Positions 1-37,523 of a DNA stretch of 37,523 nucleotides are shown here, piece after piece (the first letter of the stretch is position 1; every line of letters begins with the position of its first letter). The notes beneath the pieces are model-generated. The model was given only the letters and a program-made list of their open reading frames with translations, was not told the origin of the DNA and ran no database searches. The stretch covers positions 1 to 37,523 of the forward strand of contig CAZWYX010000003.1 in assembly GCA_964638485.1 (NCBI GenBank), read 5' to 3'. Source of the DNA: an uncultured Planctomycetales bacterium. GTDB taxonomy: Bacteria; Omnitrophota; Gorgyraeia; Aquiviventales; CAZWYX01. A program made the translations under genes and the position numbers.

Positions 1-245
1 TTCATCGGCGCATCCGGATCATCCGAGATCAGCGCAAAACTCTTCGTCCCCGATGGCGAGTCGGTCCATTGCAATGACGGTGAAATATCCCTGTCATCAC
101 ACGTGTAGACGCTCGGAATCGGTTTTCCCTGTTCAAACGCCGTGCTCGTGATTCGCAGACTCATCGTCGCACCTCCCAGGAAGACAACCGCTATGAGACT
201 CGTTCGCAACAACCCCTTCATCGGTGGTGAGGTATGATAGCGCAT
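1..245 (-). CDS. PEBP / YbhB-YbcL family protein, N-terminal part only (runs off the window start)
   Basis: Absent from the ORF track because it is edge-truncated. My translation from ATG 245: MRYHTSPPMKGLLRTSLIAVVFLGGATMSLRITSTAFEQGKPIPSVYTCDDRDISPSLQWTDSPSGTKSFALISDDPDAPM. It has a signal-like N-terminus and the DDPDAP hallmark of bacterial PEBP proteins. GGTGG lies 5 nt upstream of ATG 245. ATG 221 is an alternative start. Confidence 0.75.
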   Translation of the reverse strand, partial: MRYHTSPPMKGLLRTSLIAVVFLGGATMSLRITSTAFEQGKPIPSVYTCDDRDISPSLQWTDSPSGTKSFALISDDPDAPM

Positions 246-269
246 GGTGGCCACCACGTCACCTGCCCG

Positions 270-1472
270 TTAGTTGCTCGCCAGGAGGGAGCGCGATTCG
301 CGTGGCGGCACTGGCAGAGGCGGCACGGTTGGCCCCGGCGTTTCCCCCTCTGACCGGCTGAGCGGTGTTTGACGTCGAGGAGCTGGTGGCGGCTGCTCCT
401 GCAGGATAATCCTCACCATCCGTTCCCTGCGCAGCCCATCAATGAGTAGCTCACCAGTGAGCGGCTCACGATAGATCGCTGGCAACTGCTCGTAGGCCAT
501 CTCCAAGATGACTGCTGCCGCGTCATATGGATGAGTGGTGCTCCTTGCCTGTCTGATCATGGCTGCCACATCTGGGGTACGCTCGAGATGTTGTCTGAGA
601 TGCGCTACCAGGGCCTCTGTTTTCTCATGGAGCTCCTTCCCCCCACGCTCCAGGTCTGCGACGATTTGCCGGCGTGCATAAGCATCCCACTGCTCTAGCC
701 ACTGCTGGAAGACTTTCAGCGGAACTGGTTCGATCGGTCGCGGAAGCTCTTCTCCTTCGCTCGGTGGCGGCAACTTCTCCGCATCGCGCAGGCCGCGGGA
801 GGGTACCGTCCCACCGAGGAGCGAGTCCACGCCGGGATTGACGCGAGGCGATGCCGCATCTTCTTCTGCCATCCCTCGGCTCAACGGATCCCTCGCTCCA
901 CGACTGCCGGATGCGCGTCGGTGACGTTTCCCTACACCTTTGGTGGGCTGTGTGGCTGACGTGAGCAGCGAGGTCCTCACGCGAGCAATGCTCTCTAAGC
1001 GGACACGAAGGTCGCGGGGACTGCGTGCAGCTTCCACCTCGTTTCGAAACTGCGTGATCGCCAGCTTCCCTTCGACCACCGCTTGAGCAATCACATGCCA
1101 CACCGTCCGAGGGTTGGAGCGGAGATTGGGATTGGCTTCGATGGCTGTTGCGAGGTCCTCGAGAGCATTGCGCTCAGTACCGCGTTCCTGTAGCGCTGCC
1201 TCGATGCGAGTTTTGCTTTCTTGAATGGTCAACAGGCCGTTGAGGAGGATGGCCCCCAGTTCACGGAAACGGTCTGTTGAGTGGCGGACCGGTCGTCGGC
1301 GGATGGCGTGCTCAGCGCTCCAGATCAGTCCTTCGGCCTTGCCCACGGCGAGTGGCACGGGACACGCGGAGCAGGCGAGGGCGGCCGCGAGGGCGCACGT
1401 CAAGACGCGGCATGCCCGTGAACAGCCAATCGTGCACAGCGAATAGGAGTGGTGACGTTGTGGGCGGTGCAC
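270..1472 (-). CDS. hypothetical protein (400 aa), no family recognised
   Basis: Longest ORF in the region. GTG start at 1472 with GGAGA 8 nt upstream. Cys-rich hydrophobic N-terminus (LTCALAAALACSAC) suggests a signal or lipoprotein-like leader. The body is Arg/Glu-rich and helical, and the tail is Pro-rich. Confidence 0.5.
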   Translation of the reverse strand: MHRPQRHHSYSLCTIGCSRACRVLTCALAAALACSACPVPLAVGKAEGLIWSAEHAIRRRPVRHSTDRFRELGAILLNGLLTIQESKTRIEAALQERGTERNALEDLATAIEANPNLRSNPRTVWHVIAQAVVEGKLAITQFRNEVEAARSPRDLRVRLESIARVRTSLLTSATQPTKGVGKRHRRASGSRGARDPLSRGMAEEDAASPRVNPGVDSLLGGTVPSRGLRDAEKLPPPSEGEELPRPIEPVPLKVFQQWLEQWDAYARRQIVADLERGGKELHEKTEALVAHLRQHLERTPDVAAMIRQARSTTHPYDAAAVILEMAYEQLPAIYREPLTGELLIDGLRRERMVRIILQEQPPPAPRRQTPLSRSEGETPGPTVPPLPVPPRESRSLLASN

Positions 1473-1572
1473 AGGAGATGTCTCCGTCCGAAAGATGAGT
1501 GCTGCTGTCTACTTCTCGTGCACCGCCTTGTATCATATCAAAGACGGAGGGATCAGGCAAAGGAAAGCGGCG

Positions 1573-1619
1573 TATATTGAAAATTTATTAATATAATATT
1601 TGAAAATTATACATTATTT
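1573..1619. repeat. AT-only island containing two imperfect 15-nt direct repeats spaced 22 nt
   Basis: tatattgaaaatttattaatataatatttgaaaattatacattattt has only three G/C bases in a GC-rich window. The repeats are ATATTGAAAATTTAT (1574-1588) and ATATTTGAAAATTAT (1596-1610). It lies between the stop of the 1614-2021 gene and the start of the 270-1472 gene. Confidence 0.7.
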
Positions 1620-2021
1620 CTGCCTAGGGCGTTTGGGAACCGTCCAGTAGCCCGCGGCAAAGACGCTCGGGGGTTGGATGAGGGAGTCGTAATTGGGCGG
1701 GGCTTCGAAGGGAAACGTCACGATGTCATAGAGGCCTGAGGCGAGGCGCAAGAGTGTGCGAGCGGTGCCGGTGACAAGGCCCTTGACCAACCCCTCGGGG
1801 AAGGCCGTAAACGGATACTGGCCTGCCTGCACCCCGCGCTGGGTGTGGATGGAGACGTCGTGTACGATTTCTAACGGCGCCGTGGCGACATTGGCCATCC
1901 CCCGCCCGAATTTCTTGACTGCACTCCCTCGCGGTGGGGGCGGTTGCTCTCGGGCTGCAGCGAGGCTGACAGTGCCGCTCAAGACGAGCACTGCCGCCAC
2001 CAGTGTTAGAGACGTTCTCAT
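1614..2021 (-). CDS. secreted small protein resembling the exosortase system-associated TIGR04073 family (135 aa)
   Basis: The track ORF 1614-2429 is trimmed to the in-frame ATG at 2021 (MRTSLTLVAAVLVLSGTVSLAAA signal peptide). KKFGRGMANVATAPLEIV and GLYDIVTFPFEAPPNYDSLIQPP match my memory of TIGR04073. Its ATG overlaps the upstream TGA as ATGA. Confidence 0.6.
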   Translation of the reverse strand: MRTSLTLVAAVLVLSGTVSLAAAREQPPPPRGSAVKKFGRGMANVATAPLEIVHDVSIHTQRGVQAGQYPFTAFPEGLVKGLVTGTARTLLRLASGLYDIVTFPFEAPPNYDSLIQPPSVFAAGYWTVPKRPRQK

Positions 2022-3877
2022 GTCACGATCCCCTCCTCTAACCACTGCAGGCGCCCTGCCAACACCGCCTGCGCGGTACGATACTCCCTCCGATCCTCGT
2101 TGTGACTCAGCGTCTGAAAGAGCGTTGTGATGCGGCGTCGGCTCTGCCGGCAGAACAAATCCGCCAGCTGCACCGGCGTGGGATCTTCTGGCTGTGCGGC
2201 TTGTAGCATCTGCGCGCGTGAGCAACTCGCGATCATCGCCAAGAGTTCCGTCCCGATATCTACGAGCCGCATCAAGATCATCTGGCGTCGCTCCAGGCGC
2301 ACCTGGTAGCGGAGCATGTTGTGAAATGTGGCCCGTGCCAACCGGTTGGCTGACCGCTCCATAAATCGCGCGTGCGAAGCCAGCGGTCCTAGCGACGCAT
2401 ACTGTGGCCACATCCCCGCTGGTAACCACTGCTGCGGATACCAGCGCGCATACCAGAGGCCAGCACGGAGGGCCGCTTTGATTTTGAGGCCGACTGCCAG
2501 TTTAGGTTTGAGGAGATCGCCGGCGACGTGCATGTGGGCATCGAGCGCCTCGCGCGCGATGAAGAGGCGCATGATTTCGCTCGTGCCTTCGATGATGAGG
2601 TTGATGCGAGCATCGCGCATCATCCGTTCAACGGGGAGCGGTGGTTCTCCGCGCGCCTTCAAAGAATCCGCAGTTTCATAGCCGCGCCCGCCGCGAATTT
2701 GCATCGTGTCATCTACGATCCGCCAACAGCGCTCCGAGCAGAAGACCTTGGCCATCGCCGCTTCCAAGCGAATGTCCACGTCGCCGCGATCCACCAGCGC
2801 GGAAGCCAGCCACGTCACCGACTCCATCGCAAAAATGTCGGCCGCGATCCCTGCGAGCTTGGCTGCGATGGCGTCGTGTTTGCCGATGGGAGCGCCCCAC
2901 TGGTTGCGCTCGTTGGCCCACCGTCGCGCAATCGCCAGACACTGCTTGGCCACACCAGTGCACGCTGCCGGCAGCGTCATCCGGCCCGTGTTCAACGTCA
3001 TCAGGGCGAGTTTGAGTCCTCGTCCCGGTGCCCAGAGGATGTTGGCTTTGGGGACTGTGACGTTGGTAAAGCGCAGCAAGCCGTTTTGAATACCCTTGAG
3101 CCCCATGAAGTCGCAGCGATGCACGACCTCGACCCCTGGCATCGTTTTCTCGACGATAAACGCGGTGATTTGCTTCCGTTCTTTGCCGCCGATCACCCGG
3201 GAGGGGGTCCGCGCCATGACGATGATGACATCGGCGACCGGGCCGTTCGTGCACCAGAGTTTGTCACCATTGAGGAGATAGGCCTCGCCGTTGGACGTGG
3301 GCGTGGCGGTGGTGGACATCTTCGCTGGATCCGAGCCAACATCGGGCTCGGTGAGGGCAAAGGCGGAGATCGCGCCAGTCGCCAAGCGCGGTAGAAATTT
3401 TCGCTTCTGCTCCTCGGTCCCAAACATCTTCAGCGGTTGCGGCACCCCGATACTCTGATGGGCGGACAACCACACCGCGGTCGAGCCACAGTAGCTGGCG
3501 ATCAGGGCGATCGTGCGGTTGTAGTTGACTTGGGATAGCCCCAAGCCACCGTACTCCTTCGGAATTTTCATCCCGAAGCAGCCGAGTTTGACGAGGCCTT
3601 GAATGACCGCAGGCGGCATCTCACCCGTGCGGTCAATCGCATCAGGGTCCACCTGGGCTCTGAGGAAGGCTTCCACGCGCGCGAGGTACTCGTCGCCCAC
3701 GCGTTTGTCCTCGGGTGATTGTTGGGGGTAGGGGAACACCAGATCGTGCCGGACGCGCCCGAGGAACAGATCAGCAACAAAACTGGGATAGTGCCACTCG
3801 GTCTCGCGCGCGGCCTCGGCAACTTCGAGGGCCTCGCGCTGTCCTTGTGCGAAATGCGCTGAAGCGATGTCAGCCAT
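2018..3877 (-). CDS. acyl-CoA dehydrogenase family protein, long VLCAD/ACAD9-like form (619 aa)
   Basis: ACAD N-terminal, middle and C-terminal domain pattern (GMKIPKEYGGLGLS, TEPDVGSDPA, IRGGRGYE) followed by a roughly 180-aa C-terminal extension. Confidence 0.85.
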   Translation of the reverse strand: MADIASAHFAQGQREALEVAEAARETEWHYPSFVADLFLGRVRHDLVFPYPQQSPEDKRVGDEYLARVEAFLRAQVDPDAIDRTGEMPPAVIQGLVKLGCFGMKIPKEYGGLGLSQVNYNRTIALIASYCGSTAVWLSAHQSIGVPQPLKMFGTEEQKRKFLPRLATGAISAFALTEPDVGSDPAKMSTTATPTSNGEAYLLNGDKLWCTNGPVADVIIVMARTPSRVIGGKERKQITAFIVEKTMPGVEVVHRCDFMGLKGIQNGLLRFTNVTVPKANILWAPGRGLKLALMTLNTGRMTLPAACTGVAKQCLAIARRWANERNQWGAPIGKHDAIAAKLAGIAADIFAMESVTWLASALVDRGDVDIRLEAAMAKVFCSERCWRIVDDTMQIRGGRGYETADSLKARGEPPLPVERMMRDARINLIIEGTSEIMRLFIAREALDAHMHVAGDLLKPKLAVGLKIKAALRAGLWYARWYPQQWLPAGMWPQYASLGPLASHARFMERSANRLARATFHNMLRYQVRLERRQMILMRLVDIGTELLAMIASCSRAQMLQAAQPEDPTPVQLADLFCRQSRRRITTLFQTLSHNEDRREYRTAQAVLAGRLQWLEEGIVT

Positions 3878-3892
3878 CGTTGGAGTATTGTA

Positions 3893-4108
3893 TCACACTG
3901 GCCGTAGGCGAATGAAGCGGTATGTCGCCGCTAACGTGAGGGACGCCACCATCGCTACTACGAGCGCTGCACGTCCCCACCGCCCCACATGGCACATGGG
4001 CGGGAGGAGTGGTGCCAATCGTCGCGTTGAGAGGACCAACAGCGCTGCAGTAAAAAGGACCGTCCCGACAAATCCGATGACGGCCGACAACAAGATGAGC
4101 GAGGTCAT
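3893..4108 (-). CDS. small membrane protein with two predicted TM helices (71 aa)
   Basis: Hydrophobic sequence MTSLILLSAVIGFVGTVLFTAALLVL...AALVVAMVASLTLAA. It sits 9 nt after the aconitase stop and 15 nt before the ACAD start. Confidence 0.5.
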   Translation of the reverse strand: MTSLILLSAVIGFVGTVLFTAALLVLSTRRLAPLLPPMCHVGRWGRAALVVAMVASLTLAATYRFIRLRPV

Positions 4109-4117
4109 CTGCTCAGG

Positions 4118-6382
4118 TTATCGCCCTTGCATGCGCAAGAGGTTGAGCGCCGAACCTGCCTTGAACCACGCGATCTGTTCGCTCGTCATGGAGTGCTGGA
4201 GCGGCATCGTCTCGTCAGCCCCATCCGCATGATGCAGGATCATGCGCACCGGGCGCTCCGGCGCGAGGGCGGGTAAATCGAGGAGGCTGACGCGGTCGCT
4301 CGTTTGCACGTGGTCGTAGAGGGACGGCTCGGTAAAGGTGAGCGGCACGATCCCCTGTTTTTTCAAATTCGTCTCATGGATGCGGGCAAAACTTTTCGCG
4401 ATCACGGCCTTGCAGCCGAGGTAGCGCGGTGACATCGCGGCGTGTTCGCGGCTGGAGCCTTCGCCATAATTCTCATCGCCCACCACCACCCAGGCAATCC
4501 CTTCGTTGTAGTAGCGTCGTGCAAGTTTCGGCAGCGCTTGCGTCGTCCCATCGAGTTGGTCCACGCCAGTACCCGCCTCGCTGGTAAACGCATTGACCGC
4601 ACCGGCAAAGAGGTTGTCGCTAATTTTGTCCAGATGACCGCGGTACTTCAGCCACGGCCCGGCGGGCGAGATATGATCTGTCGTACATTTGCCTTTCGCC
4701 TTGAGAAGGATGGGCATGCGCTCGAGGTTTTGTCCGCCCCACGCGGGGAACGGTTGGAGTTGCTGCAAGCGTTCACTGTTGGGGGGGACTCGCACGTGCA
4801 GTCGTTGGCGCTCTGTGTCCGGCAATGGGGGAAGATACCCTGCCTCACCGATGGCGAACCCCAGTGACGGCAACTCTGGTGCCACCGGAGGCTCTAACGT
4901 GATGCGTCGGCCGTCGGGAGTCATCAGGGGATCGGTGAGCGGATTGAAGCGCAAATCGCCTGCCAACGCAAACGCGGTGATAATTTCTGGACTCCCGATG
5001 AAGGCGAGGGTCTCAGCGTTGCCGTCGTTGCGACGAGGGAAATTCCGATTAAACGAGGTGATGATCGAATTGCGCTCGCCAGGCTTGATGTCATCGCGCT
5101 TCCACTGACCGATGCACGGTCCACAGGCATTCGCCAACACCGTGCCACCGATCGCCTCAAGCAGGGCGAGTTGCCCATCGCGTCGAATGGTGTTGTGAAT
5201 CTGATCCGAGCCAGGCGTAATTAAAAAGTAACAGTGCGTTTTGAGTCCTGCCTGTTGGGCTTGGCGAGCGACAGCGGCTGCGCGTCCGATGTCTTCGTAG
5301 GAGGAATTGGTGCAGCTACCGAGGAGCGCTGCGCGGAGTTGCGCAGGGTATTTGTTCTGCTCCACATCGCGTTTCAACTGGGACACCGGCCGCGCCACAT
5401 CTGGCGAGTGTGGGCCCACGACGTAGGGTTCCAGCGTCGAGAGATTGATTTCGATCACCTCGTCGTAAAAACGCTTCGGATCGGCGAGCACTTCTGGATC
5501 CGGCACGAGCCAGTCGCGATACGGCTCGGTGAGATCAGCAATGGCTGCGCGTCGTGTGGCGCGCAGGTAGGTAGTCATCCGCTCATCAAAGGGAAAGATC
5601 GAGGTGGTCGCGCCTAGCTCAGCGCCCATGTTGGTGATCGTGCCCTTCCCTGTCGCGCTGATGGACTGCGTGCCTGGGCCGATGTACTCGAGGATTTTGT
5701 CGGTACCACCTTGTGTCGTTAACAGCTCGCACACTTTCAGGATCACGTCTTTCGGCGCGGTCCAGCCGTTGAGCGAACCGGTGAGATACACCGCAATGAG
5801 TTTCGGACACTTGATTTCCCATGGAAGTCCCGCCATCACGTCCGCGGCATCCGCACCACCGACGCCAATCGCGAGCATCCCGAGGCCGCCAGCGTTCGGT
5901 GTGTGCGAGTCGGTGCCGATGAGGAGACCGCCAGGAAACGCGTACTGTTCCAAGACGACTTGATGGATGATCCCTGCGCCAGGCTCCCAGAAGCCCATGC
6001 CATATTTTTGCGCGGCACTGCGGAGAAAGTCGTAGACTTCGCGGTTCTGCTCCAGTGCGCGTTGAGTGTCTTCGGCCGCCCCGACGCGGGCTTGGATGAG
6101 GTGATCGCAGTGCACCGTCGTCGGCACGGCGACCGTTGTGCGCTCGGCCAGCATAAACTGCAAGATGGCCATCTGGGCGGTGGCATCCTGCATCGCGACG
6201 CGATCAGGCATGAGCGAGAGATAACTCGCCCACCGCGTGAATTCCTGACGTTTGAGGTCGGTCGCGTGCGTGGCAAAGATTTTTTCAGACAGCGTCAGCG
6301 GCCGTCCCAGCTTTTTCCGCAGCGCAGCACAGCATGCTGACGCCGATTGATACAGTTGCTGGAGGGGTGCTTTCTCTTGCAT
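4118..6382 (-). CDS. acn: aconitate hydratase, about 750-aa 'mitochondrial-type' form
   Basis: Aconitase motifs are present: IGTDSHT, GSCTNSS, ANACGPCIGQW, and a swivel domain with GDENYGEGSSREHAA. Confidence 0.9.
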   Translation of the reverse strand: MQEKAPLQQLYQSASACCAALRKKLGRPLTLSEKIFATHATDLKRQEFTRWASYLSLMPDRVAMQDATAQMAILQFMLAERTTVAVPTTVHCDHLIQARVGAAEDTQRALEQNREVYDFLRSAAQKYGMGFWEPGAGIIHQVVLEQYAFPGGLLIGTDSHTPNAGGLGMLAIGVGGADAADVMAGLPWEIKCPKLIAVYLTGSLNGWTAPKDVILKVCELLTTQGGTDKILEYIGPGTQSISATGKGTITNMGAELGATTSIFPFDERMTTYLRATRRAAIADLTEPYRDWLVPDPEVLADPKRFYDEVIEINLSTLEPYVVGPHSPDVARPVSQLKRDVEQNKYPAQLRAALLGSCTNSSYEDIGRAAAVARQAQQAGLKTHCYFLITPGSDQIHNTIRRDGQLALLEAIGGTVLANACGPCIGQWKRDDIKPGERNSIITSFNRNFPRRNDGNAETLAFIGSPEIITAFALAGDLRFNPLTDPLMTPDGRRITLEPPVAPELPSLGFAIGEAGYLPPLPDTERQRLHVRVPPNSERLQQLQPFPAWGGQNLERMPILLKAKGKCTTDHISPAGPWLKYRGHLDKISDNLFAGAVNAFTSEAGTGVDQLDGTTQALPKLARRYYNEGIAWVVVGDENYGEGSSREHAAMSPRYLGCKAVIAKSFARIHETNLKKQGIVPLTFTEPSLYDHVQTSDRVSLLDLPALAPERPVRMILHHADGADETMPLQHSMTSEQIAWFKAGSALNLLRMQGR

Positions 6383-6454
6383 GATACGAATCTCTATCGG
6401 TCTGTTCCCTGCGTACGGCTCACGGCTGATTGTTGACTGTGCTTCATCATATCA

Positions 6455-7030
6455 TCACTCGCGCCACGGAGCAATGGAGGCGCCTTGCGCGCGCAATGCC
6501 TCTAACGCGCGCGCCGCATCACCAGGCGTCAGGTCCACGCCGCGCACCGCGTCCGCGATCAGATGCACCTGGAAGCCGTGTGTGAGTGCGTCGAGGGCCG
6601 TGCACTTGACACAGTAGTCCGTCGCCAAGCCACCGATGTAGAGCTCCTGAATGCCGAGTAGGTGCAAATGCTCGGCCAGTTTCGTCCCCTTGGAATCGGT
6701 GCCCTCAAACGCGGAGTAGCTCTCCTCATCAGGCCGCGCACCTTTCGAGATGATGACCGTCTCAGGGGGGAACTGCAACTGCGGATGAAAAGCTGCGCCA
6801 GCCGTACCCTGCACGCAGTGGACAGGCCACTGGCCGCCGAACGTCTTGAAATGTTTGGTGGTCGGGGGATGCCAATCGCGCGAGGCGATGATGGGCCAGC
6901 CGCGTTGGTGGGCAGCCGCGATGGCGCGGTTGAGGACCGGCACCACTGCATCCCCGCACGGCACTGGCAGTGAGCCGCCAGGACAGAAGTCATTCTGCAC
7001 ATCTACAATCAGGAGCGCTGTCTTTCCCAT
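6455..7030 (-). CDS. pncA: nicotinamidase/pyrazinamidase (isochorismatase family)
   Basis: ALLIVDVQNDFCPGGSLPV and the catalytic Cys context GLATDYCV. The track starts at TTG 7039. I prefer ATG 7030 (MGKTALL). Confidence 0.85.
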   Translation of the reverse strand: MGKTALLIVDVQNDFCPGGSLPVPCGDAVVPVLNRAIAAAHQRGWPIIASRDWHPPTTKHFKTFGGQWPVHCVQGTAGAAFHPQLQFPPETVIISKGARPDEESYSAFEGTDSKGTKLAEHLHLLGIQELYIGGLATDYCVKCTALDALTHGFQVHLIADAVRGVDLTPGDAARALEALRAQGASIAPWRE

Positions 7031-7040
7031 CACTATCAAG

Positions 7041-7046
7041 TATAAT
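7041..7046 (+). promoter_or_regulatory. -10-like TATAAT in the pncA / HTTM-partner divergent spacer
   Basis: Perfect TATAAT at 7041-7046, overlapping TATACT on the other strand (7044-7039). No good -35 was seen. If it is used, ATG 7045 is excluded as a start codon and GTG 7075 is favoured. Confidence 0.3.
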
Positions 7047-7074
7047 GTATCTGGTACTATTTGTGGAGGACCTT

Positions 7075-7527
7075 GTGTCGCCTGGACGCAAGCGCGCCAT
7101 GAGTCTGTTCGTCATCGCGTGGTTGCTCGTGTTCCACTACGAGACGGTGCGCTACCACTACCTCTCGCCACTCTTCCACCGCGAGCTCCCTAAGTTGCCG
7201 CTCCTGTTTCCTCCGGCGGGCTGGATTATGTTCTTCCGCGTGGACGAGACCGAAGGCCGCGCGGAAGTGTACGGCCTGCAGCGCGGGCAGCCTGTACTCA
7301 TTGATCCCCACAATATTTTTACCACCCGCTTTGTGGGCTATGACAACATCCGCCGCAACGTCCTCGTCAGTGTCCTCTATCGCGAACAGGCCCGCGACTT
7401 CTGTCGCTTCCTGTGGCGGAAGTTTCCGGAGTACGAGGGATTTCTGGTGACGTACCTCGAGTATCCCTCGGTGATCGAACACCCCCACCAACCACGTCGC
7501 GCGCTGGCGTACCGATGCGAACCCTAA
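7075..7527 (+). CDS. conserved-looking partner protein of the HTTM gene (150 aa, one N-terminal TM helix)
   Basis: GTG 7075 is preceded by GGAGGA (7065-7070). ATG 7045 and ATG 7099 are alternative starts. N-terminal TM helix MSLFVIAWLLVF. It overlaps the next gene by 13 nt. No family is confidently recognised and any SdpA-like relationship is only a guess. Confidence 0.5.
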   Translation: MSPGRKRAMSLFVIAWLLVFHYETVRYHYLSPLFHRELPKLPLLFPPAGWIMFFRVDETEGRAEVYGLQRGQPVLIDPHNIFTTRFVGYDNIRRNVLVSVLYREQARDFCRFLWRKFPEYEGFLVTYLEYPSVIEHPHQPRRALAYRCEP

Positions 7528-8408
7528 CGGCGCTCTGGGAGCGGGCCTTCCTCGTTGAGCGACCCTCGGTGAGTCTCGCCCTCTTCCGGTGGTTCGTGGC
7601 GCTCACCGTCGGTTGCCACATGATTCCCTCTTTGCTTCCCCTCGCTGACAACTACCTCTCGACCGCCTTCAAAACGCAGAATCCCTCCTTCTTTCCGCCA
7701 CCGCTCCTCGCATGGGTTGCGCACAGTCCCGATGCGCTGGTCTACGTGATGGTGGGATGTTTCCTGCTGACGTGGCTGAGTTTTACCGTCGGGTGCTACG
7801 CGCAAATGAGTTGCATCCTGATGACACTGGCCTGCTACTATTTCTATGCCCTCAACGACCTCCACATCGGCACACTCTCCTTCGACATCTTGCTGGTGAC
7901 GCTCGTCCTCATGTGCCTCACGCCGTATCACGGTGATGCGTTCTCGCTGGACGCGCTCCGACGAGATCAACGCCTGCTGGTGATTCGCCCACGGCCGTTG
8001 TTTCTGCAGCGCCTGCTGCAGCTCCAGATGGCGAGTACCTACTTTTTTACCGGCCTCAACAAAATCATTGGGGGCGGCAACTGGCTGACCGACAATCCCA
8101 TCTACTATTTGGTGCATTCGCCGGAAGGCAGCGTGGTCAAAGAGTTCTGGGGTCGCGAGTGGCTAGCGACACAACCCCAGCTCTGCTATGTCATCGGCCT
8201 CACGGTCATCATCTCTGAACTGGCACTGCCCGTGCTCTGGTTCATCCGCCGGACTCGCCTGGCCGCCATCCTCATCGGTTGGTGCTTCCACGTCCTGCTC
8301 CTCGTCACGCTCCACGTCCCCACCATCTTTTTCTTCTTGTTTCCCGCGCAGATCGCCCTGTTCTGGCCGCCAGAACAGGTCGTGACGTGGCTGACGCGGC
8401 GGCGTTGA
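7515..8408 (+). CDS. HTTM domain (vitamin K-dependent gamma-carboxylase-like) polytopic membrane protein
   Basis: Trimmed to ATG 7515 (MRTLTALWERAFLVERPSVSLALFRWFVAL). The N-terminal 'SLA.FR' motif and the multi-TM layout are typical of HTTM/SdpB-like proteins. Confidence 0.6.
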   Translation: MRTLTALWERAFLVERPSVSLALFRWFVALTVGCHMIPSLLPLADNYLSTAFKTQNPSFFPPPLLAWVAHSPDALVYVMVGCFLLTWLSFTVGCYAQMSCILMTLACYYFYALNDLHIGTLSFDILLVTLVLMCLTPYHGDAFSLDALRRDQRLLVIRPRPLFLQRLLQLQMASTYFFTGLNKIIGGGNWLTDNPIYYLVHSPEGSVVKEFWGREWLATQPQLCYVIGLTVIISELALPVLWFIRRTRLAAILIGWCFHVLLLVTLHVPTIFFFLFPAQIALFWPPEQVVTWLTRRR

Positions 8409-8433
8409 CATGTCGTAAGCATTTGGATAGAAT
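8405..8433 (+). promoter_or_regulatory. sigma70-type promoter for the oxidase cluster
   Basis: TTGACA (8405-8410), a 17-nt spacer, then TAGAAT (8428-8433). It sits in the only sizeable spacer upstream of the 8471-16043 gene string. Confidence 0.55.
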
Positions 8434-8470
8434 ATGTTGCAGTTACGGAGTCAGCTTTTCTCTTAAACGG

Positions 8471-9835
8471 ATGGCCTCACATCACAACTTATTGATGCGA
8501 TACGTGTTAGGGTATTTTTTTAGCATCATCTTTGTGATTTTTTTCACAAACTTGGCGGCAGCGGAGCAACCCTCCCCTGACATCAAGATCGGCCGCGCAC
8601 TCTATGAGCGGAACTGCGCGCGCTGCCATGGGATCACCGGCGCTGGCGACGGGCCGGATGCGCCACACCTCTACCCCCGTCCACGCAATTTTACCCTCGG
8701 CGCTTACAAATTCCGGACGACGGCCAGCGGAACCCCACCGACCGAGGAGGATGTGTTCCGTACCATTACCGAGGGGCTGCCAGGCACCAGCATGCCCGAC
8801 TGGCGCAACTTAAGCGACGAGGAGCGGTGGCAATTGGTGTCTTATCTGCAGCGTCTCTCGACGGGGTTGCAGGATGTGGCTCCGCAACCGCTGACACTGC
8901 CCCCCCGTCCTCAGCGACTGGAAGTGGCGAAGGGCCAACGACTGTTTCGCGATCTCGGCTGTGTGCAGTGTCATGGACCGACAGGGCGTGGGAATGGTCC
9001 CTCAGCCGCTACCCTCATGGATGACGCCGGCCAACCGATCGTCGCGGCCAATCTCACCCAAGGCTGGACCTATCGCGGCGGTTCGAGTGTGGAAGCAATC
9101 CTCTGGCGGATGCTCACCGGCCTGGATGGCACACCGATGCCGTCGTATGCGGACGCGCTGAGCGGTGAGGATGGCTGGCACCTCGCCGCATATGTGCACA
9201 CCCTGCAGGAGTCGTCCGTCTGGGCGCACGCTGTGGCGGCCCAGCGACTCACTGGAGCGCCGTTGCCGACGACCATCACCGATCCGCGCTGGGAGGAGAT
9301 CCCTCGCGCGCACATCCGGCTGGCCAGTCGTGTCTACCAGCAGGGTGAGGTGCAGCCGACGATGGTGCACGCGGCCTCACTCCAAGCGGTGTATGATGCG
9401 GAGGCGATTGTGTTCCGCGTGATCTGGGATGATCGTACGGACACACGTGGGGAGTGCCCGGATGTCCTCGCGCTGGTCCTACGGCCACCGCACCTCGCCG
9501 GGCATACGCTCACCCTGCAGAACTGGCCGCTGCCGGAGGCGCCACCGCTTGATGTCTGCGCTTGGTCGAGTGAGACCGCGAGGGTGCTCGAACAGGTCGG
9601 ACGCAGTCTGGTACCACTGACGACGGGAACGCGACTCCCCACGCAGGCGGTGTTTACGGATGGCCGGTGGTCGCTCGTGTTTCAACGACCGCTCAAATCG
9701 GAACTCTCTGAGGCAGTGGCGCTCGCGCCAGGGGTAACGATTCACGTGGCGTTGGCGGCCTACGATGGCGGTAATCAAGAGCAGGGGCGCTACCACGCGT
9801 CGTCCACGTGGGTAACACTCACCCTGCGCGAATGA
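8471..9835 (+). CDS. membrane-anchored dihaem cytochrome c with a C-terminal EB_dh-like (ethylbenzene dehydrogenase gamma-like) domain
   Basis: Trimmed to ATG 8471. TM anchor YVLGYFFSIIFVIFFTNLAAA. Two CxxCH motifs (CARCHG, CVQCHG). The C-terminal ~200 aa (LQAVYDAEAIVFRVIWDDRTD...ALAAYDGGN) resembles the EB_dh haem-binding domain. Confidence 0.75.
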   Translation: MASHHNLLMRYVLGYFFSIIFVIFFTNLAAAEQPSPDIKIGRALYERNCARCHGITGAGDGPDAPHLYPRPRNFTLGAYKFRTTASGTPPTEEDVFRTITEGLPGTSMPDWRNLSDEERWQLVSYLQRLSTGLQDVAPQPLTLPPRPQRLEVAKGQRLFRDLGCVQCHGPTGRGNGPSAATLMDDAGQPIVAANLTQGWTYRGGSSVEAILWRMLTGLDGTPMPSYADALSGEDGWHLAAYVHTLQESSVWAHAVAAQRLTGAPLPTTITDPRWEEIPRAHIRLASRVYQQGEVQPTMVHAASLQAVYDAEAIVFRVIWDDRTDTRGECPDVLALVLRPPHLAGHTLTLQNWPLPEAPPLDVCAWSSETARVLEQVGRSLVPLTTGTRLPTQAVFTDGRWSLVFQRPLKSELSEAVALAPGVTIHVALAAYDGGNQEQGRYHASSTWVTLTLRE

Positions 9836-9859
9836 TCTCAACACGCGAAGGAGGGTGGA

Positions 9860-10636
9860 ATGACCGCACGGATGCAACGGTGTCAACGGATGGGAATCAT
9901 GTTCCTCGTCGTGGCCATTGGCTGTGGCGGTAAACAGGAGGCGATCTCAGCGCCGGAACCCCAGACCACGGCCCCTCCTGCCACCACGGCGAGTCACGGC
10001 ACGGCGGCGATCACCGGCACCGCCACGCTCAAAGGACCCCCGTCTGCGCCACAGACCATCCAGATGCAAGCGGATCCAGTCTGCCACCAACAACACACCA
10101 GCCCTGTGCGCACTGATGATGTCGTCGTCGCCAACGGGCGGTTGGCCAACGTGTTCGTCTATGTGAAAGAGGGATTGGCGAATTATCCCTTGACGCCACC
10201 GACGACACCCGTGGTGCTGGACCAGAAAGGGTGTCTCTACGCGCCGCACGTCACAGGCGTGCAAGTCAATCAACCGCTCGAAATTCGCAACAGCGACGCG
10301 ACCCTCCACAACATCAATGCCAAGCCGCAAGGAAATCAACCCTTCAACATCGCCCAGCCAGTCCAGGGGATGAAGACGACGAAGAAGTTCATGAAGCCGG
10401 AGGTGATGATTCCCCTCAAGTGCAACGTCCACCCCTGGATGAGCGGCTACGTTGGTGTCGTCGCCCATCCCTTCTTCGCTGTCACCGACACGCAGGGGAA
10501 TTTCCAGCTCACCGGATTGCCGGCAGGAACCTACGTCCTTGAGGCGTGGCATGAACGGTTTGGCACGACCACACAGACCGTTACGCTTGGCGATGGAGCA
10601 ACGCACACGCTCGAGTTGAGTTTCCAAGCGAAGTGA
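9860..10636 (+). CDS. lipoprotein blue-copper (cupredoxin) protein flanked by carboxypeptidase-regulatory-like beta-sandwich segments
   Basis: GGAGGG lies upstream of ATG 9860. Lipobox VVAIGC. Type-1 Cu ligand pattern DATLHNINA ... CNVHPWM (C-x2-H-x2-M, as in amicyanin). The C-terminus TDTQGNFQLTGLPAGTYVLEAWHE is CarboxypepD_reg-like. Confidence 0.7.
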   Translation: MTARMQRCQRMGIMFLVVAIGCGGKQEAISAPEPQTTAPPATTASHGTAAITGTATLKGPPSAPQTIQMQADPVCHQQHTSPVRTDDVVVANGRLANVFVYVKEGLANYPLTPPTTPVVLDQKGCLYAPHVTGVQVNQPLEIRNSDATLHNINAKPQGNQPFNIAQPVQGMKTTKKFMKPEVMIPLKCNVHPWMSGYVGVVAHPFFAVTDTQGNFQLTGLPAGTYVLEAWHERFGTTTQTVTLGDGATHTLELSFQAK

Positions 10637-10666
10637 TCCGCTCGAGGCGCTTGACCGAGGCGAGAC

Positions 10667-11341
10667 GTGCAACTACTCCCTGACAATTTCTCCACCACCG
10701 GTGGCACCATTGACCACCTCTTCTACGTGATCCTGTGGATCACCGGCATCGCGTTTGTGGTGGTGCAGGTGTGCCTGCTGCTCTTTGTGATCCTGTATCG
10801 CGCCCGCCCAGGACGGACAGCGGCGTACATCCACGGCAGTACCCCCGTCGAAATTATCTGGACGGTCGTGCCGACGATCATCTTGGTAGTCCTTGGCTTT
10901 GCGAGTCAAGGCGCCTGGGCGAATTTGCGTGAACGGGTGCCCGCCAACGCCACGCGCATCGAGATTCTCGCCGAACAGTTTGCGTGGAACATCCGCTACC
11001 CCGGTCCGGACGAAGTCTTCAACACCGAGGATGACGTCACCACAATTAATCAACTCCACGTGCCGGTCAACCAACCGGTCGTCGTGCACTTGCGCTCCAA
11101 AGATGTGATTCACAGTTTCTTCCTGCCCCTGCTGCGCGTCAAACAAGATGCCGTCCCGGGGTTGACCACGCGCGTGTGGTTTGAGGCCACGCAACCAGGC
11201 CAACACGAAATCGCCTGCGCGGAACTCTGCGGTCTCGGCCATTATCGGATGCGCGGGTTTCTCACGCTCGAATCGCCTGAGGCGTGGCAGGCGTGGTTAA
11301 CGAGTCAAGGCAAGCAACGAGTGGCGGAGTATGCCCCATGA
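10667..11341 (+). CDS. coxB: cytochrome c oxidase subunit II (no fused cytochrome c domain)
   Basis: GTG start. Two N-terminal TM helices. CuA site HSFF...CAELCGLGHYRM. Confidence 0.9.
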   Translation: MQLLPDNFSTTGGTIDHLFYVILWITGIAFVVVQVCLLLFVILYRARPGRTAAYIHGSTPVEIIWTVVPTIILVVLGFASQGAWANLRERVPANATRIEILAEQFAWNIRYPGPDEVFNTEDDVTTINQLHVPVNQPVVVHLRSKDVIHSFFLPLLRVKQDAVPGLTTRVWFEATQPGQHEIACAELCGLGHYRMRGFLTLESPEAWQAWLTSQGKQRVAEYAP

Positions 11342-13053
11342 CGCACCCCCATCGCGAACCACGTTTTCTTCGCAAATACGTGTTCTCGACAGATCACAAA
11401 GTGATTGGTGTGCAATTTCTGTTCACCGGACTCACGATGCTCATCCTCGGGGGCTTGCTGGCAATGCTGATGCGTTGGCAACTCGGGTATCCTGGCCAGC
11501 CCCTGCCGTTCATGGAGAAGATCGCCCCCGAGGGCATGCCCGGCGGGATCATGGTCCCCGAGTACTACAACGTGCTCTTCACGATGCACGGCACGCTGAT
11601 GATTTTCTTTGCCATCATTCCCATCCTCGTCGGCGCCTTTGGAAATTATTTGATTCCGTTGAACATTGGGGCTGGCGACATGGCCTTCCCGCGGCTCAAT
11701 ATGATTTCCTACTGGTTGATCCCGCCGTCGGCTCTCATCATGCTCGCTGGCTTTTTCGTCGAAGGTGGCGCAGCCGCAGCGGGCTGGACGTCGTATCCGC
11801 CGTTGAGTGCCGTCTCCTCGAGCGCGGGCCAGACGTGCTGGCTGGTGAGTCTCATCTTCCTGGGCACCTCCTCCATTCTGGGCGCGGTGAACTACGTGAC
11901 GACCATTGTGAATCTCCGCGCGCCAGGGATGACGTTCCATCGTTTACCCCTGACTCTCTGGGCGCTGTTCACGACGGCGCTCCTCATTTTGTTTGCGACA
12001 CCGATCCTCGCAGCCGCGCTCATTTTGCTCCTGCTCGATAAAACTGTGGGCACCAGCTTTTTCCTGCCTGCAGGACTCATTGTAGACGGTGCGTCACTCG
12101 CCCACGTCGGTGGCCAGCCACTCCTCTGGCAGCACCTCTTCTGGTTCTACTCACATCCAGCGGTCTACATCATGATTCTACCGGCGATGGGGATGGTCTC
12201 TGATATCCTGCCGGTCTTTGCACGCAAACCCATCTTTGGCTACCGCGCGATTGCCTATGCGTCGCTCGCCATCGCGATCCTGGGCATGTTTGTGTGGGGC
12301 CACCACATGTTTCAAAGCGGGATGAACCCTGTCCTCGGCACGAGTTTCATGATTTCGACAATGGTCGTGGCGGTACCGTCGGCCGTGAAGACGTTTAACT
12401 GGCTGGGGACCCTGTGGCGCGGGAACATTCACTTGACCACACCGATGCTGCATGCGCTGGGATTTGTCTCGATGTTCGTCATTGGAGGACTCACCGGAAT
12501 CTTCATGGCTTCCACGCCGGTAGACATCTACATCCATGATACCTACTTTATCGTCGGGCATCTGCACTACGTGCTCTTTGGCGGCAGCCTCTTCGGGGCG
12601 TTCGCCGGGATCGCGTTCTGGTTTCCCAAGATGTTCGGACGGCTGCTCAACGAACGCTGGGGCAAACTCCATTTTTGGCTCACCTTCCTTTTCTTCAACA
12701 CGACGATGTTTCCCATGTTTAACCTCGGGATGGGTGGAATGCAGCGCCGCATTTACGATTGGACCCAATACGCACATCTCGCCGAGATGGGTCCATTGAA
12801 TCGCATGATGACGGTGAGCGCCTTCCTCTTGGGCGCGGTGCAAGTGATCTTCTTCGTGAATTTCTGCTGGAGCCTCTTCCGGGGGAAACGTGCTGGCAAT
12901 AATCCGTGGCAAGCCACGACACTGGAGTGGCAGACGTCATCACCTCCACCGCATGGCAATTTCGCAGAGATGCCGACGGTGTATCACGGCCCGTACGAGT
13001 ACAGCTCGCCTCTCGTGGCCGAGGATTACCTCCCACAAAACCGAAAGCTCTGA
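11338..13053 (+). CDS. ctaD: cytochrome c oxidase subunit I, A2-type
   Basis: Trimmed to ATG 11338, which overlaps the coxB stop as ATGA. Contains FSTDHKVIG, the D-channel segment GNYLIPLNIGAGDMAFPRLN, WFYSHPAVY (a YS motif replacing the helix-VI Glu, hence A2 type) and GHHMF. At 571 aa it is not fused to subunit III. Confidence 0.92.
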   Translation: MTHPHREPRFLRKYVFSTDHKVIGVQFLFTGLTMLILGGLLAMLMRWQLGYPGQPLPFMEKIAPEGMPGGIMVPEYYNVLFTMHGTLMIFFAIIPILVGAFGNYLIPLNIGAGDMAFPRLNMISYWLIPPSALIMLAGFFVEGGAAAAGWTSYPPLSAVSSSAGQTCWLVSLIFLGTSSILGAVNYVTTIVNLRAPGMTFHRLPLTLWALFTTALLILFATPILAAALILLLLDKTVGTSFFLPAGLIVDGASLAHVGGQPLLWQHLFWFYSHPAVYIMILPAMGMVSDILPVFARKPIFGYRAIAYASLAIAILGMFVWGHHMFQSGMNPVLGTSFMISTMVVAVPSAVKTFNWLGTLWRGNIHLTTPMLHALGFVSMFVIGGLTGIFMASTPVDIYIHDTYFIVGHLHYVLFGGSLFGAFAGIAFWFPKMFGRLLNERWGKLHFWLTFLFFNTTMFPMFNLGMGGMQRRIYDWTQYAHLAEMGPLNRMMTVSAFLLGAVQVIFFVNFCWSLFRGKRAGNNPWQATTLEWQTSSPPPHGNFAEMPTVYHGPYEYSSPLVAEDYLPQNRKL

Positions 13054-14732
13054 TGAGTGTGCATCGTTTGGCTCAATGGACGTCTCTGGCTGCCTTCGTT
13101 TTGATCGTCGCTGGCGGTTTGGTGACCTCGACTGGCTCAGGCTTGGCGATTCCTGACTGGCCGCTCGCCTACGGCCAACTCGTCCCCCCCTGGGTGGGTG
13201 GCATCCGCTTTGAATACGCGCATCGCCTGATCGCAGCACTCGTGGGACTGCTGACGGTCATGCTCGTGATCGGACTCTGGCGAACACAGCAGCATCGGAG
13301 TGTCCGATGGTTCGGGCTGTTCGCGTTGAGTGGGATCGTCCTCCAAGCGGTCCTGGGAGGGCTGACCGTCCTCCAGGAATTGCCACGCAGCCTCTCCATC
13401 GCACATGCCTGCGTTGGATCGTTGGTGTTCTGCGCGCTCGCGAGTCTCGCATATGTGCTGTCGCCTTCCTGGTCATGCCCACTGACAGGCCACGGTGACT
13501 CGCGATTGGCCCATCTGACAGGCGCGACGACCGGCCTACTCCTCCTCCAGTTATTTGTGGGGGCGATCCGACGTCACACCGGCATGGGGCTGACAGCGCA
13601 TCTCATCGGCGCCGGGCTGGTCAGCGTGAGCGTCGTGTGGATGGCCTTCCGTGTACGCCGACAGCACCGTCGTGATCCCGTGGTGACACGCCTGATCGTG
13701 TGGCTCGTAACGTTGTGGTGCTGGCAACTGCTGCTCGGTGTCGTGAGCGCCTGGTTCTGGCCGTCGGTGTTCATCCGCACCGCTCACCAGGCAGGAGGGG
13801 TGCTCCTCCTCGCCACCAGCGTGGTGCTGACCATACGCACCCGTCACACGGTTGGCCGACTCGCTCCATGGCTGTCGTGGCGTCGCATCGCCACCTACCT
13901 CGAGCTGACCAAACCACGCCTCACGTTGTTGGCCGTGATGACGACACTGGTGGGTTTCCTGTTGGCTGCTGACGGGAGTCTCGCCATCACTCGCTTGGTG
14001 CTCACGCTCCTGGGGACGCTGAGTGTCGTCGCTGGCGCGCAGGCGCTCAACCAGTACCTCGAACGGGAGGCCGATGCGAAAATGGCGCGCACCAACACCC
14101 GCCCGCTCCCTGCACGACGGCTGCGACCCGAGCAGGCCTTGACGTGCGGCGTCCTGCTGGCCGTGGTGGGACTGGTGAGCCTGGCGATGGGCGTCAATTT
14201 GTTGACGAGCGTCCTCGAAGCCCTCGCGCTGAGTTTGTATCTCTTTGTCTACACGCCGCTGAAATCTCGCACCGCGCTGTGTACGCTCGTTGGAGCGATC
14301 CCTGGCGCCATTCCACCGATGGCGGGGTGGGCTGCGGCGAGAAACAGCCTGGATTCACCAGCGTGGATTCTCGGTGCGATTTTGTTTCTGTGGCAGTTAC
14401 CCCATTTCCTGGCACTCGCGTGGCTGTACCGTGAAGACTATGCGCGCGCCGACTTCCGGTTCCTCACGTCGCTCGATCCGCGTGGCGCCAGCGCTAGTCG
14501 GCAAATCGTCCTCTACTCGATCGCCCTCGTCCCTGTCACCCTGGTGCCGACGGTGCTGGGTCTGACGGGTGCAGTCTACTTCGTGGGAGCGCTCGTGCTC
14601 GGGCTGGTCTTCGTGGGGATGGGATGGCGGGTGGCGCTGGTAAAATCCGCTCGCCAAGCCAGATGGCTCTTCATGACCTCGATTACGTATCTGCCGCTCC
14701 TCTTGACGCTCATGGCACTGGATCGCGTATGA
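13053..14732 (+). CDS. fused haem A synthase (CtaA/COX15) - protohaem IX farnesyltransferase (CtaB/CyoE)
   Basis: ATG 13053 shares one nucleotide with the ctaD stop (TGATG). The N-terminal half has LVTSTGSGLAIPDWPL and His-bearing TM helices (CtaA). The C-terminal half has YLELTKPRLTLL...NQYLEREADAKMARTNTRPLP (UbiA-type CtaB). Confidence 0.85.
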   Translation: MSVHRLAQWTSLAAFVLIVAGGLVTSTGSGLAIPDWPLAYGQLVPPWVGGIRFEYAHRLIAALVGLLTVMLVIGLWRTQQHRSVRWFGLFALSGIVLQAVLGGLTVLQELPRSLSIAHACVGSLVFCALASLAYVLSPSWSCPLTGHGDSRLAHLTGATTGLLLLQLFVGAIRRHTGMGLTAHLIGAGLVSVSVVWMAFRVRRQHRRDPVVTRLIVWLVTLWCWQLLLGVVSAWFWPSVFIRTAHQAGGVLLLATSVVLTIRTRHTVGRLAPWLSWRRIATYLELTKPRLTLLAVMTTLVGFLLAADGSLAITRLVLTLLGTLSVVAGAQALNQYLEREADAKMARTNTRPLPARRLRPEQALTCGVLLAVVGLVSLAMGVNLLTSVLEALALSLYLFVYTPLKSRTALCTLVGAIPGAIPPMAGWAAARNSLDSPAWILGAILFLWQLPHFLALAWLYREDYARADFRFLTSLDPRGASASRQIVLYSIALVPVTLVPTVLGLTGAVYFVGALVLGLVFVGMGWRVALVKSARQARWLFMTSITYLPLLLTLMALDRV

Positions 14733-15343
14733 GCCTGCGACGAGACACGTTTCTCTGGGGATTGCTCGTGGGTGTGATGGTGGGGCTGAGCGCAGCACTC
14801 GTGGGCTTGCACGTGGCGCACCGCCACGCAGAAACACCACTGCCGCTCTATGGCGAAGTGCCAGCCTTTGAGTTCGTGGATCATCGCACGCAGCCGCTAC
14901 GGCTCGACGACCTGCGCGGCCGCGTGTGGGTGGCAGATTTTATCTTTAGCCGTTGCGGCGGTCAGTGCCCGACGATGACGGAAGCCATGAAAACGCTCCA
15001 AACAGAATTCGCTTCCCAACTGCAGCTCATCTCCTTTACCGTGGATCCGCTGTGGGATACGCCCGAGCGACTGGCGCAGTATGCGGCACGCGTGGAGGCG
15101 CGCGATGGCTGGCACTTTGTGACTGGACCGGAGGCGCTCCTGCACCGTCTTGCCACGGAGGGTTTTCGTTTGAGCGCAGCACGCGCCAGCGACGACGGCG
15201 CAGAACCCATCGCGCATAGCGTGCGGCTGAGTCTGGTGGACCGTCGTGGCCACATTCGTGGCTACTATGACGGCACTGATCCAGCGGCCCGCGAGCAGTT
15301 GCGCCGTGATATCAAACGGTTGCTACGCGAGCGTGCCTCATGA
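14729..15343 (+). CDS. SCO1/SenC family copper chaperone / thiol-disulfide protein
   Basis: ATGA overlap with the previous gene. One TM anchor. The CGGQCP (CxxxC) motif plus a downstream His (IAHSVR). Confidence 0.85.
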   Translation: MSLRRDTFLWGLLVGVMVGLSAALVGLHVAHRHAETPLPLYGEVPAFEFVDHRTQPLRLDDLRGRVWVADFIFSRCGGQCPTMTEAMKTLQTEFASQLQLISFTVDPLWDTPERLAQYAARVEARDGWHFVTGPEALLHRLATEGFRLSAARASDDGAEPIAHSVRLSLVDRRGHIRGYYDGTDPAAREQLRRDIKRLLRERAS

Positions 15344-15768
15344 TTCGCTATGACCTGCTACCAACGCTCAACGCCTCGCTCAACGCCCTGAGTGCGATCC
15401 TCCTCGTCATCGGATTGGTCTGCATCAAGACACACCGCATCCGAGCCCACACCATCTGCATGAGTGCGGCGTTTGTGACATCGCTCCTCTTTTTGACGTC
15501 GTATGTGCTCTACCATGTGCACGTCGGTTCCCAACCGTTTCCAGGTCAGGGGTGGGTGCGGCCGTGCTACTTTACGCTCCTCATCTCCCATACGGTGCTC
15601 GCCATCGTCATTGTGCCCTTAGCGCTGCGCACCTTGTACCTCGCGATCCGCGGCCGCTTTGCGCAACACGAGGCGATTGCGCGGTGGACGCTCCCGCTGT
15701 GGCTCTACGTGTCGGTCACAGGGGTCATCATCTACTGGATACTCTATCGCGTGCGGTGGGAGACCTAA
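15340..15768 (+). CDS. DUF420 family membrane protein (oxidase-associated)
   Basis: ATGA overlap with the previous gene. A 4-TM protein beginning LPTLNASLNALSAILLVIG, typical of DUF420 genes found in aa3/caa3 clusters. Confidence 0.75.
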   Translation: MIRYDLLPTLNASLNALSAILLVIGLVCIKTHRIRAHTICMSAAFVTSLLFLTSYVLYHVHVGSQPFPGQGWVRPCYFTLLISHTVLAIVIVPLALRTLYLAIRGRFAQHEAIARWTLPLWLYVSVTGVIIYWILYRVRWET

Positions 15769-15770
15769 TC

Positions 15771-16043
15771 GTGACCCGTGAACCGCGCACAGTGGACAGC
15801 AAACGGCCCGTCAGGTGCTGGCTACTGGCTATGGGTTACTGGCTACTGGCGTGCGGCGTTGCAGAGGCCTGTCCGACGTGTAGCGATATGCTGTCTACCG
15901 ATGCCGCAGCACCCGCTGGTCTGGCGCGAGGATTCTACTGGAGCATCCTGCTTTTCCTGAGTATGCCATTCGCTCTGGTCGGCGGGATGAGCTGGCTGAT
16001 CGTGCGGCACGCCAGACAATCTAAGCAGCCGACCCCTCGCTAA
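15771..16043 (+). CDS. small bitopic protein with a CPTC motif (90 aa)
   Basis: GTG 15771 lies 2 nt after the DUF420 stop. Signal-like LLAMGYWLLACGVAEA, then CPTC, then a C-terminal TM helix (FYWSILLFLSMPFALVGGMSWLIV). The internal ATG (MGYWLL) is an alternative start. Confidence 0.45.
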   Translation: MTREPRTVDSKRPVRCWLLAMGYWLLACGVAEACPTCSDMLSTDAAAPAGLARGFYWSILLFLSMPFALVGGMSWLIVRHARQSKQPTPR

Positions 16044-16135
16044 GTTCGACCCTCCCACCCGCTGACTGCTGACGGTGGATCTCTGCCTACTGCGGTTCGG
16101 TCTGAGGAACGGCGGCCGGTGGTCATCGAAACAGA

Positions 16136-16175
16136 CAAGCCCCTTCCAGGAAGTCATCTCACTCGAAGGGGCTTG
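16136..16175. terminator. 11-bp perfect inverted repeat between convergent genes
   Basis: CAAGCCCCTTC (16136-16146) pairs with GAAGGGGCTTG (16165-16175) around an 18-nt loop. In the minus-strand sense it is followed by TCTGTTTCG. The T-tract is not canonical. Confidence 0.4.
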
Positions 16176-16196
16176 TGCCGTCGTGCCGAAGGCGTG

Positions 16197-16379
16197 TTAG
16201 GGAAGTACCGTCAACTCGCCATCGTGAATTTTCTCGACGAGGAGATTCCACTCGTCCTTGCTCAACCGCACGAGGTTTCCTTCTTCGCCAATGCGCACTT
16301 CACCGCGGGTGGCATCCACCACGATTTCTGGACATCCCCCGCAGCCTTTGCACAGCGCCACACGGAACAGCGATTCCAT
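16197..16379 (-). CDS. small Cys-containing protein, DUF397-like pattern (60 aa)
   Basis: Strong GGAGGTGG lies 3 nt upstream of the ATG. CKGCGGCPEIVVD...VRIGEE...LSKDEWNLLVEKIHDGEL resembles the C-[VP]-E-V...W..F...GEF layout of DUF397. This is a memory-based match. Confidence 0.5.
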   Translation of the reverse strand: MESLFRVALCKGCGGCPEIVVDATRGEVRIGEEGNLVRLSKDEWNLLVEKIHDGELTVLP

Positions 16380-16493
16380 GAGCCACCTCCATGTTCACAC
16401 TCTGCGACACCACAGGGACTGCACCGACTCAGCTAGCCTCCTGACACGCAGGTCAGATATGACGACCCGTCATGCATCGAGCGTTGCTGACCA

Positions 16494-16952
16494 CTAATCT
16501 CTGTACTCGAGCTGAATGACGATGGTCTTCTGCCCTCCCTCGAGCAGCGGAAACTTGGCTGGGCTAAATTTTGGGGCACTCAATTTGACTCGTTGATCGT
16601 TCGAAAACCCTACGCCTTCTTCAGGAAAACCCAGTCGGCTGCGCTCAAGTGTCCGATTTCCGTTTTCATCATGGATCACAGAGACCGCATACTCCCCAAA
16701 GGGGACACCTTCAAAGACGACGGTGACGGTCTTTTGTCGTGCCTGCAACGGGACCCACTCCTCTTCGTAGGCATGCTCGATATGAACGGGGTAGCCCTTG
16801 GGGCTGTCAAACAGAGCCACACCGATCTCTCCTGGTGTCGGTCGGATGCCTTCCACGCGGACTTCAAGAGTGGCAAAATCCACCTCTCGCGCCTGCGGAG
16901 CATGCGCAAAAAGCACGGTCCCTCCGATGATGGTCGCGACGATACGCCACAT
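16494..16952 (-). CDS. DUF2141 domain-containing secreted protein
   Basis: GGAGGG lies upstream of the ATG. Signal peptide present. IHDENGNRTLERSRLGFPEEGVGFSND matches the DUF2141 signature. Confidence 0.75.
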   Translation of the reverse strand: MWRIVATIIGGTVLFAHAPQAREVDFATLEVRVEGIRPTPGEIGVALFDSPKGYPVHIEHAYEEEWVPLQARQKTVTVVFEGVPFGEYAVSVIHDENGNRTLERSRLGFPEEGVGFSNDQRVKLSAPKFSPAKFPLLEGGQKTIVIQLEYRD

Positions 16953-17270
16953 CGCTTCCCTCCTCTGCCCGTGCCGCTCCTTCCGGGGTCAGCTCGACGT
17001 CGCTCAGGGGCTCGGGGTCTGCCGTGATGTGCCGTGCTCTCGCGGACTGTGCGCTTCGTACAGACACGGGCACAGTGCTAGAGACCCCGGTCCACCCACG
17101 GCAAAAGGACACGCCGCGAGCAGGACGCCTGCAGATGCGATCCCTCTCAGTGCCACGCGGCACTGGGGACGCGCGCCGCCCTCCGCCCACGAGAGGCCCC
17201 CAGACGTGGCAGACCCCTCGTTCCGTGTGCGCTTACCTTAAGAGGAGTTCTGTCGCAGTGAATTCCGCGG

Positions 17271-17453
17271 TTAGCGAGGGGCACCACCCTTGCGCTTCGA
17301 GAAACACTCCTTGCAGTAGACCGGCCGATCGCCGCTGGGCTTGAAGGGCACTTCGCACTCCTGCTTGCAGTCGGCACAGGTCGCCTTGAACATTTCCCGC
17401 GGCCGTCCACCGAACCCACCACCACCGAACCCACCACCTGGTTGAAACCCCAC
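17271..17453 (-). CDS. CxxC-x17-CxxC zinc-ribbon protein with a Gly-rich N-terminus (TIGR04272-like)
   Basis: AAGGAGG lies 6 nt upstream of the GTG start. In CADC-KQECEVPFKPSGDRPVY-CKEC I counted exactly 17 residues between the two CxxC pairs. Confidence 0.7.
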   Translation of the reverse strand: MGFQPGGGFGGGGFGGRPREMFKATCADCKQECEVPFKPSGDRPVYCKECFSKRKGGAPR

Positions 17454-17596
17454 TTGTGACCTCCTTGTGTGAAAACGACGATCCCCACTTCCCTTCCACG
17501 ACTACCTCACAACGACGCCTGCGCGACAGAATTCCGCCACGCCTCAGCGCCCCAAGAGCAGCTGCCAGTGCAAAGCCTCCAGTTGAACGCAGAGAT

Positions 17597-17638
17597 TTCA
17601 CGCGATCACTTTCAACTGTACACTTTACACTGTTCACT
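17597..17638. repeat. six tandem imperfect heptamers (plus-strand TNTNCAC, minus-strand GTGNANA)
   Basis: TTTCACG CGATCAC TTTCAAC TGTACAC TTTACAC TGTTCAC. It lies 11 nt downstream of the tRNA 3' end and upstream of the CxxC gene. Confidence 0.6.
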
Positions 17639-17648
17639 GCCACTACAA

Positions 17649-17944
17649 CTCCCCGGCCAGGACTCGAACCTGGGACCTAGTGGTTACAGGGTGCCCTCGC
17701 GTTTCCGCGAGGCCTGGACTATCTCTTCACCCTCGACTTCACGTTAGGGTGGCGGGTGCATAGTCTCTGCACGTTCCCCCCGACACACCGTATCGAGGGA
17801 CTCCGCTCAGGATTACCATGTCCGCGCTGGACTAGGCGCGAACGAAGGCTCCCCTGAATTCTCCCGCTGTGTCAATCTGCCTTTCGGCAGAAAGCTGCGC
17901 TTAAAAAGCACAGCCACCCGCTCTACCAACTGAGCTACCGGGGA
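17649..17944 (-). tRNA. tRNA-Asn(GUU) interrupted by a group I intron (exons 17910-17944 and 17649-17686)
   Basis: Joined exons give a 73-nt cloverleaf: TCCCCGG TA GCTC AGTTGGTA GAGC G GGTGG CTGTTAA CCACT AGGTC CCAGG TTCGAGT CCTGG CCGGGGA G. All stems pair, with one G-U. GG is in the D-loop and TTCGA in the T-loop. The U1-A72 pair, G73 discriminator and CUGUUAA loop match bacterial tRNA-Asn. CCA is not encoded. Confidence 0.85.
17687..17909 (-). ncRNA. group I intron, 223 nt, no ORF, inserted between anticodon positions U35 and U36
   Basis: The 5' exon ends in U and the intron ends in G. Hand-built fold in intron numbering: P1 exon GGCUGU+GC with GCGCAGCU (U-G at the splice site); P2 UCUGCC-GAAA-GGCAGA; P3 GCGGG(43-47)/CCCGC(154-158); P4 UUCAGG(52-57)/CCUGAG(99-104); P5a 8-bp GUUCGCGC/GCGCGGAC; P6 hairpin 110-134; P7 G-A(bulge)-GACUA/UAGUCC; J8/7 AAGAGA; P8 CACCCU/AGGGUG; P9 CCUCGCG-GAAA-CGCGAGG. 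The core strings GGACAUGGUAAU, CAGAGACUA and AAGAGAUAGUCC resemble the Tetrahymena and Azoarcus cores. Confidence 0.8.
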
Positions 17945-17964
17945 ATACCTCTGTCAAGGAACAA

Positions 17965-18561
17965 TTACAGGGGGTGTCGCCCTGCCAACGCCCTGGTTAA
18001 CGTCGCTTGATCGGTGTATTCAACATTCGAGCCAACGGGAATACCCGCGGCGAGGCGGCTGACGGTGATACCGCGTGCCTTCAAGAGTTCCCCCACGTGG
18101 AGAGCGGTCGCTTCGCCTTCCTGATCGTGGTCGGTGGCCAGAATCACCTCGCTCACCGACTGCTGCTCTACCCGCCTCAATAACTCAGGAATCTTGAGCT
18201 GTGCGGCTGAGACACCGTCCAGCGGCGCAATCGCGCCCCACAACACGTGGTAGATACCATGAAACGCGCCGGTCTTCTCGATCGCCAAGAGATCCTTCGG
18301 CTCTTCGACGATGCAGAGTAGATGCTGATCGCGCTGCGGATCACGACAAATCGCACAGAGCTCTCCATCGCTCAAGCCCAGACACACGCGGCACGGTCGC
18401 ACCGTGCGTATGAACTCCTGAATCGCCTGCGTCAACTGCTGCGCTTCCTCTGGTGCAGACTTCAACAGATGAAACGCGATGCGCTCGGCGCTGCGCGGGC
18501 CAATGCCAGGCAGGCGCGTGAGGCACTCAATCAATCGTCCCAGTGGTGCGAGCCGTGTCAT
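17965..18561 (-). CDS. recR: recombination protein RecR
   Basis: LPGIGPRSAERIAF (HhH), the C4 zinc finger CRVCLGLSDGELCAIC and a Toprim domain. Confidence 0.92.
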   Translation of the reverse strand: MTRLAPLGRLIECLTRLPGIGPRSAERIAFHLLKSAPEEAQQLTQAIQEFIRTVRPCRVCLGLSDGELCAICRDPQRDQHLLCIVEEPKDLLAIEKTGAFHGIYHVLWGAIAPLDGVSAAQLKIPELLRRVEQQSVSEVILATDHDQEGEATALHVGELLKARGITVSRLAAGIPVGSNVEYTDQATLTRALAGRHPL

Positions 18562-18573
18562 TGCACGCGCACG

Positions 18574-20241
18574 TTAGAGATGACCCTCGACGACTTTCGC
18601 ATCGAACATCTTGAGGGCCGACTGGATAATATCCGTCGGTGGTTCCGGATGTGGCGGTGTTGGGGGTGGGACCTCCGCCACTGCGATGGGACGGAACATG
18701 ACGGCCACGCGTGGGAGGTGCAGTGTCTCTGCCATGGCACGTTCAACGCGCTGACGATTGGCGGCCGACTCGAGGAGCTCTCGATGTAACGCCACATCCG
18801 GCACACCAACCACCACGCGCTCACCCACGACTTCCAGCGGCCTCCCGCTCGACAAACATGCCGCGATGGACATCCGCGACTGACCCACGTGATCCACGAT
18901 AGCGCTCCACTGCCGCTGGATCTCTTCCAAGATGAGCGTTGGATGAGGCGTCGCTGGCGGTGAATCGGCCACCGGTATCTCGGCGTGTGTTCCTGTGGAA
19001 GCTGCGGGAGTCTTCACTGCCGATGTGGCAGCGACGTTTGCCGTCGAGGGCGATGGTCCATCGAGCGCTGCCCCCTTGCCGTCCGATGCCAGCAATGTCT
19101 GGAGGGTCGTAAAATCGGCCCGCGTGGCCAGTTTGACGAGCATCAGTTCCCAATGGATCCGCCCCTGCTGACTGCGCTTAATCGTCTCGTGGGTTCGCGC
19201 CAGCAGTTGCACGACGTAGAGCCACTCGGACGCGGTAGCCGACTGACTGTGGGTCACATACGTGTGCAGCACTTCCCGTGGCATCTCAATCAACCGCTCC
19301 AGGACGGCCCACTGAGGCGATGGTGGAGAGGCCGAGCCGTCGGGCACTAGTGAGCGCGCCAGCAAGAGATGATGCGCGGTCTCCACCAACCCTTGGCTGA
19401 GCTGTGTCACATCTTTACCTCGTCCGATCAGCGCATCCACGAGCCGTAATGCTGTCGCTGCCTCGCGAGCCATCACCGCCGTGATGATACGCAGCAAGGC
19501 CTCCTCCTCGACGAGGCCGAGCAGCTCAGTCACCACCGGTGTGGTAATGGTGCCCCCATGAAAACTCCGCAGCTGATCGAGCATGGATTCCGCATCGCGC
19601 AGACTCCCATCGGCGGCTTTCGCAACGGCAAAGAGGGCGGCCTCCTCAATGGGAATCTGTTCCGTCTGGGCGATGCGCTGCAGGGCTGTCACGATGGTCC
19701 GGACCGGCACGCGCTGAAAATCAAACCGCTGACAGCGTGACAGGATCGTCGGCAGCACCTTCTGCGGTTGCGTCGTCGCGAAGATAAACCGCACGTGGGC
19801 CGGCGGTTCCTCCAGGGTCTTCAACAGCGCATTGAAACCATCCGGTGTAATCTGATGCACTTCATCAATGATGTAGACTTTGAACCGCCCATGGCTCGGA
19901 CTGTACTTGACGTTCTCACGGAGTTCGCGAATCTGATCAATCCCGCGGTTGGAGGCGCCGTCAATTTCGAGGACATCGAGGCTGCTGCCTTGCGTGATCG
20001 CCACACAACTCACACATCGTTGACAGGGCGCCGTTGTCGGCCCCTGTTCGCAGTTGAGGCACTTCGCGAGAATGCGTGCCGTTGACGTCTTGCCCACACC
20101 ACGCGGTCCGGCGAAGAGATAGGCGGGGGCAACGCGCTGTTGGGTAATTGCATTCGCCAGCGTCGTCGTCACCACCTCTTGACCGACCACATCAGCAAAC
20201 GACTGCGGACGCCATTTGCGGGCTAAGGGCAGATACGACAT
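18574..20241 (-). CDS. dnaX: DNA polymerase III subunit gamma/tau
   Basis: LARKWRPQSFADVVGQE, Walker A GPRGVGKTS, the zinc module CLNCEQGPTTAPCQRCVSC and the SRCQRF sensor. Confidence 0.92.
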   Translation of the reverse strand: MSYLPLARKWRPQSFADVVGQEVVTTTLANAITQQRVAPAYLFAGPRGVGKTSTARILAKCLNCEQGPTTAPCQRCVSCVAITQGSSLDVLEIDGASNRGIDQIRELRENVKYSPSHGRFKVYIIDEVHQITPDGFNALLKTLEEPPAHVRFIFATTQPQKVLPTILSRCQRFDFQRVPVRTIVTALQRIAQTEQIPIEEAALFAVAKAADGSLRDAESMLDQLRSFHGGTITTPVVTELLGLVEEEALLRIITAVMAREAATALRLVDALIGRGKDVTQLSQGLVETAHHLLLARSLVPDGSASPPSPQWAVLERLIEMPREVLHTYVTHSQSATASEWLYVVQLLARTHETIKRSQQGRIHWELMLVKLATRADFTTLQTLLASDGKGAALDGPSPSTANVAATSAVKTPAASTGTHAEIPVADSPPATPHPTLILEEIQRQWSAIVDHVGQSRMSIAACLSSGRPLEVVGERVVVGVPDVALHRELLESAANRQRVERAMAETLHLPRVAVMFRPIAVAEVPPPTPPHPEPPTDIIQSALKMFDAKVVEGHL

Positions 20242-21183
20242 CTATCCTCCACCTGAGGTCACCAGCATGGCTTCCAACTGGGCGTACTCACTCGGTTCAT
20301 TGAGTGTCGCTGCCTGAACTGCCGGCTGGATCCGTTTCAACAGTCCCGAGAGCACTTTCCCCGGAGCGCACTCGATGAAATGCGTCACGCCGCGCTCGAT
20401 GAGGCGTTGCATCGAGTCCGCCCACAGCGTCGGGCTCGTCAGTTGCGCGACTAAATTCCGTCGGAGCTGCATCGGTTCGGTCGTCAGGTGCGCGGTGACG
20501 TTGCTGACGAGAGGAACGGTGAGCGGCTTGATCTCCACGCGACGCAACGCCTCTTCCATCTGCCGTGCGGCAGGTTCCATGAGGGCAGAGTGAAACGCGC
20601 CGCTCACGTCGAGCCGGATGATGCGCTTCGCCCCTGCCGTTTTCGCCAGTCCCTCAACCGCTGTAATCGCCTCCAGCGCCCCTGAGACGACGATCTGGCC
20701 TGGACTGTTGAGGTTCGCCACTTCCGCGCCGCTCTCGCGACAGAGGCGCTCGATCTCCTCACGTGACAACCCAAACACGGCTGTCATCGTACCCTGTGTC
20801 TTCTGCGCGGCTTCCTCCATCGCCTCGCCGCGCACGCGGACGAGCTGGAGGCCTTCTTCAAACGACCACGCACCGGCTGCGGTGAGTGCTGCGTACTCAC
20901 CCAGACTCAGGCCCGCCACCGCCGTCGGTGTGCGCCACGCACGCTGCTCCACGAGGACGCGCCACGAGGCGATTGCGGTCACGTAGATCGCGGGCTGACA
21001 CTGGTCGGTGCGCTTCAACTCCTCGGGATCTCCCTCGAAACAGAGGGCGGCGAGATCCGAGCCGAGGACACGATTGGCGGTGCGATACGTGTCTTTCGCC
21101 ATCGCACAGGTGTCGTACAACGCCTTGCCCATCCCCACGTACTGCGCGCCCTGCCCAGGGAAGAGGAACGCGTATTTCATCAC
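20242..21183 (-). CDS. fabD: malonyl CoA-ACP transacylase
   Basis: FPGQGAQYVGMG and the active-site motif GLSLGEY. Confidence 0.9.
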   Translation of the reverse strand: MMKYAFLFPGQGAQYVGMGKALYDTCAMAKDTYRTANRVLGSDLAALCFEGDPEELKRTDQCQPAIYVTAIASWRVLVEQRAWRTPTAVAGLSLGEYAALTAAGAWSFEEGLQLVRVRGEAMEEAAQKTQGTMTAVFGLSREEIERLCRESGAEVANLNSPGQIVVSGALEAITAVEGLAKTAGAKRIIRLDVSGAFHSALMEPAARQMEEALRRVEIKPLTVPLVSNVTAHLTTEPMQLRRNLVAQLTSPTLWADSMQRLIERGVTHFIECAPGKVLSGLLKRIQPAVQAATLNEPSEYAQLEAMLVTSGGG

Positions 21184-21229
21184 GGTACCGCCCGTAACCA
21201 GTCACCAGCGCACCACGAACCGATCGTTC

Positions 21230-21257
21230 GGGTGACGGTTCGCGGGTGACGGTGCGC
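21230..21257. repeat. tandem 14-mer pair GGGTGACGGTTCGC / GGGTGACGGTGCGC in the fabH-fabD spacer
   Basis: Read directly from the sequence. It is embedded in a larger inverted repeat: CAGCGCACC (21205-21213) with GGTGCGCTG (21250-21258), and GTAACC with GGTTAC. Confidence 0.75.
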
Positions 21258-21262
21258 TGCGG

Positions 21263-22240
21263 TTACCATTCGAGAATGCACGAGCCCCAGGTGAGGCCGC
21301 TGCCGAACGTGATGATGAGCACTTTGTCGCCGCGGTTCACGCGTCCTTGCTTGACGGCTTCGTAGAGGGCAATAATCGTCGAGGCAGCCGAGACATTGCC
21401 ATACCGGTCCACGTTCACAAACAACTGGTCACGACCAAGCTGCAACCGTTTGGCCACCGCATCAATAATGCGGCTGTTGGCTTGGTGCGGAATGACACAG
21501 GCGATATCCTTGATGGTGAGCTTGGCTTGCTGTAATGCGGTTTGCGCCGCTTCCACCATGCGACGCACCGCCCACTTGAAGACTTCATTACCCTTCATCT
21601 TGAGGGTGTGCAAGTGTTGATCCACCGACTCGTGGGTGGCTGGTATGCGCGAGCCGCCGGCGGGAATTTCGAGCAGATCACCGCACGAACCATCGGACCC
21701 CACATAGTGCGCCAATATCCCACCACGCGACACGGTGCCGACGACGGCGGCCCCTGCCCCATCACCGAAGAGGACGCACGTGGAGCGATCGGTCCAATCA
21801 ATCATGGAGGAGAGCACTTCTGCCGCGATGACGAGCACATGGCGATACATGCCGGACTTCACGAAGCCGTGCGCGATGCCGAGGCCATACACAAAGCCAG
21901 AGCAGGCCGCCAGCACATCAAACGCAGCCGCCTTCGTGGTACCAATGTTCTTCTGAACCATGGAGGCGGTGGAGGGGCAGATCATGTCCGGGCTGGTCGT
22001 CGCCACAATCACCAATTCTACCTCACGTGGATCAAGCTGCGCGTCGCGCAACGCTTCCAGCGCGGCCTGCGTCCCCAACGCACTCGAGGGCGTACCCTTC
22101 GGGGCAATGCGTCGCTCGCGGATGCCGGTGCGCGCGCGAATCCACTCGTCGGATGTCTCGACGATCCGCTCGAGATCCGCGTTCGTCATGATCCGTTCGG
22201 GAATCGCTACCCCTAAGCCGCGAAGTCCGACGCGGTTCAT
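21263..22240 (-). CDS. fabH: 3-oxoacyl-ACP synthase III
   Basis: Active-site motifs AACSGF, HQANSRI and GNVSAAS. Confidence 0.92.
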   Translation of the reverse strand: MNRVGLRGLGVAIPERIMTNADLERIVETSDEWIRARTGIRERRIAPKGTPSSALGTQAALEALRDAQLDPREVELVIVATTSPDMICPSTASMVQKNIGTTKAAAFDVLAACSGFVYGLGIAHGFVKSGMYRHVLVIAAEVLSSMIDWTDRSTCVLFGDGAGAAVVGTVSRGGILAHYVGSDGSCGDLLEIPAGGSRIPATHESVDQHLHTLKMKGNEVFKWAVRRMVEAAQTALQQAKLTIKDIACVIPHQANSRIIDAVAKRLQLGRDQLFVNVDRYGNVSAASTIIALYEAVKQGRVNRGDKVLIITFGSGLTWGSCILEW

Positions 22241-23271
22241 GCGTGGTGACTCTCACTGCCCCGGAGTGACGTCGTACTGCGTCGAATGCTCTCGATGATG
22301 TGGCGGTTTAAGTCGTGCTCGACGAACTCGGCAGCCACGCGGATCGCATTTTTGATCGCTTTCGCTGAGGAGGACCCGTGGCAGATGATACAGGCCCCTG
22401 CGACACCGAGGAGGGGTGCCCCGCCATACTCCGCGTAGTCCAGTTCTTGCCGCAAGGCGGAAAACGCGGGTTGCGATAGCCACGCGCCGAGGCGTGTCAA
22501 GAGATTGCGCGTCAACTCCCGACGCAGAATCCGACTGATGGTCTGGGCGAGCGCCTCGGAGGCCTTCAGGGCCACGTTACCGACGAAACCGTCGCAGACG
22601 ATCACATTGACTTCTCCATCGAAGAGATCGCGGCCCTCGACGTTGCCGGTAAATTGAATCCCGGGCGTGTGCTCGAGCAAGGTGTAGGCCTCGCGCAACA
22701 CATCCGTCCCTTTCGACTCTTCTTCCCCGACGTTGAGGAGGCCGACACGGGGCTGCGCGCAGCCCAGCACGTGCTGACTGTAGGATGCGCCCATCAGCGC
22801 ATACTGCTGCAAGTGCTCCGGCTTGGGGTCAATGTTCGCGCCAGCATCAATCAGCAACGTCACCCCATGGAGGGTGGGCAACAGAATCGCAATGCCGGGA
22901 CGTTCCACCCCCTCGAGGAGGCCGAGGCGCCACGTCGCGGCGACGACCGACGCACCGGTGTTCCCCGCCGTCACCAACGCGTCCGCCTGCCCCTCTTTGA
23001 CCAACTGCGCAGCCACGCTAACCGAGGCGTCACGTTTCTTACGCACGCTGGCGGCGGGCGCTTCATGCATCTCGATGACTTCCGCCGCGTGCTGCACGTG
23101 GAGGTTGGGGGGTCGTTGGGCATAGCGGTGCAGGGCTTCGGTCACGCGCGATTCGATGCCCACGAGGATGACGTCATGCGGCAGTTCACGCGCAGCACGC
23201 ACCGCGCCGGCCACGATCGAGCCCGGGGCATCATCCCCACCCATCGCGTCTACGGCAATGCGCAGTGGCAT
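22237..23271 (-). CDS. plsX: phosphate acyltransferase PlsX
   Basis: Trimmed to ATG 23271 (MPLRIAVDAMGGDDAPG). It overlaps the fabH start by 4 nt. Confidence 0.9.
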   Translation of the reverse strand: MPLRIAVDAMGGDDAPGSIVAGAVRAARELPHDVILVGIESRVTEALHRYAQRPPNLHVQHAAEVIEMHEAPAASVRKKRDASVSVAAQLVKEGQADALVTAGNTGASVVAATWRLGLLEGVERPGIAILLPTLHGVTLLIDAGANIDPKPEHLQQYALMGASYSQHVLGCAQPRVGLLNVGEEESKGTDVLREAYTLLEHTPGIQFTGNVEGRDLFDGEVNVIVCDGFVGNVALKASEALAQTISRILRRELTRNLLTRLGAWLSQPAFSALRQELDYAEYGGAPLLGVAGACIICHGSSSAKAIKNAIRVAAEFVEHDLNRHIIESIRRSTTSLRGSESHHA

Positions 23272-23296
23272 GGCTGCTCGGCGTGTGTCCGTGCAG

Positions 23297-23503
23297 TTAG
23301 CGTGCCGATGACTGATCGTCCTTGCTGCTGGCGATGCTGAGCACGGCTCGCCCACGGTAGTAGCCGCACTGGGGGCAGACGCGATGCGGCAGCCGCAAGG
23401 TGCCGCACTGCGGGCAGGTCCCCAACATCGGTGGGATCAGTCGCTGCTGGGCACGACGGATATCCCGCCGGGCCTGCGAATGACGTCGTTTAGGATTCGC
23501 CAC
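23297..23503 (-). CDS. rpmF: 50S ribosomal protein L32
   Basis: MANPKRRHS followed by CPQCG...CPQCG. Confidence 0.9.
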   Translation of the reverse strand: MANPKRRHSQARRDIRRAQQRLIPPMLGTCPQCGTLRLPHRVCPQCGYYRGRAVLSIASSKDDQSSAR

Positions 23504-23927
23504 GGGCTCCCTCGCTCCTGGTGACGTGGTGCGTGCACTCGCTCTCGTTCAAGTTGTGCCCACAGTGGGCACACAGACCTCGACAGGCCGCCTGGCAAAC
23601 GGGGATCATCGGATACTCCAACAGGATCTCTTGCCGGATATCATCGGTAACATCCACCACTACCCGCGCGCGCACATCGTAGTGGAACGCGCAGTCCTTC
23701 GTGATGACGTGCTCAAAACCCACGAGACACCGCGCACACGTGCACGCCAGGACACAGCGGAGGGAGGCCTGCACGAAGAGCTCATCCTCTGTGGTGGTGA
23801 TACGCGCTGCCATGTGAATCGGGACCGTGGGCCGCGCATCGTCCCGTCCCGTGTCGAACACCTTGGGTGCATACGTGGTCGCGATGGCCAAGCCTTCGGC
23901 GGGGACACGGTTGACGTAAATTTTCAC
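23490..23927 (-). CDS. yceD: YceD / DUF177 family protein
   Basis: Conserved position upstream of rpmF, and the C-terminal motif CQAACRGLCAHCGHNLNESEC. Confidence 0.85.
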   Translation of the reverse strand: MKIYVNRVPAEGLAIATTYAPKVFDTGRDDARPTVPIHMAARITTTEDELFVQASLRCVLACTCARCLVGFEHVITKDCAFHYDVRARVVVDVTDDIRQEILLEYPMIPVCQAACRGLCAHCGHNLNESECTHHVTRSEGARGES

Positions 23928-24445
23928 CCCACCACCTGTCGGCGGATTGCTGTCCGCGACCGCGCGCTCAGCGCCCGCGCCACCAACGGCGGGACCAAGG
24001 CCGAGACGTCAGCACCCAAGGCGGCGGCTTCTTTGATGAGCCGCGAGGAGAGGTAGGTGTAGCGTTCGGAGGGCATGAGGTACACCGTCTCGATGCGCGG
24101 GTTCAGCTTCCGATTCGTCAGCGCGAGTTGAAATTCATATTCAAAATCCGACACCATCCGCACCCCCCGCATGATGACCGAGAGCTGGTGCGCCTGCGCG
24201 TATTTGACGGCTAACGTGGTCAACGGCTCCACCGTCACGCGACGCAAGGTCTGGGTCGCCCGTTGCACCATCGCCACGCGCTCCTCCAGCGCAAACAGGG
24301 CGCGCTTGTCCGGATTCTGTGCGACCGCCACCACCACGCCGGGGAACACCTTCAGCGCCCGGCGAATCAAGTCCAGGTGACCGTAGGTGATGGGATCGAA
24401 ACTCCCGGGATACATCGCCCACCCTGTGCGCGTCACAGGGCTCAT
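23924..24445 (-). CDS. coaD: phosphopantetheine adenylyltransferase
   Basis: YPGSFDPITYGHLDLI. The start is uncertain: GTG 24493 (GTGA overlap with the rsmD stop), ATG 24445 or ATG 24415. Confidence 0.85.
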   Translation of the reverse strand: MSPVTRTGWAMYPGSFDPITYGHLDLIRRALKVFPGVVVAVAQNPDKRALFALEERVAMVQRATQTLRRVTVEPLTTLAVKYAQAHQLSVIMRGVRMVSDFEYEFQLALTNRKLNPRIETVYLMPSERYTYLSSRLIKEAAALGADVSALVPPLVARALSARSRTAIRRQVVG

Positions 24446-24489
24446 TGGTCGCGCTGATGCTGTCGTTCGCATCCTTCGATTCCTGGGAA

Positions 24490-25059
24490 TCACTCTCTCG
24501 TGCGAGGCCGCAAGCAGGTGAGTCGCGTATCTCCGTAGCGGTAACTTGTGCTTACCTCAAGCTGTCCAAGGAGTTGCGGAAACTCCGTAGCCTGGTGGTG
24601 CTCGACCACCACCCAGCCTGTAGAGACGAGTATAGCAGAGGCCTCAAGGGTATGCAACACCCTTTTCAGCAAGGAGATATCTCGATACGGCGGGTCCAGA
24701 AAGATGAGGTCAAACACGGCCCTGTCCCGGGCGAGACGCTTGAGGGCTGGCACCGCCTCGTACGGCAGGAGGTGGAAATGGGGTTGTCTGCTCCACGCAG
24801 GGATCAGTCGTTCCAGATTGGCGCGGAGCACGCGTACGCACACTGGCTGGGATTCGATCCATGTCACCGCCTGCGCTCCTCGGGAGCAGGCCTCCAAGCC
24901 CACCGCGCCACTCCCGGCGCACACCTCCAGCACCCGCGCGCCGCGGATGGTCTCGCCGAGGATGTTAAACAGGGCCGCGCGGACTTTATCCGAGGTCGCC
25001 CGAATCGTGCGTGGGCACTTGAGGAGTTGACCTTTCCACTGCCCAGCGAGGATGCGCAT
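24490..25059 (-). CDS. rsmD: 16S rRNA (guanine966-N2)-methyltransferase RsmD
   Basis: SDKVRAALFNIL, a SAM-binding loop and IFLDPPY. Confidence 0.88.
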   Translation of the reverse strand: MRILAGQWKGQLLKCPRTIRATSDKVRAALFNILGETIRGARVLEVCAGSGAVGLEACSRGAQAVTWIESQPVCVRVLRANLERLIPAWSRQPHFHLLPYEAVPALKRLARDRAVFDLIFLDPPYRDISLLKRVLHTLEASAILVSTGWVVVEHHQATEFPQLLGQLEVSTSYRYGDTRLTCLRPRTRE

Positions 25060-27125
25060 CAGGCCAGATCAATGTGCTGGTATTTGGCGAGCAGGCGATC
25101 GGCCAACCGCCTCAGGGCCTGCGGCCGGGACGGATGGGCGGCACTCTCGACCAATGCCTGCGCCTCTTCACGCGCGGCTTGCAGCGTCGAGAGATCCGTC
25201 AGGAGATTGGCAAACCGCAACGCCGGCAGGCCATGCTGCTGCGTTCCCAGCGCTTCGCCCGGGCCGCGCAACGCCAGATCGCGCTCGGCCAACGCAAATC
25301 CATCGCGCAGTTCCACAAAGGCCTGGAGTCGCGCCACCGCCTCAGGAGCCTGCGTGTCAGAGAAGATGAGACACGTGGCAGGCGCACTCCCCCGCCCGAT
25401 CCGGCCGCGGAGCTGATGGAGCTGCGCTAAGCCAAACCGCTCCGCATGCTCGATGACCATCAGCGTCGCGTTGGGCACATCAATCCCGACTTCGATGATG
25501 ATGGTGGAGACGAGCACATGAATGGTACGCTGCACGAAGTGGCGCATGAGGCGCTGCTTCTGCTCCGAGGGGAGTTTGCCGTGCAGCAGTCCCACGCGAC
25601 ATTGCGGGAGCACGGCTTGTAACTCGCGGGCCATGCGCGTGGCCGCTTTCAGGTCGCTGGTCGCCGTCTCGTCAATGAGCGGATAGACCACATACGCCTG
25701 CTGACCGCTGGCCAGCGTCGCGTGTAACCGCTCGTGAAGGAGCGCGCGCGCGTCGCTACGTAGCCACTGCGTCTGCAGCGGTTGGCGACCTGGCGGCAGC
25801 TCCTTCAACGTTGAGATGTCGAGGTCGCCATAGACAGTCATCGCCAGCGTCCGCGGGATTGGGGTCGCGGTCATGACGAGGACATCAGGGGTGTGACCTT
25901 TCGCGCGCAGTCGAGCCCGCTGGGCGACGCCAAACTTGTGTTGCTCGTCAATGACCACGAGGGCCAGATGCTCGAAGCGCACCGCCTGTTGGAGCAGCGC
26001 GTGGGTGCCGATGACAATGAGTGGTTCGCCACGCGTGATCCGTCGGTACGCCGCCTGCCGGTGGTGACGACGCACGCCCCGCGACACCAGTGCGATCGTG
26101 ACTCCCAGGGGCCCCACCAGGGCCTTGAGCGTTCTGCTGTGCTGCTCAGCGAGAATCTCCGTCGGTGCCATGAGCGCAGCTTGATAGCCACTCTGCACCG
26201 CGACGAGCAGCAACCATGTCGCGAGCACCGTTTTGCCACTGCCCACTTCCCCTTGGAGGAGCCGGTTCATCGGCTGCGGTCGGCTCACGTCGGCACGCAG
26301 CTCTGCGAGCACCTGCTGCTGGCCAGCGGTCAGCGCAAATGGCAAACGCTTCAGGAACGCTGCGGTCAATGGGCCGTTGACGTCAGGCCGTTGCGGTTTG
26401 CGTGTGTGCGTGACGGTACGACGACGCAAGGCCAACAGGAGTTGCAAGGTCAAGCACTCATCGAACGCCAGTCGCCGATGGGCCCGCTCCACGCTCGCCC
26501 AGTCAGGCGGAAAATGCAGGGTGCGCAGCGCCGTCGGTAAATCAATCAGTTCATGCTTCAAGCGGAGTTCAGCCGGCAACGGATCCACCAGGCGATAGGA
26601 AAACCGCCCCAGCGCCTCGTGGACCATCTGCCGCAGTCGCCGCTGACTTAAGGCGGCGGTCGTCGAGTAGACCGGTACGATGCATCCCATATGGATCGCA
26701 TCCCGCTCCTCCGCGTGCACCAGTTCGAATTCCGGCGACAGCATCTGGGGAGACGTCTGCCCCTCGACCTTCCCGTAGAGCAGCACCGACTGACCGATGA
26801 CGAACTGCTTCGCCAAGTAGGGTTGATTGAACCAGATGGCTCGGAGAGACCCGCTGGCATCGTGGAGCACGATCTCGACGAGGGCCAACCCGCGGCGCGC
26901 GCGACGCCCCTCCACGCGCTCGATCGTACCCAACACCGTCTGTGCGACGCCCGGCGCTAACTGATCCATGGGTGTAAACTGCGAGCGGTCTTCGTACCGA
27001 CGCGGCGCGGTGTAGAGGAGTTCCTCGACACTGCGGATGTCGAGGCGCGACAGGAGGCGCGCGCGGGCCGGCCCGACGGTGGGCACATATTGGACAGGAG
27101 TCTCCAGGACGGATTTTCCTTGCAT
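25059..27125 (-). CDS. recG: ATP-dependent DNA helicase RecG
   Basis: A wedge domain followed by GEVGSGKT, DEQHKFG and QLRGRIGRG. Confidence 0.92.
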   Translation of the reverse strand: MQGKSVLETPVQYVPTVGPARARLLSRLDIRSVEELLYTAPRRYEDRSQFTPMDQLAPGVAQTVLGTIERVEGRRARRGLALVEIVLHDASGSLRAIWFNQPYLAKQFVIGQSVLLYGKVEGQTSPQMLSPEFELVHAEERDAIHMGCIVPVYSTTAALSQRRLRQMVHEALGRFSYRLVDPLPAELRLKHELIDLPTALRTLHFPPDWASVERAHRRLAFDECLTLQLLLALRRRTVTHTRKPQRPDVNGPLTAAFLKRLPFALTAGQQQVLAELRADVSRPQPMNRLLQGEVGSGKTVLATWLLLVAVQSGYQAALMAPTEILAEQHSRTLKALVGPLGVTIALVSRGVRRHHRQAAYRRITRGEPLIVIGTHALLQQAVRFEHLALVVIDEQHKFGVAQRARLRAKGHTPDVLVMTATPIPRTLAMTVYGDLDISTLKELPPGRQPLQTQWLRSDARALLHERLHATLASGQQAYVVYPLIDETATSDLKAATRMARELQAVLPQCRVGLLHGKLPSEQKQRLMRHFVQRTIHVLVSTIIIEVGIDVPNATLMVIEHAERFGLAQLHQLRGRIGRGSAPATCLIFSDTQAPEAVARLQAFVELRDGFALAERDLALRGPGEALGTQQHGLPALRFANLLTDLSTLQAAREEAQALVESAAHPSRPQALRRLADRLLAKYQHIDLA

Positions 27126-27149
27126 CTGGCAACCGCGTATGCTAGCGTG

Positions 27150-27210
27150 GTGAACGCTTAACGGTACCGGTGAACGGCAGATTGTTCACGATGCACCGTT
27201 CGCTGTTCAC
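27150..27210. promoter_or_regulatory. nested GTGAAC / GTTCAC inverted repeats in the recG-rpmB divergent spacer
   Basis: GTGAAC at 27150-27155 and 27170-27175. GTTCAC at 27184-27189 and 27205-27210. The inner pair forms a 6-8-6 palindrome, GTGAACGGCAGATTGTTCAC. Confidence 0.5.
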
Positions 27211-27231
27211 CTGAGTGTTTTGGAGGTCCCA

Positions 27232-27462
27232 GTGGCACGTGTGTGTGTAATTTGCGGTAAAGGCACCGTCATTGGCCGCATGTATTCGCGGCGGGGCGTG
27301 GCGAAGTTTAAAGGCGGCGTCGGGATCAAAGTCACGCGGAAAAACCCCCGTCGCTTTCATCCCAACTTGCAGCGTGTCCGGGCGGTCGTCGCTGGGACGG
27401 TGCGGCGGCTGCGCGTGTGCACCGCGTGCTTACGCTCCGGACGCGTGGTCAAAGCTCCTTAG
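27232..27462 (+). CDS. rpmB: 50S ribosomal protein L28
   Basis: GTG 27232 with GGAGG 5 nt upstream. ARVCVICGKGTVIGRMYS...FHPNLQ. Confidence 0.88.
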   Translation: MARVCVICGKGTVIGRMYSRRGVAKFKGGVGIKVTRKNPRRFHPNLQRVRAVVAGTVRRLRVCTACLRSGRVVKAP

Positions 27463-27553
27463 ACGTCATTCGGCGTGCAGCGCCTGCCTGTGCGTTGCAC
27501 GCAGACAGATTGGGCGTTCGGCGAATGCCGTGGAGTGCCAAGCGCTGCACTGC

Positions 27554-29260
27554 TCAACACTCAGCTCGTCGAAAATCTCGTAAGACCAACTGCAGGGTAG
27601 TAGTGGTACCATCCCACCGATTGAGGGACGGCGTGTACACGCAGTCAACGACCGCGCCCTCGAACAACTCCTCAATCCGCTCCGCCATCCTAAACCCCAT
27701 CGCCTCGCCGGTGAGTTGTCCATCGGTGACCCAACACTTGAAGTGGTTGCGTCCCACGCGTTGTGGGGGATGTTTGACGATGAGACGCCGCGAGAGGAAC
27801 GCCGGTTCGGGATTTCCCGCCCCATAGGGCTCCAGCGTCTCGAGGGCGTGGAAGAGCGGCTCTCGCCAGATTGCCAACGGCAACTCCGCATCAATTATCA
27901 CCGCTGGCACCAGCGCGGCCGGCGGTAACAGTTCTCGCGCGAGGGCGTTGAGCGTCTCACGCAACGCCGACAGACGCGCGCGCCGGAGGGTCAACCCGCA
28001 CGCCGCCGCATGACCACCAAAGCTCTCGAGAGACGACGCGCACTGCGCCAGGGCATCGGTCAGATGGAAAGCGGGAATCGAGCGGCCGGAGCCGCGGCCA
28101 CGTTCGCCGTCAAAACCAATCACGATGCTCGGGCGATGGTAGCGGTCAACCAACCGCGCCGCCACGATCCCTACGACGCCGATGTGCCAGCCCTCCTTGC
28201 CGACGACGAGCACACGCGTCTGGCTAAAATCCACCGTTTCTTCTACCTCGCGCATCGCCTCGCTGAGCACCTGTTGCTCCAGCCGTTGGCGCTCCCGGTT
28301 CTGTCCATTTAACGCCTCTGCCAAGTCGTCCGCTTCGACGGACGAGTCGGTCAACAACAGTTGCAGAGCGCACTCCGCCGAACCCAACCGCCCTGAAGCG
28401 TTGATCCGTGGACCCAAGATGAAACCCACGTGGAACGGGCGCAACCGCTCCTCGCACATGCCGGCGACGTCCATCAAGGAGCGCAGGCCCACCCGCGGCG
28501 TCTGGGCTAACTGCGCGAGGCCATGCTTGACGAGAATACGATTTTCGTCGAGGAGCGGCACCACATCAGCGACGGTGCCCAGGGCAACCAAATCTAGGTA
28601 CGGCTGCCAGTGGGCCGGCTCCTGCTGGCACAACGCCTGCGCCAACTTGAACGCCAAGCCCACACTCGCGAGGCCTTTATGGGGATACCGACACGCAGGA
28701 TGTCGTGGATTGATCAACGTGTGGGCTGGCGGGAGTGCATCGAGGCGCGGCAAGTGGTGGTCGAGGATGATGGTGTCAATGCCGGCGCGTGCTAACGCGC
28801 TGATTTCTTCCGTTGCTGTCGTGCCGCAATCCACGGTGATGACCAGGCGCGCGCCTTGCTGACGAGCCGTCTGCACGAGCTGCTCGTTCAAGCCATACCC
28901 GTCGGTCAAGCGATGCGGTAAGAGCGAACTGACGTTGGCGCCTTTCGCGCGCAACAGCAAGGTGACGAGCGCCGTAGCGGTGACGCCATCCACATCGTAG
29001 TCACCGAAGACGATGATGTGCTCCCGTCGCTGCAGCGCCTGCTGGAGGCGTGCCACGGCCCGCGGCATATCCCGCAGCAACAGCGGATCATGCAGTCGCT
29101 CCAAGGCAGGGTGCAGGTACTGGGCGGCTGCCTCCACGCTGGTGATGCCACGGTTGATTAACAACTGCGCCACCAACGGTGGCACGTCCAACGCTTCCAC
29201 CAACGCGCGCTGGGCCGTCGGCTGAGATGGCAGCAGGTGCCACCGGCTAGGCGTGGACAC
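27554..29260 (-). CDS. recJ: single-stranded-DNA-specific exonuclease RecJ
   Basis: DHH family motifs: FGDYDVDGVT, ITVDCG, ILDHH and FGGHAAACG. Confidence 0.92.
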   Translation of the reverse strand: MSTPSRWHLLPSQPTAQRALVEALDVPPLVAQLLINRGITSVEAAAQYLHPALERLHDPLLLRDMPRAVARLQQALQRREHIIVFGDYDVDGVTATALVTLLLRAKGANVSSLLPHRLTDGYGLNEQLVQTARQQGARLVITVDCGTTATEEISALARAGIDTIILDHHLPRLDALPPAHTLINPRHPACRYPHKGLASVGLAFKLAQALCQQEPAHWQPYLDLVALGTVADVVPLLDENRILVKHGLAQLAQTPRVGLRSLMDVAGMCEERLRPFHVGFILGPRINASGRLGSAECALQLLLTDSSVEADDLAEALNGQNRERQRLEQQVLSEAMREVEETVDFSQTRVLVVGKEGWHIGVVGIVAARLVDRYHRPSIVIGFDGERGRGSGRSIPAFHLTDALAQCASSLESFGGHAAACGLTLRRARLSALRETLNALARELLPPAALVPAVIIDAELPLAIWREPLFHALETLEPYGAGNPEPAFLSRRLIVKHPPQRVGRNHFKCWVTDGQLTGEAMGFRMAERIEELFEGAVVDCVYTPSLNRWDGTTTTLQLVLRDFRRAEC

Positions 29261-31415
29261 GCGCCCTCCGCTGTCGCCAACTGACGACCAACGCTCCCGC
29301 GATATAGACGGTGGAATACACGCCAGAGATGAACCCGATCAACAGACAAAAAGCAAAATCCTCCAACACCTGCCCGCCAAGGAAGTACAAAGCCACCACC
29401 GTCATGATGACCATCAGCGATGTCAAGATCGTCCGCGAGAGCATCTGATTGATGCTCAGGTTGATGAGTTCTGGCAGCGTCATCTTGCGCATCAACCGCG
29501 TGTTCTCCCGGACGCGATCGTAGATGACGATGGTGTCGTTGATGGAAAACCCTGCAATCGTCAGCAGCGCCGCGACCAACGTCAAGGACAGCTCTCGTCC
29601 AGTGAACGCGAGGAAGGCGACGCCGACCAACACGTCGTGGAAGAGTGCGATCACGCCAGCCAGACCAAAGTCCCACTGTTTGAATCGCACCGCCACATAG
29701 AGGAGGATCCCTGCCAGGGCATAGAGGATGGCGAGTATGGCTTGGCGTCGCAACTGCTTCCCGACGACAGGACCCACAAACTCCACGCGTTCCCGGGTAA
29801 AGGACACCCCCACCTGCTGGAAGGCCGCCTCCACCGTCTTGACAGTGTCACCGACGGTACGCACGAGAATTTCGCGGGGATTTCCGAACTGCTGGATCGC
29901 GACATCGCCGACATCGGCGGCGCGCAAGGTTTCGCGCAAACGTTCCATCGGTACCACTTGGGCAAACCGATACTCCTGCATCTGCCCACCGGAAAAATCA
30001 ATGCCATAGGCCCGTTCCCCGCGGAACCACAACGCGAGGAGTCCTGCCACCACGAGGATCCCTGAGGCGAGGTAGAACAGTCGTCGCTTCCCGAGGAAAT
30101 CGAACGTGCTCTCTTTGAAGAGCTGGAGCATCGGGAGCTGACGCATCCATCCCTTCCCGATGAGGAGATCGAATATGACCCGTGTGACGACGATGGCCGT
30201 GAACATGCTCGCGACCAAGCCAATCGTCAAGGTGACCGCAAAACCCTTGAGGGGACCTGTGCCAAATCGAAAGAGGAGGGCTGCCGCAATGAGCGTTGTC
30301 ACATTCGAATCCACGATGGCATGAAAGGCTTTCTGATAGCCGGCATGGATCGCGGCGGTCAACGGTTTCCCACTCCTGAGCTCTTCGCGAATCCGCTCGT
30401 AGATCAAGACGTTGGCATCCACCGCCATGCCGAGGGTCAAGACGATGCCGGCGATACCCGGGAGGGTCAACGTGGCGTGAAAGAATCCCAGGCCGCCCAG
30501 AAGGAGGAGGAGGTTCAAGGCGAGTGCCAGCACCGCAATGAGGCCCGCGAGGAAGTAGTACCCCACCATGAAGAGCACAATCAGTCCGCCGCCGATGAGC
30601 GTGGCGAGCACGCCGGAGCGGATCGAGTCGTATCCCAGCGTGGGACCGACGGTGCGTTCTTCTTCCAAGAGAATGGGCGCGGGCAGCGCACCAGCGCGCA
30701 GCACGATGGCAAGGTCGTGGGCTTCCTGCTGATTAAACTGACCCGTGATCTGGCCTTGGTTGGCAATGCGACTGCGAATGACGGGTGCCGATTGCACCTG
30801 GCCGTCCAGTACGATCGCCAGACGACGGCCAATGTTGGCCGAGGTGCTGCGGGCAAACGCCTGGCCCCCTTCATGGTTCAGCGTGAAATTGACGACCGGC
30901 TCGCCATACTGGCCGAAGTCCACGCGCGCATCGGTGAGCGACGACCCCGTGATGACTGGCTGGGCTTCGAGCAGGAGTGGCTGTCCCTGCTCATCGTCCG
31001 AGAGCGCGTAGCCAGCGGGGGTGCGGCCGCCAAGCGCTTCTTCGACTAAGTTGAAATCCTCACTGACCAGCTTGAATTCAAGGAGCGCGGTTTTGCCCAG
31101 GAGCTCGAGGGCGCGCTCGCGATCGGTCACGCCAGGCAGTTGCACGACGATGTGCTCAGTTCCCTGTCGCTGAATGACCGGTTCGCGCACCCCGAATTGA
31201 TCCACGCGATTGCGGATGATCTCGAGCGCACGCACCGCCGCATCGGCGCGGGCGTCTGGCGGCAGTGTCGAGGTGTCCACCCGTAAGACGAGATGCATCC
31301 CACCCTGGAGATCGAGTCCTAAGTTAATGCGACGCTGTAGCGGCAACGTAAAGAACGTGGCGACACCGACCACCAACAGAATCAGCGGAATTTTCCAGCG
31401 CAGGTTACGGGGCAT
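29247..31415 (-). CDS. secDF: protein translocase subunit SecDF (fused)
   Basis: Trimmed to ATG 31415 (MPRNLRWKIPLILLVV). The SecD periplasmic domain and TM bundle are followed by the SecF half in a single ORF. Confidence 0.9.
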   Translation of the reverse strand: MPRNLRWKIPLILLVVGVATFFTLPLQRRINLGLDLQGGMHLVLRVDTSTLPPDARADAAVRALEIIRNRVDQFGVREPVIQRQGTEHIVVQLPGVTDRERALELLGKTALLEFKLVSEDFNLVEEALGGRTPAGYALSDDEQGQPLLLEAQPVITGSSLTDARVDFGQYGEPVVNFTLNHEGGQAFARSTSANIGRRLAIVLDGQVQSAPVIRSRIANQGQITGQFNQQEAHDLAIVLRAGALPAPILLEEERTVGPTLGYDSIRSGVLATLIGGGLIVLFMVGYYFLAGLIAVLALALNLLLLLGGLGFFHATLTLPGIAGIVLTLGMAVDANVLIYERIREELRSGKPLTAAIHAGYQKAFHAIVDSNVTTLIAAALLFRFGTGPLKGFAVTLTIGLVASMFTAIVVTRVIFDLLIGKGWMRQLPMLQLFKESTFDFLGKRRLFYLASGILVVAGLLALWFRGERAYGIDFSGGQMQEYRFAQVVPMERLRETLRAADVGDVAIQQFGNPREILVRTVGDTVKTVEAAFQQVGVSFTRERVEFVGPVVGKQLRRQAILAILYALAGILLYVAVRFKQWDFGLAGVIALFHDVLVGVAFLAFTGRELSLTLVAALLTIAGFSINDTIVIYDRVRENTRLMRKMTLPELINLSINQMLSRTILTSLMVIMTVVALYFLGGQVLEDFAFCLLIGFISGVYSTVYIAGALVVSWRQRRARVHA

Positions 31416-31416
31416 G

Positions 31417-31722
31417 TTAGGAACTAGCCGCCTTCTCGAGGCGCGCAATCGCTGACCGATCAACCTCGACTTTGACGTTGTCGTCCACCCGCAGCACGAC
31501 GGTCGCATCTTTCACGTAGAGCACCGTCCCATGGAGACCGCCAGCCGTCACAACGGTATCGTGTTTCTTGAGGGCCTTGAGCATGACCTCATGTTCCCGA
31601 CGCTGTTTTTGCTGTGGCCGCATGAGCAGGAAGTAAAATAACCCAAAGAGGACCAGGAGGGGTAAGAAACTCACCCACGGTGGCGGTTGGGCTGGTACTT
31701 GCGCAACAGGTATGACGCTCAT
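31417..31722 (-). CDS. yajC: preprotein translocase subunit YajC
   Basis: AAGGAGG lies upstream of the start. LLMRPQQKQRREH...GGLHGTV. Confidence 0.88.
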   Translation of the reverse strand: MSVIPVAQVPAQPPPWVSFLPLLVLFGLFYFLLMRPQQKQRREHEVMLKALKKHDTVVTAGGLHGTVLYVKDATVVLRVDDNVKVEVDRSAIARLEKAASS

Positions 31723-31752
31723 AGAAACCTCCTTGGACGTTATCGCGGTATC

Positions 31753-33006
31753 TTAAGGTGCTGCGAGGGATTCAACGGGCGGCAAGGACCGAATTTCCGC
31801 CCCCGGATAGTAGTACTGAACGATGTCGGCCGCCGCATAGCCGGCCTGTGCCATCCCGAATGCCCCCCATTGGCACAAGCCCACCCCATGCCCCCACCCA
31901 CGACCGCTCAGGATCAACTCGCCCTCCTGCACGGCGAGACTGACCAGGGTACTCTTCATCACGTTCACACCGACCAGCATGCGAAAATCTTTGGCAGACA
32001 TCGTGTGACTATCCTGCGAGCCGACGAGTCGCACACGCTGCAATCGTCCGCTCGACGTCCACGCCGTCGCCTCGACGCGCTCGAGACGTCCCACGTGCAC
32101 ACCCTCCGTTCGCAATTGCTGCGCGAGGTGGTCAAGAGAGACGCGACCCGTCCACGTCGCATACGGGGAGTGTTGATCGAACGGGCACGGACGGCCCGCC
32201 AACGGCGGGAGATCAATCGCCCACAGTGCTCGTGCGGCTTCGGTGTGCCCGCCACACGCCGCATGGAAAAACGCAGGAAAGATCTGCCCTTGATACGCGA
32301 GGATCTGTCCCCGCGTAGCATCCACCGCCTGGTTCGTCCGACGACGCTCCGCACTCCGCCCACCATACACCTGGGAGCTCACGTCGCCGGTGACATCGAA
32401 ATCGTAGCTCGTGCGCTGGGCGGCCTGAAAGACAGCGTAGGTGCGCGCCGCAATCGCCTGGGCTTTGAGGACTTCCATTGGCCAGCGGGCAGGGACTTCC
32501 CGCACGAGGACCGAGGCCAAGTAGTCCTCGAGATCCACACGATTGATCACGCGCAGTCGCGTATCATCGAGGCGCAGGATGTTGAGTTGCCCACGGACGC
32601 GCTGGCCGTTCACGGTGATGATGCCATCGCGTGCCGTCTCGACGTGGAGCCCGGTCCCTGGGATGACGAAATGACCCACGCGTAACCCGTCGCTCGTCGG
32701 TACCACTTCGACACTGTAGAGTCCCCGCCCTTCGTGCAGTACCGGAGAGGATGACGTCCCACGCAGGCGGTAACTCCCTGGCACGTGGAGCAACAGCGAG
32801 GCGGTCTCAGGGACAATCGCCACGCGCACGAAATACCCAGAGTGCGTCGGCACGCGCCCACCCATCGCATCGGCCAGACGTACGGACACGAAACACACCA
32901 GGAGGAGAGAGGCCGACGCGAGTATGCCGTAACCCGCGAACCGCGAACCGAGATACGGTGTGGTCCGTCGGGTTACGGTTCGCTGGTGACGGTTCGCGTG
33001 CTTCAT
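31753..33006 (-). CDS. SpoIID/LytB domain protein
   Basis: Trimmed to ATG 33006, which overlaps the DUF2905 stop as ATGA. KAQAIAARTYA, CGGHTEA and GHGVGLCQWGA. Confidence 0.85.
   Translation of the reverse strand: MKHANRHQRTVTRRTTPYLGSRFAGYGILASASLLLVCFVSVRLADAMGGRVPTHSGYFVRVAIVPETASLLLHVPGSYRLRGTSSSPVLHEGRGLYSVEVVPTSDGLRVGHFVIPGTGLHVETARDGIITVNGQRVRGQLNILRLDDTRLRVINRVDLEDYLASVLVREVPARWPMEVLKAQAIAARTYAVFQAAQRTSYDFDVTGDVSSQVYGGRSAERRRTNQAVDATRGQILAYQGQIFPAFFHAACGGHTEAARALWAIDLPPLAGRPCPFDQHSPYATWTGRVSLDHLAQQLRTEGVHVGRLERVEATAWTSSGRLQRVRLVGSQDSHTMSAKDFRMLVGVNVMKSTLVSLAVQEGELILSGRGWGHGVGLCQWGAFGMAQAGYAAADIVQYYYPGAEIRSLPPVESLAAP
32927..32997. repeat. cluster of GGTTCGC/GCGAACC repeat units inside the 5' end of the SpoIID gene
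   Basis: Tandem units GGGTTACGGTTCGC (32970-32983) and TGGTGACGGTTCGC (32984-32997). An inverted copy CCGTAACCCGCGAACCGCGAACCG lies at 32927-32950. CCGTAACCCG pairs with CGGGTTACGG over 10 bp. Confidence 0.7.
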
Positions 33007-33212
33007 TTGCGACCTGCAAGCCACAGGACAACGGTGAGCACCACACTGAGGAGGAGGCACGTCGTGATGGGAAAGTAGAACGTGAAGGAGTCCTTGCGGA
33101 TGAGGAGGTCACCGGGGAGACGTCCCACGCCAGGAATTTTCGGGATGAGGGAGACGAGGAGCCCTGTGAGGACGAACAGCACTCCGACGAGGATGAGCGT
33201 GCGACCAATCAT
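33003..33212 (-). CDS. DUF2905 family small membrane protein
   Basis: Trimmed to ATG 33212 (MIGRTLILVGVLFVLTG...GRLPGDLLIRKDSFTFYFPITTC). Confidence 0.75.
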   Translation of the reverse strand: MIGRTLILVGVLFVLTGLLVSLIPKIPGVGRLPGDLLIRKDSFTFYFPITTCLLLSVVLTVVLWLAGRK

Positions 33213-33242
33213 CTTGAGACGTGAGCGATCGTAAACAGTGCC

Positions 33243-33298
33243 CCGTGAACAGTGAAGAGAGAACACACGCGGTTCGCGGGTGGCGGATGACGGTTCAC
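33243..33298. repeat. CGTGAAC ... GTTCACG 7-bp inverted repeat enclosing degenerate GGTTCGCGGGTGGCGG units
   Basis: CGTGAAC at 33243-33249 and GTTCACG at 33292-33298, with GCGGTTCGCGGGTGGCGGATGACGGTTCAC between them. Located in the ruvB-DUF2905 spacer. Confidence 0.65.
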
Positions 33299-33311
33299 GA
33301 GCAGACCCCTC

Positions 33312-34367
33312 TCATCGAAAGAGCTCCGTCGTGTCCGGCGCTCGTTTCAACTCCACGACATGCCGATAGGCTTGGGGCGTGATTTTCCGTCCGCGTGCCG
33401 TGCGTTTCAGAAACCCGATGGAGAGGAGATACGGCTCGACGATGTCTACGATCGTATCGGCTTCTTCATTCAACGCCGCGGCCAACGCTTCGATCCCCAC
33501 AGGACCTCCACCGTAGAAGTCCACGATGGCCTTGAGGACCTTGCGGTCAATCGCATCGAGCCCACACCGATCCACCCCTTGACTCGTCAGCGCGGCCTGG
33601 GCGGTCTCCGCATCAATGGCCCCATCGCCTTTGACTTGGGCGTAGTCGCGCACCCGCCGCAGCAGCCGATTCGCCACCCGCGGCGTGCCGCGAGACCGTT
33701 GGGCGATTTCCTGAGACCCGGCCGCATCGAGGGCGATACTCAAGATCTGGGCCGAGCGCGTCAGGACGTGGACCAAGTCCTCGGGTGAGTAGAAATCGAG
33801 GTGGTGAAACATGCCAAAGCGACTGCGCAATGGACTGGAGAGCAGGCCGGAGCGCGTCGTCGCGCCGATCAGCGTAAAGCGCTTGAGGCTGAACTTGATC
33901 GTCTTGGCGTAGGGCCCTTTATCAATGACGAAATCAATCTGGAAATTTTCCATCGCCGGATACAAAAATTCTTCCACCACTTTGGAGAGGCGGTGAATCT
34001 CGTCAATGAAAAGGATGTCACCCGCTTCCAGGTTGGTCAGAATCCCAATGAGGTCACCGGCACGCTCGATCGCCGGGCCTGAGGTCGCGGTAATCTTCGT
34101 GCCCATCTCGTGCGCGATGATGTGGGCGAGACTGGTTTTCCCCAAGCCGGGCGGTCCAGCCAAGAGGATGTGTTCCAACGGTTCCTGCCGCGATGTCGCC
34201 GCGGTAATTGCGATGCGTAAATTCTCGACCACCGCACGCTGTCCCACGAAATCGCTCAAGGCCTTCGGTCTGAGCGAGAGGTTGAGCACCACATCCTCAT
34301 CCGTCTCCTGCTTGGTCAGCACCGGCGCCTCGGGCAACGGCAAGGGTTTGTTGGTCTTGGTCGCCAT
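33312..34367 (-). CDS. ruvB: Holliday junction branch migration ATPase RuvB
   Basis: [23 protein letters not shown] and DEIHRL. Confidence 0.93.
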
Positions 34368-35035
34368 TAACGCCCCACGTGTAGCTGGGCTGACGCATCA
34401 GCCGTTTGCGAGTGTTGACGGTACACTTCGTTGAGCACATCTTCCGTCGTCTTCGCCTGTGGTGCACGTTTGAGTGCTGCGTGGACCATGTCTTTCGCTT
34501 CCGGCTTGGAATACTGCAACTGGAGGAGTACCGCAATCGCCTCCTCCGCGAGACCGTCGGCAGAAGGCGGCGTGGTTGCCGAGGCTGGCACGGCGCGATC
34601 TTTGATGAGGCCGAACTTCCCCACTTTGCCTTGGAGTTTCGCGATGATCTCGCGCGCTCGCTGCTCCCCAATGCCGGGGAGGGACTTGAGGACACTCATA
34701 TCGCCCGCATCAATCGCACTCGCGATGACGGAAATCGGCAGCGCCAGCGCCTTGAGGGCGGCCTTCGGGCCCACACCAGAGACGGTGATGAACCGTTCGA
34801 AGAACTCTTTTTCGATCTCGTTGGCAAAACCGATGAGGATGGGAACGCTGCGTGAGACATCCACCTGGTGGTAATGCAGCGTCACCAGGGACACGGTCCC
34901 GTCGGCTGCCAGGTGGCGATCCAGGGTCTTGAGAATCGTCGGAGGAATGAAGACCTCGTAGGAGAGGCCATGGACGTCCACCACCACGCTGGTCTCATGC
35001 CGCTGGCTGATGGTCCCATGGATCCGTGAGATCAT
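34367..35035 (-). CDS. ruvA: Holliday junction DNA helicase subunit RuvA
   Basis: MISRIHGTI, HhH motifs ([24 protein letters not shown]) and a C-terminal domain III. Confidence 0.9.
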
Positions 35036-35595
35036 GAGCGCGTCTCCGCGAGGGCCGCTTGCAGTGCAGGGGACAGTGCCCGTCGTGTGCGTCGAGGTGG
35101 TGGGACGTACGGTTGCTGGAGCGTATGCGCGTGCGTGAGCGCCAGGGCTAAGGCGTCGCTCACATCGTTGGGCTCGGGCAACTGCGGCAGTTTGAGGAGC
35201 GCGGCGACCATCCGCTGTATCTGCTGTTTCGTGGCATGACCGTTACCAGTCACGGCCTTCTTGACGTGCGTCGGCGGATAGCAGGACAGCGGAATGCCCT
35301 GCTGGACCACCGCCAACGCCAGGACGCCGCGCGCATGGCCCATGAGAATTGCCGTCATCGGATGCTGGTAGTGCGCGTAGAGCTCCTCCAGCACGACGAT
35401 GTCAGGAGCACACGCCGTGAGCACCTGCGTAAAACGCGCATGGAGCTCGACGAGTCGCTCGACGAGGGCGCGGTGGGGATCGGTCACCACCGTCCCACTA
35501 GCCACAGAACGCAGGTGGCGGCCTTCACACGCGACGAGGCCGTAGCCCGTCACTTCCAGTCCAGGGTCCACGCCTAAGATCCGCTCAGCGCGCAT
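35032..35595 (-). CDS. ruvC: crossover junction endodeoxyribonuclease RuvC
   Basis: ILGVDPGLEVTGYG and a C-terminal acidic catalytic residue (DVSDALALAL). Confidence 0.9.
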   Translation of the reverse strand: MRAERILGVDPGLEVTGYGLVACEGRHLRSVASGTVVTDPHRALVERLVELHARFTQVLTACAPDIVVLEELYAHYQHPMTAILMGHARGVLALAVVQQGIPLSCYPPTHVKKAVTGNGHATKQQIQRMVAALLKLPQLPEPNDVSDALALALTHAHTLQQPYVPPPRRTRRALSPALQAALAETRS

Positions 35596-35607
35596 GTCAG
35601 CCCACCC

Positions 35608-36357
35608 TTATCCCTTCGCTGCGGCCTGCAAGAGTTCCTCGGGGATATCAAAGTTGGCGTAGACGTGCTGCACGTCGTCGTGCGCCTCGAGCGCTTCCAG
35701 CAGCTCGAGGAGTTGCTTCGCCTTCGGACCTTCCACGCGCACGGTGTTGCTGGGGACCATCGTGACCTCGGCAGACTCCATCGGAATCTGCGCTTCGGCT
35801 AAGGCCTGCTTGACGCGATCAAAGGCCGCAAGCGGTGTGGTGACCGCCAAACTCTCGCCTTCAATCGCGACGTCCTCCCCCCCGGCGTCCAATACGACCT
35901 CCATCACGCGGTCTTCCGTAACGGCCGTGCGCGGGATGAGGATGTACCCCTGCTGCTGAAACAGCCAGGCCACACTGCCGGTGCCGGCGAGGTTGCCGTG
36001 GTGGTTGACAAACAGGTTGCGCACTTCAGAGGTGGTGCGATTCTTATTGTCCGTCAGCGCCTTGACCAGGATGGCCACTCCGCCAGGACCGTAGCCTTCG
36101 TACGGCATTTCGTCGTACGTGACGCCGGGAATTTCCCCGGTCCCGCGTTTGACCGCCTGCTCAATTTTGTCCTTCGCCATGTTCGCCTCGCGGGCCTTGG
36201 TCATGGCCAAGCGCAGGCGTGGATTGGCTTCCGGATCGCCTCCCTGGCGTGCGGCGACGGTCAGCTCCCGAATGAGCTTACTGAAGCGTTGGCCTTTCTG
36301 GGCATCAACGATGGCCTTTTTGTGCTTGATGCCAGCCCACTTGGAGTGTCCGGCCAT
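35608..36357 (-). CDS. yebC: YebC/PmpR family DNA-binding transcriptional regulator
   Basis: MAGHSKWAGIKHKKA and the standard position upstream of ruvC. Confidence 0.9.
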   Translation of the reverse strand: MAGHSKWAGIKHKKAIVDAQKGQRFSKLIRELTVAARQGGDPEANPRLRLAMTKAREANMAKDKIEQAVKRGTGEIPGVTYDEMPYEGYGPGGVAILVKALTDNKNRTTSEVRNLFVNHHGNLAGTGSVAWLFQQQGYILIPRTAVTEDRVMEVVLDAGGEDVAIEGESLAVTTPLAAFDRVKQALAEAQIPMESAEVTMVPSNTVRVEGPKAKQLLELLEALEAHDDVQHVYANFDIPEELLQAAAKG

Positions 36358-36367
36358 GTGAACTGTA

Positions 36368-37523
36368 TTATAACAGCGAAGGAGAGGGAAGTCGAGCGGA
36401 AGGGCTGTGCGCTGTGAGAGGGCGACGTCGCGTCAAGCGGTGAATGAACGCCTCCAAGGCCACACGGGCGGCGTCATCGGTCATCTGGCGCGGAGGATGC
36501 TTCATCAAATAGGCCGAGGCTTCGATCAAGGGGCCGGCCACGCCGCGATCGCGCGCGAGCTGCACCAGGCGAATCGCGTCAATCGCGACCCCGGCACTGT
36601 TCGGTGAATCTTCGACGGAGAGCCGCAGCTCCAGCTCCATCGGCACCCCGCCAAACCCCCGCCCTTCGATGCGGAGAAAGCAGACTTTATTGTCGCGCTG
36701 CCAGGGGACGTAGTCCGAGGGCCCGATGTGGATCTGCTGCGAGGGCAACGGCACCTGGAGTTGCGACTGCACCGCCTCGGTCTTGGAGGCTTTCTTGCTC
36801 GCCAAGCGCGAGCGGTCCAACATGTTGAGGAAGTCGGTGTTCCCACCGGTATTCAACTGGTAGGTGCGCTCGAGGTGGATCCCCCGCTCCTCACACAACC
36901 GCATGAGGGTCCGATGGAGGATCGTCGCACCCAACTGGGACTTGATGTCGTCGCCGATCACCGGAATGCCGGCGCGCGCAAACCGCTGCGCCCACGTCGG
37001 CTCGGAGGCGATGAACACCGGTACGCAGTTCACGACACTGACACCGGCGTGGAGACAGCACGTGGCGTAAAATTCCGTGGCGCGCTGGGCCCCGACGGGA
37101 AGATAGCTGACCGCGATGTCGGTCTGCGTCGCTCGGAGGATCCGCTCCACATCCTCGGCCGGCTGGCGACTCACCATAAACCGCTGGGTGGCAGGATAGC
37201 GGTTCATGTGCGGCGCGACCCCGTCAAGCACCGGCCCCTTGGACACCCGCGGACCACTCGTTGGCGCGGGCCGCGCAAACACGGTGGTACAGTTCGGCGG
37301 CGCGAAGATCGCTGACCCCAGCGGCTGGCCGACTTTGCGCGCATCAATGTCAAACGCTGCCACGACGTCGAGATCCGTCGGCCGGTACGGCCCAATGCGG
37401 TAATGCATCAAGCCGAGGGGTATCGGTCGTCCGTCACGCGGCGGCTGCTGGTAATACGTCAGTCCCTGCACGAGCGCGCTCGCGCAATTCCCCACCCCGA
37501 CAATCGCTACACGAATGGGGTCT
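36368..37523 (-). CDS. ino1: inositol-3-phosphate synthase (myo-inositol-1-phosphate synthase), N-terminus at or beyond the window edge
   Basis: The frame stays open upstream of the track's GTG start, and the edge reads ...PIRVAIVGVGNCASALVQG (Rossmann motif). The remainder is consistent with bacterial/archaeal-type MIPS. Confidence 0.8.
   Translation of the reverse strand, partial: DPIRVAIVGVGNCASALVQGLTYYQQPPRDGRPIPLGLMHYRIGPYRPTDLDVVAAFDIDARKVGQPLGSAIFAPPNCTTVFARPAPTSGPRVSKGPVLDGVAPHMNRYPATQRFMVSRQPAEDVERILRATQTDIAVSYLPVGAQRATEFYATCCLHAGVSVVNCVPVFIASEPTWAQRFARAGIPVIGDDIKSQLGATILHRTLMRLCEERGIHLERTYQLNTGGNTDFLNMLDRSRLASKKASKTEAVQSQLQVPLPSQQIHIGPSDYVPWQRDNKVCFLRIEGRGFGGVPMELELRLSVEDSPNSAGVAIDAIRLVQLARDRGVAGPLIEASAYLMKHPPRQMTDDAARVALEAFIHRLTRRRPLTAHSPSARLPSPSLL

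Follow-up and report, generated by a model that had tools for sequence, protein, structure and literature searches.

On the minus strand of the window (the whole 37,523-nucleotide stretch of DNA that was analysed), positions 17944 to 17649 hold three pieces: a 35-nt 5' tRNA half, a 223-nt intron and a 38-nt 3' tRNA half. We consider it very probable, judging from the sequence and its relatives, that they form a functional gene for tRNA-Asn(GUU) that is interrupted, between U35 and U36, by an IC3-type ribozyme that would be removed by standard group I splicing and that would be an endonuclease-free descendant of a mobile family. This kind of element has long been known; the Asn(GUU) host and the 35/36 insertion point, however, appear to be unreported yet widespread in public genomes, and the window locus is one member of this widespread and apparently unreported family of tRNA-Asn introns.

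The 5' exon (17910..17944, minus strand) supplies nucleotides 1-35 of the tRNA, that is, the acceptor 5' strand, the D arm, the 5' strand of the anticodon stem and C32, U33, G34 and U35; it reads TCCCCGG TA GCTC AGTTGGTA GAGC G GGTGG CTGT and ends, as RNA, in ...GGCUGU. The 3' exon (17649..17686, minus strand), whose first bases are UAACCACU, supplies nucleotides 36-73, namely U36, A37 and A38, the 3' strand of the anticodon stem, the variable loop, the T arm, the acceptor 3' strand and the discriminator G73 (TAA CCACT AGGTC CCAGG TTCGAGT CCTGG CCGGGGA G); CCA is not encoded at its end. The 5' exon was assigned from sequence and by running ARAGORN on both the precursor and the spliced product, and the 3' exon from sequence and ARAGORN. 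Run in its default mode over the full 37.5 kb, ARAGORN comes up without a single tRNA; once introns are permitted, it calls tRNA-Asn(gtt), interrupted by an intron of 223 nt, and this is the only tRNA gene of the window. The split gene also goes undetected in the window by the Rfam tRNA model. Misses by these two methods are to be expected for a split gene and are not evidence against the tRNA. Spliced in silico, the two exons give a 73-mer for which ARAGORN draws a standard cloverleaf with the anticodon GTT, a 5-nt variable loop and G73, an identity element for bacterial AsnRS. The 73-mer is identical at 62-68 of its 73 nucleotides to uninterrupted tRNA-Asn genes of relatives with the same recR neighbourhood, and the two such genes scanned with the Rfam tRNA model, L162 and L184, score 70.4 and 67.8 bits. 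An earlier note on this DNA, made from the letters alone, had joined the two halves, 223 nt apart, into a complete Asn-type cloverleaf, had placed the insertion between anticodon positions 35 and 36 and had proposed running a tRNA finder on the spliced 73-mer. The 73-mer passes as a clean tRNA-Asn(GUU), and the insertion point, given by the junction CUGU|UAA, agrees with the group I model, the in silico splicing and the covariation across 45 homologues described below.

The gene follows recR at a distance of 20 nt and shares its strand with the cluster plsX-fabH-fabD-dnaX-recR. The surrounding region, of about 61% G+C, is of housekeeping character and also encodes aconitase, RecG, RecJ, SecDF and RuvB. 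A scan of the locus for promoters and terminators gave nothing above chance and no promoter-like site. The source organism is, as far as its sequence tells, a deep and uncultured lineage; the best named relatives of its RuvB are 74-76% identical and come from metagenome-assembled genomes of Omnitrophica and Rokubacteria.

The intron (17687..17909, minus strand; 223 nt, without an ORF) is delimited by its match to the Rfam group I model, by covariation and by its folding score. The earlier note had taken it for an ORF-less group I intron and had suggested an Rfam search, which returned a match to RF00028 (Intron_gpI) along the full model (17919..17695, minus strand; model positions 1-253 of 253; E 1.4e-22) with 92.2 bits, where 50 bits is the gathering score. 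RF00028 is the sole Rfam family above its gathering score within the window. The folding energy of the intron is -98.7 kcal/mol (z = -4.33 relative to 200 shuffled sequences), and its minimum-free-energy structure, computed for the intron alone, shows P2, P4-P5-P5a, P6a, P8 and P9. Its layout is minimal and IC3-like: P2 is present, P5abc and P2.1 extensions are absent and the site is in a tRNA anticodon loop. By its sequence, the intron is most probably a small Azoarcus-like (IC3-type) group I ribozyme, the subgroup being assigned by architecture and host site and the Rfam match being to a general group I model.

The individual helices were mapped on a structure drawn by hand and compared across alignment A1, a plain MAFFT alignment of the window intron and 44 short relatives (45 sequences). 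In the P1 hairpin (17893..17915, minus strand), the 5' strand (17915-17907), formed by the exon sequence GGCUGU and the intron sequence GCU, pairs with AGCGCAGCU in the 3' strand (17901-17893), which holds the internal guide sequence (IGS); the loop L1 is just UUUUA. The wobble that marks the 5' splice site is formed by U35 (17910) and a G of the IGS (17898). The pairs C32-G, U33-A, G34-C and U35-G are invariant in 45 of the 45 aligned sequences, and the first intron pair of P1 covaries (GC 13, AU 11, CG 5, UA 3). P2 (17877..17890, minus strand; CUGCC-GAAA-GGCAG) is capped by a GAAA tetraloop at 17885-17882, with all five pairs covarying and 95.6% of the cells paired. The 5' strand of P3 (17861..17867, minus strand; GCGGGAG) pairs with the 3' strand CACCCGC (17752..17758, minus strand), which closes the P3/P7 pseudoknot; both sides change in 4 of the 7 pairs and 90.5% of the cells are paired. 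The P4-P5-P5a domain (17807..17857, minus strand) comprises P4, in which UCAGGG (17857-17852) pairs with UCCUGA (17812-17807), P5 (CC/GG) and P5a, an 8-bp hairpin; 5 of the 6 pairs of P4 covary and 99.6% of its cells are paired. P6 (GCG/CGU) and the P6a hairpin follow (17771..17806, minus strand), the former with 97% of the cells paired and with CG-to-GC swaps, the latter with 9 of 9 pairs covarying.

In P7, G-[A bulge]-GACUA pairs with UAGUC-C. The 5' strand, G-A(bulge)-GACUA(U), lies at 17760..17767 (minus strand) and includes the region of the guanosine-binding G-C pair, and its AGAGACUA is invariant in 45 of 45 sequences; the 3' strand (UAGUCC) lies together with J8/7 (AAGAGA) at 17716..17727 (minus strand). 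Every one of the 45 sequences of A1 has AUAGUCC, a figure to be read with the fact that ATAGTC belonged to the pattern by which the relatives were retrieved. Between the two strands of P7 stands P8 (17728..17751, minus strand; CACCCU...AGGGUG), in which 5 of the 6 pairs covary, and towards the 3' end P9 (17695..17712, minus strand; CCUCGCG-GAAA-CGCGAGG), with GAAA at 17705-17702 and 6 of 7 pairs covarying. The intron ends in ...CCCUG. Its terminal guanosine (omega-G, 17687, minus strand), at the 3' splice site, is seen in the sequence and was placed by P9.0, in which AG (17714..17715, minus strand) pairs with CU (17689-17688) just before the terminal G. P9.0 was found by RNAalifold and its two pairs covary (AU 36, GC 4, GU 3; and CG 22, AU 11, UA 7, GC 3), providing an independent fix of the 3' splice site. 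Relatives linked to recR and retrieved through their RecR protein, independently of any DNA pattern, have this terminal G as well. The features that the earlier note had folded by hand, that is, the U-G pair of P1 at the 5' splice site, the GAAA tetraloops of both P2 and P9, the pseudoknotted P3/P7 core with a bulged A in P7, the J8/7 sequence AAGAGA and the terminal G, are thus all recovered by structure mapping.

Many relatives carry the canonical 11-nt receptor for GAAA (CCUAAG/UAUGG) in P5 and/or P8, an arrangement of the Azoarcus type for the docking of L9 and L2. In the window, the P5 site reads CCUUCG/CAUGG and the internal motif of P8, CCUAAC/CGAGG, occupies the spot of the 11-nt receptor of the relatives in A1; both differ from the canonical motif, which makes the tertiary docking of L9 and L2 less certain here. 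In addition, P3 of the window intron shows an A.A mismatch where most family members show U-G. The variant P5 and P8 motifs and this mismatch are the only blemishes that we found in the intron. As to P10, no convincing pairing of the 3' exon with the guide sequence could be drawn; three base pairs with L1 (UAA/UUA) are conceivable, though not in the right register.

Scored against the hand-drawn P1-P9 structure, 86.7% of the cells of A1 pair, compared with 33-45% when the partners are slid by 1-3 columns. Cells in which both partners have changed number 622, against 220 +/- 13 after shuffling, and none of 500 shuffles reaches 622. Compensatory changes are found in P2, P3, P4, P5a, P6, P6a, P8 and P9. 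The exon part of P1 and P7 show no variation across A1, and P7, being invariant, is uninformative for covariation. RNAalifold, which was not given the hand-drawn structure, recovers the anticodon stem, P1-P6, P8, P9 and P9.0. The window intron retains all 43 of the 43 invariant positions of the family in A1, and this conservation suggests that it is catalytically competent.

Relatives were sought by scanning one genome per species with a pattern made of the 3' strand of P7, a gap, G|TAA, and the variable loop and T arm of tRNA-Asn. At least 120 loci matched. With introns allowed, ARAGORN often misplaces the boundaries of the relatives, calling Thr(tgt), Asp(gtc), Tyr or His, and for this reason an explicit search for the exon halves was used instead, in which loci were kept if their acceptor stem, anticodon stem and D arm matched and CTGT closed the 5' exon. 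Two of the matches, L022 (Sphingomonas) and L056 (Thauera), proved to be chance matches and were excluded by the D-arm test, and 25 further listed loci are pattern-only matches or are cut by contig ends. True split tRNA-Asn genes are found in at least 93 genomes (93 of the 120 loci listed) from more than ten phyla. All 93 listed genes share the 5' junction CUGU|intron, the IGS GCAGC and the core AGACUA, whereas the 3' junction G|UAA was demanded by the scan pattern itself. Counted by record title, the 93 listed split genes fall into Patescibacteria (45), genomes labelled Gammaproteobacteria (7), Omnitrophota, Cyanobacteria and unclassified records (6 each), Nitrospirota (5), Deltaproteobacteria (5, plus one Syntrophales), Planctomycetota and bins labelled DPANN archaea (3 each), Methylomirabilota and Limnocylindria (2 each), and Elusimicrobia and Margulisbacteria (1 each). 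Among viral contigs of IMG/VR, 10 of 31 pattern matches are split tRNA-Asn genes, two of which (L127 and L130) sit inside large tRNA arrays; when GenBank phages were searched with the precursor, the sole matches were to exon sequence, in Halorubrum viruses, and no intron homologue was among them. Nine relatives (L159, L033, L181, L165, L012, L177, L109, L143 and L130) also pass the RF00028 gathering score. By length, the introns at the listed loci form two groups, of 190-345 nt (68 loci) and 519-593 nt (24 loci). The suggestion of the earlier note that the window intron is a compact ribozyme holds in that it is small and without an ORF, but at 223 nt it is not unusually so, the family reaching down to 190 nt and the Azoarcus intron measuring 205 nt (PMC13168695).

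The window intron has no ORF, and hence no intron-encoded homing endonuclease. The long-form introns, in contrast, carry a conserved ORF of 100-125 aa with the motif CxxC...HH...CANCHxExH. Pfam HNH is matched by 17 of 22 of these ORFs, and a profile built from them matches McrA as well as a group II intron maturase, in the latter at its HNH endonuclease domain (6me0, E 2.8e-4). A search by synteny with RecR brought up relatives whose RecR is 46-61% identical and whose tRNA-Asn lies from about 35 nt to about 2.2 kb downstream of recR, at some loci within about 100 nt of it, and in which this tRNA occurs in three states: with an intron of 520-522 nt that carries the HNH ORF (L156/157, L165, L181/182), with an ORF-less intron (L159, 245 nt; L177, 263 nt) and with no intron (L162, L184, L180, L193, L215). 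The intronless L193 and L215 are more distant (RecR 46-48% identical, against 54-61% for the other recR-linked loci), and the anticodon arm of the intronless L162 is the same as in the intron-bearing relatives. The ORF-bearing introns of this set are the closest relatives of the window intron, with about 72% identity over its nucleotides 9-223, and their extra ~300 nt lie exactly in the loop L1, the reading frame continuing into the guide sequence, P2 and P3. Given the three allelic states in recR-syntenic relatives, the window intron is best read as the putative endonuclease-free descendant of a mobile family homing into tRNA-Asn by means of an HNH endonuclease encoded in L1. The three states match the pattern that would be expected of a cycle of homing, endonuclease loss and intron loss. 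Whether the family as a whole is an undescribed, pan-bacterial mobile family that targets CUGU|U of tRNA-Asn, spread by the L1 HNH endonuclease and also present in viral contigs, in part within tRNA arrays, is a broader proposal to which we attach about even confidence.

The splicing reaction may be envisaged as follows. The precursor would be transcribed just downstream of recR, and the guide sequence GCAGC... would pair with C32-U33-G34-U35 at the end of the 5' exon, giving P1 and its U35-G wobble; since these exon positions are invariant in tRNA-Asn, the guide sequence is conserved in all members. Free guanosine held in P7 would then attack after U35. P9.0 would next put the terminal G into the same P7 pocket, and the 5' exon would attack after this G, joining U35 to U36. 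The anticodon stem probably keeps the exons aligned, doing the work of a genuine P10; the model here is the tRNA-Leu intron of Anabaena, whose exons are aligned by the anticodon stem according to the statement in a review that cites the original work (Zaug et al., 1993, as cited in PMC3984707). The product would be a 73-nt tRNA with the anticodon loop CUGUUAA, still needing the addition of CCA. If the broader proposal on the family is true, all asparagine decoding would depend on ribozyme splicing in lineages with a single tRNA-Asn, as would those modifications of the anticodon loop that require a joined loop.

Three other explanations have to be set against a functional, self-splicing gene. 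That the tRNA halves and an intron-like sequence were misjoined during assembly is effectively refuted. An identical RecR is found on contigs of two JGI metagenomes and of one Logan assembly, 99.9-100% identical to the window; both JGI contigs, assembled independently, span the whole split gene at 99.9% identity, and the Logan contig is 100% identical up to window position 17919, where it stops, so that of the 5' exon it includes no more than the first 26 nt. The same gene structure, moreover, occurs in hundreds of unrelated assemblies. The gene might instead be a decaying or redundant copy, its intron perhaps already inactive, with a second, uninterrupted tRNA-Asn elsewhere doing the work. 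The silence of default tRNA finders at the locus would fit such a copy, which we nevertheless regard as quite improbable: the exons yield a perfect cloverleaf, every invariant position of the ribozyme is intact, and the two SNPs that separate the independent assemblies within the intron (a C>A change at 17869 in J2/3 and a T>G change at 17787 in loop L6a) are both in unpaired positions outside the helices. An exact search of the JGI metagenome collection, in which at least one sample (Ga0114945) carries the source organism, gave 0 matches to the uninterrupted 73-mer. This lends slight, indirect support to the suggestion of the earlier note that the cell would depend on splicing for every Asn codon, should the split gene be its sole gene for tRNA-Asn. 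The arrangement also persists in the genomes counted above, among them Patescibacteria with very small genomes.

The remaining alternative accepts the intron as genuine and denies it autonomous splicing in the cell, where it would need a chaperone, a tRNA synthetase or a maturase-like factor, or would be too slow to supply all of the tRNA-Asn. The departure of the P5 and P8 motifs from the canonical receptor and the A.A mismatch in P3 lend this some weight, and many group I introns require the help of proteins in vivo (PMC3984707). Yet the invariant core positions are all retained in the window, the fold is stable by its z score, and small introns of like architecture, such as that of Azoarcus, self-splice robustly (PMC13168695). 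On balance we think protein dependence unlikely, if less so than redundancy, and prefer a functional tRNA gene freed of its intron by standard group I splicing.

According to reviews and tool papers, the bacterial tRNAs that host group I introns are Leu(UAA), fMet, Ile(CAU) and Arg(CCU), a classic list that Asn(GUU) and the insertion point 35/36 now join. The earlier note had placed the Asn(GUU) host outside the known cases. This stands for the literature searched, which lay mostly outside the subscription journals and in which no paper was found that names a tRNA-Asn host or the 35/36 site; it does not stand for sequences, where the same arrangement occurs in at least 93 genomes at species level and in 10 viral contigs. 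A paper on genome assembly states, from a personal communication and without naming the isotype, that some tRNAs of CPR genomes "had Group I introns" (PMC8172020). The tRNAscan-SE 2.0 paper describes the program as not designed for the detection of group I introns (PMC8450103), and introns of the tRNA-Leu type are missed by standard tRNA finders (PMC8450103; PMC2686568), as is the Asn intron. Because ARAGORN in default mode and tRNAscan-SE miss genes split in this way, genomes with the Asn intron would appear to lack tRNA-Asn; if the broader proposal on the family is true, standard finders would report this tRNA as missing systematically, a blind spot in annotation that touches completeness checks of metagenome-assembled genomes. 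The single syntenic site with three types of allele offers a tidy natural example of homing, decay and loss in a tRNA gene, and the family is a source of numerous small ribozymes (190-260 nt), rich in G+C, that could serve structural studies or engineering. Our understanding of how group I introns function is unchanged, and the value of the finding lies mainly at the level of the family, in the blind spot that it reveals in annotation, in the mobility that HNH endonucleases would drive and in the copies on viral contigs, the single locus adding little.

Group I introns in the anticodon loops of bacterial tRNAs have been known since about 1990. In crystal structures of the Azoarcus intron, a P2-P9 layout without the P5abc extension is seen, with the GAAA tetraloops of P2 and P9 docking into P8 and P5; the window intron has the same layout, with GAAA on both P2 and P9. 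Both introns also have a P7 of the AGAGACUA...AUAGUCC type and use a U of the 5' exon as the wobble partner in P1. They differ in host, tRNA-Asn(GUU) in the window and tRNA-Ile(CAU) in Azoarcus, and in the exon sequence read by the guide, CUGU as against CAU. The Azoarcus intron is inserted after anticodon position 36, whereas insertion in the window is after position 35. Unlike in Azoarcus, the receptor motifs in P5 and P8 of the window intron are non-canonical, and the Asn family includes endonuclease-bearing relatives. The Azoarcus tRNA-Ile intron lies in the anticodon loop and lacks several peripheral domains (PMC13168695); like the window intron, it is small and without an ORF in a bacterial tRNA anticodon loop. 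The cyanobacterial tRNA-fMet intron, with an endonuclease of the I-SspI type, sits in another host tRNA than the Asn family. Its endonuclease belongs to another family than the small HNH proteins that the Asn introns encode in L1, and the window copy has no ORF at all. The self-splicing tRNA-Leu intron, as in Anabaena, is like the Asn intron of the IC3 type and lies inside the anticodon of a bacterial tRNA. It is inserted between positions 34 and 35, is largely inherited vertically and carries no endonuclease gene; the Asn intron, in contrast, is inserted between positions 35 and 36, and endonuclease-plus, endonuclease-minus and intron-less alleles are found at one syntenic site.

The tRNA-Asn intron family includes long members of 519-593 nt, in which a conserved ORF of some 100-125 aa, coding for an HNH endonuclease, lies within L1, the loop of P1, as in the introns at L165:3664-4258, L156:4088-4680 and L181:5752-6345 (loci of relatives); long introns are also found in at least 24 genome loci (for example, L010, L018, L025 and L119). 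The reading frame of the ORF does not end with the loop but extends into parts of the ribozyme, namely its guide sequence, P2 and P3. Among relatives whose RecR is 46-61% identical (loci L155-L234), the gene order recR then tRNA-Asn is conserved, and the recR-linked tRNA-Asn gene occurs in three states: some copies have an intron together with the endonuclease, some an intron that lacks an ORF, and some no intron at all.

Most family members carry an extra structured insertion between the 5' strand of P7 and the 3' strand of P3 (columns 268-313 of A1, the alignment of the window intron with 44 short relatives; examples are L079, L075, L030, L012 and L102), often opened by a hairpin of the UCCCGAAAGGGAGUA type. 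The insertion is of at least two sequence types, which are common to different phyla, and is absent from the window intron and from L033, L111, L109, L076 and L003 in the same alignment. L003 is also, together with L009 and L093, one of three bins labelled as DPANN (Pacearchaeota, Woesearchaeota) in which, among the matches listed, a split tRNA-Asn of bacterial type was found. These bins may contain mis-binned Patescibacteria DNA, or the split gene may be a genuine archaeal occurrence.

With default settings, ARAGORN lists no tRNA gene anywhere in the window (1-37523), missing the one that is there; genomes carrying the intron would be counted as lacking tRNA-Asn. About 210 nt downstream of the tRNA-Asn lies a short imperfect direct repeat, two copies of CCACCGAACCCACCACC (17405-17440, plus strand). 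A 113-aa minus-strand ORF overlapping this repeat matches no Pfam family and is not gene-like. Elsewhere in the window, a single 608-aa ORF (12906-14732, plus strand) joins a COX15/CtaA domain (heme A synthase) to a UbiA/CtaB domain (heme O synthase), and SCO1/SenC and DUF420 genes come after it, the whole being a fused cytochrome oxidase assembly cluster.

Intron-split tRNA-Asn genes are also present on putatively viral IMG/VR contigs (L127, L130, L143, L125, L126, L132, L133, L148 and L151). On L127 (IMGVR_UViG_3300033233_000001; 297 kb) and L130 (168 kb), both putatively viral, the split gene is located within a large array of tRNA genes. The phage group I introns known by 2014 were all in protein-coding genes, according to a review (PMC3984707).
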